Virus record (IMG/VR): IMGVR_UViG_3300023214_000231
Coordinates: 1-57,570 of that record
Length of the DNA stretch: 57,570 nt
Source of the DNA: a virus
Lineage: Duplodnaviria; Caudoviricetes
Direction: 5' to 3' (one strand)
In this document: in pieces, positions 1-57,570 of the stretch
Layout: every line of letters begins with the position of its first letter
Numbering within the stretch: position 1 is the first letter of the stretch
Notes under the pieces: generated by a model
What the model was told of the DNA's origin: nothing
Databases searched by the model: none
Seen by the model: the letters and a program-made list of their open reading frames with translations, nothing else
Translations under genes and position numbers: made by a program

Positions 1-146
1 CACTTGCCGACGCTCGCCCGCTCGCCGACGCGCGCCCCCTCGCCGACGATCGCCCCCTCGCCAACGCTCGCCCCCTCGCCGACGCTCGCCCACTCGCCGA
101 CGCTCGCCCACTCGCCGATGCTCGCCCACTCGCCGATGCTCGCCGA
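1..146 (-). repeat. 18-bp tandem repeat encoding hexapeptides (V/I)G(E/K)(G/W/R)A(S/R/I)
   Basis: Units such as CTCGCCGACGCTCGCCCC; on the minus strand they read in frame as VGEGAS, VGEWAS, IGEWAS, VGKWAS. Confidence 0.95.
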
Positions 147-160
147 GCGATGTACCCAGC
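1..160. repeat. Terminal direct repeat / circular assembly overlap, left copy
   Basis: 1-160 matches 57429-57570 (CACTTGCCGA...ATGTACCCAGC) except for one extra 18-bp unit in this copy. Confidence 0.9.
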
Positions 161-257
161 CGCCAGACGGGTGCTGGGTGTAGTCACTAACGCTGCCGCC
201 GTGGCGCTGGACTACCCATGCGGGGCACGTCTCGGCGGGTTGTGTCGTCTCGCTCAT
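1..257 (-). CDS. N-terminal part of a hexapeptide-repeat (left-handed beta-helix-like) phage protein; continues across the origin into 56717-57570
   Basis: Hand translation from ATG 257: MSETTQPAETCPAWVVQRHGGSVSDYTQHPSGGWVHRSASIGEWAS...; ATGA overlap with the upstream gene; AGGAAGG RBS. Confidence 0.8.
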   Translation of the reverse strand, partial: MSETTQPAETCPAWVVQRHGGSVSDYTQHPSGGWVHRSASIGEWASIGEWASVGEWASVGEGASVGEGAIVGEGARVGERASVGK

Positions 258-284
258 CGCTGCTCGCCTTCCTGTTGCTCGGGC
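254..284 (-). repeat. Boundary repeat family A, copy 1 (RBS plus ATGA)
   Basis: Minus strand GCCCGAGCAACAGGAAGGCGAGCAGCGATGA; near-identical copies at 627-657 and 972-1001. Confidence 0.85.
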
Positions 285-472
285 GGGACAACAATCGTGG
301 AACCTGACCCGCCGCACGACGGGCAGACCACTGGACTCACGAGGCCCAGCCGCACGGCCGTATCCGATCCCGGCGGTAGGGCTTCCCACATGGACCACGG
401 TGCGCCTTCGCCGTCGTCGATCTGCCCGCATCCGTCGCATCGTGTGCAGGTCTCAGGTTTCGTCTCGCTCAT
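254..472 (-). CDS. Small DnaJ-type zinc-finger protein
   Basis: MSETKPETCTRCDGCG...CPSCGGSG (two CxxCxGxG motifs); GGAGGGGGAG RBS and TGATG overlap. Confidence 0.7.
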   Translation of the reverse strand: MSETKPETCTRCDGCGQIDDGEGAPWSMWEALPPGSDTAVRLGLVSPVVCPSCGGSGSTIVVPPEQQEGEQR

Positions 473-630
473 CACTCCCCCTCCCCGCACCAGAGCCGCT
501 CGCCGACGCTCGCCCGCTTGCCGACGCTCGCCCACACACCCATGCCGAGCGGGACGGGAAGATCCGGAACGGCGTAGACGTAGAAGCGGCACGCCGAAGA
601 CGGCGGGTCGGTGTGTGTCTCGTCAATCAT
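472..630 (-). CDS. 52-aa hypothetical protein containing two hexapeptide units
   Basis: Hand translation MIDETHTDPPSSACRFYVYAVPDLPVPLGMGVWASVGKRASVGERLWCGEGE*; preceded by family A RBS, TGATG coupling to the next gene. Confidence 0.6.
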   Translation of the reverse strand: MIDETHTDPPSSACRFYVYAVPDLPVPLGMGVWASVGKRASVGERLWCGEGE

Positions 631-657
631 CGCTGTTCGCCCTCCTGTTGTTCGGGC
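627..657 (-). repeat. Boundary repeat family A, copy 2
   Basis: GCCCGAACAACAGGAGGGCGAACAGCGATGA on the minus strand. Confidence 0.85.
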
Positions 658-669
658 TATGGGTAGTGG

Positions 670-975
670 CTAGAACCGAGAAGTAATCTTCGCGTACGCC
701 GCGTCGCCGCATCCGGTTAGTCGGTAGCGAATGTGTCCGTCGTCGCGGCCGGTTAGCACACCAGCGGCGCTACCAAAGTTGTATTTGATCAGGCCCATGC
801 TCTCGGCGCGGCCCAGTGCCCGAGAAAGAACACTCGGATTTCGGAACCGATCGAAATACTCGGCGATCTGATCCTCTGTGATGTCGTCACGCTGCCCGAT
901 CGCCCAAACAACTTCACACACCGTCGGCGGCAGCCTGATTGTGATTTCAAGATCCCCGACGTTGTCCTTGCTCAT
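670..975 (-). CDS. Hypothetical winged-helix-like protein
   Basis: MSKDNVGDLE...ITEDQIAEYF...LSRALGRAESMGLI...YRLTGCG, a wHTH-like pattern; starts at the family A ATG. Confidence 0.6.
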   Translation of the reverse strand: MSKDNVGDLEITIRLPPTVCEVVWAIGQRDDITEDQIAEYFDRFRNPSVLSRALGRAESMGLIKYNFGSAAGVLTGRDDGHIRYRLTGCGDAAYAKITSRF

Positions 976-1001
976 CGCTGTTCGCCTTCCTGTTGCTGGG
1001 C
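972..1001 (-). repeat. Boundary repeat family A, copy 3
   Basis: GCCCAGCAACAGGAAGGCGAACAGCGATGA on the minus strand. Confidence 0.85.
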
Positions 1002-1213
1002 TAGAAGATGTTGAAATCTGACAACATGAATACAACCGCAATCATGACCACGCCGGTGATTGAGGCGGGGATCGTGACAAGCATCCACCACCACGGCACA
1101 ACGCCAGCCGCCCACAGATAGCTCACGATGACCGGGCTTACTGCCGCCGCGATAGCGGTGACAAAGGCCACGATCGCGGCAGTGGTGGCCAGAATCTCCA
1201 ACATGCGATCCAT
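1001..1213 (-). CDS. Small membrane protein (2 TM)
   Basis: MDRMLEILATTAAIVAFV...WWWMLVTIPASITGVVMIAVVF; GGAGGGGGAGTGATG RBS/start. Confidence 0.65.
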   Translation of the reverse strand: MDRMLEILATTAAIVAFVTAIAAAVSPVIVSYLWAAGVVPWWWMLVTIPASITGVVMIAVVFMLSDFNIF

Positions 1214-1366
1214 CACTCCCCCTCCCCGCACCACAGCCACACGCCGCCGGTGTCTGGGTCGGCGATCAGCGTCGAAAAAAGCCGCGAGCGCCGGGTCAAC
1301 GACGCCCGCAGCCGGAGGAGAGAGAGATACACGCCAGTAGAACAGAAACCAGCGATCAGTCAACAT
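1213..1366 (-). pseudogene. Small gene apparently frameshifted at a 6-nt homopolymer (or fused in frame to the downstream membrane gene)
   Basis: The ATG 1366 frame reads through into 1001-1213, but the alternative frame ends TLIADPDTGGVWLWCGEGE* like the paralogue at 472-630. Confidence 0.4.
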
Positions 1367-1643
1367 GATCCGACCCATTCACCCGACAATCCGCATCTTC
1401 ACGCGCTTTCTGGGCGGCCTGGAGGTCTTCTCGGACGTCACGAGCCACGCTGAGGCCCCAGGCGAGCCCAGCGAGCACCACGAGGCCGTTGACCCACCAG
1501 AGGCCCCTGGGCGTCTCAGAGAGCAGCACGCCGGCAGACACGGCCGTCCAGGTCGCCAAGAGCATCTGCCGCTGGGCAGGGGCGAGGAACCGCCAGCCGT
1601 TGGCGAAACTCTCAACGACGCCGCGGACGCGGGAATTGGTCAT
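1356..1643 (-). CDS. Membrane protein (2 TM), start uncertain
   Basis: Hydrophobic segments LLATWTAVSAGVLL and LWWVNGLVVLAGLAWGL followed by a charged tail. Confidence 0.5.
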   Translation of the reverse strand: MTNSRVRGVVESFANGWRFLAPAQRQMLLATWTAVSAGVLLSETPRGLWWVNGLVVLAGLAWGLSVARDVREDLQAAQKAREDADCRVNGSDHVD

Positions 1644-1956
1644 GCCAAGCCTCCATTTCATGGGGATTCCGAAACACATCGTCACGCCCTTCACCACCAA
1701 AGCGCTCAGTTCCATATGCACGGGAAGAACCCATCGGACCACACAATCCCAGCCAACTCGGCCCCAGACCCGTAGGGGCCAACGTACCCACGCAAGGGGT
1801 CTCGGCGGAACGGGCACTCGGAACAAGGACTGCGCTTGCCCATTAGGCACCACCCCTTGCGGCATGAGCCGCCAGAACGGCCTCAGCATCCCGGCGTAAG
1901 CACCGGCAGTCAGGGCGTCACAGAAACCAAAGGACGCCCCTCCCGCTGAAGCTCAC

Positions 1957-2508
1957 TCACGAGCGGCGAGGGGGCGCGCCGACTCTCCGAGCCAGCATCT
2001 CTACGCAGAGCGCCCGCGCCTCGGCGTAGGTCCGCACACACTCGCCGCCGGCGAGCAGCCGCTCCCTCGCGTACGCCTCGGCCTCCTCCGCGGTCGCGCA
2101 CTCGTGCGAGCTATCTCCGCTGGCGCCAAACATGACTGTCGAGCAGCCCATAGAGCCGACACCGACGACTCCGCCGCTTACAGACCAGTACCACTCGGAC
2201 TCGTCGCGCTCCTCGCCGTCCTCGTCCTCCGTGATGAGCGTCGCCGTGATCGGCACGCGCGTGATCCGGCAACCTACGCCGTCGCGCGCAGGGAGGTCGC
2301 GATCTACGCCGTTCTTGACGCGAGCCGTGCAGCAGTGAAACACGCCGCCAGCCGCCTCGTGCTGCGCGTTGAGTTCGTCTTCAAGTCGGCGGCGGAGCGC
2401 CTCGCGCTCTGTCGGCCACCCGGCGTCGCGGAGCCGGGCCAGACGGGCCTCGCGACCACGAGTGCGGGAGTTGAGTTCGTTTTCGGCGTCTCGCTGGATC
2501 ATATTCAT
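1957..2508 (-). CDS. Hypothetical protein
   Basis: 183-aa ORF with normal composition, AAGG RBS, downstream of a terminator. Confidence 0.65.
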   Translation of the reverse strand: MNMIQRDAENELNSRTRGREARLARLRDAGWPTEREALRRRLEDELNAQHEAAGGVFHCCTARVKNGVDRDLPARDGVGCRITRVPITATLITEDEDGEERDESEWYWSVSGGVVGVGSMGCSTVMFGASGDSSHECATAEEAEAYARERLLAGGECVRTYAEARALCVEMLARRVGAPPRRS

Positions 2509-2576
2509 GGCGTCAACCTTTCGGGACTTAGAGGTTTGCCAGCCGCGTCATCACGGCCCAATCAAAGATCAGATAC

Positions 2577-2615
2577 AAAAAGCCCCCCGGCAACCCATAG
2601 GATCGGCCGGGGGGC
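2577..2615 (-). terminator. Rho-independent terminator
   Basis: GCCCCCCGGC...GCCGGGGGGC stem followed by TTTTT on the minus strand. Confidence 0.8.
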
Positions 2616-2655
2616 CCGCGCGTGCCAGTCGTACCGATTGTGCGGGATCGGCGGA

Positions 2656-3510
2656 TCAGCGAGCGGTCAGGTCTGCGATCGCGTCCATGGCAGCCGAGCG
2701 TCGGCGTTCGGCGAGGCCGGCGACCTCGGCATCGGAGAGCCAGGGGCGAGCCGCGGCGATATGGGGATCGAAGTGCGACCCGGGCTGGATCGCTTCCACG
2801 AGAGCCGGGAGAACCTCATCGAGCCGGACGGGCACCTGATACCGCGACACCAGCGAGAAGGCCGTCAACTGCACCCCGAAGTCGTGGCCGACCAACGCGA
2901 CCTCCAGCGAGTCGAAGATGCGAAGCTCGGACCCGGGTGGCGTCGCGCCGGCATGCCACGCCTCAACGATTAGAGCAAGGGCGAGCCGGCGAACATGCTC
3001 CTCCGGGTGCGAGGCCCGAACGAACTCAACCAACTCGACGTCCTGCTCAGACAGAACACCGGTCGTCTCGAAGCGGTCGAGCGTGAGCATGACGAACGAT
3101 TCGGCGGCAACCGGATCCGACATGGAATGCACGAGCGGAGCAGACAGCGCAGCGTCGCAGAGATCCTGACAGCCGAGGTTTTGGTTAGCGCCACAGCCGT
3201 TGTCGGAGCAACAGCCATAGCAACGAGAAGTGCTCGCCACGAGCTTCGAACAATCCTCGCAGTTGGCGCACCTGCCGTGAAAACAATCGTCGGCGGTGAT
3301 GGCGGCAGAGCCGTCGGGCAGAGAATCAACCGCGCCGCCACCAGCCCCGAACCCATCAAGGTTCTGGACGACCCGCGGATCGTGCTTCTCTCGCTCCCAT
3401 TGGTCGGGGCCGAGAACTGCCGCCTGCACCACAGCGCCGGTCGAGAGCACAAAGGCGGCGACCATCAACACCCCGCAGGGGTTGGAATAGAACCATCTGA
3501 GCATTCGCAT
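2656..3510 (-). CDS. Putative secreted cysteine-rich protein (moron-like)
   Basis: N-terminal hydrophobic signal-like segment (VQA|AV), 10-Cys cluster, helical C-terminus; AGGAG RBS; flanked by terminators. Confidence 0.65.
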   Translation of the reverse strand: MRMLRWFYSNPCGVLMVAAFVLSTGAVVQAAVLGPDQWEREKHDPRVVQNLDGFGAGGGAVDSLPDGSAAITADDCFHGRCANCEDCSKLVASTSRCYGCCSDNGCGANQNLGCQDLCDAALSAPLVHSMSDPVAAESFVMLTLDRFETTGVLSEQDVELVEFVRASHPEEHVRRLALALIVEAWHAGATPPGSELRIFDSLEVALVGHDFGVQLTAFSLVSRYQVPVRLDEVLPALVEAIQPGSHFDPHIAAARPWLSDAEVAGLAERRRSAAMDAIADLTAR

Positions 3511-3584
3511 TTCGATCTCCTATCGGGCAGGCCGCGAGCCGGCCAACGCCCCAAGGGTAAAGAAACACCGTCGGATACGCAACC

Positions 3585-3638
3585 AAAAAGACGCCGCGGC
3601 GACCAAATCGGGCTTCACAGGTCGCCAGGCGGCCTTTT
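3585..3638 (-). terminator. Rho-independent terminator ending the tail operon (possibly bidirectional)
   Basis: GGCCGCCTGGCGACC...GGTCGCCGCGGCGTC then TTTTT on the minus strand; T-run also on the plus side. Confidence 0.65.
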
Positions 3639-3655
3639 CGCGGAGCCGGCGAGGA

Positions 3656-3994
3656 TCAGTGCGGCCGATGCAGCCAGGTCCGCACGCCGATGACCAGGAT
3701 GCCGATCAGCCCGACCAACACGGTAGTCAGCAGCGTCCAGGCGGCTCGCTTCTTGATCTGGTCCACGCTTTCTCGCCACTCGCGGAGCCGGGCGAAGTCC
3801 TGCTGGATCAGCACCGGGCTCTGGTGGTCGAGACCGAACCCGGTCATCATCTCCTGCACGACCGCACGAGCGATCTGCCGGACCTTTTCCTCTTCCAGCC
3901 GCTGGACCCGCTGGTCATGCGCAGCGACGGCCTCCGACACGAGGGCACGAAGCTCCTCCTTGGTGACCTGGACCGATTCGGATTCGTCTGCCAT
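3656..3994 (-). CDS. Coiled-coil protein with C-terminal TM (holin-like or lysis accessory candidate)
   Basis: MADESESVQV...coiled coil...AAWTLLTTVLVGLIGILVIGV; lies directly after the tail tip gene. Confidence 0.6.
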   Translation of the reverse strand: MADESESVQVTKEELRALVSEAVAAHDQRVQRLEEEKVRQIARAVVQEMMTGFGLDHQSPVLIQQDFARLREWRESVDQIKKRAAWTLLTTVLVGLIGILVIGVRTWLHRPH

Positions 3995-4002
3995 GACCTG
4001 CC

Positions 4003-6858
4003 TCAGATTCGGAGCGGAGCGACGTAGCCGGTGGACGAAGGGGGGTCGATCACAAGCAGCGCGAACACCGCGTCGCCATCCACGCCGGTGTGCCGGAAGT
4101 CTATCGAGTCGCCGGCGGTGACACCGGCGAGGGTTCCGCTGGACCCACCGGAACTGATCACGGTGGAATAGCCCCCACCGTTGATCTGCGCTTCGACGAT
4201 CCCTCCATTCAGCAGGTCGGCGAAGATATCGAACGCATAGCTCCCCGAATCGGGGGCGGTGAAGTTGCCCACCTGGAGGTTGTCGAGTCGCTGGACGAAC
4301 GTCTTGCCGGCCTGGGTCCCGGTCAGCGACGTGGTATGGACGACCGACCGGCCGGAGATCACAGAGCCGTCCACGGTGTGTCGGACCTCGAAGGTCCACT
4401 CGATCGAAGACGGATTCGCATTGAATTCCCAGATCAGATTCGCCCGTGAGAAGTCGAGCGGGCCAGCGACCGCGGACGCCCACGCCCCAGTGACCGTCGA
4501 TCCGGCGTCAGGATTCGCCGTCACGCGATACTCGGTCGTATTGGCCCCAGGGAAGTCCGCCGGCAAGGACGACTCGTCGTCGTGCTTGGCGACCTCGTCG
4601 CCTAGGCGGAAGTCCCGGCGGACAAAGCCGATCCTCGCGCCACGGCCAGAGAACGGGATCCCGCTTTGCGAGAGCCCGAAGTCGATCGAGGCGGGGAAGT
4701 CGGACCCGTTCCAGGTCACCTGGGCGGGCGGATACGGCGAATTGAAGCGGTCCTCCAGAGTGACGGTGTCCGAATAAGCACTGGCTCCAGCCAAGCGGAT
4801 CGAGCCCAGCGCCTCGGTGATGATCCGCCGAGCGCCGGAGGCGAACACGGTCTCGGTCAGATTGCCACCGGCCGACAGGACATAGACCGCATCTCCAGAC
4901 GAATGAGCGGCGGGGACGGTATCGAGGAACCCGCGATACCCGACGTCGACGCGGATCGAAGTGCCGAGGTCCGTGACCGACTCGACCCCGATGATCTCGT
5001 CACCGATCAAGATCAACTGAGCGAGGTTACTGCCGACCTCGCCGGACGATACATCCTCAAGGGCGGCGAGGATCTCAGACATAGCCGAAGCCCCCGCGAC
5101 GATCTCAAAGGTGACCGCAGACGACCCGCCAGAGATCGCCAGCGCCGAATCAAGCTCGCCTTGCACGAGGAAGGCGGAGGCCGTCCCGTCCACGTTTCCG
5201 TTGACATCGGTCAAGTCATAGACCAGGGCCCCATCGCCCTTGTTGCGGGCACCGAACCACAAGCGGGGGAACAGGGCCGGAGAGTCGGGATCCCGCTCCA
5301 CGAACGCACGCGGGGCCTCGATGATCACGGCCTCGGGCGGGTTGTCGGCGTTGTAAGCCTCAAGCACCGCGACCGGGGGCGTCCACTCGCCGGCATCGCC
5401 CGCTGTATTGGAGGACTGGCCCAAGGCGAAGATATTCTCGACCAAGTCGAGCGTAATCCGCCCATCAAGAAGGGTGTTGAAGTTGATCCTGGTGACGCGG
5501 AACTCTAGGCCCACGATGCCGAGGGCCTCGCTCGACCATGTCACGACGTCGGTCGGATTGACCACCCACGCCTGGCGGTTGACCACGAGCTTCGCGGAGG
5601 CGAGCGGATAGCTGAACGTGAGCAGGTCCCGGGCGGCGAGTTGGTTTGCCAGCGCCTCGTTCTTCACGCCCGTGTAATTCACGCTCCGGCTCACAACGGT
5701 GCCGCCGCGCTGGGTGATGTTGCCGAGGTCTTGCTCGCGGCCGTAGCTGTCGGCGTACTCGCGCGCCCTCGATTGAAACGGCGTCAGCACCTGATTCGCC
5801 GTGTCGTCGAACGACGCACGAGCGAAACGCTGGACCTCAAGCACGTTGGACTCGTCGAGAGCAAGCACCGAGGTGTCAGATTCGCGGGCGAGGTTGATTG
5901 TCCACAGCCCGGTGGACCGATCCTGAAAGAGCACACCGTCGATCTGCCGCTCGATATTGCGGAGAAGCTCGCCGGCCTCGATCTCGGTGTCCTGGGCGTA
6001 GCTGAACCCATTTTCCTCGGAAAAGAGCGTCGCGCCAGCCGACTGAAAGTTAGAGACATTGATCTTTCCCAATGTCTGCCGCATGCCCCACTCCTGATTG
6101 AGCAGGATCTCCGCGATCGCGCTCACCGGATTGAGGTCCTTGCCGCCATTGACTCGGTTGTTGCCTCCCAGGCCGACCGGATCGGGCATCCGCTGGACCT
6201 CGAACCACCACGGATCGATCTGCGGCGAGGTGCCGAGGTTGACCCGCTCCAGCAGCGCGTAGCCAGTCCCCGTGTACCGCGGTGTCTTGTTGTTCGTCAG
6301 CGCCTGCTGCGCTCGGAGATAGGCCGGAATCGACTGGGTGCGGGAGCCGGGGCGGAAGGTGACCGTGCCCGAGATCCCGCCCTTGCCGTTGTCCTCGCCA
6401 CCGAGGAAGTCGTCGTTGGCAAATGAAACCGAGCCCTCCGACAGCCCGCTCGCGCCGAGCGGATTCGAACCATCCGAATTGGCGAACTCCTTCTCGCCGA
6501 CAAACACACGCAGGAACTTGAGCGGGTTCGTTGTGTCGTCGTCCGAGCCACGGCAGACACCCATCTGGACGCCGAGCTTGTACCGAAACCCGACGATCAC
6601 CTTCTTGCTCGACCACAGGTTCGTCTTGACCCTCTCGGTGATCGCCTCGGGCACAAGGTCGCCATGCCAGACGACGTTCGGTCCCTTGACCAGCGTTGTG
6701 CCCCAGACGAGCGGGATCACACGCCCTTCGGTCGCCGTCGGGAACTGGAACTGCCCAAGCCCCGCCGGGCGGGCGTTCTCGATATCCGGCCCGGGCTGCA
6801 AAAACTGAGACAGAGCAAAGCTGGCTGCGAACAACAGCAGCGTGAACCAGATCGCCAT
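4003..6858 (-). CDS. Tail tip / central fibre-hub protein (YuA/GTA-like putative tail protein)
   Basis: 951 aa; FPTATEGRVIPLVWGT..GPNVVWHGD N-terminus, NPVSAIAEILLNQEWG and RGFLDTVPAAHSSG motifs typical of this tail family. Confidence 0.85.
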   Translation of the reverse strand: MAIWFTLLLFAASFALSQFLQPGPDIENARPAGLGQFQFPTATEGRVIPLVWGTTLVKGPNVVWHGDLVPEAITERVKTNLWSSKKVIVGFRYKLGVQMGVCRGSDDDTTNPLKFLRVFVGEKEFANSDGSNPLGASGLSEGSVSFANDDFLGGEDNGKGGISGTVTFRPGSRTQSIPAYLRAQQALTNNKTPRYTGTGYALLERVNLGTSPQIDPWWFEVQRMPDPVGLGGNNRVNGGKDLNPVSAIAEILLNQEWGMRQTLGKINVSNFQSAGATLFSEENGFSYAQDTEIEAGELLRNIERQIDGVLFQDRSTGLWTINLARESDTSVLALDESNVLEVQRFARASFDDTANQVLTPFQSRAREYADSYGREQDLGNITQRGGTVVSRSVNYTGVKNEALANQLAARDLLTFSYPLASAKLVVNRQAWVVNPTDVVTWSSEALGIVGLEFRVTRINFNTLLDGRITLDLVENIFALGQSSNTAGDAGEWTPPVAVLEAYNADNPPEAVIIEAPRAFVERDPDSPALFPRLWFGARNKGDGALVYDLTDVNGNVDGTASAFLVQGELDSALAISGGSSAVTFEIVAGASAMSEILAALEDVSSGEVGSNLAQLILIGDEIIGVESVTDLGTSIRVDVGYRGFLDTVPAAHSSGDAVYVLSAGGNLTETVFASGARRIITEALGSIRLAGASAYSDTVTLEDRFNSPYPPAQVTWNGSDFPASIDFGLSQSGIPFSGRGARIGFVRRDFRLGDEVAKHDDESSLPADFPGANTTEYRVTANPDAGSTVTGAWASAVAGPLDFSRANLIWEFNANPSSIEWTFEVRHTVDGSVISGRSVVHTTSLTGTQAGKTFVQRLDNLQVGNFTAPDSGSYAFDIFADLLNGGIVEAQINGGGYSTVISSGGSSGTLAGVTAGDSIDFRHTGVDGDAVFALLVIDPPSSTGYVAPLRI

Positions 6859-7721
6859 TAGATGACTCCCTTGGCGAAGATGTTCTCGCGGGGGACAAAC
6901 GCGTAGCCGCCGAAGCCACCGGCGCCGGCCTGCCCCTCGATGTTGCCGAACACCTCTTCGCAGACCTCAAATGTGTGATCGCAACCGGCGAACACCTCGA
7001 TCGAGAGGCCGGTCGGGTTATCCGAGAACGGCACCCAGAGGCGAAGCTGGTCCGCGCCCACGCCCTCGCGGATCGAGCGGAAGCTCACGCCGTCGGTCGT
7101 GACGTACCCGCCGGCGACAGCAGCCGAGCCACCGCCGACCGCGGTCGCGGCGATCGCGGCGATGATGCCGGTCACGGTGATGAGCCGCGGATCAGAGCCA
7201 TCCACCGCCGAGACGGTCGAGGCGACGCGGTGGTTCCCGTTGCTCACCGTGCATTGGGGGCCATACAGAACGTGATTGCAGCCCTGTGAGAACACATACC
7301 GAGGGATTGAGCGGTTCAGAATCCGGGTCAGCGGGGCGACGGCGAGGCGGGCCTGGTAGCCATCAACCTCGAACGCGACCGAATCCACGCTGCCCACGAA
7401 CACCACGACCTCCTGGGCCGCGCCATCGGACCGGTGGACGCGGCGGATCTCAAGATCGGCACTCGATCCCGGGGGCAGGTTCACGAACTGGCGGACGATC
7501 GCATTGGACGACGGCAGCGTGACATCGATCAGGTCATCGCGGTCCTCAGCGCCGACCACGACCTTCGAACGAGTGATCGACGCCGGGGTGTAGAGCAGGC
7601 CGCCGAAGGTCTGCGGGTCCTCGGAGGACGTCAGCCGGGTGACCGCCGCGCCGACGGTGAATGTGTACAACTCGACCGGGTCTCCGGAGGCAGCGCTGGT
7701 TTCCTGTGCCGCAAAGCTCAT
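6858..7721 (-). CDS. DUF2163/BR0599-like baseplate hub protein
   Basis: PVELYTF, GCNHVLYGPQC, AGCDHTFEVC..FGN..FGGYAFVP motifs. Confidence 0.85.
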   Translation of the reverse strand: MSFAAQETSAASGDPVELYTFTVGAAVTRLTSSEDPQTFGGLLYTPASITRSKVVVGAEDRDDLIDVTLPSSNAIVRQFVNLPPGSSADLEIRRVHRSDGAAQEVVVFVGSVDSVAFEVDGYQARLAVAPLTRILNRSIPRYVFSQGCNHVLYGPQCTVSNGNHRVASTVSAVDGSDPRLITVTGIIAAIAATAVGGGSAAVAGGYVTTDGVSFRSIREGVGADQLRLWVPFSDNPTGLSIEVFAGCDHTFEVCEEVFGNIEGQAGAGGFGGYAFVPRENIFAKGVI

Positions 7722-9436
7722 GCGTCAAACACCGAAATCACGCCGAGATCCAGGTCGGCGTGCCCGAAGTTGTTGAGGTGCCGGATCTCGACCGCGTCGG
7801 CAGCTAGACGAACCCGCTCGAAGAACATGACCCGCCGGACATCCGCCACAGTGATGTCTCCAGCGTCCCACGCGGGCGAGACCGTGATCGACTCCTGGGT
7901 CGCGGACAAGGTACCAGCCGACACGATCTCGCGAACCTGAGATCCGCCGGAGTTGGTCTCAAGGCGGATAACCTTCTTGTTGGGGCGTGCGGTCGGCAGG
8001 AACTGTGCGAAGCCGGACGACTCGATCACAAGCGTCGCCGTGCCCCCCTGGACGGTATCGGCGACCACAAGGTCCTTGTAGAACGTCGGCAGCCAGAAAC
8101 TTTGCTGGCGGCCCCGAAGCTCATGCAGCAGCCGGCGGATGTTCCACAGCGCGGCCCGGGACCGCGGCCGTAAGCCCTTCGCGCTGGCCCGCTTATCCTG
8201 GCTCCACGGCGTCTCGGCGGAGAACACCCCAACATCGTTGTCGAACTCAATCAAGCGGCGGCTGAGCGACTCGCGGAGCGAGCCAGAGATCGCGTTGGGA
8301 TCGTCGAGCAACACGAGACCGTCGTGTGTCGAAAACGCCGAGGCATCGGCCAATGCGTCGCCGACGTCATTCTCGGTCACGCGGAAGTCCACCCGTCGGG
8401 TCGCCCGACCCCTGGCCGCCCGAGATCCTGAAACCTGCGGGCCGGCGCGGGCGGTCCGCATCGGGTAGACCTCGGTCCCCGCCGGGTAGTCCGCGCCAGC
8501 CGGAGATTTGAACGTGATCGAAGTGGCCGTCAGGCTGCTGATTTCGAGCGCGTCGAAATTCTGATCATCGGCAAGCACCACCGCCAGACCACCGACCCGA
8601 TAGTCCGCGTTCGCCGTAGACGCCACAGACACGGTCAGGTCACCCGAGGTCACAGCCAATGTCACGGTCGTCGGCTCGTGCCAGACAGGAACCCCAAAGA
8701 CCCGGGCGTGCCAATCGAACATGGTGTTATCGAACCTCGTCAGGTCCGCGCCCTCGTCGAGCACATAGTCGAGCGAGAACACCTGCCGCGGGAAGTCCCG
8801 AAGGGCGATGCGCTGTTCGGAGCCGTCGATCGCTTCCAGAACGTCCGTCGCCCACTCCAGCCGCTCGGTGATCGGACGCTCAGGCACAAACGCGAACACC
8901 ACCAGCCGAGAGCCAGAGATGGTGATCGGCACCGCATACAGCGAGGTGAAGGTGAAGGTGATCGACCCATCGATCACAGGCGCACCGACCGGACTGATCG
9001 TCAGAGACAGCGAAACCGCGTCCTTCGCCTCAATCACCACATCCGGAGGCGGGGTGGTGCCCGAGATCGCCACGCCGCTGCCGGCGTCATTCGACACCGC
9101 GGACCAAGTGACCGACTCGGTCCGGAAAGCGTTGAAGATGACGATGGAATCCACGACCTCGGACAGGATGTTGCCGAGCGACAGGGACCGAGGGAACACA
9201 TGGACGATCTCGTACCATGTTTCCTCAAGCGGCGACCGGAGCACATGACCCTCCGCGGTCTTGGGCGACGGCACGACCGCCTGAACCCGAGTGCCCGGCC
9301 CGGACGCGACGCCGCCCACACTTACAGGCCGGAGCACGCCGTCCCGGCCGTCCGGAGCAACGCGGTTACTACCCGGGACCGGAACAACCTCACGGGACAC
9401 CAGAACCGACGGGATGAAGCCCTCGCCGACCACCAT
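7718..9436 (-). CDS. Minor tail / distal tail protein (YuA-like)
   Basis: ERLEWATDVL..DGSEQRIALR and LRGRQQSFWLPT motifs; position between TMP and hub. Confidence 0.8.
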   Translation of the reverse strand: MVVGEGFIPSVLVSREVVPVPGSNRVAPDGRDGVLRPVSVGGVASGPGTRVQAVVPSPKTAEGHVLRSPLEETWYEIVHVFPRSLSLGNILSEVVDSIVIFNAFRTESVTWSAVSNDAGSGVAISGTTPPPDVVIEAKDAVSLSLTISPVGAPVIDGSITFTFTSLYAVPITISGSRLVVFAFVPERPITERLEWATDVLEAIDGSEQRIALRDFPRQVFSLDYVLDEGADLTRFDNTMFDWHARVFGVPVWHEPTTVTLAVTSGDLTVSVASTANADYRVGGLAVVLADDQNFDALEISSLTATSITFKSPAGADYPAGTEVYPMRTARAGPQVSGSRAARGRATRRVDFRVTENDVGDALADASAFSTHDGLVLLDDPNAISGSLRESLSRRLIEFDNDVGVFSAETPWSQDKRASAKGLRPRSRAALWNIRRLLHELRGRQQSFWLPTFYKDLVVADTVQGGTATLVIESSGFAQFLPTARPNKKVIRLETNSGGSQVREIVSAGTLSATQESITVSPAWDAGDITVADVRRVMFFERVRLAADAVEIRHLNNFGHADLDLGVISVFDA

Positions 9437-9439
9437 GCG

Positions 9440-10465
9440 TCACACCACCTTCAGGTAGGCGAGACCCATATTCCGCGACTCCTCGTTGCTGCCGCCAACA
9501 TTCTGCTTCGCAGTCACCGGAAAGAACTTCCAGGTATCCGAGCCGACGGTGACCTCCTGCCCAGCGGAGAAATTGGCGATCTGGGCCATGCGAACGCCCG
9601 GAAGAAACCCGAGCGCCTGGAAGTTGTCCGCCCCTCGCTGCTTGGAGAAGAGCAGCGCTGGGGTGAGTTGAATGACGCCGGTCAACAGATCGGGCACGAA
9701 CTGCTGGAACGCGGCGTCGAAGAACGTGCTTCGCAGTCCGCCAGCAATCTGGGTTCGGGAGTTTCCCGCCCCATCGGTAGAAACAGGGTCATTGGTCGCG
9801 TTGACCGCCACGCCAAACCGGTCCGCCGCGAGCTGGCCGGCAAGGCCCCGGGCATGCACGGTGGACGCGTCCCCCTCTCCGTTGGCCCGGCCGTCAATGA
9901 GCAGGTTGTGGCTCACTCTGGACGGGTCCGATTCATTTGAACCAGACGTAGACCATGTGTGCCCGGCGACCCATCCGCCGCCGACCCAGTCCCCGATCTT
10001 GTTTTCGAGCACGTCTCCAAACCCGAAGTGTCTGAACTTGCCAACCGCGTATTCGAGAACGCAGAGGACATACCCGTTCGTCGCTCCGCTCATCATGGTG
10101 AGGCGAACAAACGGCCCAGCGCCGACGCGAGAGATGCGTCGCCCAGACGAAGCGAGGTTCGCGGAGTCCGTTCCGCTGCCGGAGTCGGTCGGAAAATCCC
10201 AAGGCTCTTCCTTCTGCTGGGCGGTGAGACCAACCGGGTACGCGAGTGCGTGATGCATGGCGATCGACTGCGGGGAGTCGATACCGGCCCAGCGGAATGT
10301 GACCACAGTGTCGCCACGAGAGAGAGAGAGCACGCCCTGTCCGAGCACGGACGCACCGGCTGCGACAAAGTGCTCCTCGGTCCACCCATTAGCCTGTGCA
10401 AACGCCGAAACCGCAGAGACGACGGCCTCGGGGTCGCTCGGCGTGCTGGCTTCGCTGAACGCCAT
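9440..10465 (-). CDS. Virion structural protein (tail-associated)
   Basis: LEYAVGKFRHFGFG and VTVGSDTWKFFP motifs as in YuA-like post-TMP proteins; synteny. Confidence 0.7.
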   Translation of the reverse strand: MAFSEASTPSDPEAVVSAVSAFAQANGWTEEHFVAAGASVLGQGVLSLSRGDTVVTFRWAGIDSPQSIAMHHALAYPVGLTAQQKEEPWDFPTDSGSGTDSANLASSGRRISRVGAGPFVRLTMMSGATNGYVLCVLEYAVGKFRHFGFGDVLENKIGDWVGGGWVAGHTWSTSGSNESDPSRVSHNLLIDGRANGEGDASTVHARGLAGQLAADRFGVAVNATNDPVSTDGAGNSRTQIAGGLRSTFFDAAFQQFVPDLLTGVIQLTPALLFSKQRGADNFQALGFLPGVRMAQIANFSAGQEVTVGSDTWKFFPVTAKQNVGGSNEESRNMGLAYLKVV

Positions 10466-10467
10466 GG

Positions 10468-12030
10468 TCAAGCCTCCTTCACGGCGACAAACTGCGACGG
10501 GTCGGAATACCGGCCGCTCTGGAACAGCCGGTATCGATCGCCGTCATAGTTGATGACGGACCCGTTGTCAGAAAGCCCGGCCTCGGCGCTCATCCAGAAC
10601 AGGTCGGGGATCTGCCCGGCGATGAACGCGGGAGAGAAGTAGCTGATCATGGTCAGGGGCACAAGAAGGAACTTGTCGCCGCCGGAATCCGGCGTTGGGA
10701 CCAGGTTGGCAACCGGCGCGGAGAAAGACTGTGTCGTGAAGCGTGACGGATCGACCGTCCCCGACGCGACGGGCCAGCCGTTGGCCCCCGAGACAAGTGA
10801 TGTCTGAGACCCAAGCGGGTGGATTGTCCTGTCGGTCGCAGGCACCCTATTGGTACCCCCGTCGCTGGATGACGCGGTGACAGCGTTCCGGAAGTCGAGC
10901 CAGCCGCCGGCCGGGCTCCAGAGTTGACAGCAGGAATACTCCGACCTCGCGCCCGAGTTGCTCTGGCCGATCGCCACCGGATCGTGAAACCCGGACCAAC
11001 TCGAAAGCGTCGCCGACGTCGCCTCAAGATCCGCGTCGGTCGAGCTACCCGCGATCAAGAGCGGGTACGCATATAGCCCGCTCGCCAAGCCGGGGCTGCT
11101 GGTGGGATCAATGAACCCGAGGAATCCGCTGGCGATATTCGTGCCGACCGACACCCAGAACATGATGCGATTGGAAGTGATCGACATCCAATACTGCATC
11201 GAGACGTTCCGGAGCGGAACGAAAATACCACCAATGTTTGAGTCATCGTCGTAGCGGCCACGGGAGATATCCGGCTGGTCCGACCACTGCCCAGAATTGA
11301 ACCCGGAGAAGCCGGCAAGCTCGAAGTTGAAATACGGGCTCGAAACAAAGTCGCTGAAGGTGCGGATGCCGACGAATATCTCGTCGGACCCGGAGCCGGA
11401 ACCCTCAAGGATCAACTCCTTCTCCTCCTGCCAGGTGAGATCGAGTGTCAGCCCCGTGCCAGCGCCAGCCACCGTTGCCTGCCCCGTGGAGCCGGGGATC
11501 GACTCGTAGATGCCCCGCTGCGCGAAGCTCACGCCGGTGACCACACCACCCGATACAGAGTCGATATCGACGATCGTCGGGCGAAGCTCGGTCGCCGCCC
11601 CATCGTCAAGCGTTGCGGTGCTCAACGTGTTGTAGCCAGACCCGCCCGCGTTGACCGCGACGCTGATCGGTCGGAACACGGACCGATCGACGCGAGCGAC
11701 CCAGCCCGCGGGCTGCGTTGTGAGCGTCACATCAAGCCCGGACCCCCCGGACGATGTCAGGCTGGTCTGCGTCGTAGACGGCAGCACCGAATACGCCCCG
11801 CCGTTGTAGACGCGGATCTCAGTCACCACGCCGCCGGACACGGCGACCACTTCAAGCACGGCATCGGTCGTCGAGGTGCCGCCCGAGACGGTCACGAGGT
11901 CACCCTCGGAGAACCCGGTGCCGCCGTTGTCGATCGCGGACACCGCGGCAATGTTGTCGCTGGTCGCGTACTCCTTGATCAGATCCAGCAAGTCCTGGTA
12001 GTCGGTCGCCGTGCCCTCAAACCAAGCCAT
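10468..12030 (-). CDS. Virion structural protein (tail-associated)
   Basis: MAWFEGTATDYQDLL N-terminus, YPLLIAGS motif, inserted GGxGY beta-rich repeats; synteny. Confidence 0.75.
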   Translation of the reverse strand: MAWFEGTATDYQDLLDLIKEYATSDNIAAVSAIDNGGTGFSEGDLVTVSGGTSTTDAVLEVVAVSGGVVTEIRVYNGGAYSVLPSTTQTSLTSSGGSGLDVTLTTQPAGWVARVDRSVFRPISVAVNAGGSGYNTLSTATLDDGAATELRPTIVDIDSVSGGVVTGVSFAQRGIYESIPGSTGQATVAGAGTGLTLDLTWQEEKELILEGSGSGSDEIFVGIRTFSDFVSSPYFNFELAGFSGFNSGQWSDQPDISRGRYDDDSNIGGIFVPLRNVSMQYWMSITSNRIMFWVSVGTNIASGFLGFIDPTSSPGLASGLYAYPLLIAGSSTDADLEATSATLSSWSGFHDPVAIGQSNSGARSEYSCCQLWSPAGGWLDFRNAVTASSSDGGTNRVPATDRTIHPLGSQTSLVSGANGWPVASGTVDPSRFTTQSFSAPVANLVPTPDSGGDKFLLVPLTMISYFSPAFIAGQIPDLFWMSAEAGLSDNGSVINYDGDRYRLFQSGRYSDPSQFVAVKEA

Positions 12031-12033
12031 CGA

Positions 12034-15000
12034 TCACCTCCCGGTCAACGCGTTGACCCGGCGCGGGTTCCGCTCGATCTTGTTGAAGATCACCTCGTCG
12101 CCTCGCTCTGACGCTACGGCGTCGAGAATGAAGTCGTCGCTGATCTGGTTGACCACGGTCACATTTACCGCCGGACGGCTCATCGCGGTCTGCGTCTGGC
12201 CGCTCGGGGTGATGTTTCCAGGGACGCGAGGGGTGAATAGCTCGGGGCCGTTCTCGCCGACCACGGCGGATTGCCCGGCCCCGAGAGGACCGCCGATCTG
12301 CCGCTGCACCGGGCCGATGAAATTGGCCGCCGTCTCGCTGCCGCCCGGCGTTCCGCTGAATGCGTCTACCAAGGCAAACAACGCCTTGCGCGCTAGCAGC
12401 CGGGTTAGATCGTCGAGAACCGAATCAACCAGCGCCCCAAACTCAAACTCCCCAGTCTTGCGGAACTGAACGATCGCGTCCTCCGCGGAGCCGAACGCGT
12501 TGACGATCGTCGCCTCCGCCTGATCTGAGAAGTTGCGAAGCTGGTCGCCGACAGCCTCAAGGCCACGAGAGAACCCGCCAGACAGGGTCTGGTCGGTGTC
12601 ATTCGCGGCCGCCGCGATCTTTCGCAACTCCTCCGCATACTGATCGGCGCTGATCTGTCCGCTCTCGAACAGGGCGTTGACGGCGTCCTGGCGAGCGGCG
12701 AGGTCTTCCTGTGGGCCACGGATCTCTTGGAGAACCGCGGCCTGATCGGACAGGGCCTGGAGGTTTCGAAGCCGAGCCTCGGTCAGGTCGCGCTCGGACT
12801 CGGTCAGCACGACGTTCTTCTCGGCCAGGGTCTGCTCGATCTGCTGGAGGCCGGTCGAGATCTCCCGCTCGCGGTTGGTCTGCCCGAGAAGCGCCGCCTG
12901 GTTGGCGAGGTCGGCGTTGATGGACTGGATCGCCTCTTGACGCCGCCCGAACTCCGCCACGGCATCATCGCCGAACAGGCCCGACCCCGCGCCACCAACA
13001 CCGCCAAGATCGGGTGCGCCGGGGGCCGCGCCCGACGGAGCGACCGGCGCTGTCCTATCCCGGTTGATCTGCTCCGCGCGTGCAATCACGTTGTCCAACA
13101 GGCCCTCGGCACCACTGAAGTCCGCACCCTCGTTGAATTTAGCCACCACCGCTTGGCCCGCGATGAAGAACTTCTCCCCCGCGCCCGCGGTGAAGCCGTC
13201 GAGATTTATGTCGTTGAGACCGCCGAGGATGACGTTCTCGATCCGCTCACCGCCGAGCGCGGTAATCGCGCGGTTAGCGGAGTCGATCAGCAGGTTCACG
13301 AACCCGATCACGCCCTGAACCGCAGACCGCACGTTCCGGATGATCACATTGATCACCTGAGTAACGATCGTCGAGATCGCCTCAATCTGCGAGCCGAAAG
13401 CGTCCCGCACCTCGCCAACGCCGAAGTTGATGACATTGAACAGCCCGAGGAACAGGCCGATCTGGTTATCGATAATGCGGGCAACCACTCGCGCCGCGCC
13501 CTCGATCGAAAACTCCACATCACCAAAGACACGATCGACGGTATCGCCGATGAACCCGAAGTTGTCCGACACGAACTCAATCGCGGAGGCAAACGAGTTC
13601 CGAAGAAACGACGCGGCTGCCGATATCGCCTCACCGATGATCTGGAAGGTGGCTCTAAACAGGTCCCCGAGGGTCGCGGCGCTGTCTGACGAGATCCGGA
13701 TTCGATCCTGGAACGCAATCAGAGCGACCACCGCGGCGGACACCCCGACGGCGATCGCGCCGATCGGGTTCGCGGCGATCGCAAGGGTGACGGTCTTGAT
13801 GATGGCCCGGAGCCGCACGAGCGTCCGACCGAGCAAGGTGGCCTGGGCGTTCGCTGCCGCCGTTGACGCGGCGAGCCCGCCCTGGGCGGCGGTGAGCGCC
13901 GTGGTCTGCGCGGTGGCCTGGGCCTCCAGAATCGCCACCTGCTTGGTGACAGCGGCCTGGGCGAACAAGGCGGTGCTCGAGTTCCGCACGGCGAGCGCCC
14001 TCGCGGACTCCGCCTTGAGGTTCGCCAGCGCCGCCTGGGTCTTCTGGAGGTCTGCGGCCGCGGCCTGAACGGACGCAAGAGCCCGCTGCCGGTCGGCCTC
14101 GGCTGAGCCGAGCAACACAACCGTGCCGGCCGCCACCTGAGACCGCAGGACCAGGAACGCCCTTGCGGCCTCGAAACCCTGAATCGCCAGCGGACCAAGC
14201 CTGACCGCTGCTGCGGAGACGCCGAAGGCGGTAAGCGAAGCGAGCGCAACGTCAGCGTTCGCTGCCACGAACCGAAGTGCATCGGCCAGAGACCGAAGCG
14301 ACTCCTCCAGAACGCTGGTAACGCCAGCATCGCCGATCGACAGGATCACGGCCTCTAGGGCCGAACGAACCGCCAGCAACGCACCGAGCAAGTTGTCGTC
14401 CTGCACCCGGGCAAGCTCGGCTGCCGTGCCCGCGGCATTCCCAAGCTCTTCGGTGAGACGCTGGACCTGCGGGATTCCGGACGCGAGCACCTCGAAGGCC
14501 GGACCGCCGCGATCCCCGAAGATCTCCAGAGCCTGCCCCGTATCGATTCCCGCCTCGGCAAGCCGGCGCAGCGCGCTGGTGAGACCAACCTGCGAAACCC
14601 GAACATCATCGGCGGTCAGCCCGAGATCGGCGAGGATGCCGATGGTCTTTCCCGCGGGCGACTCAAGCTCCGAGAGCACTCGGCGCAAACCGGTGCCGGC
14701 GAGGCTGGCTTGTAGGCCCGCGTCCGAGAGCGTGCCGACCGCAGCGGTCGCCTCCTCGAGCGAGACCCCAAGGCCGGAGGCGACCGGGGCGACGAACTTG
14801 AGAGCGTCGCCAAGCTGCTCCACGTTCGTGTTCGAGTTGTTCGCAGCGAAGGCAAGGACATCGACCGCGCGGCCGGCCTCGGTCGCCTCCAGGCGGAACC
14901 CACGGAGCACATTCGACGAGATGTCGGCCGCACGACCGAGCCCGAGGGCACCGGCCTGGGCGAGACGAAGGGTGTCATCTAGGGACTCAAGCTGCTCATC

Positions 15001-15345
15001 GACGGAGAAGCCGGCGCGGGCCAGGAACACCAGACCCTCGGCCGCCTCGGTCGCTGAGAACCTCGTGGTAGCGCCGAGGTCGGCAGCGGTGTCCCGGAGC
15101 GCGGCGAACTGCTGCTCAGTGGCCCCGGTGATGCCCCGCACGGTTGCAAGCTGCTGCTCGAAGCTGGCGAGTACGCCCACGGTCTTCCGGATCGCAGCGA
15201 CACCGGCAAAGCCCAGCAAAGCCTTCTGGAGCAACCCAACCGAGCCGGCCGACGCCTTCGCCGTCGTCCCTACCTCGCGGATCTCCTGCTTGACACGGCG
15301 AGTGCCCCGCTCCTCGACCACGATAATGATGCGTTCGGTGGGCAT
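12034..15345 (-). CDS. Tail tape measure protein (TP901 family)
   Basis: 1103 aa, Ala-rich; LGATTRFSATEAAEGLVFLARAG and AGTGLRRVL motifs; C-terminal GENGPELFTP. Confidence 0.95.
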   Translation of the reverse strand: MPTERIIIVVEERGTRRVKQEIREVGTTAKASAGSVGLLQKALLGFAGVAAIRKTVGVLASFEQQLATVRGITGATEQQFAALRDTAADLGATTRFSATEAAEGLVFLARAGFSVDEQLESLDDTLRLAQAGALGLGRAADISSNVLRGFRLEATEAGRAVDVLAFAANNSNTNVEQLGDALKFVAPVASGLGVSLEEATAAVGTLSDAGLQASLAGTGLRRVLSELESPAGKTIGILADLGLTADDVRVSQVGLTSALRRLAEAGIDTGQALEIFGDRGGPAFEVLASGIPQVQRLTEELGNAAGTAAELARVQDDNLLGALLAVRSALEAVILSIGDAGVTSVLEESLRSLADALRFVAANADVALASLTAFGVSAAAVRLGPLAIQGFEAARAFLVLRSQVAAGTVVLLGSAEADRQRALASVQAAAADLQKTQAALANLKAESARALAVRNSSTALFAQAAVTKQVAILEAQATAQTTALTAAQGGLAASTAAANAQATLLGRTLVRLRAIIKTVTLAIAANPIGAIAVGVSAAVVALIAFQDRIRISSDSAATLGDLFRATFQIIGEAISAAASFLRNSFASAIEFVSDNFGFIGDTVDRVFGDVEFSIEGAARVVARIIDNQIGLFLGLFNVINFGVGEVRDAFGSQIEAISTIVTQVINVIIRNVRSAVQGVIGFVNLLIDSANRAITALGGERIENVILGGLNDINLDGFTAGAGEKFFIAGQAVVAKFNEGADFSGAEGLLDNVIARAEQINRDRTAPVAPSGAAPGAPDLGGVGGAGSGLFGDDAVAEFGRRQEAIQSINADLANQAALLGQTNREREISTGLQQIEQTLAEKNVVLTESERDLTEARLRNLQALSDQAAVLQEIRGPQEDLAARQDAVNALFESGQISADQYAEELRKIAAAANDTDQTLSGGFSRGLEAVGDQLRNFSDQAEATIVNAFGSAEDAIVQFRKTGEFEFGALVDSVLDDLTRLLARKALFALVDAFSGTPGGSETAANFIGPVQRQIGGPLGAGQSAVVGENGPELFTPRVPGNITPSGQTQTAMSRPAVNVTVVNQISDDFILDAVASERGDEVIFNKIERNPRRVNALTGR

Positions 15346-15351
15346 CGGGTC

Positions 15352-15801
15352 TCACACGGTCCGGAACACTCGAGACGAGGCGACGGCGACCGCGGCCTGC
15401 TGGACCGCGGTCTCCACAAACCCAGCCGGAGCCTGACGGCTGGATCCGTCATTGAGCGGCTGTATGTACGGCAGGTTATTCGCAATGAAGATGTCCTGCC
15501 CGGGACGCCGCGATCCGATGACCGTGCTGCCCTGGGCGATCGCGGCCTGGGCGTTCGCCGTCTCGCCGACCCCGAGTTCATCGCCCGGCGAATACGCCGG
15601 GATCGTCCCGGTCGGCGCGGCGCCGATGCCGACGCGCCAATTCGACCGGGCGACACCCTTATCGACGGGGGTCGAGAACACCACGGCCTGATCGATCACC
15701 AGCGCCGTGGCGCGGACGACGCGGTTCACACCGTCGACGATCTCGTCGGCCCGCACCTCCATGCGACGCGTGAACGGACCGAATCCACGCGACGTCGCCA
15801 T
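15352..15801 (-). CDS. HK97 gp10-like neck/tail completion protein
   Basis: TPVDKGVARSNW, NNLPYIQPLNDGSSRQAPAGFV. Confidence 0.85.
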   Translation of the reverse strand: MATSRGFGPFTRRMEVRADEIVDGVNRVVRATALVIDQAVVFSTPVDKGVARSNWRVGIGAAPTGTIPAYSPGDELGVGETANAQAAIAQGSTVIGSRRPGQDIFIANNLPYIQPLNDGSSRQAPAGFVETAVQQAAVAVASSRVFRTV

Positions 15802-15814
15802 GGGAAGCCTCCGG

Positions 15815-16152
15815 CTACTTCTCTTCCGCCTTCCTCTGATTGTACCGCAGGTGCTCGCCGTCCATCATTCGGATCAGCGTGACGAAGTCGGCGATCTCAT
15901 CGTCCGGCAGGCCGTTGGCGACCGCGTAATCGACGATCGACGTCCATGGAATGGGGCCAGAGCCGAAGCCGTAGGTGCGACAGGTGTCCAGATCGACGTA
16001 GGAATCGAAGACGATCTCGGAGCCAAGGGGCAGCGACGGAGCGTCAATCGCCCACTTGGGCACGCCCATGCTGTTGGCCTCGTAAGCCTTGAGAATCCGC
16101 TCCTCTTCCGCCGGCGGATGCTCAAGCTGGTAGATCAGGTAGTCGCAGAGGG
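15815..16152 (-). CDS. Tail assembly chaperone C-terminal extension (gpT-like, reached by -1 frameshift)
   Basis: The -1 frame after GGGAAAG is open (ALCDYLIYQLEH...) and runs into ORF 15815-16069 (GPIPWTSIVDYA). Confidence 0.8.
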
Positions 16153-16620
16153 CTTTCCCTCGGCCTCAACCTCCTCGCGCTGGAACGTCGCCGTGGACGT
16201 CGAGAACGCCATGAGATCGTCGAACAGGTCGGGGAGGTCCGTCAGCAGTTTGACAGCGTTCTCGACCGTGTACGGCAGCGGATTGCCGTCCGGGCCGGTG
16301 ACGTCGTGCTCGCACAGAACCGGGTCGCCCTTGGAGCCGGGGTCCCGAGGCAACGGCTCGCCCTTCTTGAACCACTTGATCAGGCAGGTCTTGGCGAACG
16401 CCTCGCGGTTCAGCCGGTTGGCGATATCGGCATCCAAGGTGCCGGCGATCAACTGCCGGCGGTGCGGCTGCGTGAGCTTCCGCACCATCGCCGTGAACCT
16501 GCTGTTTGCACCACCCGCCCGAGCGAGAAGATAGACACCAGCCTCGCCGAGGTCGCAGACCGCGCCCTCGGTCTCAAGCGACTTGTCCGTGCCAAACTTT
16601 CCGTACGTTCCACCGGCCAT
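16135..16620 (-). CDS. Tail assembly chaperone (gpG-like)
   Basis: LARAGGANSRF, YTVENAVKLLTDLPDLFDDL; between tail tube and TMP. Confidence 0.85.
   Translation of the reverse strand: MAGGTYGKFGTDKSLETEGAVCDLGEAGVYLLARAGGANSRFTAMVRKLTQPHRRQLIAGTLDADIANRLNREAFAKTCLIKWFKKGEPLPRDPGSKGDPVLCEHDVTGPDGNPLPYTVENAVKLLTDLPDLFDDLMAFSTSTATFQREEVEAEGKPSATT
16153..16159 (-). other. -1 programmed ribosomal frameshift heptamer G-GGA-AAG
   Basis: Same heptamer as lambda G/T, in frame (GAG GGA AAG) near the end of the chaperone gene. Confidence 0.85.
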
Positions 16621-16677
16621 AGCAACCTCCGGGATAGGGGGACCTGCGTTTCCGCCGGTAGCGTATCCCGAGGGACG

Positions 16678-18309
16678 TCAGCCCGCCACTGACGGCAGGT
16701 AGGGGAACACCACGAACATGAGCGTGTGGTCCAGGCTGGAGTTGATCTTGGCCCCGGTCGCCGCCTCGGCCCCGAGGGGCAACAGGATCGGCGCGTCGGC
16801 CTCGACGTTCGGCCGGGAATCGCTCAGGGTCAGCAGGGGCAGGTCGATGCTGATACCGGCATTCGCCTTGGCGATATGGATATCCAGCGTCACATCGTCA
16901 TTGTTCCGCACCGACTGGATCGCGCCCACGGTCTGGAAGTACGCCGTCAGGTTCCCCGAGACGACGAAGTTTCCGACCGTGACCTCGAAGCCCCCGAGCA
17001 CGCCGACCGCCTTGTTGGCGACCGCGTTGTTATTGATCGAGAGCGTGATGTCCTGAGCGAAGCCGAAGAACGCATCGGGGAAGCTGTCCGAAGCGGACAC
17101 AGTACCGATCCGAATACGAGGGACATCGCTCGAAGTGTTGAACGCATCGGCCTCGACGATCGCCGGCGCGGAGACGCCGGTGTCCTGGGACTTGATGTTC
17201 GTGACGCCGGCGTCGTTCTCATTGAGCGTCTCATTATCGAGGCCGACGAACGCGAGATCCACGGTGGCCTTGTCGGCCGTCGGGATATTCAGCGTCAACT
17301 CGTTCGCAATCGCGCCGGTGATGTACTCGGCCTGATCGCCGGTCAGCGTGTCGTCCGGCTTGCCGAGCGTCCTCTCAAGCTGGTACGAACGCCGGACCTG
17401 GAGATCCGGGTCGGACTCGTTCTTGATAACGGCGCCGAAGAACAGTTGCACGGTCTTGCCGGTGCCGGCGTCGTCCACGGTGCCCCAGGACGCCTGGGTC
17501 TTGTCGAGCGTGATCGACGAACCATCGGCGGCAACCGCGCGGATCCGGGCGTAGCCGGACATGGCGGGCGTGGCGAACTGTGTCCCGGCAGTATCGCCGC
17601 CGACAAAGATCCACTCGCCGGGGATAAGCCCGAGGTTCAGGAACGCATTGGACGCGGAGTTGATCACCGGGAATGTGGCGGCATCGACATCCACCGAGAG
17701 GTCGCCTGTGGCGAACTGGTGGCCTACCACCTGGAGCCGGGCATCGGCGCTGGGCGTTTCGGCCGCAAGGCCCGACGCCGGAACCGCCGTGGCCGACCCG
17801 CCAGAGCCGACTACCTTCAAGCCGTTATTCCCGGTCACAGCGAAGCCGGACGCGAGGATTAGATCGTTCTCGTTGAACACGCCCAGACCAGAGGCTGCCA
17901 CATAGTCCGTCGCGGTCACGCCCGTGATCGTGATCGTGGTCGGCGCAGCGTCCTCGGTGCCGTCGGCGTTGAACGTGCGCTCGCGGCCGAATCCGGCGGT
18001 GTCCGCCTTCTCGCGAGCGTTGGCGAAGAGGAAGCCCTGCAACAGCCGGGTCAGATTCTCCTGCGTGATGTCCTGGACGATGCCGCCCGACGCGTCGAGG
18101 TCGGTGACCGTGCCCTTCTTGTTCTGCCGGCCCGCGTTGATCGGGTTCCTGGCGACCGTAGTCACCTGGCCGCCAAAGTCGCCGTAGCTGTTCGGCTCGA
18201 GCGGACGCCAGACCTGGTGGGCCAGGGTGGACGGTGGAACCTTGAGCCCGGCCTCTTCGAGGAACCGGAGCCCGGTGACATTGCTATCGATCTTCGACTT
18301 CGTAGCCAT
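16678..18309 (-). CDS. Major tail (tube) protein
   Basis: KIDSNVTGL, EPNSYGDFGG..TVARNPIN..RQNKKG..TDLDASGG, as in YuA-like tube proteins. Confidence 0.9.
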   Translation of the reverse strand: MATKSKIDSNVTGLRFLEEAGLKVPPSTLAHQVWRPLEPNSYGDFGGQVTTVARNPINAGRQNKKGTVTDLDASGGIVQDITQENLTRLLQGFLFANAREKADTAGFGRERTFNADGTEDAAPTTITITGVTATDYVAASGLGVFNENDLILASGFAVTGNNGLKVVGSGGSATAVPASGLAAETPSADARLQVVGHQFATGDLSVDVDAATFPVINSASNAFLNLGLIPGEWIFVGGDTAGTQFATPAMSGYARIRAVAADGSSITLDKTQASWGTVDDAGTGKTVQLFFGAVIKNESDPDLQVRRSYQLERTLGKPDDTLTGDQAEYITGAIANELTLNIPTADKATVDLAFVGLDNETLNENDAGVTNIKSQDTGVSAPAIVEADAFNTSSDVPRIRIGTVSASDSFPDAFFGFAQDITLSINNNAVANKAVGVLGGFEVTVGNFVVSGNLTAYFQTVGAIQSVRNNDDVTLDIHIAKANAGISIDLPLLTLSDSRPNVEADAPILLPLGAEAATGAKINSSLDHTLMFVVFPYLPSVAG

Positions 18310-18322
18310 CGGGGGCCTCCAG

Positions 18323-18763
18323 TCAGGTGCTCACGAACTCATCGTACACGACCCGCGCGGTCACGTTGGTGTTCCACCAGGGCCCATCCTCCCCGATCTC
18401 GTTCGCCGAGACGTCGAGGAACTGGAGCCCACCCAGGGTGGTCTTGCCCTCCAGGGCGTTGCGGATGAGGGGGACCACGCGGTTCTCCTCCTTCATCCCG
18501 TCACCATTGGGCACGAAAACCTGAACCGTCAGCGTCGCCGTCCGCTCGAACCTGGAGGTCCCGAGACCCCCGGTCAGGCTTCGCTTGCCGGACCCCTGGT
18601 GCCGCAGGGTCACGCGGAGCCAGGACTCGACGTCCTCAGATGGCTTTGAAGCGGCCTTGGAGTCGTAGATCACATGCCGGCGGCCGATCGGCACCAGCAG
18701 CGCGGCGTCGCGGACGACCGCCATGCACTGGTCTCGGGCTTCTTCGCGGGTCGCCGGCACCAA
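18323..18763 (-). CDS. Tail terminator-like protein
   Basis: WLRVTLRH, FERTATLTVQVFVPNGDG, EIGEDGPWWNTNV; synteny. Confidence 0.75.
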   Translation of the reverse strand: MVPATREEARDQCMAVVRDAALLVPIGRRHVIYDSKAASKPSEDVESWLRVTLRHQGSGKRSLTGGLGTSRFERTATLTVQVFVPNGDGMKEENRVVPLIRNALEGKTTLGGLQFLDVSANEIGEDGPWWNTNVTARVVYDEFVST

Positions 18764-18764
18764 A

Positions 18765-19139
18765 TCACCGCCTCAACTGAAACCGATACGCGAGCGCCAG
18801 GCCCGTCGGATCGACCACAACGATGTCCTCAACCCGGTAGGTGACCCCACCCTGGATGACCGAGCGGCACTCGCGGAGGTCCTCGCCCGAGGCCGGCGGG
18901 GTAGCCCACCCCTGCTTGTCGGTCCGGCGGATCCGATCCCCGTCGATCTCGTCGTCCTCAAAGGCGGTGATCACAAGATCGATCGTCACGTTCTTGGTCC
19001 CGCCGCAATCGGACCCGCGCCAGTCCTTGCCCTCCGAGAACGGGGACTCGCCCGGCAGAACGGCAGTCGCCGAAGCCCCGAACCGCGTCACCAGCGAGGC
19101 CGCGGTCGAAGCGAGCGAACTGTAGTCGAACCGGGTCAT
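18765..19139 (-). CDS. Head-tail connector (stopper-like)
   Basis: MTRFDYSSLASTAASLVTRFG...EIDGDRIRRTDK...YRFQLRR; ATGA overlap. Confidence 0.75.
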   Translation of the reverse strand: MTRFDYSSLASTAASLVTRFGASATAVLPGESPFSEGKDWRGSDCGGTKNVTIDLVITAFEDDEIDGDRIRRTDKQGWATPPASGEDLRECRSVIQGGVTYRVEDIVVVDPTGLALAYRFQLRR

Positions 19140-19768
19140 CCCCGAAGCACCACGCGGGAGCCGGACGGCTCCACGGTCTCGCGGATCCACAGATCGGCCG
19201 TCGGGTACTCGGGCAGGTAGACGCCGGACACCAGCCCGTCGGACATGGACCTGCGGTCCCGGAGCAAAGCGATAATCTCGGCTTGGCTCATAAACGCCTG
19301 GGCGGTCTTGATCGGGCCCACTTGATCGGATGTGGACTTGATCACACCAGAAGCCTGGGCCGTCCCGGTCACCACCGCGGTTGGATTGGCGATGTCCTGG
19401 GACGCGGCGGCCCTCGGAGCATCGGGCAGCAACTCGCCGAGTATGAACGCCCGAAGGGCGTACTCGGCGCACGCCTTCTGGATCTGGACCGGCACGTCGT
19501 CAAGCTGGAACCCGTCGTCATCAAACGCGCCGATGCGAGGCCACTCCAGACCCTGCTCCTTTTCCTCGCGGGCACCACGAAACACGGACCCGAACCGGCC
19601 GTCGATGTAGTCGGTTGCCCGCACGATCGCCGCCTCGGCCTGGGCGTCTGCAATGTTGGACGATCCCGCGTCTCGCCCACGGTCGGCGTGATGCGAACGG
19701 AAGAACACCAACGAGACATACCCGTTGGCGGCCGCAAGCCCGGTTCCATCTTCGACAATCAGGGCCAC
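19136..19768 (-). CDS. Head-tail adaptor (DnaT-like-annotated family)
   Basis: MALIVEDGTG..ANGYVS, RATDYID, QGLEWPR, VPVQIQKACAEYAL. Confidence 0.85.
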   Translation of the reverse strand: MALIVEDGTGLAAANGYVSLVFFRSHHADRGRDAGSSNIADAQAEAAIVRATDYIDGRFGSVFRGAREEKEQGLEWPRIGAFDDDGFQLDDVPVQIQKACAEYALRAFILGELLPDAPRAAASQDIANPTAVVTGTAQASGVIKSTSDQVGPIKTAQAFMSQAEIIALLRDRRSMSDGLVSGVYLPEYPTADLWIRETVEPSGSRVVLRG

Positions 19769-19779
19769 ACGATCTCCAT

Positions 19780-20055
19780 TCAGGCTTCGGTGACCGTGGT
19801 CACGTCCGCCAAAAGAGCGTCAAGCGCAGCGATGCGCGTAGACCAGTCCAATGTGAGCCGGTTGACAGCCGCGTCGCGGAGGGCGGTGAGGTTGAAGACG
19901 GTGAATTGCTCGCCATTGATTTCGATCTGATTCCCGGTGCCGTTTTTACCGTCCACAAGAATCCCCAACCGCACCGTGCCGGATACGAGATCGATCTGCT
20001 TCTGCAACTTGCGCCGCTCATCAATCCACGCGATTACTTGGTCAGCGGTAGCCAT
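19780..20055 (-). CDS. Hypothetical protein
   Basis: 91-aa ORF with AAGGAG RBS in the structural operon. Confidence 0.65.
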   Translation of the reverse strand: MATADQVIAWIDERRKLQKQIDLVSGTVRLGILVDGKNGTGNQIEINGEQFTVFNLTALRDAAVNRLTLDWSTRIAALDALLADVTTVTEA

Positions 20056-20064
20056 GCGAACTCC

Positions 20065-22206
20065 TTAAACCGGCACCCCAGCGCCGGCGTCATACTCGAT
20101 CACAACCCCATCAACACCGTCACCACCAGCGACGCCGGGGGTCCCGACAGCATTCGGCGGGGATGTGCCGCCGGTCCCACCCGATGCTTCGATGGTACCG
20201 GCGCCAGTCCTTGAGCCGTACACAACCTGAACCCGCCCGCCGCCGCCAGCGCCGCCGCCGCCGCCCGAGCCGCCACCAAAGAAGCCAACGCCCGCGACCC
20301 CGTTGCCGCCATTGCCGCCGTTTGCCGACATCAACCCCTCGTGATCCAAAGTTCGGGCAAACACGAACAGCGTACCGCCGCCCGAGCCACCACCACCGCC
20401 GCCGCCGCCCTCTTGGCCCGACGCGTTCGGGCCCGAGCCACCGCCACCACCGCCGCCGCCGCCCTTGCCGCCGAGATAAAAGCCGATACCGGTGCTATCC
20501 CGCTCCAGCATTGACGTGACGATCTCGCGCTTGACAACTTCCAGCCCGATGCTGTCAGTACGGCCTGTTCCCCCGGAGGCAGTGTTGCCATCGCCGCCCG
20601 TGCCGCCGGTGCCGCCAGCGCCACCAGAAATCACGCCTAGGCCATCCGCGGTCAGGCCGGTAATGCCCGCAGACCCAGCGGTGTCCGACCCAGCGCCACC
20701 CGCGCCGCCCGATCCACCCCCAACCGAACCGCCGCCATCAAAGACAGACCGATTCGACGCAGCGCCACCCGAGCCGCCGGTTGTCATAACCCCATCAGCG
20801 CCGTCTTTTCCATCGGCGTGAAGGCGGCCGCCAGAGTTGATCGTGAGTGTTCCATTGACAAAGACGCGCCAGTTATTCGTTTCGAGCGTCCCGGATCCGG
20901 TGATAGTCAGATCCTCGTAATACATATTGCGTGACAGGGACTGGCTACTCGACACGGTCACGTTACCGTCGGACCCGTCGCCAAAGCCGAACCCGGTATC
21001 GGCCGGAGCCGATGGCGCAGCAGCGAACTCGAGAGCGTTGGCCCCAGCGTTCACCCGCACTATCTGCCCGGCCGTGCCGAGCGATCCCGGGGTGTCAGAG
21101 AGACCCGTGAAGGCCGTCACCAGCGTCGGCAGACCTGAGAGATCGTTGTACGCCCCGGTCGTGGCGACGGTCGCCAGCCCAGACACATCCGCCGCGGGGA
21201 TCGCGGCAACAAATACGAGGTCTGAGCCGGACCCCACAAGATACTCGCCGTCGGCGACCGCCCCGGGGGTATCAGATAGGCCCGTGAACGCGGTGACTAG
21301 GGTCGGAAGCCCGGACAGGTCGGAGTACGCACCTGTTGTCGCCACGGTCGCCAGACCAGATACGTCCGCAGCCGGGATCGCCGAGACGAACACCAAGTCC
21401 GAGCCCGACCCCACAAGGTATTCGCCGTCCACTACAGCGCCAGGGGTGTCAGAGAGACCAGTGAAGGCCGTCACCAGCGTCGGCAGATCCAAGAGGTCCA
21501 CATATGCCCCAGATGTCGCCACGGCAGCGAGGCCACTCACATCGGCCGCAGGGATCGCCGAGACGAACACGAGGTTCGTACCTGATCCCACGAGGTACTC
21601 GCCATCGGCAACAGCAACAGGGGTGTCGGACAGCCCGATGAAGGCCGTGACCAAGGTCGGCAGGCCCGACAGATCCGCGTACGCGCCAGAAGTGGCGACG
21701 GTCGCCAGCCCACTGACGTCGGCCGCGGGGATGGCGGAGACGAACACAAGGTCAGAGCCTGATCCCACGAGGTACTCGCCGTCGGCGACCGCAACAGGGG
21801 TGTCGGTGAGCCCGGCGAAGCTAGATGCCCCGCCGGAAGCGGGATCGACGAACTCCAGCGCCGTACCGTCGGCGTTTATGGCGAGTACCTGCCCCACCGT
21901 GCCCAGGGAGCCCGGCGTATCGCCCAGGTCGAGCACTGAGGTCACCAGGGAAGGCAGTCCCAAGAGATCGCTGTATGCCCCGGTCGTGGCGACGGTGGCG
22001 AGACCCGAAACGTCGGCCGCTGGGATGGCGGCGATGAACTCAAGGGCGGTCCCGCCGGCGTTCGCCCGCAGAAAACCGTCGGCGCTCAGCGCCCCTGGGG
22101 TGTCAGACAGCGCCGTGAACACGCCCGCGCCCGCAGCGCCCTGCGGACCCGGGAAGGACACGACCAACTCGGTCGTCTCGACGGTGACGGTGAGGTTGTC
22201 AGGCAC
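20065..22206 (-). CDS. Repeat-containing fibre protein with Gly-rich C-terminal domain (head or neck fibre candidate)
   Basis: 59-aa repeats containing LSDTP and GLATVATxGAYxDL; C-terminus FGDGSDG...GGGGG glycine-rich domain. Confidence 0.75.
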   Translation of the reverse strand: MPDNLTVTVETTELVVSFPGPQGAAGAGVFTALSDTPGALSADGFLRANAGGTALEFIAAIPAADVSGLATVATTGAYSDLLGLPSLVTSVLDLGDTPGSLGTVGQVLAINADGTALEFVDPASGGASSFAGLTDTPVAVADGEYLVGSGSDLVFVSAIPAADVSGLATVATSGAYADLSGLPTLVTAFIGLSDTPVAVADGEYLVGSGTNLVFVSAIPAADVSGLAAVATSGAYVDLLDLPTLVTAFTGLSDTPGAVVDGEYLVGSGSDLVFVSAIPAADVSGLATVATTGAYSDLSGLPTLVTAFTGLSDTPGAVADGEYLVGSGSDLVFVAAIPAADVSGLATVATTGAYNDLSGLPTLVTAFTGLSDTPGSLGTAGQIVRVNAGANALEFAAAPSAPADTGFGFGDGSDGNVTVSSSQSLSRNMYYEDLTITGSGTLETNNWRVFVNGTLTINSGGRLHADGKDGADGVMTTGGSGGAASNRSVFDGGGSVGGGSGGAGGAGSDTAGSAGITGLTADGLGVISGGAGGTGGTGGDGNTASGGTGRTDSIGLEVVKREIVTSMLERDSTGIGFYLGGKGGGGGGGGGSGPNASGQEGGGGGGGGSGGGTLFVFARTLDHEGLMSANGGNGGNGVAGVGFFGGGSGGGGGAGGGGRVQVVYGSRTGAGTIEASGGTGGTSPPNAVGTPGVAGGDGVDGVVIEYDAGAGVPV
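21088..21819 (-). repeat. Four diverged 177-bp (59-aa) intragenic tandem repeats plus a partial unit
   Basis: Unit FxGLSDTPxAVADGEYLVGSGSDLVFVSAIPAADVSGLATVATxGAYxDLSGLPTLVTA. Confidence 0.9.
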
Positions 22207-22540
22207 CCTGGGTCACCTCATCCACGACCTTGATTTGGCCGCGGAAATGGGTTTTGGGACCCAGACCAGCGTTCGTCTGGATGTCATAGACGTAGTCGCC
22301 GGCGTCTAAGGCCATAATCTTGGCGAACTCGGCGAGGCCAGAGGCGGGTGTGGTGACGGTGATGCCGTCGCCCACCGCGAACTGAAGCGATGGGCTCGCG
22401 GCATCGAAGCTGGTCCGCAGGTCCATGCGGATCGTCCAGCCCGTCAGATCGATCGCATTCCCGGCGGAGTCCTGGAATAGCAGGTTGAACTCGAACAGGT
22501 CGTTGGCGACTACGCAGAAGTTTTTCTCAGCGACGGCCAT
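22199..22540 (-). CDS. Small Ig-like/BppU-N-like structural protein
   Basis: DSAGNAIDLTGWTIRMDLR...GDYVYDIQ...FRGQIKV..EVT pattern. Confidence 0.7.
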   Translation of the reverse strand: MAVAEKNFCVVANDLFEFNLLFQDSAGNAIDLTGWTIRMDLRTSFDAASPSLQFAVGDGITVTTPASGLAEFAKIMALDAGDYVYDIQTNAGLGPKTHFRGQIKVVDEVTQGA

Positions 22541-22567
22541 GCCTGCTCCTTTGGGATGTGGAGCCGG

Positions 22568-22759
22568 TCAGACCGAGCGGCTGCCCAGGTACGGGCCGGT
22601 GTGGGTCGCGGCGAAGGTCGCGGCCGTCGAGCCTTTCTGATCCATCGCGGACTGGCGATTCGCGCCCGTCGCGATTCGCTTGTTGCCTGAGGTGGCCGGA
22701 CGGGACTGCTGGCTCTTCGCCGTCATCTTGGCGGCGGTGCTCTGTGTGGTACCTCGCAT
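22568..22759 (-). CDS. Small basic low-complexity protein (paralogue of 23042-23197)
   Basis: MRGTTQSTAAKMT..., AAGGAG RBS. Confidence 0.7.
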   Translation of the reverse strand: MRGTTQSTAAKMTAKSQQSRPATSGNKRIATGANRQSAMDQKGSTAATFAATHTGPYLGSRSV

Positions 22760-22801
22760 AGCGGGTCTCCTTCATCGAATGGGTCGGGGGAGCGAGCGGG
22801 A

Positions 22802-23038
22802 CTAGCTGACCGAGCCAGCGACGGGCTCGTTGGTGAACAGCGAACCCGTGAAGTTGCCCGGCGTCTCGATGTCGATCACGGTCGCCTGATCCCAGTACGC
22901 AGCGCGGATCCGGGTGTCCAGAGCCTTGGCCGCGGTGCGCGCGCCGGCTTCGTCGGCGGCCTGAACCACAGCGATCTGCACGCCGTCGATGAGTTCCTCG
23001 CCTCTGTCAGAGCCGCCGCGGAGCAGGAAAATAGCCAT
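22802..23038 (-). CDS. Small virion protein (head decoration-like)
   Basis: IDGVQIAVVQAADEAGARTAAKA...WDQATV resembles YuA-like post-capsid proteins. Confidence 0.6.
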   Translation of the reverse strand: MAIFLLRGGSDRGEELIDGVQIAVVQAADEAGARTAAKALDTRIRAAYWDQATVIDIETPGNFTGSLFTNEPVAGSVS

Positions 23039-23041
23039 GAG

Positions 23042-23197
23042 TCACCTTCCTTGCGCGTTCCGCAGAACGGGCACGCGCTGAGGCTGGCTGGATCCGCCGT
23101 ACACGGGGCCGGCCGGCTTCGCCACCTTGGTTGAGCGGCTGACTCGGGTCGAGACCTGGGTCATCTTCGCCGCCGTGGACTTCGTCGTGCCGCGCAT
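23042..23197 (-). CDS. Small basic low-complexity protein (paralogue of 22568-22759)
   Basis: MRGTTKSTAAKMT..., GGAGG RBS. Confidence 0.7.
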   Translation of the reverse strand: MRGTTKSTAAKMTQVSTRVSRSTKVAKPAGPVYGGSSQPQRVPVLRNAQGR

Positions 23198-23254
23198 TGC
23201 GACCTCCAGAGAACAGGATCGATCAGGTCGAGACCTCACACGAGGCAACCACAG

Positions 23255-23902
23255 TCAGCTTCCCGACTGAGCAGAGGCCGCCTCGCGGTTGAAACCGGGA
23301 CAAATCTGGTCAAGATCCTGGCGTGTGACGTTTCCACCGAGGATCTGCGAGACCGCGGACACGGCCGGCTTTCCGTCCTGCGTCCAATGGTCGTCATCGC
23401 CGGGGTCGAGACGGGTCACCGCCTCGGCGACACGCGACCGAGCCTCGTCTGACGGGGTCGCAGGAACCCGGGCGTCCGGGTGTCCGTCCCCAGCGGGAAC
23501 ACCCCCGGAGGCCCCGGCCTCGCCGTCGTCATTTCCGTCGCCGTCATCTGCGGACGGCGCGGCAGCCCCTTGCCCATCCGGCTGAACTCCAGACGGAGCC
23601 GGGTCTGCCGGGTTCGGATCGGAGCCGGGCGCATGATCACGCTTGCCATTGTCGGCCTCCTTGGCCTTCGCCTGAGCGGCCGACTCAACGCGGGCTTCCC
23701 AGGCCGCTTGTGCCACCTTCTCCTGCTCCGACCCGACCACATGAGCATTGTAGCACTTGCCCAGGTACCGACACGCCCCGATGATCGCGGGCTCGGGCCC
23801 GCGAATCTCGCAGACGCCCTCCTTGAACACATGGCCGTTCAATACGCGGGTCTTGCCCTCAAGGGGGCCCACAAGACGGAGCTTGACGGTCAGGTCGGAC
23901 AT
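23255..23902 (-). CDS. Hypothetical post-capsid protein with C-terminal HeH/LEM-like motif
   Basis: LDPGDDDHWTQDGKPAVSAVSQILGGNVTRQDL; GGAG RBS. Confidence 0.7.
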   Translation of the reverse strand: MSDLTVKLRLVGPLEGKTRVLNGHVFKEGVCEIRGPEPAIIGACRYLGKCYNAHVVGSEQEKVAQAAWEARVESAAQAKAKEADNGKRDHAPGSDPNPADPAPSGVQPDGQGAAAPSADDGDGNDDGEAGASGGVPAGDGHPDARVPATPSDEARSRVAEAVTRLDPGDDDHWTQDGKPAVSAVSQILGGNVTRQDLDQICPGFNREAASAQSGS

Positions 23903-23917
23903 ATGCGACTCCAAAGC

Positions 23918-23953
23918 AAAGGTCGCGCGGGGAGCACGAACCCCCCGCGCGAC
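23918..23953 (-). terminator. Stem-loop/terminator after the major capsid gene
   Basis: GTCGCGCGGGG...CCCCGCGCGAC then CTTTGCTTT. Confidence 0.65.
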
Positions 23954-23969
23954 GCGAGCGAGAAACCCG

Positions 23970-24941
23970 TTAGTCCGTGATCCCGCTGGCGCAGGCGAGG
24001 CCCTTCTCGCTGAACAGAGCCAGACCCGAATACCACTTCACGCGCCAGATGTGCTCGTCCGCGGTCTCCGACTCGCCGACATCGACCACGTTCATGCCCG
24101 CCATTTCCTCAGCGGTCAGGCCGGCAATGCCGTGCTGACGCGAGCCGTCGTCCAAGGTGCCGGCAAAGACGGTGGTCGCGGTCGAGGTAGCTCCCTGTGT
24201 CTGGTTGATCGGGATGTAGTCATTCCGGAAGATCGGCGTGCCGCGGTAGGCGGGCACTTCGGTGCCTGAGGGAAGCTCGACCGTATCACCGATGCCGGCA
24301 CCGCCGAGCGCGCGGAGTAGGGCGAAGTACGAACGCACCGTCCGCGCATTCATGGCGAAGTAATCGACATCGCCGTCCTTATCGACCACGAGGTCGAGCA
24401 GGTTGTCGAGCTTGTCGAAGGACAGGGCGTCGCCATCGGTCGCGGTCGCGGCGATCTCCTGACCAGCGGCACAGAGGCTGATCAGACCCGGGAACGTGAA
24501 GTTGCTCCCGTCGCCGTTGATCAGCATGTCCTGATACTTCCGGCCGGCGGACTTCGCCTTGGACGCGATTTGGATCGCGGTCTGGTCGTTGCCGTCCGAA
24601 CTGCGGGTGGCCTGGATCAGGCCATTAACCTCGGCGTCGCCGAGGATCGTGACCAGATTCGAGGTCACCTGGGTGAACGTCGCCGCGTTCTTGGCGGCCT
24701 GCCGCTCGGTCTGGTTCGTACCAGATGCGCTGGAGCCAATGGTGCCGTCAGAGGCGCCAACGCCAGCGGTGGCGACGGCACCAAGCATGTTCTCGCGGTT
24801 GTACGCGAGGGCATTACCGGAGATCCCGTCGAAGGGGAGCACCTCGAACATCTTGTTCACGGTGATGACGTTTTCGATAACGCCCGTGATCAGTTCATTC
24901 TGGGCGAGCTTCGCGGACTCGGCGAGGGTTACGGTGGGCAT
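23970..24941 (-). CDS. Major capsid protein (HK97 fold, YuA-like)
   Basis: MPTVTLAESAKLAQNELITGVIENV, LPFDGISGNALAYNRE, RVKWYSGLALFS. Confidence 0.95.
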   Translation of the reverse strand: MPTVTLAESAKLAQNELITGVIENVITVNKMFEVLPFDGISGNALAYNRENMLGAVATAGVGASDGTIGSSASGTNQTERQAAKNAATFTQVTSNLVTILGDAEVNGLIQATRSSDGNDQTAIQIASKAKSAGRKYQDMLINGDGSNFTFPGLISLCAAGQEIAATATDGDALSFDKLDNLLDLVVDKDGDVDYFAMNARTVRSYFALLRALGGAGIGDTVELPSGTEVPAYRGTPIFRNDYIPINQTQGATSTATTVFAGTLDDGSRQHGIAGLTAEEMAGMNVVDVGESETADEHIWRVKWYSGLALFSEKGLACASGITD

Positions 24942-25043
24942 CGCATGCCTCCATGTGCTAACGGTTAGATCAAAAGATCCGAGCCCGTTGGATCACCCTC
25001 GGAGGCATCGGTTGGCGGAGCGTCACGCACCACCGACGCGCAG

Positions 25044-25073
25044 AGTATACCAGCCGACCCGACGCCGTGTCCA
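25044..25073 (-). promoter_or_regulatory. Sigma70-like promoter upstream of the capsid gene
   Basis: TGGACA-N18-TATACT with an extended -10 (TGG). Confidence 0.55.
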
Positions 25074-25105
25074 GAGCGATGACGAAGGTGGTCGCCGAGG
25101 GGCGA

Positions 25106-25975
25106 TCAGCCGTGGACGCCGGCACCCGCCCGGTCGTGCTGCCCGGTCACCCGATCGAGGCCCGCCTTGCCGGCCAGCCCACGCGAGAGACCGGACTTGA
25201 TCTTGTCCGTCGGGCTCATCTCCTTGCCCTTCGGGACCTGCGGGCTTCGGCGACCGTTGGGATTCGCGCCGCCGCCGTTCGGAGCCTCGCTGGAGAAAAA
25301 CTTCTGAAACTTCTCGGTGGCACGAAGCTCCGCCACCCGCTCCTTGATCGACATCGCCTCGCCGGTCGTGCCAGAGAATCGGGTCTCGCCGTTCTCGTCC
25401 ACGACCGCGACGCTGTACTTGCCGTCCTTCTCGACAGGCTGGAGCGAGGGGCCGACGAACGGCATGAGCAACTCGGGATCCCCGCCGGCCTCCACAATTG
25501 CACGCGTCGCCTGATCCGACACGAGGTGCTTGTGAAGCTGGCCCCGCAGCCCCTCGAGCATCTGGTCCTTGGCCTTGACCTGCTTCTCGTGCTCGGTCAT
25601 GAGGTCGGTCTTCATCCGCTCGATCGTCGCCTGCACTTCGTCGGCCGACTTCTTGCCCTTGCTCGCAGCAAGCTGAGTCTGGAGCTCTTCGAGCTTCGAC
25701 TTGACCGCGCCCGCGATGGTCTCGGGGTCGTCACCGAATTCCGAAAGCGGCGAGAGATCAACGCCATCGGCCTCGCCGGCCTTCTTCAGGTCGGCCCGGG
25801 CGTTGTTCAGAGCCCCATTCATCCGGGTGATCGCGGCGACCGCCGACTGCACGCCAGGGTCATCGCTACGCAGCGAGTACGAACCATCGCCCTCTTCGGT
25901 GTATAGCCCCCGGAAGTCCTGGGGAACCGAGTCGATCGAATCAACGGTTTTATGAGCGGCGAAATCGAACTTCAT
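25106..25975 (-). CDS. Capsid scaffolding protein
   Basis: Coiled-coil; DSIDSVPQDFRGLY N-terminus, MSPTDKIKSGL C-terminus; directly before MCP. Confidence 0.85.
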   Translation of the reverse strand: MKFDFAAHKTVDSIDSVPQDFRGLYTEEGDGSYSLRSDDPGVQSAVAAITRMNGALNNARADLKKAGEADGVDLSPLSEFGDDPETIAGAVKSKLEELQTQLAASKGKKSADEVQATIERMKTDLMTEHEKQVKAKDQMLEGLRGQLHKHLVSDQATRAIVEAGGDPELLMPFVGPSLQPVEKDGKYSVAVVDENGETRFSGTTGEAMSIKERVAELRATEKFQKFFSSEAPNGGGANPNGRRSPQVPKGKEMSPTDKIKSGLSRGLAGKAGLDRVTGQHDRAGAGVHG

Positions 25976-26031
25976 GGCAAACTCCCGGGCGTCACGCCCC
26001 CTCGGGCGCCACGCCCGAGCCAGAGACCAGC

Positions 26032-27255
26032 CTACAGGCCGGCGTCGTCAAACGCACCGGGACGGCTTCGCCGAAGCTCCCGAAGCGTGAACTGGCGGCC
26101 CGAGAAATCGACGAACTGGTCGAGCCGGACATCGCCCCTGCGGAACAGCGTAGCACGCGACTTGCCCAAGACGTCCTGCTGAAACCCGGCGGACTGCCGC
26201 CGAAGCCACTCCTCGTATGTGACATCGGCGGGCACCGAGCCGATGTTCTTGTCCGCCCACTCCTTCCGGACGTCGCGGGTGGGACGCCCAGAGCGACGGG
26301 CCTCGGCCCTGAAATCGACCTCGCGGCGGCCCCTGGTTCGGGTGTCACGGACGGTTGGCCGGGTTCCGACCGCCTCCACGCCGTCGATCACGGCCACCAT
26401 GATCGATCGGCAATTAGGGTGAGCGGGCGGCCGAGCCCCCGAGGGCTCCAGAGCCCTGCCGCCCTCGGGGATCGACCCGCCCTGCGTCGCGGGGGCCAAC
26501 ATGCCGTCCCGCGCGCGGCAGATTGCAGAGGTCCGCCCGTCCAGCGTCGCCGTCCACCGCAGCGCGCTGATGATATCAGAGTTGGCCTCCCAGACGGCAC
26601 CGCGTGCGGCGTTGCTCACGCCGTTGACCGCGGTTCGGACGACGGTCTCGGCATTGCGGCGGGTCACCGAGAGCACTCCATCGGCGAATCGGTTTCGTCG
26701 TGTGCCGGCGACCCGCCGCACGATCTCGTCCAGGGTCTCGCCCTGCGTAAGCCCGAGCCGGATCTGCTGCAACAAACGGCCCTGGTCCGCCTGAGCCAAC
26801 CCCTGGTACCAGTCGCCAAGCAAGCGGCCGTGGAACGGCTGGGTGGTGACGATCGAGGTCAGGGTCGCGGCCTCGACGGTGGCGAGGTTTATAGAGATCG
26901 GCATCGACGCCTGGATCATGCGGGCCTCAAACTCCGCTTCCATCTTGGACAACTGACGGAGAGTCGGCGAAAGCTGCCCGCGCATGAGGGCCACGGCCTC
27001 ACGCCTCGCAGAACGAATGTCATCCCGGAGCGCCCGCCAGCGAGCGGAAGTGAAGTCAATCGGCTGGTTGCGGACCGAGCCGAGCCGGTCGCGGAGCTTC
27101 CGGACGAGGTCGGCGTCGGCCTGTTCTAGCAAGTCGTTGACCCGAGAGACCTCGCCAGAGGCGAACCGGCGGAGTCCCACCTGATGGCGAAGGGCCGCGT
27201 CGAAGAGCCGCTCGTTTGCGGTCGGCGATGAAGTGTCCAGGCGAGGGTCGGCCAC
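26032..27255 (-). CDS. Minor head protein (SPP1 gp7 / Mu gpF family)
   Basis: TVVRTAVN, WTATLDGRTSAICRARDG, PPAHPNCRS, TYEEWLRRQ. Confidence 0.9.
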   Translation of the reverse strand: MADPRLDTSSPTANERLFDAALRHQVGLRRFASGEVSRVNDLLEQADADLVRKLRDRLGSVRNQPIDFTSARWRALRDDIRSARREAVALMRGQLSPTLRQLSKMEAEFEARMIQASMPISINLATVEAATLTSIVTTQPFHGRLLGDWYQGLAQADQGRLLQQIRLGLTQGETLDEIVRRVAGTRRNRFADGVLSVTRRNAETVVRTAVNGVSNAARGAVWEANSDIISALRWTATLDGRTSAICRARDGMLAPATQGGSIPEGGRALEPSGARPPAHPNCRSIMVAVIDGVEAVGTRPTVRDTRTRGRREVDFRAEARRSGRPTRDVRKEWADKNIGSVPADVTYEEWLRRQSAGFQQDVLGKSRATLFRRGDVRLDQFVDFSGRQFTLRELRRSRPGAFDDAGL

Positions 27256-27257
27256 GA

Positions 27258-28853
27258 TCAGCCCCCGCCAGTCGCATCGTCGTCGGGATCATCAGGATCG
27301 CCACTAGCGGGGTCGATATCAGTCCTGGCGATCCCGCCGGCAAACGCCTCCTGTTCTTCCTCCAGCGCCCGCTCGTTGGCCTCGGCGTCGAAGTCGTCGG
27401 CGAGCACGCCGCGGCGCTGCATCTCTGCGAGGTATGTGTCGCGGGAGATGTCGCGTTGCTGGCGGGCACGGCCAAGCTCGGACAGGTCGGCAGCGACAGC
27501 CTCCTCCGGGCCAAAGTCATGGCTGACAGAGATGCCGCCGAACGCGGAGGGATCGACGCGAAGCCACGTCGCGGTGAACCACCATGCGACCGCCATCGCA
27601 TCGGAGAACCGGATCGCCATGTCCTGGAGCGGCGTAGATGCCTCCGCTGAATCCAAGGCACGCGCCGTCGCCGTCTCGTTGCCGGGCCGTTGCTTGAGGA
27701 ACTCAGCGCCGTACTCCGACATCTGCTCGACGATGTTCCGAAGGTCCTCTCGCCCGGCCGCGATTGCGTCGCCCGAGTGCTCGACGTAATACCACTTGCC
27801 GTTGGGATCCTCGACGTGCAGCGTGCTGTGCGGGCCGACCACGATCTCCTTGCCGCTTCCGATGTTGCCCGAGGCAGCGAGTATCGGGAACCGGGCGACA
27901 GTGAGCACCATCGTCTGATCCGAAGACGACTGCCAGTGCTTGATGTTGAGGTCGGCGAGATCAAGAAGCGGCGGCTTGGCGAGCATGAGCCCGTCGCGCT
28001 CAGCGTAGAACACGGCAAGGGGGATCTCGGGGAAGTCCATGATGAAGGCATCTTCGACCACCCACCGCTCGGGATCGTCCCCCTTCTTCTTGGTGTCTTC
28101 GCCGTAGACGGTCACCCTGACCCGTCCGCCATCGAACATGAACCCGACCGACTCGTCGTTCTCGGCCGTGTCAACCACGCCGCGCAGCCCGAGGGGCTCC
28201 TGGCCACGATCAAACACCGCCATCTGGCCCTTGTCGATCCGATCAAACACACGGATCCGCGTCACCTCAATTTCAGAAAAGCCGAACCGTTCCACGGTGG
28301 TTTCTCGCACACGCACATGGGTCAACACCTCGCGCCCGCCAATCACATCGGCGGACGCGAAGATGATGTTCTCGGCGGGGATAGAGACCCAGTACGGCCG
28401 AACGCCCTCGCGGGTGTCGTCCGCAAGCGTGCGGGGCTCACCGTTGTCGGTCCGAGGGAAGTCCACGAGCACAGCGCTGAACCCGCTCGCCAGCCCATCG
28501 CGGAACCAGCGTCGGGCGAACACATCGATGTTGTTGCCCTGGAGGTCGATGTCCTCAAGAATCGGCAAGGCCGCCTCGGGCGTGCTCTCGTCGATCTGCA
28601 CCGGATCGGAGAACGGGCGGCCCACGAGAGCGTCGAGCGTGATGTCCAATTGGTTGAACAGGACGTTTCGACCCAGCCGCTCTTGGTACGCGTCGGCAGA
28701 TTCCCGCGCGTGCTGCGGCAGGAATGTCGGGCCCGCGTCCCGCATCGCCTGGGTGCCGGCAAGGACAGTGTTGATCTTGTTCCACAACGGGAGCATCGCG
28801 TCGTAGGCCGAACTCGTCGTGGACGGGTTCTTTGACGGGTCGTTCTTAGACAT
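27258..28853 (-). CDS. Portal protein (DUF4055 type)
   Basis: GTQAMRDAGPTFLP..E..Y..RL, PPLLDLADLNIKHWQSSSD, YVEHSG, ETATA. Confidence 0.92.
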   Translation of the reverse strand: MSKNDPSKNPSTTSSAYDAMLPLWNKINTVLAGTQAMRDAGPTFLPQHARESADAYQERLGRNVLFNQLDITLDALVGRPFSDPVQIDESTPEAALPILEDIDLQGNNIDVFARRWFRDGLASGFSAVLVDFPRTDNGEPRTLADDTREGVRPYWVSIPAENIIFASADVIGGREVLTHVRVRETTVERFGFSEIEVTRIRVFDRIDKGQMAVFDRGQEPLGLRGVVDTAENDESVGFMFDGGRVRVTVYGEDTKKKGDDPERWVVEDAFIMDFPEIPLAVFYAERDGLMLAKPPLLDLADLNIKHWQSSSDQTMVLTVARFPILAASGNIGSGKEIVVGPHSTLHVEDPNGKWYYVEHSGDAIAAGREDLRNIVEQMSEYGAEFLKQRPGNETATARALDSAEASTPLQDMAIRFSDAMAVAWWFTATWLRVDPSAFGGISVSHDFGPEEAVAADLSELGRARQQRDISRDTYLAEMQRRGVLADDFDAEANERALEEEQEAFAGGIARTDIDPASGDPDDPDDDATGGG

Positions 28854-28856
28854 CGC

Positions 28857-30323
28857 TTATCTCCAACTGCTGACGGCCTGAACCGGACGCTTCCGCCTGA
28901 CACGATATCGTACCTCGTCCCCGATATGGTCCTCGGACTCGGTATCCACGTCGTCCATGTCCCGATCCGATCGCGGAAGGGCCGGCAGCTTCTCGATAGC
29001 GTCGATGCACCGCTCGCAGATGAACAAGCCCGGATCCTGGCGGGTGCCGTCCATTGCGGGGAAGGCACCGCGCAGCCGCTGTCGCATGAGTTCCCAGCCG
29101 GCCTTCCGAGACCCGGGTCCCTTGTCCGCCGGGATGAAGCTCACGCCCACCTTGAGGAACTCCTGGTGAACCGAGGGCCGGCCCGGGTCCGACGGGCTGA
29201 AGATCTGGCTGTCGGCCGGGCCCGGCTTCACGAGTCCCCAGAGGCCCAGGTCCTGCTCGCGGTCCTGGATGCCATCGGCGATCTGAATCGCCGTCAAGCG
29301 GAGCCCCTCATTCGAGCGGTTGGGCGAGCCATACCACTCGGCGATGCGGAACACATCGCCGGGCACGGTGCCCATGACTCGCCCCTCCCACTCGAACGGC
29401 TCGCCGCTGGACTGGGCATACCAGCCGACGCTGAACGGCTTCGCCGAACCGTGGTCATACGCACGATCGAGGCTCCACGAGCTGGGGATGGCCCGCACCG
29501 GAAAACTCGGCACGATGTGGACCGCGGGTGTCCAGAGGTCGTCGAACATGCCGCCGGCGATGATGTCCCAATCCCCATAGACCCACGCCCGAAGCTGGGC
29601 CTCGCTCGTCGCGCCCATGCGGACGCGCTCGGCATAGTTCGGGACGACGGCGAGCAACGCCCGGTTCTCGTCGAGGCTGCACCGGATCGAGATCCGGTCC
29701 TCCTCGCCAACCGCCTTGATCAACCTGCCGATCTTCTGGTCGGGCGGACCGGGAAGCTGGAACCGCTTCTTCACCCAGTTGTGCCCGGGACCCGAGGGGT
29801 TTGTGGTCGAACGGATCTTGAACGGGATCCCGGGACGCGACGCGCGGCAACAGGTGATCATCTGCTTATACAGGTAGTCATCCGGCCAGCCCGTCAACTC
29901 CTCGAAGCCGATGAACGGATACTCGTGGCCCTGGAACTTCAGGAAGTCGGCACGCCGCTCGATGGCGCGGAACATGAGCCGCTCGCCCGTTGCGAAGTGC
30001 CACTCAGGCTGCGGGCTCGATACGAACTTGGCCTCGGGGAACGTCCTGGGGATCCAGTCCAGCGACTTGGTGATCATGTCGCTGAGGTCGGGGAAGTTCC
30101 GGCGGAAGATCACGCCCTTCCAAGCGGTGCCAAAGTTGGCGCGATGGCCCTCAAATCTTACGGGGCCGACGTGCTGGCAGAAATCCAGCAACATGGCGAG
30201 CGACTTGCCGCCGCCGCGGTTGCCGTGGAGCAAGCATTCGAACTGTCTACAGAGCAAGAACAGCTTCTGAGAACCGGGCTGTGGCTGCCACGCGATGCCC
30301 CGGTTCGTCCCGGCGGCAATCAC
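28857..30323 (-). CDS. terL: Terminase large subunit
   Basis: WQPQPGSQ, Walker A GNRGGGKS, Walker B IGFEELT, TTNPSGPGHNWVK, DVDTESEDH; GTGA-coupled start at 30323. Confidence 0.93.
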   Translation of the reverse strand: MIAAGTNRGIAWQPQPGSQKLFLLCRQFECLLHGNRGGGKSLAMLLDFCQHVGPVRFEGHRANFGTAWKGVIFRRNFPDLSDMITKSLDWIPRTFPEAKFVSSPQPEWHFATGERLMFRAIERRADFLKFQGHEYPFIGFEELTGWPDDYLYKQMITCCRASRPGIPFKIRSTTNPSGPGHNWVKKRFQLPGPPDQKIGRLIKAVGEEDRISIRCSLDENRALLAVVPNYAERVRMGATSEAQLRAWVYGDWDIIAGGMFDDLWTPAVHIVPSFPVRAIPSSWSLDRAYDHGSAKPFSVGWYAQSSGEPFEWEGRVMGTVPGDVFRIAEWYGSPNRSNEGLRLTAIQIADGIQDREQDLGLWGLVKPGPADSQIFSPSDPGRPSVHQEFLKVGVSFIPADKGPGSRKAGWELMRQRLRGAFPAMDGTRQDPGLFICERCIDAIEKLPALPRSDRDMDDVDTESEDHIGDEVRYRVRRKRPVQAVSSWR

Positions 30324-30697
30324 CCGCCGCCGCCCGAGGCATGCCGGCTCTTTCGTGTGCGCTCCAGGTCCCGCATGAGGTCGCGCAGGGCCTCGACGCC
30401 GAGCCTCGCACACTCGGACGGGTCGAACGTGGACCCGAAGTTCATGGCGAGGTGCTCGGCGAGGCCGCCCGAGACGATCGCCACCTGCCGCTCAAGGTCT
30501 GGCGGAGACGACTCGATGTCCTTTGACGCAATGCGGGGACACCATCGCTGACCCAGGCGAACCGGCTTGGACCCGTAGCACTTGACGGTCCAGAACCAGG
30601 TCCCGTTGGCGCGGGCGTGCAACTCGATGCGGACCTTGGGCTCGGGCAGCGACGGCGCGAACTCGGGCTCTGGGTTCAAAACGAACTTGTCACCCAT
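30320..30697 (-). CDS. Hypothetical protein
   Basis: MGDKFVLNPE... overlaps both neighbours in operon fashion. Confidence 0.6.
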   Translation of the reverse strand: MGDKFVLNPEPEFAPSLPEPKVRIELHARANGTWFWTVKCYGSKPVRLGQRWCPRIASKDIESSPPDLERQVAIVSGGLAEHLAMNFGSTFDPSECARLGVEALRDLMRDLERTRKSRHASGGGG

Positions 30698-31298
30698 TGC
30701 ATAACTCGCTTTCCCCAAGGTCCTTCGGCGGGTCGAGTTCGAACCCGACCGCCTCCATGCCGAACCTCTCCGCCGCGCGGCAGAGGGAGCCAGACCCAGC
30801 GAACGGGTCGAGGAAAAGCCCGCCCGGCTTAATCCACGGCCCAACGGACCATGACGCGACCGAGTCGGGGAGCGTTGCTCGCCGTCCGCCCGAGACAATC
30901 GCCTCGGTGATGTGGTCGGGGATCTGCGAGGTCTCCGATCTCGCGCGGCCCTTGCGAAACACGGTGGCAATCACCGTCGAATATGCCCAGCCGCCGGGGG
31001 ACACGCGGGTCTTCACCTGCGGCTTACACCACGAGCCAACCCGGACCGGCTCCACCACACCCCGAAGGGCATCAACCATGTAGGTGACCGACCGCCAGGA
31101 CGACGCGCTGTAGACGACCATCCACGAGTCGCGGGCCAGGGCGCGAGCGCACTCGCGGAGCACGACGGCGACGGTGGAGGTGATCTGGTGCTCGGAGACC
31201 GCGCCGCCGAATGCATACGGCGGATCAGTGACGATGAGGTCCGGAGACCGATCAAACTGCGTGATGAGGTCGAGCGCGTCGCCCTTATGGATAACCAT
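30690..31298 (-). CDS. Short N6-A/N4-C DNA methyltransferase (beta class)
   Basis: IVTDPPY before FLDPFAGSGS. Confidence 0.85.
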   Translation of the reverse strand: MVIHKGDALDLITQFDRSPDLIVTDPPYAFGGAVSEHQITSTVAVVLRECARALARDSWMVVYSASSWRSVTYMVDALRGVVEPVRVGSWCKPQVKTRVSPGGWAYSTVIATVFRKGRARSETSQIPDHITEAIVSGGRRATLPDSVASWSVGPWIKPGGLFLDPFAGSGSLCRAAERFGMEAVGFELDPPKDLGESELCNG

Positions 31299-31578
31299 TC
31301 GTGCTCCCGGACGCGGACAGACCGCGGGAAACCGCAGCCTCAGTCATCAAGCATAGTAAGCCAGACCCAATCGTCACGGCATTTCCACAGCCGGATGGAT
31401 CGTCCACATACTTCCGCGGCCCCCTCGATACGGACTTGATTACCTGCCCGGACCGGTTTGTCGATTTTTTCCCCGCGACCAACTCCGCGACCACCTGTGC
31501 AAGCTCATACCCGAGCACAAAGCATTCCTGCGGCGAAAGCCCGTCAAGCCCGGAGATTTCGACCTTATCGTCCGCCAT
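31285..31578 (-). CDS. Hypothetical protein
   Basis: 97 aa, GGGAG RBS, GLSPQECFVLGYE. Confidence 0.55.
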   Translation of the reverse strand: MADDKVEISGLDGLSPQECFVLGYELAQVVAELVAGKKSTNRSGQVIKSVSRGPRKYVDDPSGCGNAVTIGSGLLCLMTEAAVSRGLSASGSTNGYP

Positions 31579-31684
31579 GTGCTACTCCCGGATGCGCGCA
31601 TAGCCGAGACCGGCAAAAATCCGCGGAGACTATGTGCGGGAGTTGGCCCGCGTTCTGCCCGCTATTTTGTCCGGCTGAGGACGG

Positions 31685-32011
31685 CTAATTCCACTCGACT
31701 AGACGGGGCACCGCCGATTCAACGAGTGCCATGTCGTCCTCCAGGGTAACGCGACGCCAGCCGGGGAGCATCTCAGGCAGGTCATCGTCGGGATCGCCAT
31801 CCAAGCCCCGCCAGACGACCTCGGCGTCCCAGGCCGCGGCAAACTCGGCATCGGCGGAGAGACAGCCCATCTCGGCCATCTGCCGCTCGCACTCATACAG
31901 GGCAAGCGACTCAAGCGGATCGGCGAACTCGGACCAGCGGTCGGAGAAGAACGCCACCGAGCCCGTGGGCGAGCACGAGACGCCGAACTGATGCCAGTGC
32001 AAACCGCTCAC
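31685..32011 (-). CDS. Hypothetical protein
   Basis: GTGA overlap with the terS stop; acidic 108-aa product. Confidence 0.55.
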   Translation of the reverse strand: MSGLHWHQFGVSCSPTGSVAFFSDRWSEFADPLESLALYECERQMAEMGCLSADAEFAAAWDAEVVWRGLDGDPDDDLPEMLPGWRRVTLEDDMALVESAVPRLVEWN

Positions 32012-32535
32012 ACCTTCACCGCCCCCATCCCGCCACGAGGCGGATCGCGATCCGGAGCCCGCTCCGGCACGATCTCCCGGCGATCGTCGGCGACCTTCCG
32101 GGGCGGATCCAGGGCCTTCCACTCCTCAAACGAATCCACCCCCATGGGCACGCCGAGCACGCCCACCATGGTGTTGACCTCGCCGGCGAGGTCCAGCCGG
32201 CGGCCGAACTTCTTCGGGGCCAGGCGCGATGCGACGATCTCAAGCCCATAGATCGCGGTCCGGCCCTGCTTGGAGTCAAGCCGGCCCGACTGCACCATCT
32301 GGACGGTCTCGATGATCCCATCGAACAAAACATCGGCCTGAACCGCGCGCGCGCGCGCGTATTGCTGACGGAACGCATCGAACTCGTCACCCTCGCCATC
32401 GGAGAGCCAGCGGTGAACCGTACGGGCCGACGGCATGTCGTCAGCGGTGCAGACCGTCCTGAGCGACCTGCCGTCGGCGATGCCGTCGAGGATTCTCTCG
32501 GCGACCTCTTCGTTGAAGGCGGATGGGCGAGCCAT
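32008..32535 (-). CDS. terS: Terminase small subunit
   Basis: MARPSAFNEEVAERILDGIADGRSLRTVC..MPS.RTVHRWL...F..QYARAR...LAPKKFG (Sf6 gp1-like). Confidence 0.9.
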   Translation of the reverse strand: MARPSAFNEEVAERILDGIADGRSLRTVCTADDMPSARTVHRWLSDGEGDEFDAFRQQYARARAVQADVLFDGIIETVQMVQSGRLDSKQGRTAIYGLEIVASRLAPKKFGRRLDLAGEVNTMVGVLGVPMGVDSFEEWKALDPPRKVADDRREIVPERAPDRDPPRGGMGAVKV

Positions 32536-33017
32536 TACCCAAGACCCTCCAAGCGGAGCGTGTTGGCGTCCTCATTGCGCACCAGATGGGCGGTACGCGA
32601 GTCCGGTGGCACGACATACCGCTTGAGAAACGCCCATGGCGGGGCATCGCCCCGAGCAACAGCGAGCAGGACGTCCGCGTGACACGCGTCGCCAGGTCTG
32701 CACCAACAACAAAGGTCTTTGCCGTGAAGCTCATCGGCCGCGCGGACTGATAAGGCCCGCCCGGACGGGGTGGCCCGGAGCCACCGATGAAAATACCAGA
32801 CAGAAGCCTGTCGAGCCAGGGCATGGCTCGAATATGATCTTCCGGTCCTCTCCTTTGTTCGCGCGCGACAGACATACCAGGATCTGGCCTCCGGACACAG
32901 CACGGCCTGCCAAGGATTACCCCAGCGAGAGGTGCAATCGACGATCACAGAGCCGTTCGGCTTCTTCCAGCCGCCCGCGCGGGAGCGACGGATCCGGCGT
33001 GGCAGCTTTCCGTGCAT
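32535..33017 (-). CDS. DUF4326 family protein
   Basis: SRWGNPW, ELHGKDLCCWC..CHADVL. Confidence 0.85.
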   Translation of the reverse strand: MHGKLPRRIRRSRAGGWKKPNGSVIVDCTSRWGNPWQAVLCPEARSWYVCRARTKERTGRSYSSHALARQASVWYFHRWLRATPSGRALSVRAADELHGKDLCCWCRPGDACHADVLLAVARGDAPPWAFLKRYVVPPDSRTAHLVRNEDANTLRLEGLG

Positions 33018-33020
33018 GGC

Positions 33021-33626
33021 TCACACCGATCCCCTGGCAGGCTGAGACCGCTTCCAATCCGCATAGAGCTCGTCCAGAACGTACTGGCACGCCTTCTGCT
33101 GGTGCCGGCCCATCCACTCGAGGATGGTCAGCCCGTTGCAGTGGTCGAACTCGTGCTGCCAGACCCGAGCGAGCAACCCCTGGGCCCGCTGGCGGTGGTA
33201 GTTGCCATCCAAGCCCTGGAACGCCAGCGTCACAGTGTCATGCCGCAGGATCGGCGCCTGGACGCCAGGGAAGCTCAGGCACCCCTCCTGAAGCGTTCGC
33301 TTCCCAAGCGGGTGCTGAAGCGAAGGATTGAGATACACCTCGACGCCATCGGTAGTCCGCCGGACGCCCTCGACGTCGCGGTCGTCTTTCAGGGCCCGGC
33401 CGACGCGGGCGACGAACAGGCGGAGCGGGACACCGACCTGGATTGCGGCGATTCCCAGGCCCTCGTGCTCGTCCATGATCTCGGTCATTCGGCCAACCAG
33501 GGGCGTGATCTGCTCGCGAAGCTCGGCAGTCACCGGCATAGATCGCACCCGGAGGATCGGATCCGGATACAAGCGGAGCCGCAGCGAGGCCGGGTCCGGT
33601 ATCGAAAACTCATGCCGTAGCGTCAC
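33021..33626 (-). CDS. def: Peptide deformylase
   Basis: All three motifs present: GLGIAAIQVG, EGCLS, HEFDH; also YPDPILR. Confidence 0.93.
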   Translation of the reverse strand: MTLRHEFSIPDPASLRLRLYPDPILRVRSMPVTAELREQITPLVGRMTEIMDEHEGLGIAAIQVGVPLRLFVARVGRALKDDRDVEGVRRTTDGVEVYLNPSLQHPLGKRTLQEGCLSFPGVQAPILRHDTVTLAFQGLDGNYHRQRAQGLLARVWQHEFDHCNGLTILEWMGRHQQKACQYVLDELYADWKRSQPARGSV

Positions 33627-35005
33627 GGTGAACCCCCCGAGGATGAGCCAGACTTCGGCGAGGGTTCCGGGGGTTGGGAGGGCTTTGTGCGGTGTTCGGC
33701 AGACTGGTCGGGGCTGATGCGCTCCGATGCGACCGATGCAAATGGCTTGCCGGACGACTCAAGCACCGCCTCCTGGCGGGTGTAGTTCTGCCAGCGACGG
33801 ACGATCAGATCGACGTACCTCGGGTCAAGCTCCAGGGCGAGGCAGACCCGGCCCGTTCGCTGGCTCGCGATGATCGTCGTGCTCGAGCCGCAGAACGGCT
33901 CATAGACCGCCTGCCCGAGGCTGGAGTTGTTCCGTATCGGACGCTCCATGCACTCGACCGGCTTCTGGGTCCCGTGACCGGTGTCGTTCGCTCGGTGGGC
34001 GATGAACCACACCGTCGACTGCTTCCGGTCGCCACCCCAGCCGCCAGACTCGCCGGCACGAACGACGTACTGCGCGGTCTCGTGCCCATACTCGGATTCC
34101 CGAGCGGCGTCGAAGCACGGCTCGTGCTGAACGTGGTAGTGCCCCCGAGAGATGGCGAAGCGGTTCTTCACCCAGACGATCTGCGAGCGGATCTGGAACC
34201 CAGTCGCGGCGAGCGACTCGGCGACGATGTGGGCCATGGTGCCGGCGTGCCAGACGTAGGCGACCGCGCCGGGGAACAGCTCCCACGCCTCACGCCAGTC
34301 CGCCCGGTCGTCGTTCATGACCTTGCCCTCGGCGACCTGCCCCTTCTTCGCCAGGCCCGAGCGGACGCGATGTGAGGGGTCGTAGTTCACGCCGTAGGGC
34401 GGATCAGTCACCATGAGCGGAGGGCGAGCGCCACCTAAGCAGCGATCGACAAACTCGGGGACCGTGGCGTCCCCGCAGACGAGGCGGTGAGGGCCCAGCA
34501 ACCAACAATCGCCCATGCGGGAGATTGCGTCGGGCCCTAGCGGGGGCGTCTCGTCGGGGTCCGTGTGGCCCTCCTGGCCGGCGTGAGCCAACAGCGAGGA
34601 AAGCTCCTCCTGGCTGAAGCCGGTGAGCCCGAGATCGAAGCCGGCATCCTTGAGCGCCCACAACTCGCCGGCGAGAACCTCCTCGTCCCAGCCGGCGTTC
34701 TCAGCGAGCTTGTTGTCGGCCAGGACGTACGCGCGGACCTGCTCCTCGGTGAGGTCGCCGAGCATGATGGTCGGCACCTCTTCGAGGCCGATCCGCTTGG
34801 CGGCCTCGAGGCGAGCATGGCCGGCGACGATCGTCAGATCGTCCTGCACGAGGATGGGATTGGTCCACCCGTACTCGCGGATGGACTCGACGACCTGAGC
34901 GATCTGCTCATCCGAGTGCGTACGGGCGTTGAGCCCATACGGATGAACATCGCCGATCGGTCGGTAGATCACCTCCAACCGCGGTGAAGCGGACGAATCT
35001 GTCAT
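33623..35005 (-). CDS. ParB-like N-terminal domain fused to an adenine/N4-C DNA methyltransferase
   Basis: NARTHSDEQI..SIREYGWTNPILV..IVAGHARL; TDPPY; HGTQKPVE; YEPFCGSST. Confidence 0.92.
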   Translation of the reverse strand: MTDSSASPRLEVIYRPIGDVHPYGLNARTHSDEQIAQVVESIREYGWTNPILVQDDLTIVAGHARLEAAKRIGLEEVPTIMLGDLTEEQVRAYVLADNKLAENAGWDEEVLAGELWALKDAGFDLGLTGFSQEELSSLLAHAGQEGHTDPDETPPLGPDAISRMGDCWLLGPHRLVCGDATVPEFVDRCLGGARPPLMVTDPPYGVNYDPSHRVRSGLAKKGQVAEGKVMNDDRADWREAWELFPGAVAYVWHAGTMAHIVAESLAATGFQIRSQIVWVKNRFAISRGHYHVQHEPCFDAARESEYGHETAQYVVRAGESGGWGGDRKQSTVWFIAHRANDTGHGTQKPVECMERPIRNNSSLGQAVYEPFCGSSTTIIASQRTGRVCLALELDPRYVDLIVRRWQNYTRQEAVLESSGKPFASVASERISPDQSAEHRTKPSQPPEPSPKSGSSSGGSP

Positions 35006-35059
35006 GTTGCACCTCCGGCGTCACGCCTGCCCAAGCCGATCACCGGCAAGGGGTTGTGC

Positions 35060-35509
35060 TCACTCAGCATACACGCCCGGGGCGGGCGAGCGGGGAGCGC
35101 GCACGATCTCCGCCTTGCCGACCGCAGACTTCATCATTTCGAGCCACGCGAGGGTGGCGGCGCGATCAGACTCCGAGACGAACCCGAACGGGATCGTGGT
35201 GACGGCCTCGCCACGGGAAAGCGTGACACTGGATTCCATCTTGAGAATCCCTGTCCGGACCGGATGTTTTTCACGATCAGTCGGAAGGTCGCCCGTCGCG
35301 TCCTTGTGAACCAGATACACCTGCCCGCCGGGCTTCGCCCTCGCATACGCGACGCTCCCACGAGAAGCGGACTCGCCAACATCCTCGCATGCACTTTTCC
35401 AGAGCGTCAGAACGGTCTCATCATCGGCGTTTCGGGGCGCATCATCCTCACCGAAGGCAGGCACGTCGCACCACTCGCCGACTTGGGAGGACTGAATAAA
35501 ACCCAGCAC
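35060..35509 (-). CDS. Hypothetical protein, start uncertain
   Basis: 149-aa ORF filling the operon gap; no clear RBS. Confidence 0.45.
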   Translation of the reverse strand: MLGFIQSSQVGEWCDVPAFGEDDAPRNADDETVLTLWKSACEDVGESASRGSVAYARAKPGGQVYLVHKDATGDLPTDREKHPVRTGILKMESSVTLSRGEAVTTIPFGFVSESDRAATLAWLEMMKSAVGKAEIVRAPRSPAPGVYAE

Positions 35510-35591
35510 CCAACCCGTCGCTCCGTCATCGAATCCATAGCCATTTCCTTCCAGACATCAGCATGCCGCCGGGAACTCACCCAGCAACCAC

Positions 35592-36053
35592 CTACTCGGG
35601 CATCATCAAGACGCCATTAGCGGCGACCACGATCCGATCCTCGAAGATCGAGGCGGACGATCGAATCTCGGCCATGATCTGCTTGATGGTCGCCCAGGGC
35701 ACCACCTGCTTATCGCCGTTCTTGTCCTCGAATGAGAACTCGCCGGCGTAGGCGAAACGGGTTGTCGCGCTCGGCGAACACGCGGCGTGCAGGGCGACGT
35801 ACTTTTTCGCTGGCTCGCAAGCCACAACGAGCTTTGCGCCCTGCCCAGCAACACCCATCTCAAGCATCTGGCCGGACTCATCTCTGCGAAGGCCACATTT
35901 TTCATCGACGAAAACCGGGCGGTCCTCTCGCGGATGAATCCAGCACGTTGCCGACTGGGCGCTGAGATCCATATCGACGGACAAGACCGGCCTGCCCTCA
36001 AACTCGACGCCGGTCGCAAAGAACTCGTTGGCGTTCTTGAGCGTGATGATCAC
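35592..36053 (-). CDS. Hypothetical protein
   Basis: GTGA-coupled start MIITLKNANEFF; C-terminal FAYAGEFSF..VPWATIKQIM motif. Confidence 0.6.
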   Translation of the reverse strand: MIITLKNANEFFATGVEFEGRPVLSVDMDLSAQSATCWIHPREDRPVFVDEKCGLRRDESGQMLEMGVAGQGAKLVVACEPAKKYVALHAACSPSATTRFAYAGEFSFEDKNGDKQVVPWATIKQIMAEIRSSASIFEDRIVVAANGVLMMPE

Positions 36054-36319
36054 GGCTTCCACCACACACAGACATCCCCGAGCACAAACCACGAGACGCC
36101 GCTCCACTTGTCGTGCTCGAACTCCAAAACGGATTCGCCCGAAGCGAATACGAAGGCGCGGCCCGGGATCTTCGTCATCGGCGAGGCATAAACCGACGCG
36201 GACGGAAGCGCGGACCAGGGCCGGCTGGTCCTGACCGCCTTCGGGTTGATCGGCAGGCACGCGATGAGGCCGTTGCCCGAAGGCACAAGCAAGGCGAGAG
36301 ACGGGCTGTCGGCGGGCAT
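36050..36319 (-). CDS. Hypothetical protein
   Basis: GGAGG RBS then MPADSPSLALL..., immediately after the RNA locus. Confidence 0.6.
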   Translation of the reverse strand: MPADSPSLALLVPSGNGLIACLPINPKAVRTSRPWSALPSASVYASPMTKIPGRAFVFASGESVLEFEHDKWSGVSWFVLGDVCVWWKP

Positions 36320-36340
36320 GAGACCTCCAGGGATGGGAAA

Positions 36341-36600
36341 TAGCGGGCACAGGATTCGAACCTGCGGCGGCGGCATTGCCGGCTGCCCGAAGGCAGCGAG
36401 CGGAGTTGGTTCAATGCCCGGACACCGGTTACCCAGCGCCAGAGCCCTCGGAGCGCCCAAACCACCGCACGACCTAGGGCTACCCAGGCGGGACGCGGTC
36501 ACCTCGGCGGCAAACCTTGTCGCCCGAAGGCGAAGCCCGAGGCCGGCGGTTAGGCCGGGCTCGAGACGGAAGAGTCGGTGCCTGCGAACGGCACCACCGG
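36341..36600 (-). ncRNA. Candidate structured ncRNA ending in a tRNA-type T-arm
   Basis: Two C(UUCG)G hairpins, further stems, and GCAGG-TTCGAAT-CCTGT followed by GCCCGCTA; no complete acceptor partner found. Confidence 0.5.
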
Positions 36601-36604
36601 TGAA

Positions 36605-36716
36605 CGCGGGGGGGAGGAATCGAACCTCCCCGCCTTTGCGTCGCATCATTTGGGCCCAGCCAGACCGGACCGGTCCGAATCTGGCCTTCGTGCGACAGGC
36701 GGCCGTGGTCCCCCGC
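36605..36716 (-). ncRNA. tRNA-like RNA lacking a D-arm, with a long branched arm
   Basis: Perfect 7-bp acceptor GCGGGGG/CCCCCGC, T-arm GGAGG-TTCGATT-CCTCC, helices CCGCCT/AGGCGG, GTCGCA/TGCGAC and GCCAGA/TCTGGC. Confidence 0.6.
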
Positions 36717-36862
36717 AGCGGGGCCGTCGATCCCAGTACGCCGAGTTTGGATCCGCGGAAACGGAGCGTTCAAGGCATGCTGAGCGGCCCGGTGACGTCA
36801 CCCCCGGGTGCTCTGGCCCCAACTGCCCTCAAGGGGCCGCCCCAAGGGGGCTTCGAAGCGAA

Positions 36863-36935
36863 TTGCGCGGGGGGGACTCGAACCCCCGACCTCTGGAATA
36901 TGAACCCAGCGAGCTACCAACTGCTCCACCACGCG
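36863..36935 (-). tRNA. tRNA-Met(CAT), initiator type, no encoded CCA
   Basis: CGCGTGGTGGAGCAGTTGGTAGCTCGCTGGGTTCATATTCCAGAGGTCGGGGGTTCGAGTCCCCCCCGCGCAA folds as a cloverleaf with C1:A72 mismatch. Confidence 0.9.
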
Positions 36936-36940
36936 GCGTC

Positions 36941-36969
36941 ACAGTACCATCGGATCCGCAGGTAGTCCA
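36941..36969 (-). promoter_or_regulatory. Sigma70-like promoter of the tRNA/ncRNA locus
   Basis: TGGACT-N17-TACTGT with extended -10, 5 nt upstream of the tRNA 5' end. Confidence 0.55.
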
Positions 36970-36970
36970 G

Positions 36971-36986
36971 TGTTCCACGGGGAACG
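36971..36986. promoter_or_regulatory. parS-like palindrome
   Basis: TGTTCCACGGGGAACG, 14/16 to TGTTCCACGTGGAACA; intergenic. Confidence 0.4.
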
Positions 36987-37036
36987 CCCCGGCGCTCCCC
37001 TGTAAAATCGCACATAAACCATTATCGGTCATAGAC

Positions 37037-37324
37037 TTAGCCACCAGCGAGGGCGTCGGACGCGGCGGCGCGGACCTCTTCGCAGAACCGCTCGGCGTCG
37101 GCGGCCGGCAGGTGAAGCTCGTCCACGAGCACGGGGCCCTCGGCGTCCTCCTCGGCCTCCGCGATGATCTCCCGGGCACGCCAGTCGGCGACACCAAGCT
37201 CGAGCAACGCGTCTAGCGAGAGACCCCGCCGGGGCCGGTCCAGGTACCTCCGCACGAGAACGCACGGGACCGGATCACCATCGCAGGCGGAGATCTCCAG
37301 CCGATCACCCTTGGCCGTCCTCAC
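37037..37324 (-). CDS. Hypothetical protein
   Basis: GTGA-coupled start with GGAGG RBS: MRTAKGDRLEISAC... Confidence 0.6.
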   Translation of the reverse strand: MRTAKGDRLEISACDGDPVPCVLVRRYLDRPRRGLSLDALLELGVADWRAREIIAEAEEDAEGPVLVDELHLPAADAERFCEEVRAAASDALAGG

Positions 37325-37947
37325 GACGGCACCTCCACGACGCCCAGGCCACGCTCCCAGCGACGCCAGTACCTGCCGCCGACCGAGGCCGCCCAGCCCG
37401 GCAGGTCTTGTGTCCGGGCCTCTGGGGGCACCGGCAGCTTGTGAGTCGAGAGAACCATCGATCCGGGGGGCGGGACCGGATCGCCCGGATCGGCCGGCCG
37501 CCACATCGTCTGGATCGGCCGCTGGTCCTGGAGCCCGAAGATCACCAGCCCCCGGCCCTCTTCGGCCAGACGCCGAAGCGGCGGGCAGACCCGGATCGCG
37601 TACGCGAGACAAGGCCCGCAGACCCACGGCTGGTGGACCACCGCCATCTGGACACCGTTCAGCGTGATCAGCTTTGGTGTGCGCGGCACACAGACCATGA
37701 GGTCCCCGCCGGCCCCGCAGACGTGGCACCACTGCTCCACAACGCAGCGACGCTGCTTCTCCTCGTCGTACTTGCCGAAGTCGGGGCCGCCGCTCTCGCC
37801 CTCCCAGACGGTCATGAGGTCGAAGCCGTCCCACGTCGATGGGGCGAGAGCAATGCGGCCCACGCGGTGATCGGCGACTACCCTCGGAACAGGCAGGCCC
37901 CCGAGGAACGGCAGGTGGCTCAGGTGCGCGGGGACGTTGCTCGGCAT
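37321..37947 (-). CDS. Conserved phage hypothetical, probable Zn-binding
   Basis: GLPVP, PDFG..D..QRRC..WCHVCG, PWVCGPCLAYAIRVCP; AGGAG RBS. Confidence 0.7.
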   Translation of the reverse strand: MPSNVPAHLSHLPFLGGLPVPRVVADHRVGRIALAPSTWDGFDLMTVWEGESGGPDFGKYDEEKQRRCVVEQWCHVCGAGGDLMVCVPRTPKLITLNGVQMAVVHQPWVCGPCLAYAIRVCPPLRRLAEEGRGLVIFGLQDQRPIQTMWRPADPGDPVPPPGSMVLSTHKLPVPPEARTQDLPGWAASVGGRYWRRWERGLGVVEVPS

Positions 37948-38291
37948 ATCCGCTTCTCCTTCGGGCGAGCCTTCACGCCGACCGGCCGATAGACATCTTC
38001 GGCGTCAAACTGGCACTCCCGAATCTTGTCGATGCACAGGTAATACCGCTTGCCAAGTTGGGATGAGCCCGGGGGCCGCTCGGTGACGGACCGAATGAGC
38101 CCGCGACGCCTCAGAACAACGATCCCGCGCTCGGTATGCACGCTGCTCAGGCCGCACGCGTCGGCGATGATCCGGGGCACGATCAACTGGCCCTCGTGAG
38201 CCCAGATCGTCAGCAGGATCAGCTTCTGAGATCCCGCGCCGATCGGCGTATGCGACGGGTACGGTCGCTTGGCAGTCAAACACACACCCAT
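37920..38291 (-). CDS. Winged-helix DNA-binding protein
   Basis: SQKLILLTIW..IIADACGLSSVHTERGIVVLRRRGLI. Confidence 0.6.
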   Translation of the reverse strand: MGVCLTAKRPYPSHTPIGAGSQKLILLTIWAHEGQLIVPRIIADACGLSSVHTERGIVVLRRRGLIRSVTERPPGSSQLGKRYYLCIDKIRECQFDAEDVYRPVGVKARPKEKRICRATSPRT

Positions 38292-38381
38292 GACCAGCGG
38301 CAGCTTGGTGAAGTTGGCGGTCAGGCGAGCGGGCACACGCCTATATGGCCACGAGCCCAAGGCGTGAGCAAGCCCGCGCAG

Positions 38382-38411
38382 AAAAAAAGCCCCGGGCAAC
38401 GCATCCGGGGC
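38382..38411 (-). terminator. Rho-independent terminator
   Basis: GCCCCGG-loop-CCGGGGC then TTTTTTT. Confidence 0.85.
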
Positions 38412-38439
38412 CTAGAGAAAGGGGTCCGGGACGATCTTA

Positions 38440-38751
38440 TCAGACAGCAAGACCGACTGCGGCGATCCGAAGCGAGCGAGCGATGGTCGCGAGCACGCGG
38501 GAGTCAACCTGATCGGCCTGCTCCACCGCGCCGGCCGCGGCCTTCAGAGCGACATTGTCGCGTTCGGCCTCCAGGGCCTGATCAAAGCCGGGCTCCCCGA
38601 CGGCGAGCGACAGGGCGTCGGCGCGATGGGCGGCGTACTCGGCGAGTTCACTGGCGGCAGCGCCCAGCGAGACACCGACTGCGGCGGCGTTATCGATGAT
38701 TATGTCTGCCAGATCGCGGCCCATGATTTCGAGGGACTCAGACTTCTCCAT
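38440..38751 (-). CDS. Helical Ala-rich hypothetical protein
   Basis: GGAG RBS before MEKSES; an upstream start at 38868 is possible. Confidence 0.6.
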   Translation of the reverse strand: MEKSESLEIMGRDLADIIIDNAAAVGVSLGAAASELAEYAAHRADALSLAVGEPGFDQALEAERDNVALKAAAGAVEQADQVDSRVLATIARSLRIAAVGLAV

Positions 38752-38915
38752 GGCGTTCTCCAGGGGGTTCGCAGAGCGACACCCGTCGCGGATACCCGCG
38801 CCTGCGGCGTGCTCGATGATCGCGTCGATTGGGCTCACAGAGGAACCCGACGTCGGTTCATTGGTCATGCTTCAATCCAGGAATGTTCACGGGGGGCGGG
38901 ACGGGGCTCGGCGTC

Positions 38916-39344
38916 TCAATCGGCCACGCCTCGCTCGGCTACGCGAGTGAGGGCGGCCTCCATATTTCGGACGCGCTCCAACAGAGACTCGCGGACGCCT
39001 GGGCCGATCTCTCCAGCGGCCAGCTTCGCGTCGATCCCTCGCAGCGCCAGCGTCTCGATGGCGGGCCAGAGCGGAACCGCCCGGACGATGACCGCGTTTC
39101 GGTCGTTCATCCCCAGGGCCTCGAAGAAAACAGCGACGTCCTCGCTGGCGGCCTCTTGCTCGATCGGATCGAGCGTCTCCACGCCAGCGGCGACATCCGA
39201 TCGGAGGCCGGGAGAGATCTCGCCCAGGGCGGGCACAAGCACGTTGTCCCGGGCGCGGTTGCCGGCGCAACCCGGCTGGGCGAGCGACGCGACCACGAGG
39301 GCCAGGACGGAGAGGGCAGTCAGAACGGGCGAAAGCGTTCGCAT
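38916..39344 (-). CDS. Putative lipoprotein
   Basis: Signal-like MRTLSPVLTALSVLALVVASLAQPG|C; GGAG RBS. Confidence 0.65.
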   Translation of the reverse strand: MRTLSPVLTALSVLALVVASLAQPGCAGNRARDNVLVPALGEISPGLRSDVAAGVETLDPIEQEAASEDVAVFFEALGMNDRNAVIVRAVPLWPAIETLALRGIDAKLAAGEIGPGVRESLLERVRNMEAALTRVAERGVAD

Positions 39345-39382
39345 GGGTTGAACTCCAGTCGGGTCAGGGAAACAGGGAGAGA

Positions 39383-39634
39383 TCAGGCATTCGCAGCGGC
39401 CGCGGGCACCGCATCGCGGACGCCGAACGCCTTGAGAAGCGAGCGGCCGACCGAGTACGCAGCCTCGAGCCCGGCGACGATCACCAGGGCGGTCTCCTCG
39501 GTGATGGCGACGTCGAGGCCGAACTGCTGGAGCAGCAACGCCCCAAGCACCAGGGCCTGCACGATCGTCTTGCCCCGGAACTCGGACGTCTGGACGCCGG
39601 GTCGCATCGCGTGCATTTTGGTGATATCGGACAT
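39383..39634 (-). CDS. Holin-like membrane protein (2 TM)
   Basis: RPGVQTSEF..TM..TM..AYSVGRSLLK pattern seen in small phage holin-like proteins; GGAGG RBS. Confidence 0.6.
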   Translation of the reverse strand: MSDITKMHAMRPGVQTSEFRGKTIVQALVLGALLLQQFGLDVAITEETALVIVAGLEAAYSVGRSLLKAFGVRDAVPAAAANA

Positions 39635-39656
39635 TGGGACCTCCATCCGCCGGCCG

Positions 39657-39749
39657 CTACCACAGGGCCACGGACGCGGCGAAGCCCCCGAGCACGAGCC
39701 CGAGCACAAGCCCGACGCAGAACCTCGACCACCAAGAGCGGGACGGCAT
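39657..39749 (-). CDS. 30-aa single-TM peptide
   Basis: Hand translation MPSRSWWSRFCVGLVLGLVLGGFAASVALW*. Confidence 0.35.
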   Translation of the reverse strand: MPSRSWWSRFCVGLVLGLVLGGFAASVALW

Positions 39750-39846
39750 ATCGGACACGAGAGTACCCCCATCGGAGAATTGAGGAAACCCCCGCGCGGC
39801 AGTTCGGAGCCGTCGCGGGGGCTGGAGGGTCCTGAAAAATGGCGGA

Positions 39847-40038
39847 TCAGCGACGAAGCTCGGCCATGACAGCCTCGGCCTCGGCGCGGTGCTCGACCAC
39901 CCCGGAGAGCGGGCCGTCAGCGTCCGAGCCGGAGGTCAGAAACCCGACGGAGCACAGGGCTGCGAGAAGAACACCAGCAAGAATGCCAGTGACGAGAAAG
40001 GCTCGGGCAGGGACGTTGTTGCTGGTGCGGTCGTTCAT
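39847..40038 (-). CDS. Small single-TM protein
   Basis: AAGGAG RBS; AFLVTGILAGVLLAALCSVGFL. Confidence 0.6.
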   Translation of the reverse strand: MNDRTSNNVPARAFLVTGILAGVLLAALCSVGFLTSGSDADGPLSGVVEHRAEAEAVMAELRR

Positions 40039-40255
40039 GGCAGGCTCCTTCATAGATGACACCAGTAGTTTCGGATACGAACCGGGGCAACGCCAGCCGT
40101 TGGGGATCGCTTTGCCCGGCGAAATTCACGCCCGACGATCCAAGCGGTACAGACGTCACAACCGGACCCGATCGCGGGGGCCGCTCGAGCACGATTGTCC
40201 GGGCGCAGCCGCCCAGGGCCACAGAGAGCGACGCAAGGGCCAGGACTTGGATCAT
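39917..40255 (-). CDS. Putative lipoprotein
   Basis: MIQVLALASLSVALGG|C lipobox; GGAGG RBS; 3' part overlaps the next gene. Confidence 0.6.
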   Translation of the reverse strand: MIQVLALASLSVALGGCARTIVLERPPRSGPVVTSVPLGSSGVNFAGQSDPQRLALPRFVSETTGVIYEGACHERPHQQQRPCPSLSRHWHSCWCSSRSPVLRRVSDLRLGR

Positions 40256-40297
40256 GACATGTCCTCCCGGGGAACCTCGTCACGGGACTCCAGCCGG

Positions 40298-40792
40298 TCA
40301 GCCGTCTCCCGGACCGGAGACCGGGCGCTCCCAGTCAAACCGCATCGAATCATTCGCGCGGCGCATCGTCACCAGAGCCCACGACAGCTTCTCGGTCGGC
40401 TGCTCCTCACAGAGGGCCTTTAGCCACCCGGGGCGATTTGGCGCGGTTTCCATCGTCCACTCCTGCCACGAGGCGAACAGAAGGTGGATCAGTTCATGCA
40501 CGGCAACCTGCTCCGAATCAACCAAGTCATCATCGGGATGCCGCTCGCTAATGCGCATAAAACCGATCGTCGCCCGAAGTTTGGCCAAGTTGAAGCTGCA
40601 CCATCCGAGCGACCCTTCATGCTCGGCTCGATGAAACTCCAGAACATCGATTGTCCAGTGCGTAAGGCCAAGCTGGCGTGCCCACCACTCAACAACCGTC
40701 GCACACCTCTCGATCGAAAGGCCACGCGACTCGGACGGGAGGTGATCGCGGTTCACCGCGGGCAGGGTCTCGGTGCGAACTTCCTGTTTCAT
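40298..40792 (-). CDS. HExxH metallopeptidase-like protein
   Basis: WWARQLGLTHWTIDV...VAVHELIHL...EE. Confidence 0.7.
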   Translation of the reverse strand: MKQEVRTETLPAVNRDHLPSESRGLSIERCATVVEWWARQLGLTHWTIDVLEFHRAEHEGSLGWCSFNLAKLRATIGFMRISERHPDDDLVDSEQVAVHELIHLLFASWQEWTMETAPNRPGWLKALCEEQPTEKLSWALVTMRRANDSMRFDWERPVSGPGDG

Positions 40793-41007
40793 ATAAACTC
40801 GTCCTCTTCGTCTTCAGAGGGACCGGCGGTCATGTTCCCGCACTCGGGACACTCCTGGCACTCCTCGTCCACAATGGACGCGGGCCAGACAGAAACGTGC
40901 TCATGGGCGCACATCCGACATACCAGAGCGCCGCTGCACCACTCGGTGCCATCGGGGCACGGCTCGCTCGGCGGATGATCTCCGCCGCAGCCGTCACACA
41001 TTGCCAT
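40789..41007 (-). CDS. Small Zn-finger protein
   Basis: AAGGAG RBS; CDGC..H, CRMC, CPECG. Confidence 0.65.
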   Translation of the reverse strand: MAMCDGCGGDHPPSEPCPDGTEWCSGALVCRMCAHEHVSVWPASIVDEECQECPECGNMTAGPSEDEEDEFI

Positions 41008-41758
41008 CGGATAGCTCCTTTGCAACCGTTCTGAGTCTCTGATTCGCCTTCTTGACATACTCGGCCGACCGCTCCAGGCCCACGAACCGCCGGCCCATGC
41101 GAAGGCACTCGACGCCGAGCGAGCCAGAGCCGGCGAAGCCATCGACCACGAGGTCGCCGCGGGCGCTCCACCCGAGCACGATTCGCTGAAGCAACTCGGG
41201 AGGCAACTGGGCGGGGTGCCAGCCGACGCGGTCCGTGCTCGTCCCCTGGAGCCTGCGAAACCGCCAGACCCGTCCAGGGACACGCCCTTGCGGGTCGGCG
41301 CGCTTGTCGCCCATGTCCTGCCGCACCGAGCGAACCCGGATCGCGTCCATGTCTCGATACACCGGGCCGCGGTCATTTGCATGGACGACGATGAGCCGAA
41401 AGTCCGAGGTGAGGTCGTGGCGCTGGTACTGCGCGAACGCCTCCTCCCAGACGATGAGATACAGCCTGGGACCGATCGCGGACTCCATCATCGGGCCAAG
41501 CCACTCGAGATGCCCCGCTGGCACCACCCACCAGCAGGTCCCGCCGGGCGCAAGCACCCTCGCATGATGGCGGAGGGCCTTCTGGCAGAGCAGGCGATAC
41601 TTTGAATCGGGCAGCCGGTCGCCCGAGCCGTCGCCCGCGTAATCAACCCCGATGTTGTACGGGGGATCGGCGAGAACCACACGCGCCCCACCGGGCGAGT
41701 CTGGGACCTGCGGCGCAGACAGGTAGTCGTGCCGGCGAACCTCAGCCTCGGGCGGCAT
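40994..41758 (-). CDS. N6-A/N4-C DNA methyltransferase (beta class)
   Basis: ADPPYNIG, HPAQLPPELL, VVDGFAGSGS. Confidence 0.9.
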   Translation of the reverse strand: MPPEAEVRRHDYLSAPQVPDSPGGARVVLADPPYNIGVDYAGDGSGDRLPDSKYRLLCQKALRHHARVLAPGGTCWWVVPAGHLEWLGPMMESAIGPRLYLIVWEEAFAQYQRHDLTSDFRLIVVHANDRGPVYRDMDAIRVRSVRQDMGDKRADPQGRVPGRVWRFRRLQGTSTDRVGWHPAQLPPELLQRIVLGWSARGDLVVDGFAGSGSLGVECLRMGRRFVGLERSAEYVKKANQRLRTVAKELSDGNV

Positions 41759-42137
41759 TGGCGATCTCCCTCGCGTTGAAGCCAACCACATCGACCACGA
41801 GATCGAGCGCGTCAAAGTCTTCGGAAACCACCTGGAACCGGCCAGACTTCTCGATCAGCGACGTCTCGGATCTGGCGAACGCGACGACCGCCGCCGTCTT
41901 GGAAACGCCGTAGACGGGAAAGCCATCGCCCTCACGCTCGGAATCGAAAGCCTCCCGGGCCAGCGCCTCGATGGTGAAGCGGCCCTCGTCGTCGGCGACG
42001 CGCTCGATGGCAGCGGCGATCGCCTCGACGTCGGCGAACGAAACGCGATGGACGTACCCAACGCCGCTGCGAGGCACGACGTGCCGGCAGAGTTTGCGCG
42101 ATCCATCGTCAACAGTGAAGAACTCATGTCGCGGCAT
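41742..42137 (-). CDS. Conserved hypothetical (wHTH-like), resembling Phycisphaerae proteins
   Basis: LCRHVVPRSGVGYVHRVS..VEAIAAAIE..FTIEALA pattern recalled from planctomycete hypotheticals; unverified. Confidence 0.6.
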   Translation of the reverse strand: MPRHEFFTVDDGSRKLCRHVVPRSGVGYVHRVSFADVEAIAAAIERVADDEGRFTIEALAREAFDSEREGDGFPVYGVSKTAAVVAFARSETSLIEKSGRFQVVSEDFDALDLVVDVVGFNAREIANAARG

Positions 42138-42196
42138 ACCGATCCTCCGCCACCACCTTCGCATACGATACCAACGAATGCAAGTCTCTTGTCGGC

Positions 42197-42646
42197 TTAT
42201 TCGCTCGCGCCAGCGATATTCAGGGCCGCAAACTCTGGCGGGTAAAGCTCCACGCCACCTCCGAACAGGCCCAGCGTCCCCTTGCGCGAGATCGGCACCA
42301 TCCACTCGGCGACGAACGGACGGCCGGAGTTGATCTTGCGCAGGCACACGGCGAACAGCGTTGCCTCCGCGGGGCACAGGCGGGCCAAGCGGTCCGGGAG
42401 CGTCGAAGTGATCACGAGCACCCGATCGGGGCAGGACTCATCGCGCAGGCGGATCGGCCGCTTGACGATCTTGCCGGACCAGAACATCCAGGCATCGCGG
42501 AGATCGCAGCCGGTGAGCCGCGACACAGCGAGCCGCTGATCGCTGACGAACTCCAGCACGACACGCTCAGGATCGGTGCCGGCCCAGCCCTCAACAGAGA
42601 ACGGAACACCACGGAAGAAACGATACGGCTGATCGGTCGTGTTCAT
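42197..42646 (-). CDS. Hypothetical protein
   Basis: AAGGAG RBS before MNTTDQPY. Confidence 0.6.
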   Translation of the reverse strand: MNTTDQPYRFFRGVPFSVEGWAGTDPERVVLEFVSDQRLAVSRLTGCDLRDAWMFWSGKIVKRPIRLRDESCPDRVLVITSTLPDRLARLCPAEATLFAVCLRKINSGRPFVAEWMVPISRKGTLGLFGGGVELYPPEFAALNIAGASE

Positions 42647-42748
42647 GGCGAGAACTCCTTCGCCAGGAACATCGAATCCAAAACGTACGCGGCCCACCCG
42701 AAGGGAAGTTCATGGGTGGGCCGCGCGCACTTGGGGCGGGTGTACGGG

Positions 42749-43600
42749 TTATACGGCCGCGTCGCGGAATACTAGCACATTATCGGGCAGGTTGGCGTCG
42801 GCGATCATGGACACGATCTCGTTGCGGGCGGCCTGGCGGGCGGACGTGATCTGTCCCTCCAGCGGACGAAGAAAGAACTTCTTGGTCTTCGGCACGACGC
42901 GGACCGCACACCGGATCGGAACTTCGTAAGCAAACTGGTCGGTCGCCAACACCTCAAACACGGGAGTCTTTAGCGTGACTACCTCGGGGATATTCTCGTC
43001 CACGCCGGAAACGCTCGCCTCGACCTCAAGGTCAATGGTCTCGTTACCGTGGCCTATCGACGAACCGCCCTGCGCGCCGTCGCGGAACTTGAGCTTGCGG
43101 ATGATCGGCAGGAACGATTCGGGCGTCACGCGATCGGGGAATTCCGACCTCAGAATCCATTCCAGAAAGGACTGATCCAAGTCCTCCAGGGCCCCGTTCT
43201 CAATCGACGTCATGGACGCGACGGTCTTGAGATGAAGCACCACCGCATCGGTACGATCGCCGCGCTCATCGATAACGGCCGTCACCCGATCGTCGCCGAC
43301 GAAGATCCGGCACGCAGCCGAAACATCCTCCGCCCCGAAAGCACGGACCTGCTTGATCGATGCCAGATCACGAACTGTGTCGATGAGCCCAGAGACACTC
43401 AGGGCGGTGTAGCGACGCGGCGGGACATACGGCGGGTTGCCAAGCTGGCCGTTCTCGTCGAGAAAGAACCGACGGTGGTCGTTCGGGTCCGGGGCGTCGA
43501 GGAACTTCGGGTCGGACGCGGCCATCGCCAGCATCGCAACCTGCTCCACGGCAGAGCGGTCCTCGAGCACCTCAAGCTCGTTGAATGATTCATCGTTCAT
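42749..43600 (-). CDS. DUF2303/YfdQ-like phage protein
   Basis: SVSGLID, VTAVIDE, LDQSFL, IPEVVTLKTPVFE; paired with the upstream small gene. Confidence 0.6.
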   Translation of the reverse strand: MNDESFNELEVLEDRSAVEQVAMLAMAASDPKFLDAPDPNDHRRFFLDENGQLGNPPYVPPRRYTALSVSGLIDTVRDLASIKQVRAFGAEDVSAACRIFVGDDRVTAVIDERGDRTDAVVLHLKTVASMTSIENGALEDLDQSFLEWILRSEFPDRVTPESFLPIIRKLKFRDGAQGGSSIGHGNETIDLEVEASVSGVDENIPEVVTLKTPVFEVLATDQFAYEVPIRCAVRVVPKTKKFFLRPLEGQITSARQAARNEIVSMIADANLPDNVLVFRDAAV

Positions 43601-43967
43601 CTTCGGGAACCTCCTCGCCGGTGGTTCGATCGACGCCGGCCTCGTCGAGCGTCCGCTGGCGGACGTTGTCGCCGGACGCGGGGTTGAACACAAGCTGGCC
43701 CTGCGGGCGCACGCCCATGCTCAGGGGCTTGGAGTGAGACTTCGGAAGGTCGGCGCCGGTGACCACCTCGATCGTCACCTCATGGCAGAGGCCGTCCTCG
43801 TCGGTCATAGGCTCGACCTCGAAGGTGACATTTACCTTCCGCTTGCGAGCGACACCAGGGCGATTGGAGCAATCAGAGATCGCCGTCTTGAGCGCCTTGT
43901 CGATGTGGGCGGCGGCCCGGCCGTCGTCAAGTTCGGCGATATCCTGGACCTTGAACTGCTTGAGCAT
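43590..43967 (-). CDS. YfdP-like partner of the DUF2303-like protein
   Basis: LDDGRAAAHIDKAL..DC..RP...KRKVNVTFEVEP; GGAGG RBS. Confidence 0.6.
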   Translation of the reverse strand: MLKQFKVQDIAELDDGRAAAHIDKALKTAISDCSNRPGVARKRKVNVTFEVEPMTDEDGLCHEVTIEVVTGADLPKSHSKPLSMGVRPQGQLVFNPASGDNVRQRTLDEAGVDRTTGEEVPEDER

Positions 43968-43997
43968 GGGAACCTCCGGGGTCTCGTATGCAACAGG

Positions 43998-45659
43998 TTA
44001 CCGCGCGGGCAACGCGGACGGGAACACAATCTCGCTTAATCTGACCGGCTGGCCCTGCTCGACCAAGCCCATCTTCCGAAGATGGGCCAGGGCGGCGCGG
44101 ATCGTGCTGGACTTGGCGCTCTTGCCCATCTTGACCGCAAGGTCGGCGACATCAAGCCCGCCAGTGCGCAGAAGCACATTGAACGCATCGAGCGAAGAAC
44201 CCCGCAACTGGCCCCGGATCGCGTCGCGCCACTCATCCCAAGAAAGCAGGTCGGGCACGGACGGCGCGGCCTCCAGGCCGGCCTCGGTCAGCCGGGTGCC
44301 GTAGTCGGTATACTCGATCAGGCCCTCGCCCCGGAGGGCGGCCCGGGCGGCCCGAATCGTGCTCGATCGGGGGCTCATGCCGGCCAGGACCGCAAGCTGG
44401 GCGAGGCCCGGCTCTTCCACCCCGACCCGAGCCCACCACGCAAGCGCATAAAGCACGCGGTCCTGGGCCCTTCCGCTGGGGTTCTGGACCTTCAGGGACA
44501 GGTTCGGGGCGGCCGAAGGCGCTCGTGTGACCGTTCGTGCTGGCTGTTTCGCCTCCGCCTGCTCTTCTTCGGCGATCAGGCCGTGCTCGAAGTTGCTCTC
44601 GAACCGATCCCACGCCTGCTCGGCGTCCTCGCGGACAGCGTCCTCGGCGGCCCGGCGAGCCGCCGCAACGCCCTCCTTGCGGCCAGAGGCATGCGCCTCG
44701 CGTCGAGCGGCGTCGAGGTCGGCCTCCGAGGGCCCAGCGTCCTCCAGGTCATCCAGGCGAGCCCGAAGCTCGGCGATGGTCCGCTCGGCGTCCTCAAGCG
44801 TCGCGGGGGCCTCCTCGTCGAGGATCATCGCGGCGATCGCCGAGAGCGACTGAGCGCCGGTCACCGGCCCGCCCTGGTACTCGCCCTCCGGAGGTTTGGT
44901 CTGCGGAAGCTCGCCGATGAACTGGACCACACCGTCCACATCGAGCGCAGGGCCGAACGCGCTCCACTCGCCCGGCGGGACCGAGCGGAGGAAGGCGGCA
45001 AACTTCGCGGTGGTCCCTAGGTAGTCGGCGGCCCGCTTGATATCCAGGTCAAGCGTCGTCCGACCAATGAACACGTTCGCGGCCTCGGCGACCGCGTCCT
45101 TCCGGATCTTGCTTATCCGCTGGGTGACCAGGACGCCACCATACCCGCGCTTCCGGCCACGGCTCATAAGGTCGATCACATACTCGGCAGCGACATTGTC
45201 ACGCCCGCCCTCCGGACAGAACCGATGGGCCTCGTCAATAGCGACGATCGTCGGGCGCCAGAGCCGCTTCGGGGCCTGCATGATCCCTGCCAGGAAGTCG
45301 GCGACATACGCCCCGTGGTCCCGGGCGCGCATATCCGAGAGGTCGATGATCGCCGAGCACGACCTCTCGAGCAGCCCGCGGGCGACGCGGCCGCCGGTCC
45401 CGGGCTTGAGCGGCAACTCGCCGTCCGGGCCCACCAGGACCATAGACCGGATCTCTCGGATCGTCCGGTACTCGCCCTCTGGGTCGATCACAATGCAGGG
45501 GATCTGGTTGGTCGCCTTTTCGATGATCGTTCGCAGCAGGAAGCTCTTCCCACCACCAGAACTCGCCTGAATGACGGCCCGGGTCTGCGAGAGCGTCTCG
45601 GGGTTGAGCAGAACACGCTTCTCGCGCCCCTCGTCGGATATACCAAAGCTGCGGATCAT
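43998..45659 (-). CDS. HerA/DUF87-like P-loop ATPase with C-terminal HTH-like region
   Basis: ASSGGGKS, IDPEGEY, IDEAHRFCPE, RGRKRG, VTQR. Confidence 0.85.
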   Translation of the reverse strand: MIRSFGISDEGREKRVLLNPETLSQTRAVIQASSGGGKSFLLRTIIEKATNQIPCIVIDPEGEYRTIREIRSMVLVGPDGELPLKPGTGGRVARGLLERSCSAIIDLSDMRARDHGAYVADFLAGIMQAPKRLWRPTIVAIDEAHRFCPEGGRDNVAAEYVIDLMSRGRKRGYGGVLVTQRISKIRKDAVAEAANVFIGRTTLDLDIKRAADYLGTTAKFAAFLRSVPPGEWSAFGPALDVDGVVQFIGELPQTKPPEGEYQGGPVTGAQSLSAIAAMILDEEAPATLEDAERTIAELRARLDDLEDAGPSEADLDAARREAHASGRKEGVAAARRAAEDAVREDAEQAWDRFESNFEHGLIAEEEQAEAKQPARTVTRAPSAAPNLSLKVQNPSGRAQDRVLYALAWWARVGVEEPGLAQLAVLAGMSPRSSTIRAARAALRGEGLIEYTDYGTRLTEAGLEAAPSVPDLLSWDEWRDAIRGQLRGSSLDAFNVLLRTGGLDVADLAVKMGKSAKSSTIRAALAHLRKMGLVEQGQPVRLSEIVFPSALPAR

Positions 45660-45823
45660 CGGCTCAGCGCCTCCGCGACCTGGACCGAGTTGGCGGCCAG
45701 GATCGAGACCGAGATCACGACGGTGGCCCCAATCAGCAGCAACAGCGACCCGAGGATGCACCAGCCGGCAGCCTGAACTGTGCGGCGGATCTCGCGCCAG
45801 GACTCAGCAGAAATGTTAATCAC
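45656..45823 (-). CDS. Small single-TM protein
   Basis: GGAGG plus GTG start; CILGSLLLLIGATVVISVSIL. Confidence 0.55.
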   Translation of the reverse strand: MINISAESWREIRRTVQAAGWCILGSLLLLIGATVVISVSILAANSVQVAEALSR

Positions 45824-45863
45824 AGGACCTCCAGGCAGCAGGGGCCAAGCCCAGGCGGGGATA

Positions 45864-46721
45864 CTAGCGTATCCGAGAATGATTACCAGCGGCGACCCGC
45901 TCACCGGGCAGGCGGCGCTCGCCCACACAGCCCACCAGCACCGCGGATACGTATCTGACAGCGGTCTCGACTGTCCCGAAGTCCCGCCCGCGGCCGGCGG
46001 CGTCCAGCACGGCGAGCCGAAGCAGGTCCTCCGCGGAGACGAACCGGCCCTTGGCGGCCATAGCCCGGCCGAAGGCCGCCCACTCCGAAGACCGATGAAC
46101 CGCCCTCACGAGGCCCGAGAACGCCCTATGCGCCATTTTGCACCGAGCCCAGGACACCGAACGGGCAGACCGCATCCACGAGGCCAGGGCGGCCCAGGTT
46201 GGCTCAGAGAGGCATCCGGCCACCCGGGGCCGGCGATAGCGAGCGGGATCTACGGACGGACCAGGGTCCGCTAACCCTTCGTGCACAACGCTCCCCGAGG
46301 GAGAGTTATGGACTTTGGGCTGAGCTTCTCCCTTGTGCGCGGACAAATGCGCGGCCACAGCGAGCGGGCCGCCCGCCCGGAGGACGGTGAGCACGGCACG
46401 GCCTAGGTCGGTCAGGCCCCGCCAGGACGTCCGGCACCGCCTGCGGACGCGGAGGCACACCCCGGCGTCCACAAGCTCCGAGAACCGCCGGCGGACGGTG
46501 CGGTCCGACAACCCCATGCGCGCCGCCAGGGTCCGGCCCTTTGCGCAACAGACACCCCGAGCACAGGACTCCAGGCCGGCCACATGGAACAGCAACCGCA
46601 CCGCGGAGCAGGAAAGCTCGTCGGTGAGATCGGCGGCCTGCCGCAAGGTGTTGGGGTCGAAACTGGTCAGGTCGCAAGCAGGACCACTTGCAGAACACGA
46701 ACGTGACGGGCTATTATGCAT
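45864..46721 (-). CDS. HTH protein, putative replication initiator
   Basis: LSCSAVRLL..CCAKGRTLAARMGLSDRTVRRRFSELVDAG (HTH_36-like); DnaA box upstream. Confidence 0.6.
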   Translation of the reverse strand: MHNSPSRSCSASGPACDLTSFDPNTLRQAADLTDELSCSAVRLLFHVAGLESCARGVCCAKGRTLAARMGLSDRTVRRRFSELVDAGVCLRVRRRCRTSWRGLTDLGRAVLTVLRAGGPLAVAAHLSAHKGEAQPKVHNSPSGSVVHEGLADPGPSVDPARYRRPRVAGCLSEPTWAALASWMRSARSVSWARCKMAHRAFSGLVRAVHRSSEWAAFGRAMAAKGRFVSAEDLLRLAVLDAAGRGRDFGTVETAVRYVSAVLVGCVGERRLPGERVAAGNHSRIR

Positions 46722-46861
46722 TTCGACGGCCTCGGGATGGGGCTCGAACGGCACCGCAGGGCTCCGACCCTGCGGTGTTTTTTTGGCCCCGGCGAGCGAG
46801 GCGGAGACCACGTCTACCCCGGCGCAGCGAAACCGGGCAACCCCATCAGGTTGCCCACGAG

Positions 46862-46870
46862 TTATCCACA
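46862..46870 (+). promoter_or_regulatory. Perfect DnaA box
   Basis: TTATCCACA in the intergenic gap upstream of the initiator-like gene; degenerate TTGCCCACG at 46851-46859. Confidence 0.55.
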
Positions 46871-46968
46871 GGTAACTCAGAGTCCCGGGATTCGATCCGG
46901 AGGCGGGGCGACCGAGCCCTCGGGCTCAGCCAGGAACCGCTCAATCGACTCTCGCCACAGCCGGAGGC

Positions 46969-47595
46969 TCACACCTTCCGCGGGACGCGGACCGGGCGCG
47001 GCTTCCCGTCCGGATCGCTGGTCAGGTTTCGTTCGCAGAACCGGCTTCCGCTGGGAAGCCGAACCGCGGGCAACACGAGATCGCATTGGTCGTCTCCTTC
47101 CCTGCCGTGGTGATGCGCGTACCACGCCCCGAGCGAGATCGCATCCCCTTCGTCCCCGCCCCGATCTCCAGAGCGTTCGTAGGAGCTGGCGTGCTCGAGG
47201 GCGGCCAGACGCCGGCCCTTCCGCTGCCCGAAAGCCCCGCCCATGCGGGTCCAGTGATCCGAGGCGACGGCGACCACGAGGTCGCAGTGCTCGTAGGCGA
47301 CACCCAGGACGATCCCGACCGCCGCGGCGTAGGTGCCCGCGGTGCTGTACTTGCTCCGCATCCTGCCGGCCTGCTTCACGCCGGGGACCTCAACCACGAC
47401 ACGATCAAACTCGCCATCTAGGCTAAGCACCAAGTCTCGGACCTCGACCTGAAGGCACCGCAGGCGGAGGTAGGCCGGCCAGCGATCCGGCCTCGAAAGC
47501 ACCCCAGACCTGACTGGCTCAAATCCCAGGCCCTCCCGGCACAAGGCCCACCCGGTCTTGGTCGAACTCGGGTCCAGCGCCAGAACTCGGAGCAT
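46969..47595 (-). CDS. RuvC-like Holliday junction resolvase
   Basis: RVLALDPSSTKTGWA, VVVE, DEGDAI acidic triad pattern. Confidence 0.8.
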   Translation of the reverse strand: MLRVLALDPSSTKTGWALCREGLGFEPVRSGVLSRPDRWPAYLRLRCLQVEVRDLVLSLDGEFDRVVVEVPGVKQAGRMRSKYSTAGTYAAAVGIVLGVAYEHCDLVVAVASDHWTRMGGAFGQRKGRRLAALEHASSYERSGDRGGDEGDAISLGAWYAHHHGREGDDQCDLVLPAVRLPSGSRFCERNLTSDPDGKPRPVRVPRKV

Positions 47596-47801
47596 CAATC
47601 CTCCTTCTGAAGATGGCCCACGGCCGCACAAGCGGCGTCCTCGTAGCCCCTACCAAACCGGAGGCCGAGGTTTTCGCGGAGGCGCCGAGGGAGCCGCTTC
47701 CAACAGGCGGAGCAAACACAGACGCGTGCGCGCTTAATGCCACCGCACCCGGGGCAGTCCCGAGAGACGAAGGAGCGCAGGATGTCGTTCGACGATGCCA
47801 T
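47595..47801 (-). CDS. Small Zn-finger protein
   Basis: CPGCG...CSACWKRLP; GGAG RBS. Confidence 0.65.
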   Translation of the reverse strand: MASSNDILRSFVSRDCPGCGGIKRARVCVCSACWKRLPRRLRENLGLRFGRGYEDAACAAVGHLQKED

Positions 47802-47854
47802 TGGGGTCTCCGGCCACGCGAGCATCGTATCCGAGGCCAACCATAAACACAACA

Positions 47855-48733
47855 TCAACCCGCAGGGACGTCCCGAACACGGAGGTCGTGCGGCCACCGA
47901 GACCAGTCGCCGTTGTGCCCGTCGGGAGACGCCACGCCGCCGACCGTCAAGCCGACGGGGCGAGCGCCAAGCTGCTTCACGAACGCCGGGATGCCCCGCT
48001 CGTCACAGGCCGCGATACCACGCCGGATAATCTGCGGATCCATGGGGCGAGCGCCATCGCCCGACTCGCCGCCGAATATGGCCCACCCGACCGGCCGATG
48101 GACCTCAGCGCCCTCGGGGCCTTCGGCCAACGGGCCCAGGCAGTAGTCCCAATCCGGCTCGTCGATCAGCGGCTCGAAGCTGATACCGCGGACCACCAAC
48201 GGAGGTCCCACTGACTTCAACTCAGAGGCACGACGCATAGACGCGCGTCCGGTCACGCTCGTCATCGGCCACAGGTTCGCCGGCCACACCCGGCCCCGCT
48301 CCTGGAGCCACTCGTCGAACTCCCGCATCCGCCTGGGCCGCTTCGTGAGCCAGAGCCACCGGTGGGACCGGCCCTTGAGCGAGGTCGCCGCCATGACGAT
48401 CTCATCGAACAAAAACTGGAAGCCGATCGATTCGCTCAGGGCGTCGCCCATGTCGGAGACAAAGATCAGGCGCGGACGCCCATTGAGCCAGGGCTTGCCG
48501 GGGCGATCATCGAACCGCCCGAGGGGCTTCCAGGCCGCGGCCTTCGCCATCCGGCCGGGGAACATCTGGGGGACGTTGAAGTCGTCGGCGTAACCGCGGT
48601 TGCGTCCGTACCGCCCATGGAGCACGCCGGCGTAGCACGAGCGGCGAGACTTGCTCCATAGCTCGCAGCCCGAGCAGCCCATGACCGGGTTGACGGTCGA
48701 GTCACACCACTGGATGGCGGTGTCCTTACCCAT
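47855..48733 (-). CDS. Phage Gp37/Gp68 (DUF5131) family protein
   Basis: TAIQWCDSTVNPVMGC, CYA, IFVSDMGD, LTKRP, SFEPL, GGESG, FVKQLG. Confidence 0.9.
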   Translation of the reverse strand: MGKDTAIQWCDSTVNPVMGCSGCELWSKSRRSCYAGVLHGRYGRNRGYADDFNVPQMFPGRMAKAAAWKPLGRFDDRPGKPWLNGRPRLIFVSDMGDALSESIGFQFLFDEIVMAATSLKGRSHRWLWLTKRPRRMREFDEWLQERGRVWPANLWPMTSVTGRASMRRASELKSVGPPLVVRGISFEPLIDEPDWDYCLGPLAEGPEGAEVHRPVGWAIFGGESGDGARPMDPQIIRRGIAACDERGIPAFVKQLGARPVGLTVGGVASPDGHNGDWSRWPHDLRVRDVPAG

Positions 48734-48787
48734 AGCTCCGGTTCCGTTGTTGCTCGGGCGTCACGACGTCCGCAGGAATGATCATCG

Positions 48788-49437
48788 TTAGAGCACCCTG
48801 CCGTCGTCCGCGCCTATGAACGTCGTATTGAGGAACCCCTTGCCGGTCATCTTCATCGCCTTCGCCCCGTGATACGCGAGGTTTGCGGACGGCCCGGCCT
48901 CGGAGGCGTCCGGCTTGATGAACGCCCGGATCCTCGCCTCCACGGCTTCGATGGGCTCGAGCGCCTCGTGAAGAAACCGCGGCGCGGAGCAGCGGATCTC
49001 GTCGCACAGGTCCGGACCAACCGGCGCTCCACAGTCAGTGTGACGTTCGCGTTGTAGCCCCGCGGACACCGCATCCCATCGACGTGCCCGTACAGCCGGC
49101 AGGTCGTCGGGCGAGCCTCATGGACGGCGCAGCGACCGCCCTGAAACCACGGGCAGGTGACGCCCTGGTCCACGGGCTCCACGCCATGCTCGGCCGCGTA
49201 GGCAAGCACCGCGTCGTACTCCGGCTGCGAGCACACGACCGGGCCGCAACACTCGCCGCAGCCGTCATCGCAGCGCATCGATGGCAACAGACGATCAACA
49301 GACTTCGGATCCATAAAGGCCGAACCGCGCGGAACAGCACGGAACGGCCGTTGCCGCAACGCGAGGCACACCGTGCGCCACGCGAGACGGACAAATAGCC
49401 CCGCGCCCGGTTGCCCGAGCGCGGAGCCGGCGCTCAC
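48788..49437 (-). CDS. CxxCxxCC (YkgJ-like) protein, probably frameshifted near 49000-49040
   Basis: CDDGCGECCGP, CPWF..RCAVHEARPTTCRLYG; the protein-like C-terminus continues in the frame of ORF 48788-49069. Confidence 0.55.
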
Positions 49438-50873
49438 CCCTTCAACCCGGTGCTCGAAGGGGCGGGATTACCGTCCGAGGCATGCCCCACTACAGCCGGT
49501 TCCTCTGCGGCTGCGGGCTCGGACCGGTTGTCGTCGGTCTGCCCGGAGGTGCGACCCTCGAGCGGCAGGTCCTGCTGTCCCCTAGGAGTAGCCGCATCGC
49601 TCGCGGGCTCCGGTTCGGAGGCCAACGGAGCCGGCCCGGTTCCCGGTGCATGGTTGCCGAGGGCCGCGTTGATTTGGGCGTCCATCTCGGCGTCCGCCTT
49701 CGCCTCTGCCGGCGTCTCGGCCGGCTCAGGATCTGGGGCGGGGGCGGGGTGCAACTCGGCCCGAACGGCCTTCGCACGCTCAATCACCTGCTTCATCTTG
49801 TCGCGATCCTCACGGATGATGTCGGTGGCCTCGCGGACGTGCGGCATGTAGTCCTTGAGCAGAGGCAGCGGGAACCGCTTGATCTCCTCCCAGGACAGCG
49901 TCCCGAACATCGCGTCGAACAGATCCAGCTTCGCAGTCCGGTCCTTGCCGGTGGTGCCCGGCAGAGCACGAGCGAAAGCAAGCTCTATGTTCTCAAGCAC
50001 AATCGCTTTCTCAACCTTCCAGCGAGCCCGGCCATCATCAGAGAGATCAGCCACGCCGGGGTCGGTGTCAATCGGCGGGGCCTCACGAGGGCGCAGGCGG
50101 CTCACGACCGGCTGGAAGAAATCGAATGCAGGATTGAACTCGCGCTTGCCCATGAGAAGGTCCCACCGGTCCTTCACACAGGTCGCCATAGAGACGGAGC
50201 CGGCGTCGGGCTTGCACCGCCCGGCCTCGACCGCCTTCTTGAACAGCGGGTGTTCGTCCTGGATCAACTCCATCTCGATGGCGAGATCGGACTCGTAACC
50301 GAACTCGCCCTCGGCCTTCGCCTTCGTCCCGACCTTCTGAAGCTGCGATTGGCCGTGATCGTTCTCGACCATGTCCCAGTCGTAGCCGAGCCGGCCGCAG
50401 ACGATCACATGCATCTGGGCCTCGACAAACCACCGCGCGAATGGGGACCAGAGATCCTTGATCTTGCCGATATCGTCGATGCTGAGATGCACGGTCTCGG
50501 GCGTCCGGCCCAGGCGCTGGGCAAGCCCGGCCTTATAGCTCTCCTGGATGCCCTGCCAAATATGCGTGACCGAGTCGATCAGCATTACCTCGACGCCGGC
50601 CTGCTCGGCCTCGCGCACCGCCGCCATCAGGTCGGCGATGCGACGGCTGGCAACAGCGAGCGGAGCCTGCCCGGTGATCTCCTGCATCCGAGCGCGATGA
50701 AAACGGAGCCCGCCTTCGGTATCGAAGCACAGGATCGGCTGCTCGCACTTGAATTGACGATGAACACCGCACGCGAGCGTCACAGCGGTGTACGTTTTGC
50801 CGGAGCCTTGCTTGCCCTGGAAGATGACCTTCATATGGCCGACGCCGTCAGACATAGGTTGAATGATTCCCAC
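49434..50873 (-). CDS. AAA_24-like ATPase (Sak4-type recombination candidate)
   Basis: GKQGSGKT, FDTEGG, LIDSVTHIW, GEFGYESD, KDRW. Confidence 0.8.
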   Translation of the reverse strand: MGIIQPMSDGVGHMKVIFQGKQGSGKTYTAVTLACGVHRQFKCEQPILCFDTEGGLRFHRARMQEITGQAPLAVASRRIADLMAAVREAEQAGVEVMLIDSVTHIWQGIQESYKAGLAQRLGRTPETVHLSIDDIGKIKDLWSPFARWFVEAQMHVIVCGRLGYDWDMVENDHGQSQLQKVGTKAKAEGEFGYESDLAIEMELIQDEHPLFKKAVEAGRCKPDAGSVSMATCVKDRWDLLMGKREFNPAFDFFQPVVSRLRPREAPPIDTDPGVADLSDDGRARWKVEKAIVLENIELAFARALPGTTGKDRTAKLDLFDAMFGTLSWEEIKRFPLPLLKDYMPHVREATDIIREDRDKMKQVIERAKAVRAELHPAPAPDPEPAETPAEAKADAEMDAQINAALGNHAPGTGPAPLASEPEPASDAATPRGQQDLPLEGRTSGQTDDNRSEPAAAEEPAVVGHASDGNPAPSSTGLKG

Positions 50874-50938
50874 GAGAACCTCCGAATTCGGGTTCGACGA
50901 GCGGCCCCAGCGCCGACCGGGGCGAACGCGCTCACACG

Positions 50939-50967
50939 ACGGTACCCTCGTATCCGATAGGTTGCCA
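50939..50967 (-). promoter_or_regulatory. Sigma70-like promoter upstream of the AAA ATPase operon
   Basis: TGGCAA-N17-TACCGT; spacer similar to that of the tRNA promoter. Confidence 0.45.
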
Positions 50968-50996
50968 GGAACACAGCCGCTATTTCCCCGAAAAAA

Positions 50997-51251
50997 TCAG
51001 TACGGCAGCGACCACTGCGGATCCACGACCACCTTGAGCCCGACCGCGGCGAACATCTCCGCCAGGTTCGCGGACGTGGTGTCGGCATTGCCACCCAGGA
51101 ACCGATAAACGACGGCCTCGCTCGATCCGGCCCGGCGGGAGAGCCAGTACGGAGTCTTGCCCAACTGCTCGAGCCGAGCGAGAATGATCTCGCGGGCCGA
51201 CCACCGGCGGAGGTCAAAGGGGTCTTTTCGGCTGGCGAACGACTTCGGCAA
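50997..51251 (-). CDS. Cro/XRE-like HTH regulator
   Basis: GKTPYWLSRRAGSSEAVVYRFLGG..TTSANL..F.AVGLKV. Confidence 0.75.
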   Translation of the reverse strand: MPKSFASRKDPFDLRRWSAREIILARLEQLGKTPYWLSRRAGSSEAVVYRFLGGNADTTSANLAEMFAAVGLKVVVDPQWSLPY

Positions 51252-51302
51252 GGCGGGGCTCCCGGATCCGAGGATAGCACCGCCGAGCCGCGACTGCCAG
51301 AG

Positions 51303-52190
51303 CTACGAAAGCTCGACGGTCGCAGCCGAGGTCCACCGCTCTAGGCATCGCCGCCAAGCCTGATCCTTGACCGTCGCCAACTGCTCCAGCGCGGCCGACC
51401 GCCGATCGGCGATATCGGCGTCCGTAAGCTTCATCCAGGCGGCGACCGCCGGGACCAAGAGCGAGCGGATTGGGCGGTGCTGGTAGCCGCTCGCATAGGC
51501 ATGCTCTCCGAGAAACATCGCGGCCTCGGTCAACCACTCGCCCCCGGGAGCAGACGCGACGCCCAAAGCGACCTCCCCATCCGCATACAGAGGCCCAGAG
51601 CACATCGCCTCGACCTCCTGGAGGATCGCCTCGCAATGCTCCACGGCGGCAATCGGGTGCAGGACGATCAGCCGGAAGCCGCCAAGCATGAACCCGGAGA
51701 GCGACGCAATCGCCTGCTGGAGCATGCCCCAGCGGATGCAGCCCGGAGCCAAGGCGTTCATTACAGAGCCGGTCGGCGAGACGACGTTGAGCGAGAGCAC
51801 ACCCATGTTGTCCGGGGTCCCGACCGCCTCGAAGCCCGCGAGCGCCGCGCCAGCAAACACAACCGCGCGGCCGTCGGCCACAACGGATCCAGCGAACGCG
51901 GACGGAGAAGCCTCGCCAGTCAAGCAAGCCTGGGGGCGGAGGGACTCCGGAAACCGAGAACCATCGGGCAATGGAAACAGGGAAGCGAAACTCGTCAGCA
52001 GGTGCGAGTACGGGTTGCCGAGAGCAACGAACCGCGGACAGGTCTCGACAGGGTTCGCCAGGGAAACCACCACCGGCTCATTCAAGTACGCGACCCGCTC
52101 ACCGTGAAGATCCTTGCGGTGCCCAGAGAGCAGCCTAGCGGCGACCTGCGGAGCGGCGTCGGCAATGTTTCTGGCAGCGATCTCGATCAT
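51303..52190 (-). CDS. Degenerate thymidylate synthase / dUMP-hydroxymethylase-like protein
   Basis: N-terminal IAARNI..EPVVVSLANPVE..NPYSHL and C-terminal AW..A..W..C.ERW resemble phage TS-family enzymes; catalytic motifs not found. Confidence 0.5.
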   Translation of the reverse strand: MIEIAARNIADAAPQVAARLLSGHRKDLHGERVAYLNEPVVVSLANPVETCPRFVALGNPYSHLLTSFASLFPLPDGSRFPESLRPQACLTGEASPSAFAGSVVADGRAVVFAGAALAGFEAVGTPDNMGVLSLNVVSPTGSVMNALAPGCIRWGMLQQAIASLSGFMLGGFRLIVLHPIAAVEHCEAILQEVEAMCSGPLYADGEVALGVASAPGGEWLTEAAMFLGEHAYASGYQHRPIRSLLVPAVAAWMKLTDADIADRRSAALEQLATVKDQAWRRCLERWTSAATVELS

Positions 52191-52489
52191 TGGGGACCCC
52201 TCTTCAACGGAACGGGCCGCGCACGAACGCACCTGGTCCTCGATCTACTCGGGGCGACCGGACGATGGAGCCAGTCGCCATCAACACACTCGACGGGAAT
52301 CCCGCACGAGACACAGGTGGAAGACGATGTATGCAACGCAACGCGAGCCGACTCAAGCTCTTGGATGACCAAGTCGATAAACGCGTCTCGCCGATCAGCG
52401 CTGGAGAAGCCTTGGCACTCCAGGATCACATCCTCGGCAGCCGAGAGCGCATCCGACACGACGAACCGGCCATCTCTAGCTGCGCCCAT
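52187..52489 (-). CDS. Hypothetical protein with C-terminal Cys/His motif
   Basis: CVSCG..WLH..C; overlaps its neighbours. Confidence 0.55.
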   Translation of the reverse strand: MGAARDGRFVVSDALSAAEDVILECQGFSSADRRDAFIDLVIQELESARVALHTSSSTCVSCGIPVECVDGDWLHRPVAPSRSRTRCVRARPVPLKRGPQ

Positions 52490-52850
52490 AGGGACCCCCA
52501 ACCAGCCATCGCTCTGGATCATCGCCAACAGCCTCTTCGAGCCCCAGGTTGACGGCGTCGAGCACGCCAGACTCGCTCTCTAGCAGCGTATATCGCCCGA
52601 GATCCTCGGCGAGCCACTCCTCAACCCAGGCGAGCAATTCGGTCCAATCGTCGGTGGCAACCACATCCAGATCGCTTGACGGCGGGATTCCCGATCCGTC
52701 CGGCAGGTACCGGGCCCCAGGATCGACGGAATAAACGCCCTCGAACTCGACGTCGAGGCGGACCGTCTCGAGGAACCGCTCGCCCCAGCGGTTGTCCCAG
52801 ACCTCGACCACGACGTCCACGGCGACCTCGCCGGCGACGGCACCCCTCAC
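52476..52850 (-). CDS. Acidic hypothetical protein
   Basis: GTGA-coupled; DPGARYLPDGSGIPPS. Confidence 0.6.
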   Translation of the reverse strand: MRGAVAGEVAVDVVVEVWDNRWGERFLETVRLDVEFEGVYSVDPGARYLPDGSGIPPSSDLDVVATDDWTELLAWVEEWLAEDLGRYTLLESESGVLDAVNLGLEEAVGDDPERWLVGGPYGRS

Positions 52851-53269
52851 GGGAGGAACCGCTCTAGCTCGCGGACAAGGCCGCCAACCTCGCTATGGGT
52901 GCAGGCCGGCATCGCGCCGAGGTCGTCGCCGTAGTGGACATACCGCTCGCTGCCGCGGGCGCCGACCAACGCGCCAAGGGCGGCGAGGGCACACTCGACC
53001 ACGTCGGTGTTCTTGTACTGGCTCATCCAGGCCCAGATATCAGCGGGGACATCTTCTCGGTCCGCTGTCTCCCACTGCCAGGCAAAGCGGAACGCGAAGG
53101 CGGGGCCCTCGTCGTTGAGCACCCACGCCAGACGGCCGAGAACGGCCGCGCGGCTGAACAAGAAGGCACGCTTTCCTAGATCGCCATTCGCCAATGCGTC
53201 CTTCGCAGACTTCTCGACAAGGGCCCCTAGAGTCCGGACGGCTTCCGCTGTGGTCATTGAGTTGCACAT
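52847..53269 (-). CDS. Hypothetical protein
   Basis: GGAGG RBS before MCNSMTT. Confidence 0.6.
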   Translation of the reverse strand: MCNSMTTAEAVRTLGALVEKSAKDALANGDLGKRAFLFSRAAVLGRLAWVLNDEGPAFAFRFAWQWETADREDVPADIWAWMSQYKNTDVVECALAALGALVGARGSERYVHYGDDLGAMPACTHSEVGGLVRELERFLP

Positions 53270-53374
53270 AGTCGTGTCCTCCACCAGTAATGTCGGATAC
53301 AGCCGAGGCCGATGCCAGTCACAGGGAACAAATCTGCGACGCCCCAGGCGTCACAGCCCAAACACGGATCGCAA

Positions 53375-53563
53375 TCACTTTTCACTCACCCACCAAAGCA
53401 ACCAGAACATATTGCGAGTATCGAACCGCACAGCCAGGCGACCCTGAAGAACCAGACGGCGCACCTGGGTCAGCGGCACGCCATGCAGACGGCTGTATCT
53501 GCCGATGGGCATATAAGACTGGCTCAAACAAACCTCCCACGCGCAGGGCCATCCCACGGACAC
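53375..53563 (-). CDS. Small excisionase-like HTH protein, start uncertain
   Basis: YMPIGRYSRLHGVPLTQVRRLVLQGRL. Confidence 0.4.
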   Translation of the reverse strand: MSVGWPCAWEVCLSQSYMPIGRYSRLHGVPLTQVRRLVLQGRLAVRFDTRNMFWLLWWVSEK

Positions 53564-53566
53564 AGA

Positions 53567-54247
53567 TCACTCATCCTGTACCCCACCGACACCAAGCACC
53601 ACAAGCTCCTCGATCGGCTTCGCCCAAGACCGCCAGACGTCCACGAACATGCTTAGGTCGTCGAGATCAACAACCCCATCCGGAACCGCATACCCAGCTT
53701 GCCCGGCAAGCACCGCGCCCGTCGTGGTCACGTCTGGGTTGAGCGGGAACACACGTCCGTTGACCGGGCTCACATGGACAGCCGGCGGAGCGATCCACTG
53801 CACGAGATACTCCTGGGCGGGCCAGACCGCGCCATCTAGCACGACCATTCGGAGGTCCTGCTCGACAGCGGGGCCAGAACGCGGGTGCGCTTCGGACGCG
53901 GCGAAGCCCCGGCCCATATACACCACGCGGACAAGCCCGTTCTCGAACAGGTCGGCGATCGCGGTCGATGGGCCGATGAACCCCGGACCAGCGACGGCCT
54001 CGCCGTCTGCGAGCCAGACCGCAGCCGTATAGGTGCCGTAATCACCATCGACGCCGAGGAAGTCGGCGGCCCAGCCGTAGAAGTGTGGGACCCCGCCGAG
54101 GTCGGACAAACCATTGACGTGCGCCAGTCGGCCGTCGGGCTGCCGCCAGAGGCCCGCATCTGGCGGCTGCGAAGGCAAGTCGATGGGCAGCAGGCGCGAG
54201 TAAACGATCTGGCCGGCGATCACGGCAGCGAGCGCCATCATGGGCAT
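53567..54247 (-). CDS. Protein with C-terminal planctomycete-type dockerin/EF-hand-like motif
   Basis: AAGGAG RBS; PDVTTTGAVLAGQAGYAVPDGVVDLDDLSMFVDVW. Confidence 0.65.
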   Translation of the reverse strand: MPMMALAAVIAGQIVYSRLLPIDLPSQPPDAGLWRQPDGRLAHVNGLSDLGGVPHFYGWAADFLGVDGDYGTYTAAVWLADGEAVAGPGFIGPSTAIADLFENGLVRVVYMGRGFAASEAHPRSGPAVEQDLRMVVLDGAVWPAQEYLVQWIAPPAVHVSPVNGRVFPLNPDVTTTGAVLAGQAGYAVPDGVVDLDDLSMFVDVWRSWAKPIEELVVLGVGGVQDE

Positions 54248-54361
54248 CTCCTTACTTCGGGACCAAAGCCTACTCGTTCTCGTGCATGCCGGCGAATGGC
54301 TGTGGGCCGAAGTTGAGCGGCCCGCCTTGCTCACAAAAGATTCTGCGTGCTTTGATCGCCA

Positions 54362-54697
54362 CTACCCACCGCCTTCCTTCATCGCCCGCTCGGCGGCTTG
54401 TTTATATTCGTCATCCTCATCGGCACGAGGATCGGGATCGAGGATCTCGGCAACCACCATCGCGCGGGTACCCCACAAGTCCCAATCGTCGCCCGCGTAT
54501 TTCATCGCCACGCGGATCCGCTTCTTCAGTCCTGTCAGTTCCGCCTGCAAGCGGTTGAGTTCGTCGGCGGCATGGCGGTGGCTAACCGGCCTGGTCAGGT
54601 GCGCCTTGCGAAAACAACCACGGGTTTCGTCGTATACCCACTTCGCCATCACCCACCACCTTCCTTCAACGCTCCGCTCATTAGGCGCCGCCTTCAT
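54362..54697 (-). CDS. Hypothetical protein
   Basis: 111-aa ORF in the operon. Confidence 0.5.
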   Translation of the reverse strand: MKAAPNERSVEGRWWVMAKWVYDETRGCFRKAHLTRPVSHRHAADELNRLQAELTGLKKRIRVAMKYAGDDWDLWGTRAMVVAEILDPDPRADEDDEYKQAAERAMKEGGG

Positions 54698-55031
54698 TGC
54701 TATCAGATTGATAGGTTTCGATAGCAGATTGAGAGCACGCGAGGATCAGGGCGCAGAGGGCGAGGTTCCCGGTGGCGGCGAAGGCACAGAAGTCAGGCGG
54801 CTCGTAGGCTCCGTTATTACCCGCTTCGGCGTACACCACGTCTGAGGCGACATCGGAGACGATCCCGTGCCACAGTGAGCAGTTGCCGCAGTGCGTCCGA
54901 ACAAATCGCATCATCTCCGGTATCAACGCCGGGTCGGTGGAGTAGGCAGGATGAGAATCGGCGACCCAGCCTTTACCCATCGCTCGTAATACACACTCAT
55001 CAGTCTCGCGCCCGGGTTGCAGGTCACCCAT
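54681..55031 (-). CDS. Phage ABA-sandwich (BC1872-like) protein
   Basis: PGRETD..V, PAYSTD, A.TGNLALCALIL; TGATG coupling. Confidence 0.65.
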   Translation of the reverse strand: MGDLQPGRETDECVLRAMGKGWVADSHPAYSTDPALIPEMMRFVRTHCGNCSLWHGIVSDVASDVVYAEAGNNGAYEPPDFCAFAATGNLALCALILACSQSAIETYQSDSNEGGA

Positions 55032-55210
55032 CACATCACCCCTTCCATAAGAATCACGCCGCCGACGGCGATGGCGAGGCCGCACGGGCTCACGGCCCAC
55101 CGCCACCGGCTCGCGCCGCGTCTCACGGCCTCGGCCCACGCGCCCACGCCCATGCCCCACATGGTGCAGCCCGCGGCCACCAGCGCCAGTCCGATCGTGA
55201 AGTCGGTCAT
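55031..55210 (-). CDS. 59-aa 2-TM membrane protein
   Basis: Hand translation MTDFTIGLALVAAGCTMWGMGVGAW...CGLAIAVGGVILMEGVM*; coupled at both ends. Confidence 0.6.
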   Translation of the reverse strand: MTDFTIGLALVAAGCTMWGMGVGAWAEAVRRGASRWRWAVSPCGLAIAVGGVILMEGVM

Positions 55211-55242
55211 CGTGTAGCCTCCGGTTCCAGGTTGCTCGCGGC
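55207..55242 (-). repeat. Boundary repeat family C, copy 1
   Basis: GCCGCGAGCAACCTGGAACCGGAGGCTACACGATGA; compare 56511-56546 and 56717-56740. Confidence 0.75.
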
Positions 55243-56514
55243 CGTGCCGTCCGGCGCCAGGCCCAGCGTCTCCATCGCGGCGCCGATGAAGTCGGTGGCG
55301 ACGGGCAGGCAGATCGCGTTGCCGATGCCGTGCAGGGCGGCGGCGCGGTTGATGACGCGGATGTTCGTGCGGCCGTGGTCTTTCAGGCGGAACGCCGGGC
55401 CGTCTACTTCGCTGCGAGGTGATACAGCAATGCCGGCGGGAGGCCCATCAACCAGAGGGAATGCGCCGGGTTCAGACGAGATCCGGCGAACCCGCTCAAC
55501 GGATCCTCCCGAAGCGGTCGGCTCGACGCAGCGGACGAGGAGGCAATCGTCCCAGCTTGTCTGGGCAGTCGGTCCGTGCGGACCCTCACCGAGCCGTCCG
55601 GGTTCGTCGCCAGCAGCGCCAAGCCCGGACTGTCGTTCCAGTCGCGGCTTACCGGCGTCACCCACGGCGCGATCGCCAGACACTGGCCGTTGAGCAGCAG
55701 CTCGTGGGCCCGGTCGCCCGAGCGTTTCACGTTGCCCGCCTCGCCGTCGCTGGCCTTCGGGCTCTGCCACGGCGTCAGACACCACACCGAGTCCACGATC
55801 GTCACGCCGAAGGTCGCCGGCGGAGCCCCCGGCCGCCGCTTGGCCGTTGCGTTCCTCGCCCCGGTCCCGTCCGCGCGCACCGGAGTTCCCCACGGCGTCA
55901 GGCAGTAAATCACGTCCGTCATCGTCGCCGACTTCGTGAACTCCACCGCGTCCGGCCGCCGGTTGCAGGTCAGCGTGCGGCCCGCCTTGCGATCGCTGCT
56001 CAGCGGCGTCGGCCACGGCGACAAAGAACAGCCGGTGCCGTCGGTGCGGCGCGCCGACGCACGCCGCTGGAAGATCGCAGCACCCGACGGCGTATCCAGC
56101 TCGCTCCAGGTCAGATCGAACTCGGGCGAACCATGCCGCTCCAGCCGTGCCCGCAACCTGTTCTCCAAAGACCACTGGAGGGTGGCAGAGGGCGATGAGG
56201 CGGTAAACAACGGGCCATAAATGTCGGTCATCCTCGAATCCCTTGCGCCGCCCGGCGCTGCTGAACGGCTGGCACGGGCACGAGGCGGTCCACACCGGCA
56301 CATCCACGGGCCAACCCGCGATCGCCAGGGCCAGCGGCCACACACCGACGCCGGCGAACATGTGGACCTGGTCCGCGTCGAGGCTGGCGGCCTCGATGTC
56401 GTTGATGTCGGCGCCGCGCACCTCGCCGGGCGGGATCATGCGAGCCCGTTCCAGGTTGCCCAGCGCCTCGATCGAGCGCGGGTCGAAGTCGGTGTAGATC
56501 GCCCGACCGCTCAC
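55207..56514 (-). CDS. C5-cytosine DNA methyltransferase, large polypeptide
   Basis: Motif I MFAGVG, IV SCPCQPFS, VI GEQV, VIII PHRRHRLFFVA, X GIGNAI; motif IX absent from this frame. Confidence 0.88.
   Translation of the reverse strand: MSGRAIYTDFDPRSIEALGNLERARMIPPGEVRGADINDIEAASLDADQVHMFAGVGVWPLALAIAGWPVDVPVWTASCPCQPFSSAGRRKGFEDDRHLWPVVYRLIALCHPPVVFGEQVAGTAGAAWFARVRSDLERAGYAVGCCDLPAACVGAPHRRHRLFFVAVADAAEQRSQGGPHADLQPAAGRGGVHEVGDDDGRDLLPDAVGNSGARGRDRGEERNGQAAAGGSAGDLRRDDRGLGVVSDAVAEPEGQRRRGGQRETLGRPGPRAAAQRPVSGDRAVGDAGKPRLERQSGLGAAGDEPGRLGEGPHGPTAQTSWDDCLLVRCVEPTASGGSVERVRRISSEPGAFPLVDGPPAGIAVSPRSEVDGPAFRLKDHGRTNIRVINRAAALHGIGNAICLPVATDFIGAAMETLGLAPDGTAASNLEPEATR
55404..56231 (-). CDS. Nested alternative-frame C5-MTase small polypeptide (EcoHK31I-beta-like)
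   Basis: GAGG-ATG start MTDIYG; four PWx(T/S)P repeats; motif IX-like RLNPAHSLWLMGLP. Confidence 0.75.
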   Translation of the reverse strand: MTDIYGPLFTASSPSATLQWSLENRLRARLERHGSPEFDLTWSELDTPSGAAIFQRRASARRTDGTGCSLSPWPTPLSSDRKAGRTLTCNRRPDAVEFTKSATMTDVIYCLTPWGTPVRADGTGARNATAKRRPGAPPATFGVTIVDSVWCLTPWQSPKASDGEAGNVKRSGDRAHELLLNGQCLAIAPWVTPVSRDWNDSPGLALLATNPDGSVRVRTDRLPRQAGTIASSSAASSRPLREDPLSGFAGSRLNPAHSLWLMGLPPALLYHLAAK

Positions 56515-56546
56515 GCCGAGGCCTCCGGTTCCGGGTTGCTCGCGGC
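56511..56546 (-). repeat. Boundary repeat family C, copy 2
   Basis: GCCGCGAGCAACCCGGAACCGGAGGCCTCGGCGTGA. Confidence 0.75.
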
Positions 56547-56720
56547 GGGACGCCAGAACTCGGGCGTGTAGTAGATGTACATCCTGTTTTTGCCGGGCAG
56601 GAACCAGGGGCCCTCGTACCTGCCGCCGTCAACCTGCACGCCGTCGGGCGCGATCCAGTCCACGGCCTGCCCGCGATCGGGGAGGCGTTCGATTGTTCGT
56701 GTCCAATGCGTGTCACTCAC
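56511..56720 (-). CDS. Small DUF551-like phage protein
   Basis: W...ERLPDRGQAV...TPEFWRP; GTGA-coupled at both ends. Confidence 0.6.
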   Translation of the reverse strand: MSDTHWTRTIERLPDRGQAVDWIAPDGVQVDGGRYEGPWFLPGKNRMYIYYTPEFWRPAASNPEPEASA

Positions 56721-57570
56721 GCCGACCCCTCCGGTTCCACTCTGTGCAGCCAGATCACGCCGCCGCGGGATCGGGCGACCACCAGGCCGCGGACGTGCTG
56801 TGTGCAGCACGCGGCCCAGCAGCTGCGCAGGTCCTGCACGCGGTCGTCGCCGGCGCACTCGGGTACACGCATCTTGTCGCCGACGGCGGCGGCCTTCGCA
56901 AAGCCCCTGACCACGTCACGCCGCTTGGGGGGCTTGTTGAGGCCGAAGTAGTCGTCGAGGTCGGTCATGGCTTTTCCCTTCTGGCCCATCGCCGCGTCCC
57001 ACGCACGCAGCGCGGCGATGATTGCGGCGTAGCTCTTGCCGTGTTCGTTGTCGCCGTGCGTCTCCTCAACCGCCCGCTCGAAGGCGGGCAGGTCGCCGCG
57101 CCAGCAGCCGCGCGTGATGTCGAGGCCGCTGTCGGTACGGATCGCCAGCAGTGTGCCGTTCCCGCTTCCTACGCCGACGAAACAGAGGAATCGCCCGCGC
57201 TCTACGCGCGCCACCTCGCCGACGCTCGCCCCCTCGCCGACGATCGCCCCCTCGCCAACGCTCGCCCCCTCGCCGACGCGCGCCCCCTCGCCGACGCTCG
57301 CCCCCTCGCCGACGCGCGCCCGCTCGCCGACGCTCGCCCACTTGCCGACGCTCGCCCACTTGCCGACGCTCGCCCCCTCGCCGACGCGCGCCCCCTCGCC
57401 GACGCTCGCCCCCTCGCCGACGCTCGCCCACTTGCCGACGCTCGCCCGCTCGCCGACGCGCGCCCCCTCGCCGACGATCGCCCCCTCGCCAACGCTCGCC
57501 CCCTCGCCGACGCTCGCCCACTCGCCGACGCTCGCCCACTCGCCGATGCTCGCCGAGCGATGTACCCAGC
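56717..57570 (-). CDS. C-terminal part of the hexapeptide-repeat protein, with an in-frame 83-aa extension
   Basis: Repeats run in frame into GVGSGNGTL..RGCWRGDL..FERAVEETHGDNEHGKSY, a capping domain typical of phage beta-helix repeat proteins; internal RBS+ATG at 56968. Confidence 0.75.
   Translation of the reverse strand, partial: WVHRSASIGEWASVGEWASVGEGASVGEGAIVGEGARVGERASVGKWASVGEGASVGEGARVGEGASVGKWASVGKWASVGERARVGEGASVGEGARVGEGASVGEGAIVGEGASVGEVARVERGRFLCFVGVGSGNGTLLAIRTDSGLDITRGCWRGDLPAFERAVEETHGDNEHGKSYAAIIAALRAWDAAMGQKGKAMTDLDDYFGLNKPPKRRDVVRGFAKAAAVGDKMRVPECAGDDRVQDLRSCWAACCTQHVRGLVVARSRGGVIWLHRVEPEGSA
57215..57556 (-). repeat. 18-bp tandem repeat array (about 19 units)
   Basis: Directly visible CTCGCCGACGCTCGCCCC-type units with point variants. 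Confidence 0.95.
57429..57570. repeat. Terminal direct repeat / circular overlap, right copy
   Basis: Matches 1-160 minus one 18-bp unit. Confidence 0.9.

Follow-up and report, generated by a model that had tools for sequence, protein, structure and literature searches.

The locus analysed here lies in a stretch of 57,570 nucleotides (57.6 kb), referred to below as the window, which derives from a virus of the Caudoviricetes (IMG/VR record IMGVR_UViG_3300023214_000231) and whose contig completeness is 89%. Its DNA is GC-rich (65% GC), and all its features are read on the minus strand, in the following order:

36972..36985, minus strand: 14-nt palindrome GTTCCCCGTGGAAC, which precedes the promoter and is the sole GTTCC-N4-GGAAC of the window
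36941..36969, minus strand: weak sigma-70-like promoter (-35 TGGACT at 36964-36969, 17-nt spacer, -10 TACTGT at 36941-36946)
36863..36935, minus strand: initiator-type tRNA-Met (CAU) with no encoded CCA (ARAGORN, Rfam RF00005)
36717..36862, minus strand: spacer 1, 146 nt, GC-rich, with the palindrome GGTGACGTCACC at 36791-36802
36605..36716, minus strand: element 2 (possible 5' strand, linker, hairpin, T-arm, 3' strand)
36710-36716, minus strand: possible 5' strand of element 2, GCGGGGG, followed by a 7-nt linker
36630-36702, minus strand: irregular 73-nt hairpin of element 2 (sequence and folding)
36613-36629, minus strand: T-arm of element 2, GGAGG-TTCGATT-CCTCC (motif scan)
36606-36612, minus strand: 3' strand of element 2, CCCCCGC, followed by G36605
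36422..36604, minus strand: spacer 2, 183 nt, with two hairpins
36577-36595, minus strand: spacer 2 hairpin GGTGCC-GTTCGCA-GGCACC (sequence)
36520-36533, minus strand: spacer 2 hairpin TCGCC-TTCG-GGCGA (sequence)
36342..36421, minus strand: element 3, 80 nt (tRNA-sized), no D-stem (motif scan, covariance models)
36415-36421, minus strand: possible 5' strand of element 3, CCGGGCA (sequence)
36382-36397, minus strand: hairpin of element 3, GCTGCC-TTCG-GGCAGC, followed by a 16-nt variable stretch
36349-36365, minus strand: T-arm of element 3, GCAGG-TTCGAAT-CCTGT (motif scan)
36343-36349, minus strand: 3' strand of element 3, overlapping the T-arm and followed by T36342
36050..36328, minus strand: next gene, encoding an 89-aa protein of unknown family

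The original prediction, made from the sequence, had described about 600 nt devoid of any credible coding sequence, and this description stands. Coding signal is absent across 36341-37036 on the minus strand, and third-position GC periodicity is missing in every frame from about 36297 to about 37075, the non-coding leader being the longest interval of the window without coding periodicity. The 10 open reading frames overlapping the region have GC3 values of 0.55-0.76 and GC2 values of 0.60-0.73, as against 0.81-0.86 and 0.45-0.56 in four reference genes, and the four longest of them have no match in Pfam or PHROG. Besides, when 19 stop-to-stop segments of at least 25 aa were compared with related loci by tblastn, only 6 chance-level matches were obtained (E 0.009-0.041), whereas a control protein matched 140 loci. 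The next gene starts about 21 nt 3' of element 3, with a GGAGG ribosome-binding site, an ATG at 36317-36319 and a GC3 of 0.84; its 89-aa product has no match in Pfam or PHROG, and a 265-aa open reading frame adjoining the locus has no relative in IMG/VR. Terminator prediction over 36000-37300 detected none before this next gene. Elsewhere, the phage encodes a peptide deformylase, which reflects an investment in translation initiation.

The predicted promoter, whose 3' edge lies 5 nt before the first base of the tRNA, is conserved in position, as two related phages carry TTGACA-17-TAGTAT (L011) and TTGACC-17-TAAGGT (L021) at the equivalent place and the window promoter aligns with the promoter region of L011 CGGATACGATGGTAGTATG. 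It is nevertheless weak and escaped a consensus promoter scan, which called no site at 36941-36969, and a search for the promoter-plus-tRNA-start pattern returned the contig of L011 as its sole match. The palindrome GTTCCCCGTGGAAC further upstream is a possible candidate operator: GTTCCACATGGAAC sits upstream of the equivalent promoters in both relatives, and at least one copy of GTTCC-N4-GGAAC arose in 14 of 100 shuffles.

The tRNA that follows was correctly recognised as an initiator tRNA. ARAGORN assigns it the anticodon cat, it reaches 59.1 bits with RF00005 (cut-off 29), and it scores 81.9 bits with a tRNA-Met covariance model built here from 26 tRNA-Met genes. In E. coli, initiator tRNAs are distinguished by an unpaired 1:72 position (C x A), an A11:U24 pair, and an anticodon stem closed by a run of three G-C pairs. 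In the window tRNA, position 1:72 is C...A and flagged as non-standard in the Rfam alignment, and the D-stem GAGC/GCUC gives, by reading, A11-U24; the anticodon stem CUGGG/UCCAG provides G29-C41 and G30-C40, with a G31-U39 wobble in place of the third G-C pair. Its anticodon loop is UUCAUAU, the UUCAUA start of which is also found in L011 and L027. When the region was compared by blastn with 50,697 phage records, the tRNA alone was matched, in 29 records. Among cultured phages, the tRNA-fMet most similar to it occurs in Stenotrophomonas phage vB_Sm_QDWS359 and Xanthomonas phage Xoo-sp2; there it follows TerL, the surroundings differ, and relics of this kind are not annotated.

Downstream of this tRNA, two further T-arms had been proposed, and these are well supported: three T-arm motifs occur on the two strands of the whole 57.6 kb window, all of them at the locus and 258 and 264 nt apart, against a mean chance expectation of 0.30 per window (200 simulated windows). 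The T-arms of elements 2 and 3 are flawless, with 5/5 pairs and canonical loops, whereas neither body is recognisable. The acceptor pairings fare differently. The original prediction credited element 2 with a perfect acceptor and T-arm, of which the T-arm holds, but a 7-bp acceptor partner was equally found in 351 of 2000 shuffles (17.5%); likewise, the third TTCGA T-arm does precede the next ribosome-binding site, but a 6-bp partner for the acceptor of element 3 was found in 954 of 2000 shuffles (48%). Neither element contains a full cloverleaf with a 7-nt anticodon loop scoring above the cut-off, and neither is called by ARAGORN or matched by RF00005 at E values up to 10; with the tRNA-Sec model, element 3 scores 18.6 bits against a cut-off of 47. 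Neither element can decode.

Both elements do match tRNA-Met genes, over their last 25-30 nt only, and are near-copies of tRNA-Met 3' ends, reaching from T-stem or variable loop as far as the discriminator. The tRNA-Met model aligns with the 3' part of element 2 (16.1 bits, E about 7.5e-4) and of element 3 (21.7 bits, E about 3e-5), that is, with acceptor and T-arm only, skipping 34 D/anticodon positions. The T-arm 21-mer of element 2 is found exactly in 21 IMG/VR loci, in 17 of which it lies inside a tRNA-Met(CAT) called by ARAGORN, and in one further case (L090) in a tRNA-Met with a D-loop insert. In the same line, the T-arm-plus-acceptor pattern of element 3, searched with two degenerate positions, gave at least 152 matches in at least 134 GTDB loci; among the 152 matches listed, 145 lie within tRNA-Met(CAT), L244 and L352 are orphan fragments that start exactly at the T-stem, as element 3 does, and the G carried by element 3 at a degenerate position occurs in no tRNA-Met 3' end. 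The exact T-arm-plus-acceptor strings of the two elements were each found in 0 IMG/VR loci. The relation to the intact tRNA of the window is distant: there is no direct-repeat identity with its 3' end, the common repeat (D7) comprising just 11 C-rich nt, and its D/anticodon part shows a weak colinear match to element 2 (z 1.56) and shares GCTCGCTG with element 3 (z 1.98), neither being significant. The stretch was detected in four DNA sequencing runs of one study, two of them possibly the source, and in no RNA run; the contigs from the DNA runs show 0 differences within the elements, so that there is no microdiversity to exploit.

As regards folding, the multi-hairpin character attributed to the spacer does not exceed chance, spacer 1 having a z of +0.71 (151 of 200 shuffles equally stable) and spacer 2 a z of -0.82 (36426-36575), with -0.56 for the entire 528 nt. 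The core of the palindrome GGTGACGTCACC is matched once for 2.77 expected, within chance. Element 2 as a whole stands lower, at z -1.89 (7 of 200 shuffles). The spacers are mutually unlike (z 0.57), and 36505-36531 recurs as a direct repeat of 27 nt, with 74% identity, at 36368-36394. The UUCG richness that had been put forward is present but mild: TTCG occurs 9 times in 522 nt, which places the region among the top 3% of windows, and three of the four C(UUCG)G hairpins of the minus strand fall within 36282-36529. Finally, an Rfam covariance search of the region yielded no family that fits the elements or spacers. With tRNA-Met 3'-end matches, chance-level pairings and folds, and no Rfam family, the novel structured RNA system first envisaged is unsupported, and the parts largely match decayed tRNA pseudogenes.

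Comparison with relatives indicates that the locus is syntenic yet unstable. The closest relative of the ParB-methylase is 66% identical in IMG/VR (80 of 429 relatives kept); in metagenome contigs at least 576 relatives exist, 80 of which were kept, with 58% for the best among the matches listed, and TerL has relatives in 38 loci (best 51%). When the region was compared by blastn with all the loci collected, the matches were limited to the tRNA and one 27-nt T-arm. The ParB-methylase lies downstream of the locus in the window, L021 and L011, and the 208-aa upstream protein is 48% identical in L021 and 45% in L011. In L021, no more than the first 7 bases of tRNA-fMet remain at its position, and the tRNA that comes next is interrupted in its anticodon region by a 79-nt insert. 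In L011, the tRNA has an anticodon loop 3 nt short, and YrlA-like modules (27.8 bits, E 0.0045) lie 2 kb upstream of this tRNA-Met; L011 also has a capped acceptor hairpin accompanied by a T-arm. All three related phages contain aberrant tRNA bodies whose stems are intact. The local alignment of the whole region between the window and L021 gives a z of about 5, and the coding-region control 3.35; once the T-arm is excluded, the signal is gone (z 0.98, -0.05 and 0.10 for the pieces), so that orthology of the elements with L021 is unsupported and neither it nor compensatory changes are claimed. The integrase and recombinase domains PF00589 (tyrosine) and PF00239 (serine) are absent from the window and from the records of both relatives (3/3), one of the latter being 100% complete.

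In the light of these data, the reading that is tentatively preferred, at somewhat less than even confidence, is that elements 2 and 3 are relics of tRNA-Met genes in a recombination-prone tRNA locus, probably co-transcribed and perhaps processed by RNase P and RNase Z; they look more like leftovers than a new RNA system. The interval would be the leader of a phage transcription unit, in which a weak, position-conserved promoter would drive a functional initiator tRNA-Met gene, and the roughly 520 non-coding bases downstream hold the 3'-terminal parts of two other, different tRNA-Met genes. These parts are read as remnants from a tRNA locus that is being reshuffled in the phage lineage, whether by gene replacement, by partial duplication or by recombination of the integration type. 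Since terminator prediction gave none ahead of the next gene, the relics are probably co-transcribed with the tRNA and the downstream mRNA. With nearby 5' partner strands they could form acceptor/T-arm minihelices, which the host RNase P and 3' tRNA endonuclease could cut in the manner known from plant mitochondrial t-elements; such cleavage would set the tRNA free, and the next mRNA would then begin with a leader of some 21 nt. Judging from the sequence, co-transcription and cutting at tRNA-like sites are a reasonable inference. Several observations nevertheless go against tRNA-Met relics. Flawless T-arms fit fragments that never had a body, but also selection on the T-arm; the T-arms are regularly spaced and element 2 folds better than most of its shuffles (z above); neither the window nor the records of the two relatives contain an integrase or resolvase able to leave such scars; and aberrant bodies with intact stems recur in three phages.

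A rival reading invokes selection: non-decoding initiator-type acceptor/T-arm bodies would be released and act in trans as tRNA mimics, either as decoys for a defence enzyme or toxin attacking acceptor ends or tRNA-fMet, or as sponges for an enzyme handling initiator tRNA. The T-arms are free of mismatches and far exceed chance, each of the three modules belongs to the tRNA-Met type, and three phages have, downstream of the promoter position they share, a tRNA body with an anticodon region disrupted differently in each (a 73-nt arm plus UUCG cap in the window, the insert in L021, the shortened loop in L011); the fold of element 2, the phage peptide deformylase and the ability of phage tRNAs to counter tRNA-targeting defences, as reported in PMC10264068, point in the same direction. 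However, acceptor pairing is within chance, the pieces of the window and L021 are not significantly alike without the T-arm, relics are noticed only if their stems are intact, which biases detection, and neither a partner protein nor a defence target emerged. In addition, decay at the locus is suggested by L021, from which the tRNA-fMet seems to have been lost. Selected mimics are considered rather unlikely, and slightly less credit still is given to the specific proposal that the lineage keeps, downstream of a conserved promoter and initiator tRNA, fast-evolving, anticodon-less initiator-type minihelices that host enzymes would release and that would act as a toxin or enzyme sponge without risk of mistranslation.

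Of a similarly low probability is the view that the modules are neutral and inert, neither folding as minihelices nor being processed, the 520 nt simply forming an untranslated leader. It agrees with 5' partners within chance, with the choice by the covariance model of other, closer 5' partners than those first proposed, with spacers and a whole leader that fold like shuffles, and with the lack of conservation in relatives. Yet phage genomes are compact and this stretch is the longest of the window without coding periodicity, the T-arms are undamaged, and a T-arm joined to any 6-7 bp helix is the type of substrate that RNase P and RNase Z are known to act on (PMC1920247; PMC4201824).

An origin as attP sites, the fragments being attachment sites of a temperate phage integrating into a host tRNA-Met gene, is very improbable. 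The extent of the fragments, from variable loop or T-stem to discriminator, is typical of att-type fragments of tRNA genes as described in PMC9897764, and an integrase could be missing since the contig is 89% complete; against this stand the lack of both recombinase domains even in the fully complete record, the presence of two differing fragments alongside an intact tRNA, and the G of element 3 that is absent from the tRNA-Met 3' ends among the GTDB matches listed. Least probable of all is membership of a described tRNA-like family, whether tmRNA in its standard or two-piece form, the YrlA-type Y RNAs or some other Rfam family: the layout of element 2 does recall the tRNA-like domain of tmRNA (acceptor, single-stranded linker, long helix, T-arm) and L011 has its YrlA-like modules, but the parts are in normal rather than permuted order. 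For tmRNA, ARAGORN found none, the best family match was cyano_tmRNA (10.7 bits, 17 nt, T-loop only), and element 2 has, by reading, G3-C70 and not G3-U70; for YrlA (RF02553), whose parts follow the permuted order T-arm, capped acceptor hairpin, D-arm within a Ro60-binding stem, the score was 14.3 bits against a cut-off of 69, the match overlapping the real tRNA, and the record contains no TROVE/Ro60 gene.

If the relic reading holds, the locus would be a clear example of phage tRNA gene turnover, with a live initiator tRNA beside the tail relics of other tRNA-Met genes and with loss or disruption at the same place in two relatives. It also calls for caution, as chance yields "perfect" acceptor stems and hairpins in DNA of 65% GC. 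Were the relics processed, tRNA-like punctuation of mRNAs, known from organelles, would be extended to phage operons, and the importance would be greatest if they acted as decoys, tRNA-directed defences and phage counter-measures being an active field.

Among known systems, the tRNA gene cluster of phage T4 encodes stable small non-tRNA RNAs that are matured from the same precursors as the tRNAs, and the locus would resemble it in having non-tRNA RNAs among phage tRNA genes. A second comparison concerns tRNA gene fragments, a common by-product of integration according to van der Gulik et al. 2023 (PMC9897764). Like the fragments described there, elements 2 and 3 comprise the 3' part of a tRNA only, follow an intact gene whose isotype is the same, and are missed or scored low by tRNA finders; unlike them, they occur in a phage genome without a recombinase and 258-264 nt apart rather than kilobases, and their sequences depart from the 3' end that the intact gene itself carries, hence they are not simple att duplications. 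Third, the elements share with YrlA-type bacterial and phage Y RNAs (RF02553; PMC4201824) a tRNA-derived, non-decoding nature and a T-arm, the YrlA of M. smegmatis being cut by RNase P and receiving CCA (Chen et al. 2014, PMC4201824); in contrast to YrlA, they are not circularly permuted, lack a D-arm, remain far below the family cut-off and have no Ro60 gene nearby. Finally, the t-elements of plant mitochondria, which serve as substrates of RNase P and RNase Z and were searched for with GGTTCRANYCC, as Forner et al. 2007 (PMC1920247) report, belong to another kingdom with other enzymes, and their ends were mapped experimentally whereas the window elements are known from sequence. The likeness lies in the T-arm motif GGTTCRANYCC, carried by both elements (GGTTCGATTCC and GGTTCGAATCC), combined with an acceptor-like helix, here the 7-bp and 6-bp partners that are within chance, and in the placement of non-canonical tRNA-like modules inside long transcripts (here predicted, with no terminator before the next gene) near mRNA ends. 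On this basis, t-elements may offer a model for how elements 2 and 3 work.

Nearly all genes of this phage, whose 57,570-bp IMG/VR record is estimated at 89% completeness, lie on the minus strand, and they include those for terminase, portal, tape measure and tail proteins, as well as several DNA methylases, a fusion of ParB and methylase, and a peptide deformylase. The host is probably a GC-rich proteobacterium, given that the portal shares about 49% identity with its counterparts in YuA-like siphophages of Pseudomonas, Xanthomonas and Stenotrophomonas. Four DNA methyltransferase genes in a 57-kb phage, all on the minus strand (30690-31298, 33623-35005, 40994-41815 and 55207-56514; three N6/N4, one of them with a fused ParB N-terminal domain, and one C5), suggest a heavy anti-restriction investment.

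An upstream minus-strand ORF ends at 37037, and the stretch from about 36297 to 37075 is the longest of the window without coding periodicity, the third-position GC excess of the real genes being absent in all frames. The 10 ORFs overlapping it have a GC3 of 0.55-0.76 and a GC2 of 0.60-0.73, against 0.81-0.86 and 0.45-0.56 in four reference genes; the four longest match nothing in Pfam or PHROG, and 19 open segments of at least 25 aa gave just six tblastn matches in related loci, at chance level, while a control peptide matched 140 such loci. Taken together, the GC3/GC2 profile and the database searches argue against a protein gene, and confirm that the stretch holds no credible coding sequence, as the original prediction had stated. 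Its features are the following, the last line referring to a syntenic relative locus, L011.

36941-36969, minus strand: candidate promoter (TGGACT-17 nt-TACTGT)
36863-36935, minus strand: tRNA-Met(CAU) gene (ARAGORN; Rfam 59.1 bits)
36605-36716, minus strand: element 2, a T-arm module
36342-36421, minus strand: element 3, a T-arm module
36317-36319, minus strand: ATG of the next gene (GGAGG-N5-ATG)
L011, 4650-4718: tRNA lacking 3 nt of its anticodon loop, with the acceptor, D and T arms perfect

The predicted initiator tRNA is borne out by ARAGORN and Rfam. As read from the Rfam alignment, it has an unpaired C1 x A72 and an A11:U24 pair, both features of initiators; its anticodon stem contains two G-C pairs and one G-U instead of three G-C pairs, and CCA is not encoded. 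A peptide deformylase gene (33021-33626, minus strand; PF01327, E 8e-38) is located 3 kb downstream in the same orientation, the phage thereby carrying two translation-initiation functions. As to the promoter, a consensus scan calls no site at 36941-36969, but the position aligns with promoters in L011, where the match is near-consensus, and in L021, a second syntenic locus, where it is good; in all three, the distance to tRNA base 1 is equal (5-6 nt) and a GTTCC-N4-GGAAC palindrome lies 5' of the promoter.

The second and third T-arms of the predicted array are confirmed as well. A scan of both strands of the whole window for a 5-bp stem closed by G-C with a TTCRANN loop gave three matches (36887, 36629 and 36365), all on the minus strand and spaced by 258 and 264 nt, the average in simulated windows being 0.30; of 94 such motifs in 1.16 Mb of related phage loci, 80 fall inside called tRNAs. 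Judged by these counts, both extra T-arms are therefore tRNA-derived sequence. The T-arm 21-mer of element 2 occurs exactly in 21 IMG/VR loci, 17 times within tRNA-Met(CAT), the other four being L011, one tRNA called Glu, one called Gly, and L090. The last (694-784, minus strand) is a phage tRNA-Met with an 18-nt D-loop insertion, missed by ARAGORN and scoring 41.5 bits with Rfam and 69.9 bits with our own tRNA-Met covariance model, built on 26 tRNA-Met genes. A pattern of the element 3 T-arm and 3' strand, degenerate at two positions, was found in at least 152 places in at least 134 GTDB loci. Among the 152 matches listed, 145 fall within tRNA-Met(CAT) genes, most of them from Actinomycetota; masking or a contig end truncates five, and two (L244, L352) are orphan fragments beginning exactly at the T-stem; none has the G that the window bears at the first acceptor position. 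Our model gives 81.9 bits to the real tRNA, 21.7 to element 3 and 16.1 to element 2, aligning only acceptor and T-arm of the elements, skipping 34 D/anticodon positions and choosing 5' partner strands nearer than those first proposed; with Rfam, element 2 has no match to the tRNA model at E 10, and element 3 reaches 18.6 bits on the tRNA-Sec model (cut-off 47). On these sequence matches, each element is identified as the 3' end of a methionine tRNA gene; their sequence types are distinct, and neither is that of the intact tRNA-Met gene. An unrelated IMG/VR contig (L102, 654-1251) provides another case of orphan tails behind a phage tRNA-Met: within 600 nt, the tRNA-Met is followed by two T-arm modules (1107-1133 and 1179-1251, ending in ...CACCA and ...GCCA), neither called by ARAGORN, the second scoring 21.1 bits on our model.

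Beyond these tail ends, there is less structure than is apparent. Element 2 can be drawn as an acceptor stem of 7-8 bp, a linker of 7 nt, an irregular arm of 73 nt and the T-arm, and it folds somewhat better than shuffles (z -1.89; 7 of 200 as stable). However, when the 241 nt upstream are shuffled by dinucleotides, 351 of 2000 shuffles contain a 7-nt stretch perfectly complementary to its 3' strand. Element 3 is tRNA-sized, with a UUCG-capped hairpin at the place of the anticodon arm; its fold has a z-score of -1.29, and its 6-bp acceptor, in a shifted register, finds an equally good partner in 954 of 2000 shuffles. The supposedly multi-hairpin spacers fold no better than shuffles (z +0.71 and -0.82), nor does the whole 528 nt (z -0.56), and the claimed UUCG richness reduces to a moderate TTCG enrichment (9 in 522 nt, top 3% of windows). 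Weak colinear matches between the D/anticodon part of the real tRNA and the element bodies are not significant (z 1.56 for element 2, 1.98 for element 3). The 12-nt plus-strand string TGCCCGAAGGCA has two exact copies, one (36384-36395) being the element 3 UUCG hairpin and the other (36274-36285) lying inside the next ORF.

Searches with the ParB-methylase, TerL, and exact and degenerate DNA patterns of the region found no close relative: among the matches listed, the best ParB-methylases are 66% (IMG/VR) and 58% (metagenome contigs) identical, the best TerL is 51% identical, and the DNA patterns matched nothing new. The identical sequence, with zero variants, is present in four DNA runs of one study, and no RNA run among those listed holds it. 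L011 and L021 are distant relatives sharing the locus by synteny, both having the palindrome, the promoter, the ParB-methylase downstream and, upstream, a homologue of the 208-aa protein. In L011, part of a complete 60.7-kb genome (60,742 bp, terminal repeats), the tRNA-Met is followed by a small zinc-ribbon-like ORF, the short-loop tRNA (Rfam 48.2 bits, own model 35.1; ARAGORN gives a 2-nt 'anticodon') and a putative intrinsic terminator, a hairpin and T run judged by eye. Two kilobases upstream (1916-2175), two tandem modules each begin with AAGCTGAGA: the first is YrlA-like, with T-arm, capped acceptor hairpin and D-arm (27.8 bits, E 0.0045, below cut-off), and the second combines a T-arm with a capped acceptor hairpin of 8 bp and gives a partial cyano_tmRNA match (23.5 bits); the genome has no TROVE/Ro60 gene. 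In L021 (3833-4006), the tRNA-fMet position keeps only the first seven bases, CGCGGGG, then an 11-nt stretch and CCCCGCAACC; the seven bases are joined to sequence resembling the window's tRNA trailer, and the result may be drawn as an acceptor micro-helix or be what a deletion left behind. Directly after it stands a tRNA whose acceptor, D and T arms are intact and whose anticodon region bears a 79-nt insert (44.2 bits). A second GCGGGG...CCCCGC hairpin (~4201-4228) lies directly 5' of the next gene's ribosome-binding site, and ~480 non-coding nt 5' of the promoter (3300-3780) hold many CGCACAC-type and CCAGTTTCGTGATTGG-type repeats resembling iterons or operator arrays. Aligned locally over the whole region, window and L021 give a z of about 5, but parts without the T-arm are not significant (0.98, -0.05 and 0.10; coding-region control, 3.35), so that neither orthology of the elements nor "compensatory" acceptor changes can be claimed. 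In another relative, L027, a near-threshold abiF RNA motif match (3785-3836; 31.9 bits, cut-off 37, E 0.029) sits between tRNA-Met and the ParB-methylase gene.

The best-supported reading, which we hold tentatively, is that of a recombination-prone tRNA locus where a single live initiator tRNA is accompanied by relics of two other tRNA-Met genes. Since the scan predicts no terminator ahead of the next gene, the relics would probably be transcribed along with the tRNA and the next mRNA. What RNase P and RNase Z require is a T-arm stacked on a helix of 6-7 bp, whatever its sequence, as shown on plant mitochondrial t-elements and acceptor-like stem-loops (PMC1920247) and on M. smegmatis YrlA (PMC4201824). 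Both enzymes could thus cut at the relics, which may act as punctuation, freeing the tRNA and leaving about 21 nt of leader on the next mRNA. What the sequence matches show is the origin as tRNA-Met 3' ends; transcription, folding and cutting are inferred. That the tRNA-like RNAs serve as decoys, as originally suggested, seems less likely. In its favour, their T-arms are undamaged and regularly spaced, and the three phages all have tRNA bodies with intact stems and a wrecked anticodon region; against it, detection is biased towards relics whose stems are intact, the 5' pairings do not exceed chance and tRNA-fMet is plainly lost in L021. A purely inert leader is as likely as decoys. An attP site is improbable, no tyrosine or serine recombinase being present in the three records, of which the window is incomplete. 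The interest of the finding is modest, unless mapped RNA ends or closer relatives reveal that the relics are maintained.

Regarding known systems, Rfam and ARAGORN find the tRNA-Met as sole RNA gene in the window: ARAGORN finds no tmRNA and the best family match (10.7 bits) is confined to the T-loop, while YrlA scores 14.3 bits against a cut-off of 69, its parts are in unpermuted order, and TROVE genes are absent from the window, L011 and L021. M. smegmatis YrlA is a T-arm on a helix that is an RNase P substrate (PMC4201824), and the t-elements of PMC1920247 are T-arm and helix units cut by RNase P/Z. The features of the array are real and mostly accounted for by a known phenomenon, tRNA gene fragments at recombination-prone loci as described in PMC9897764, and the window relics appear to be of the same kind.
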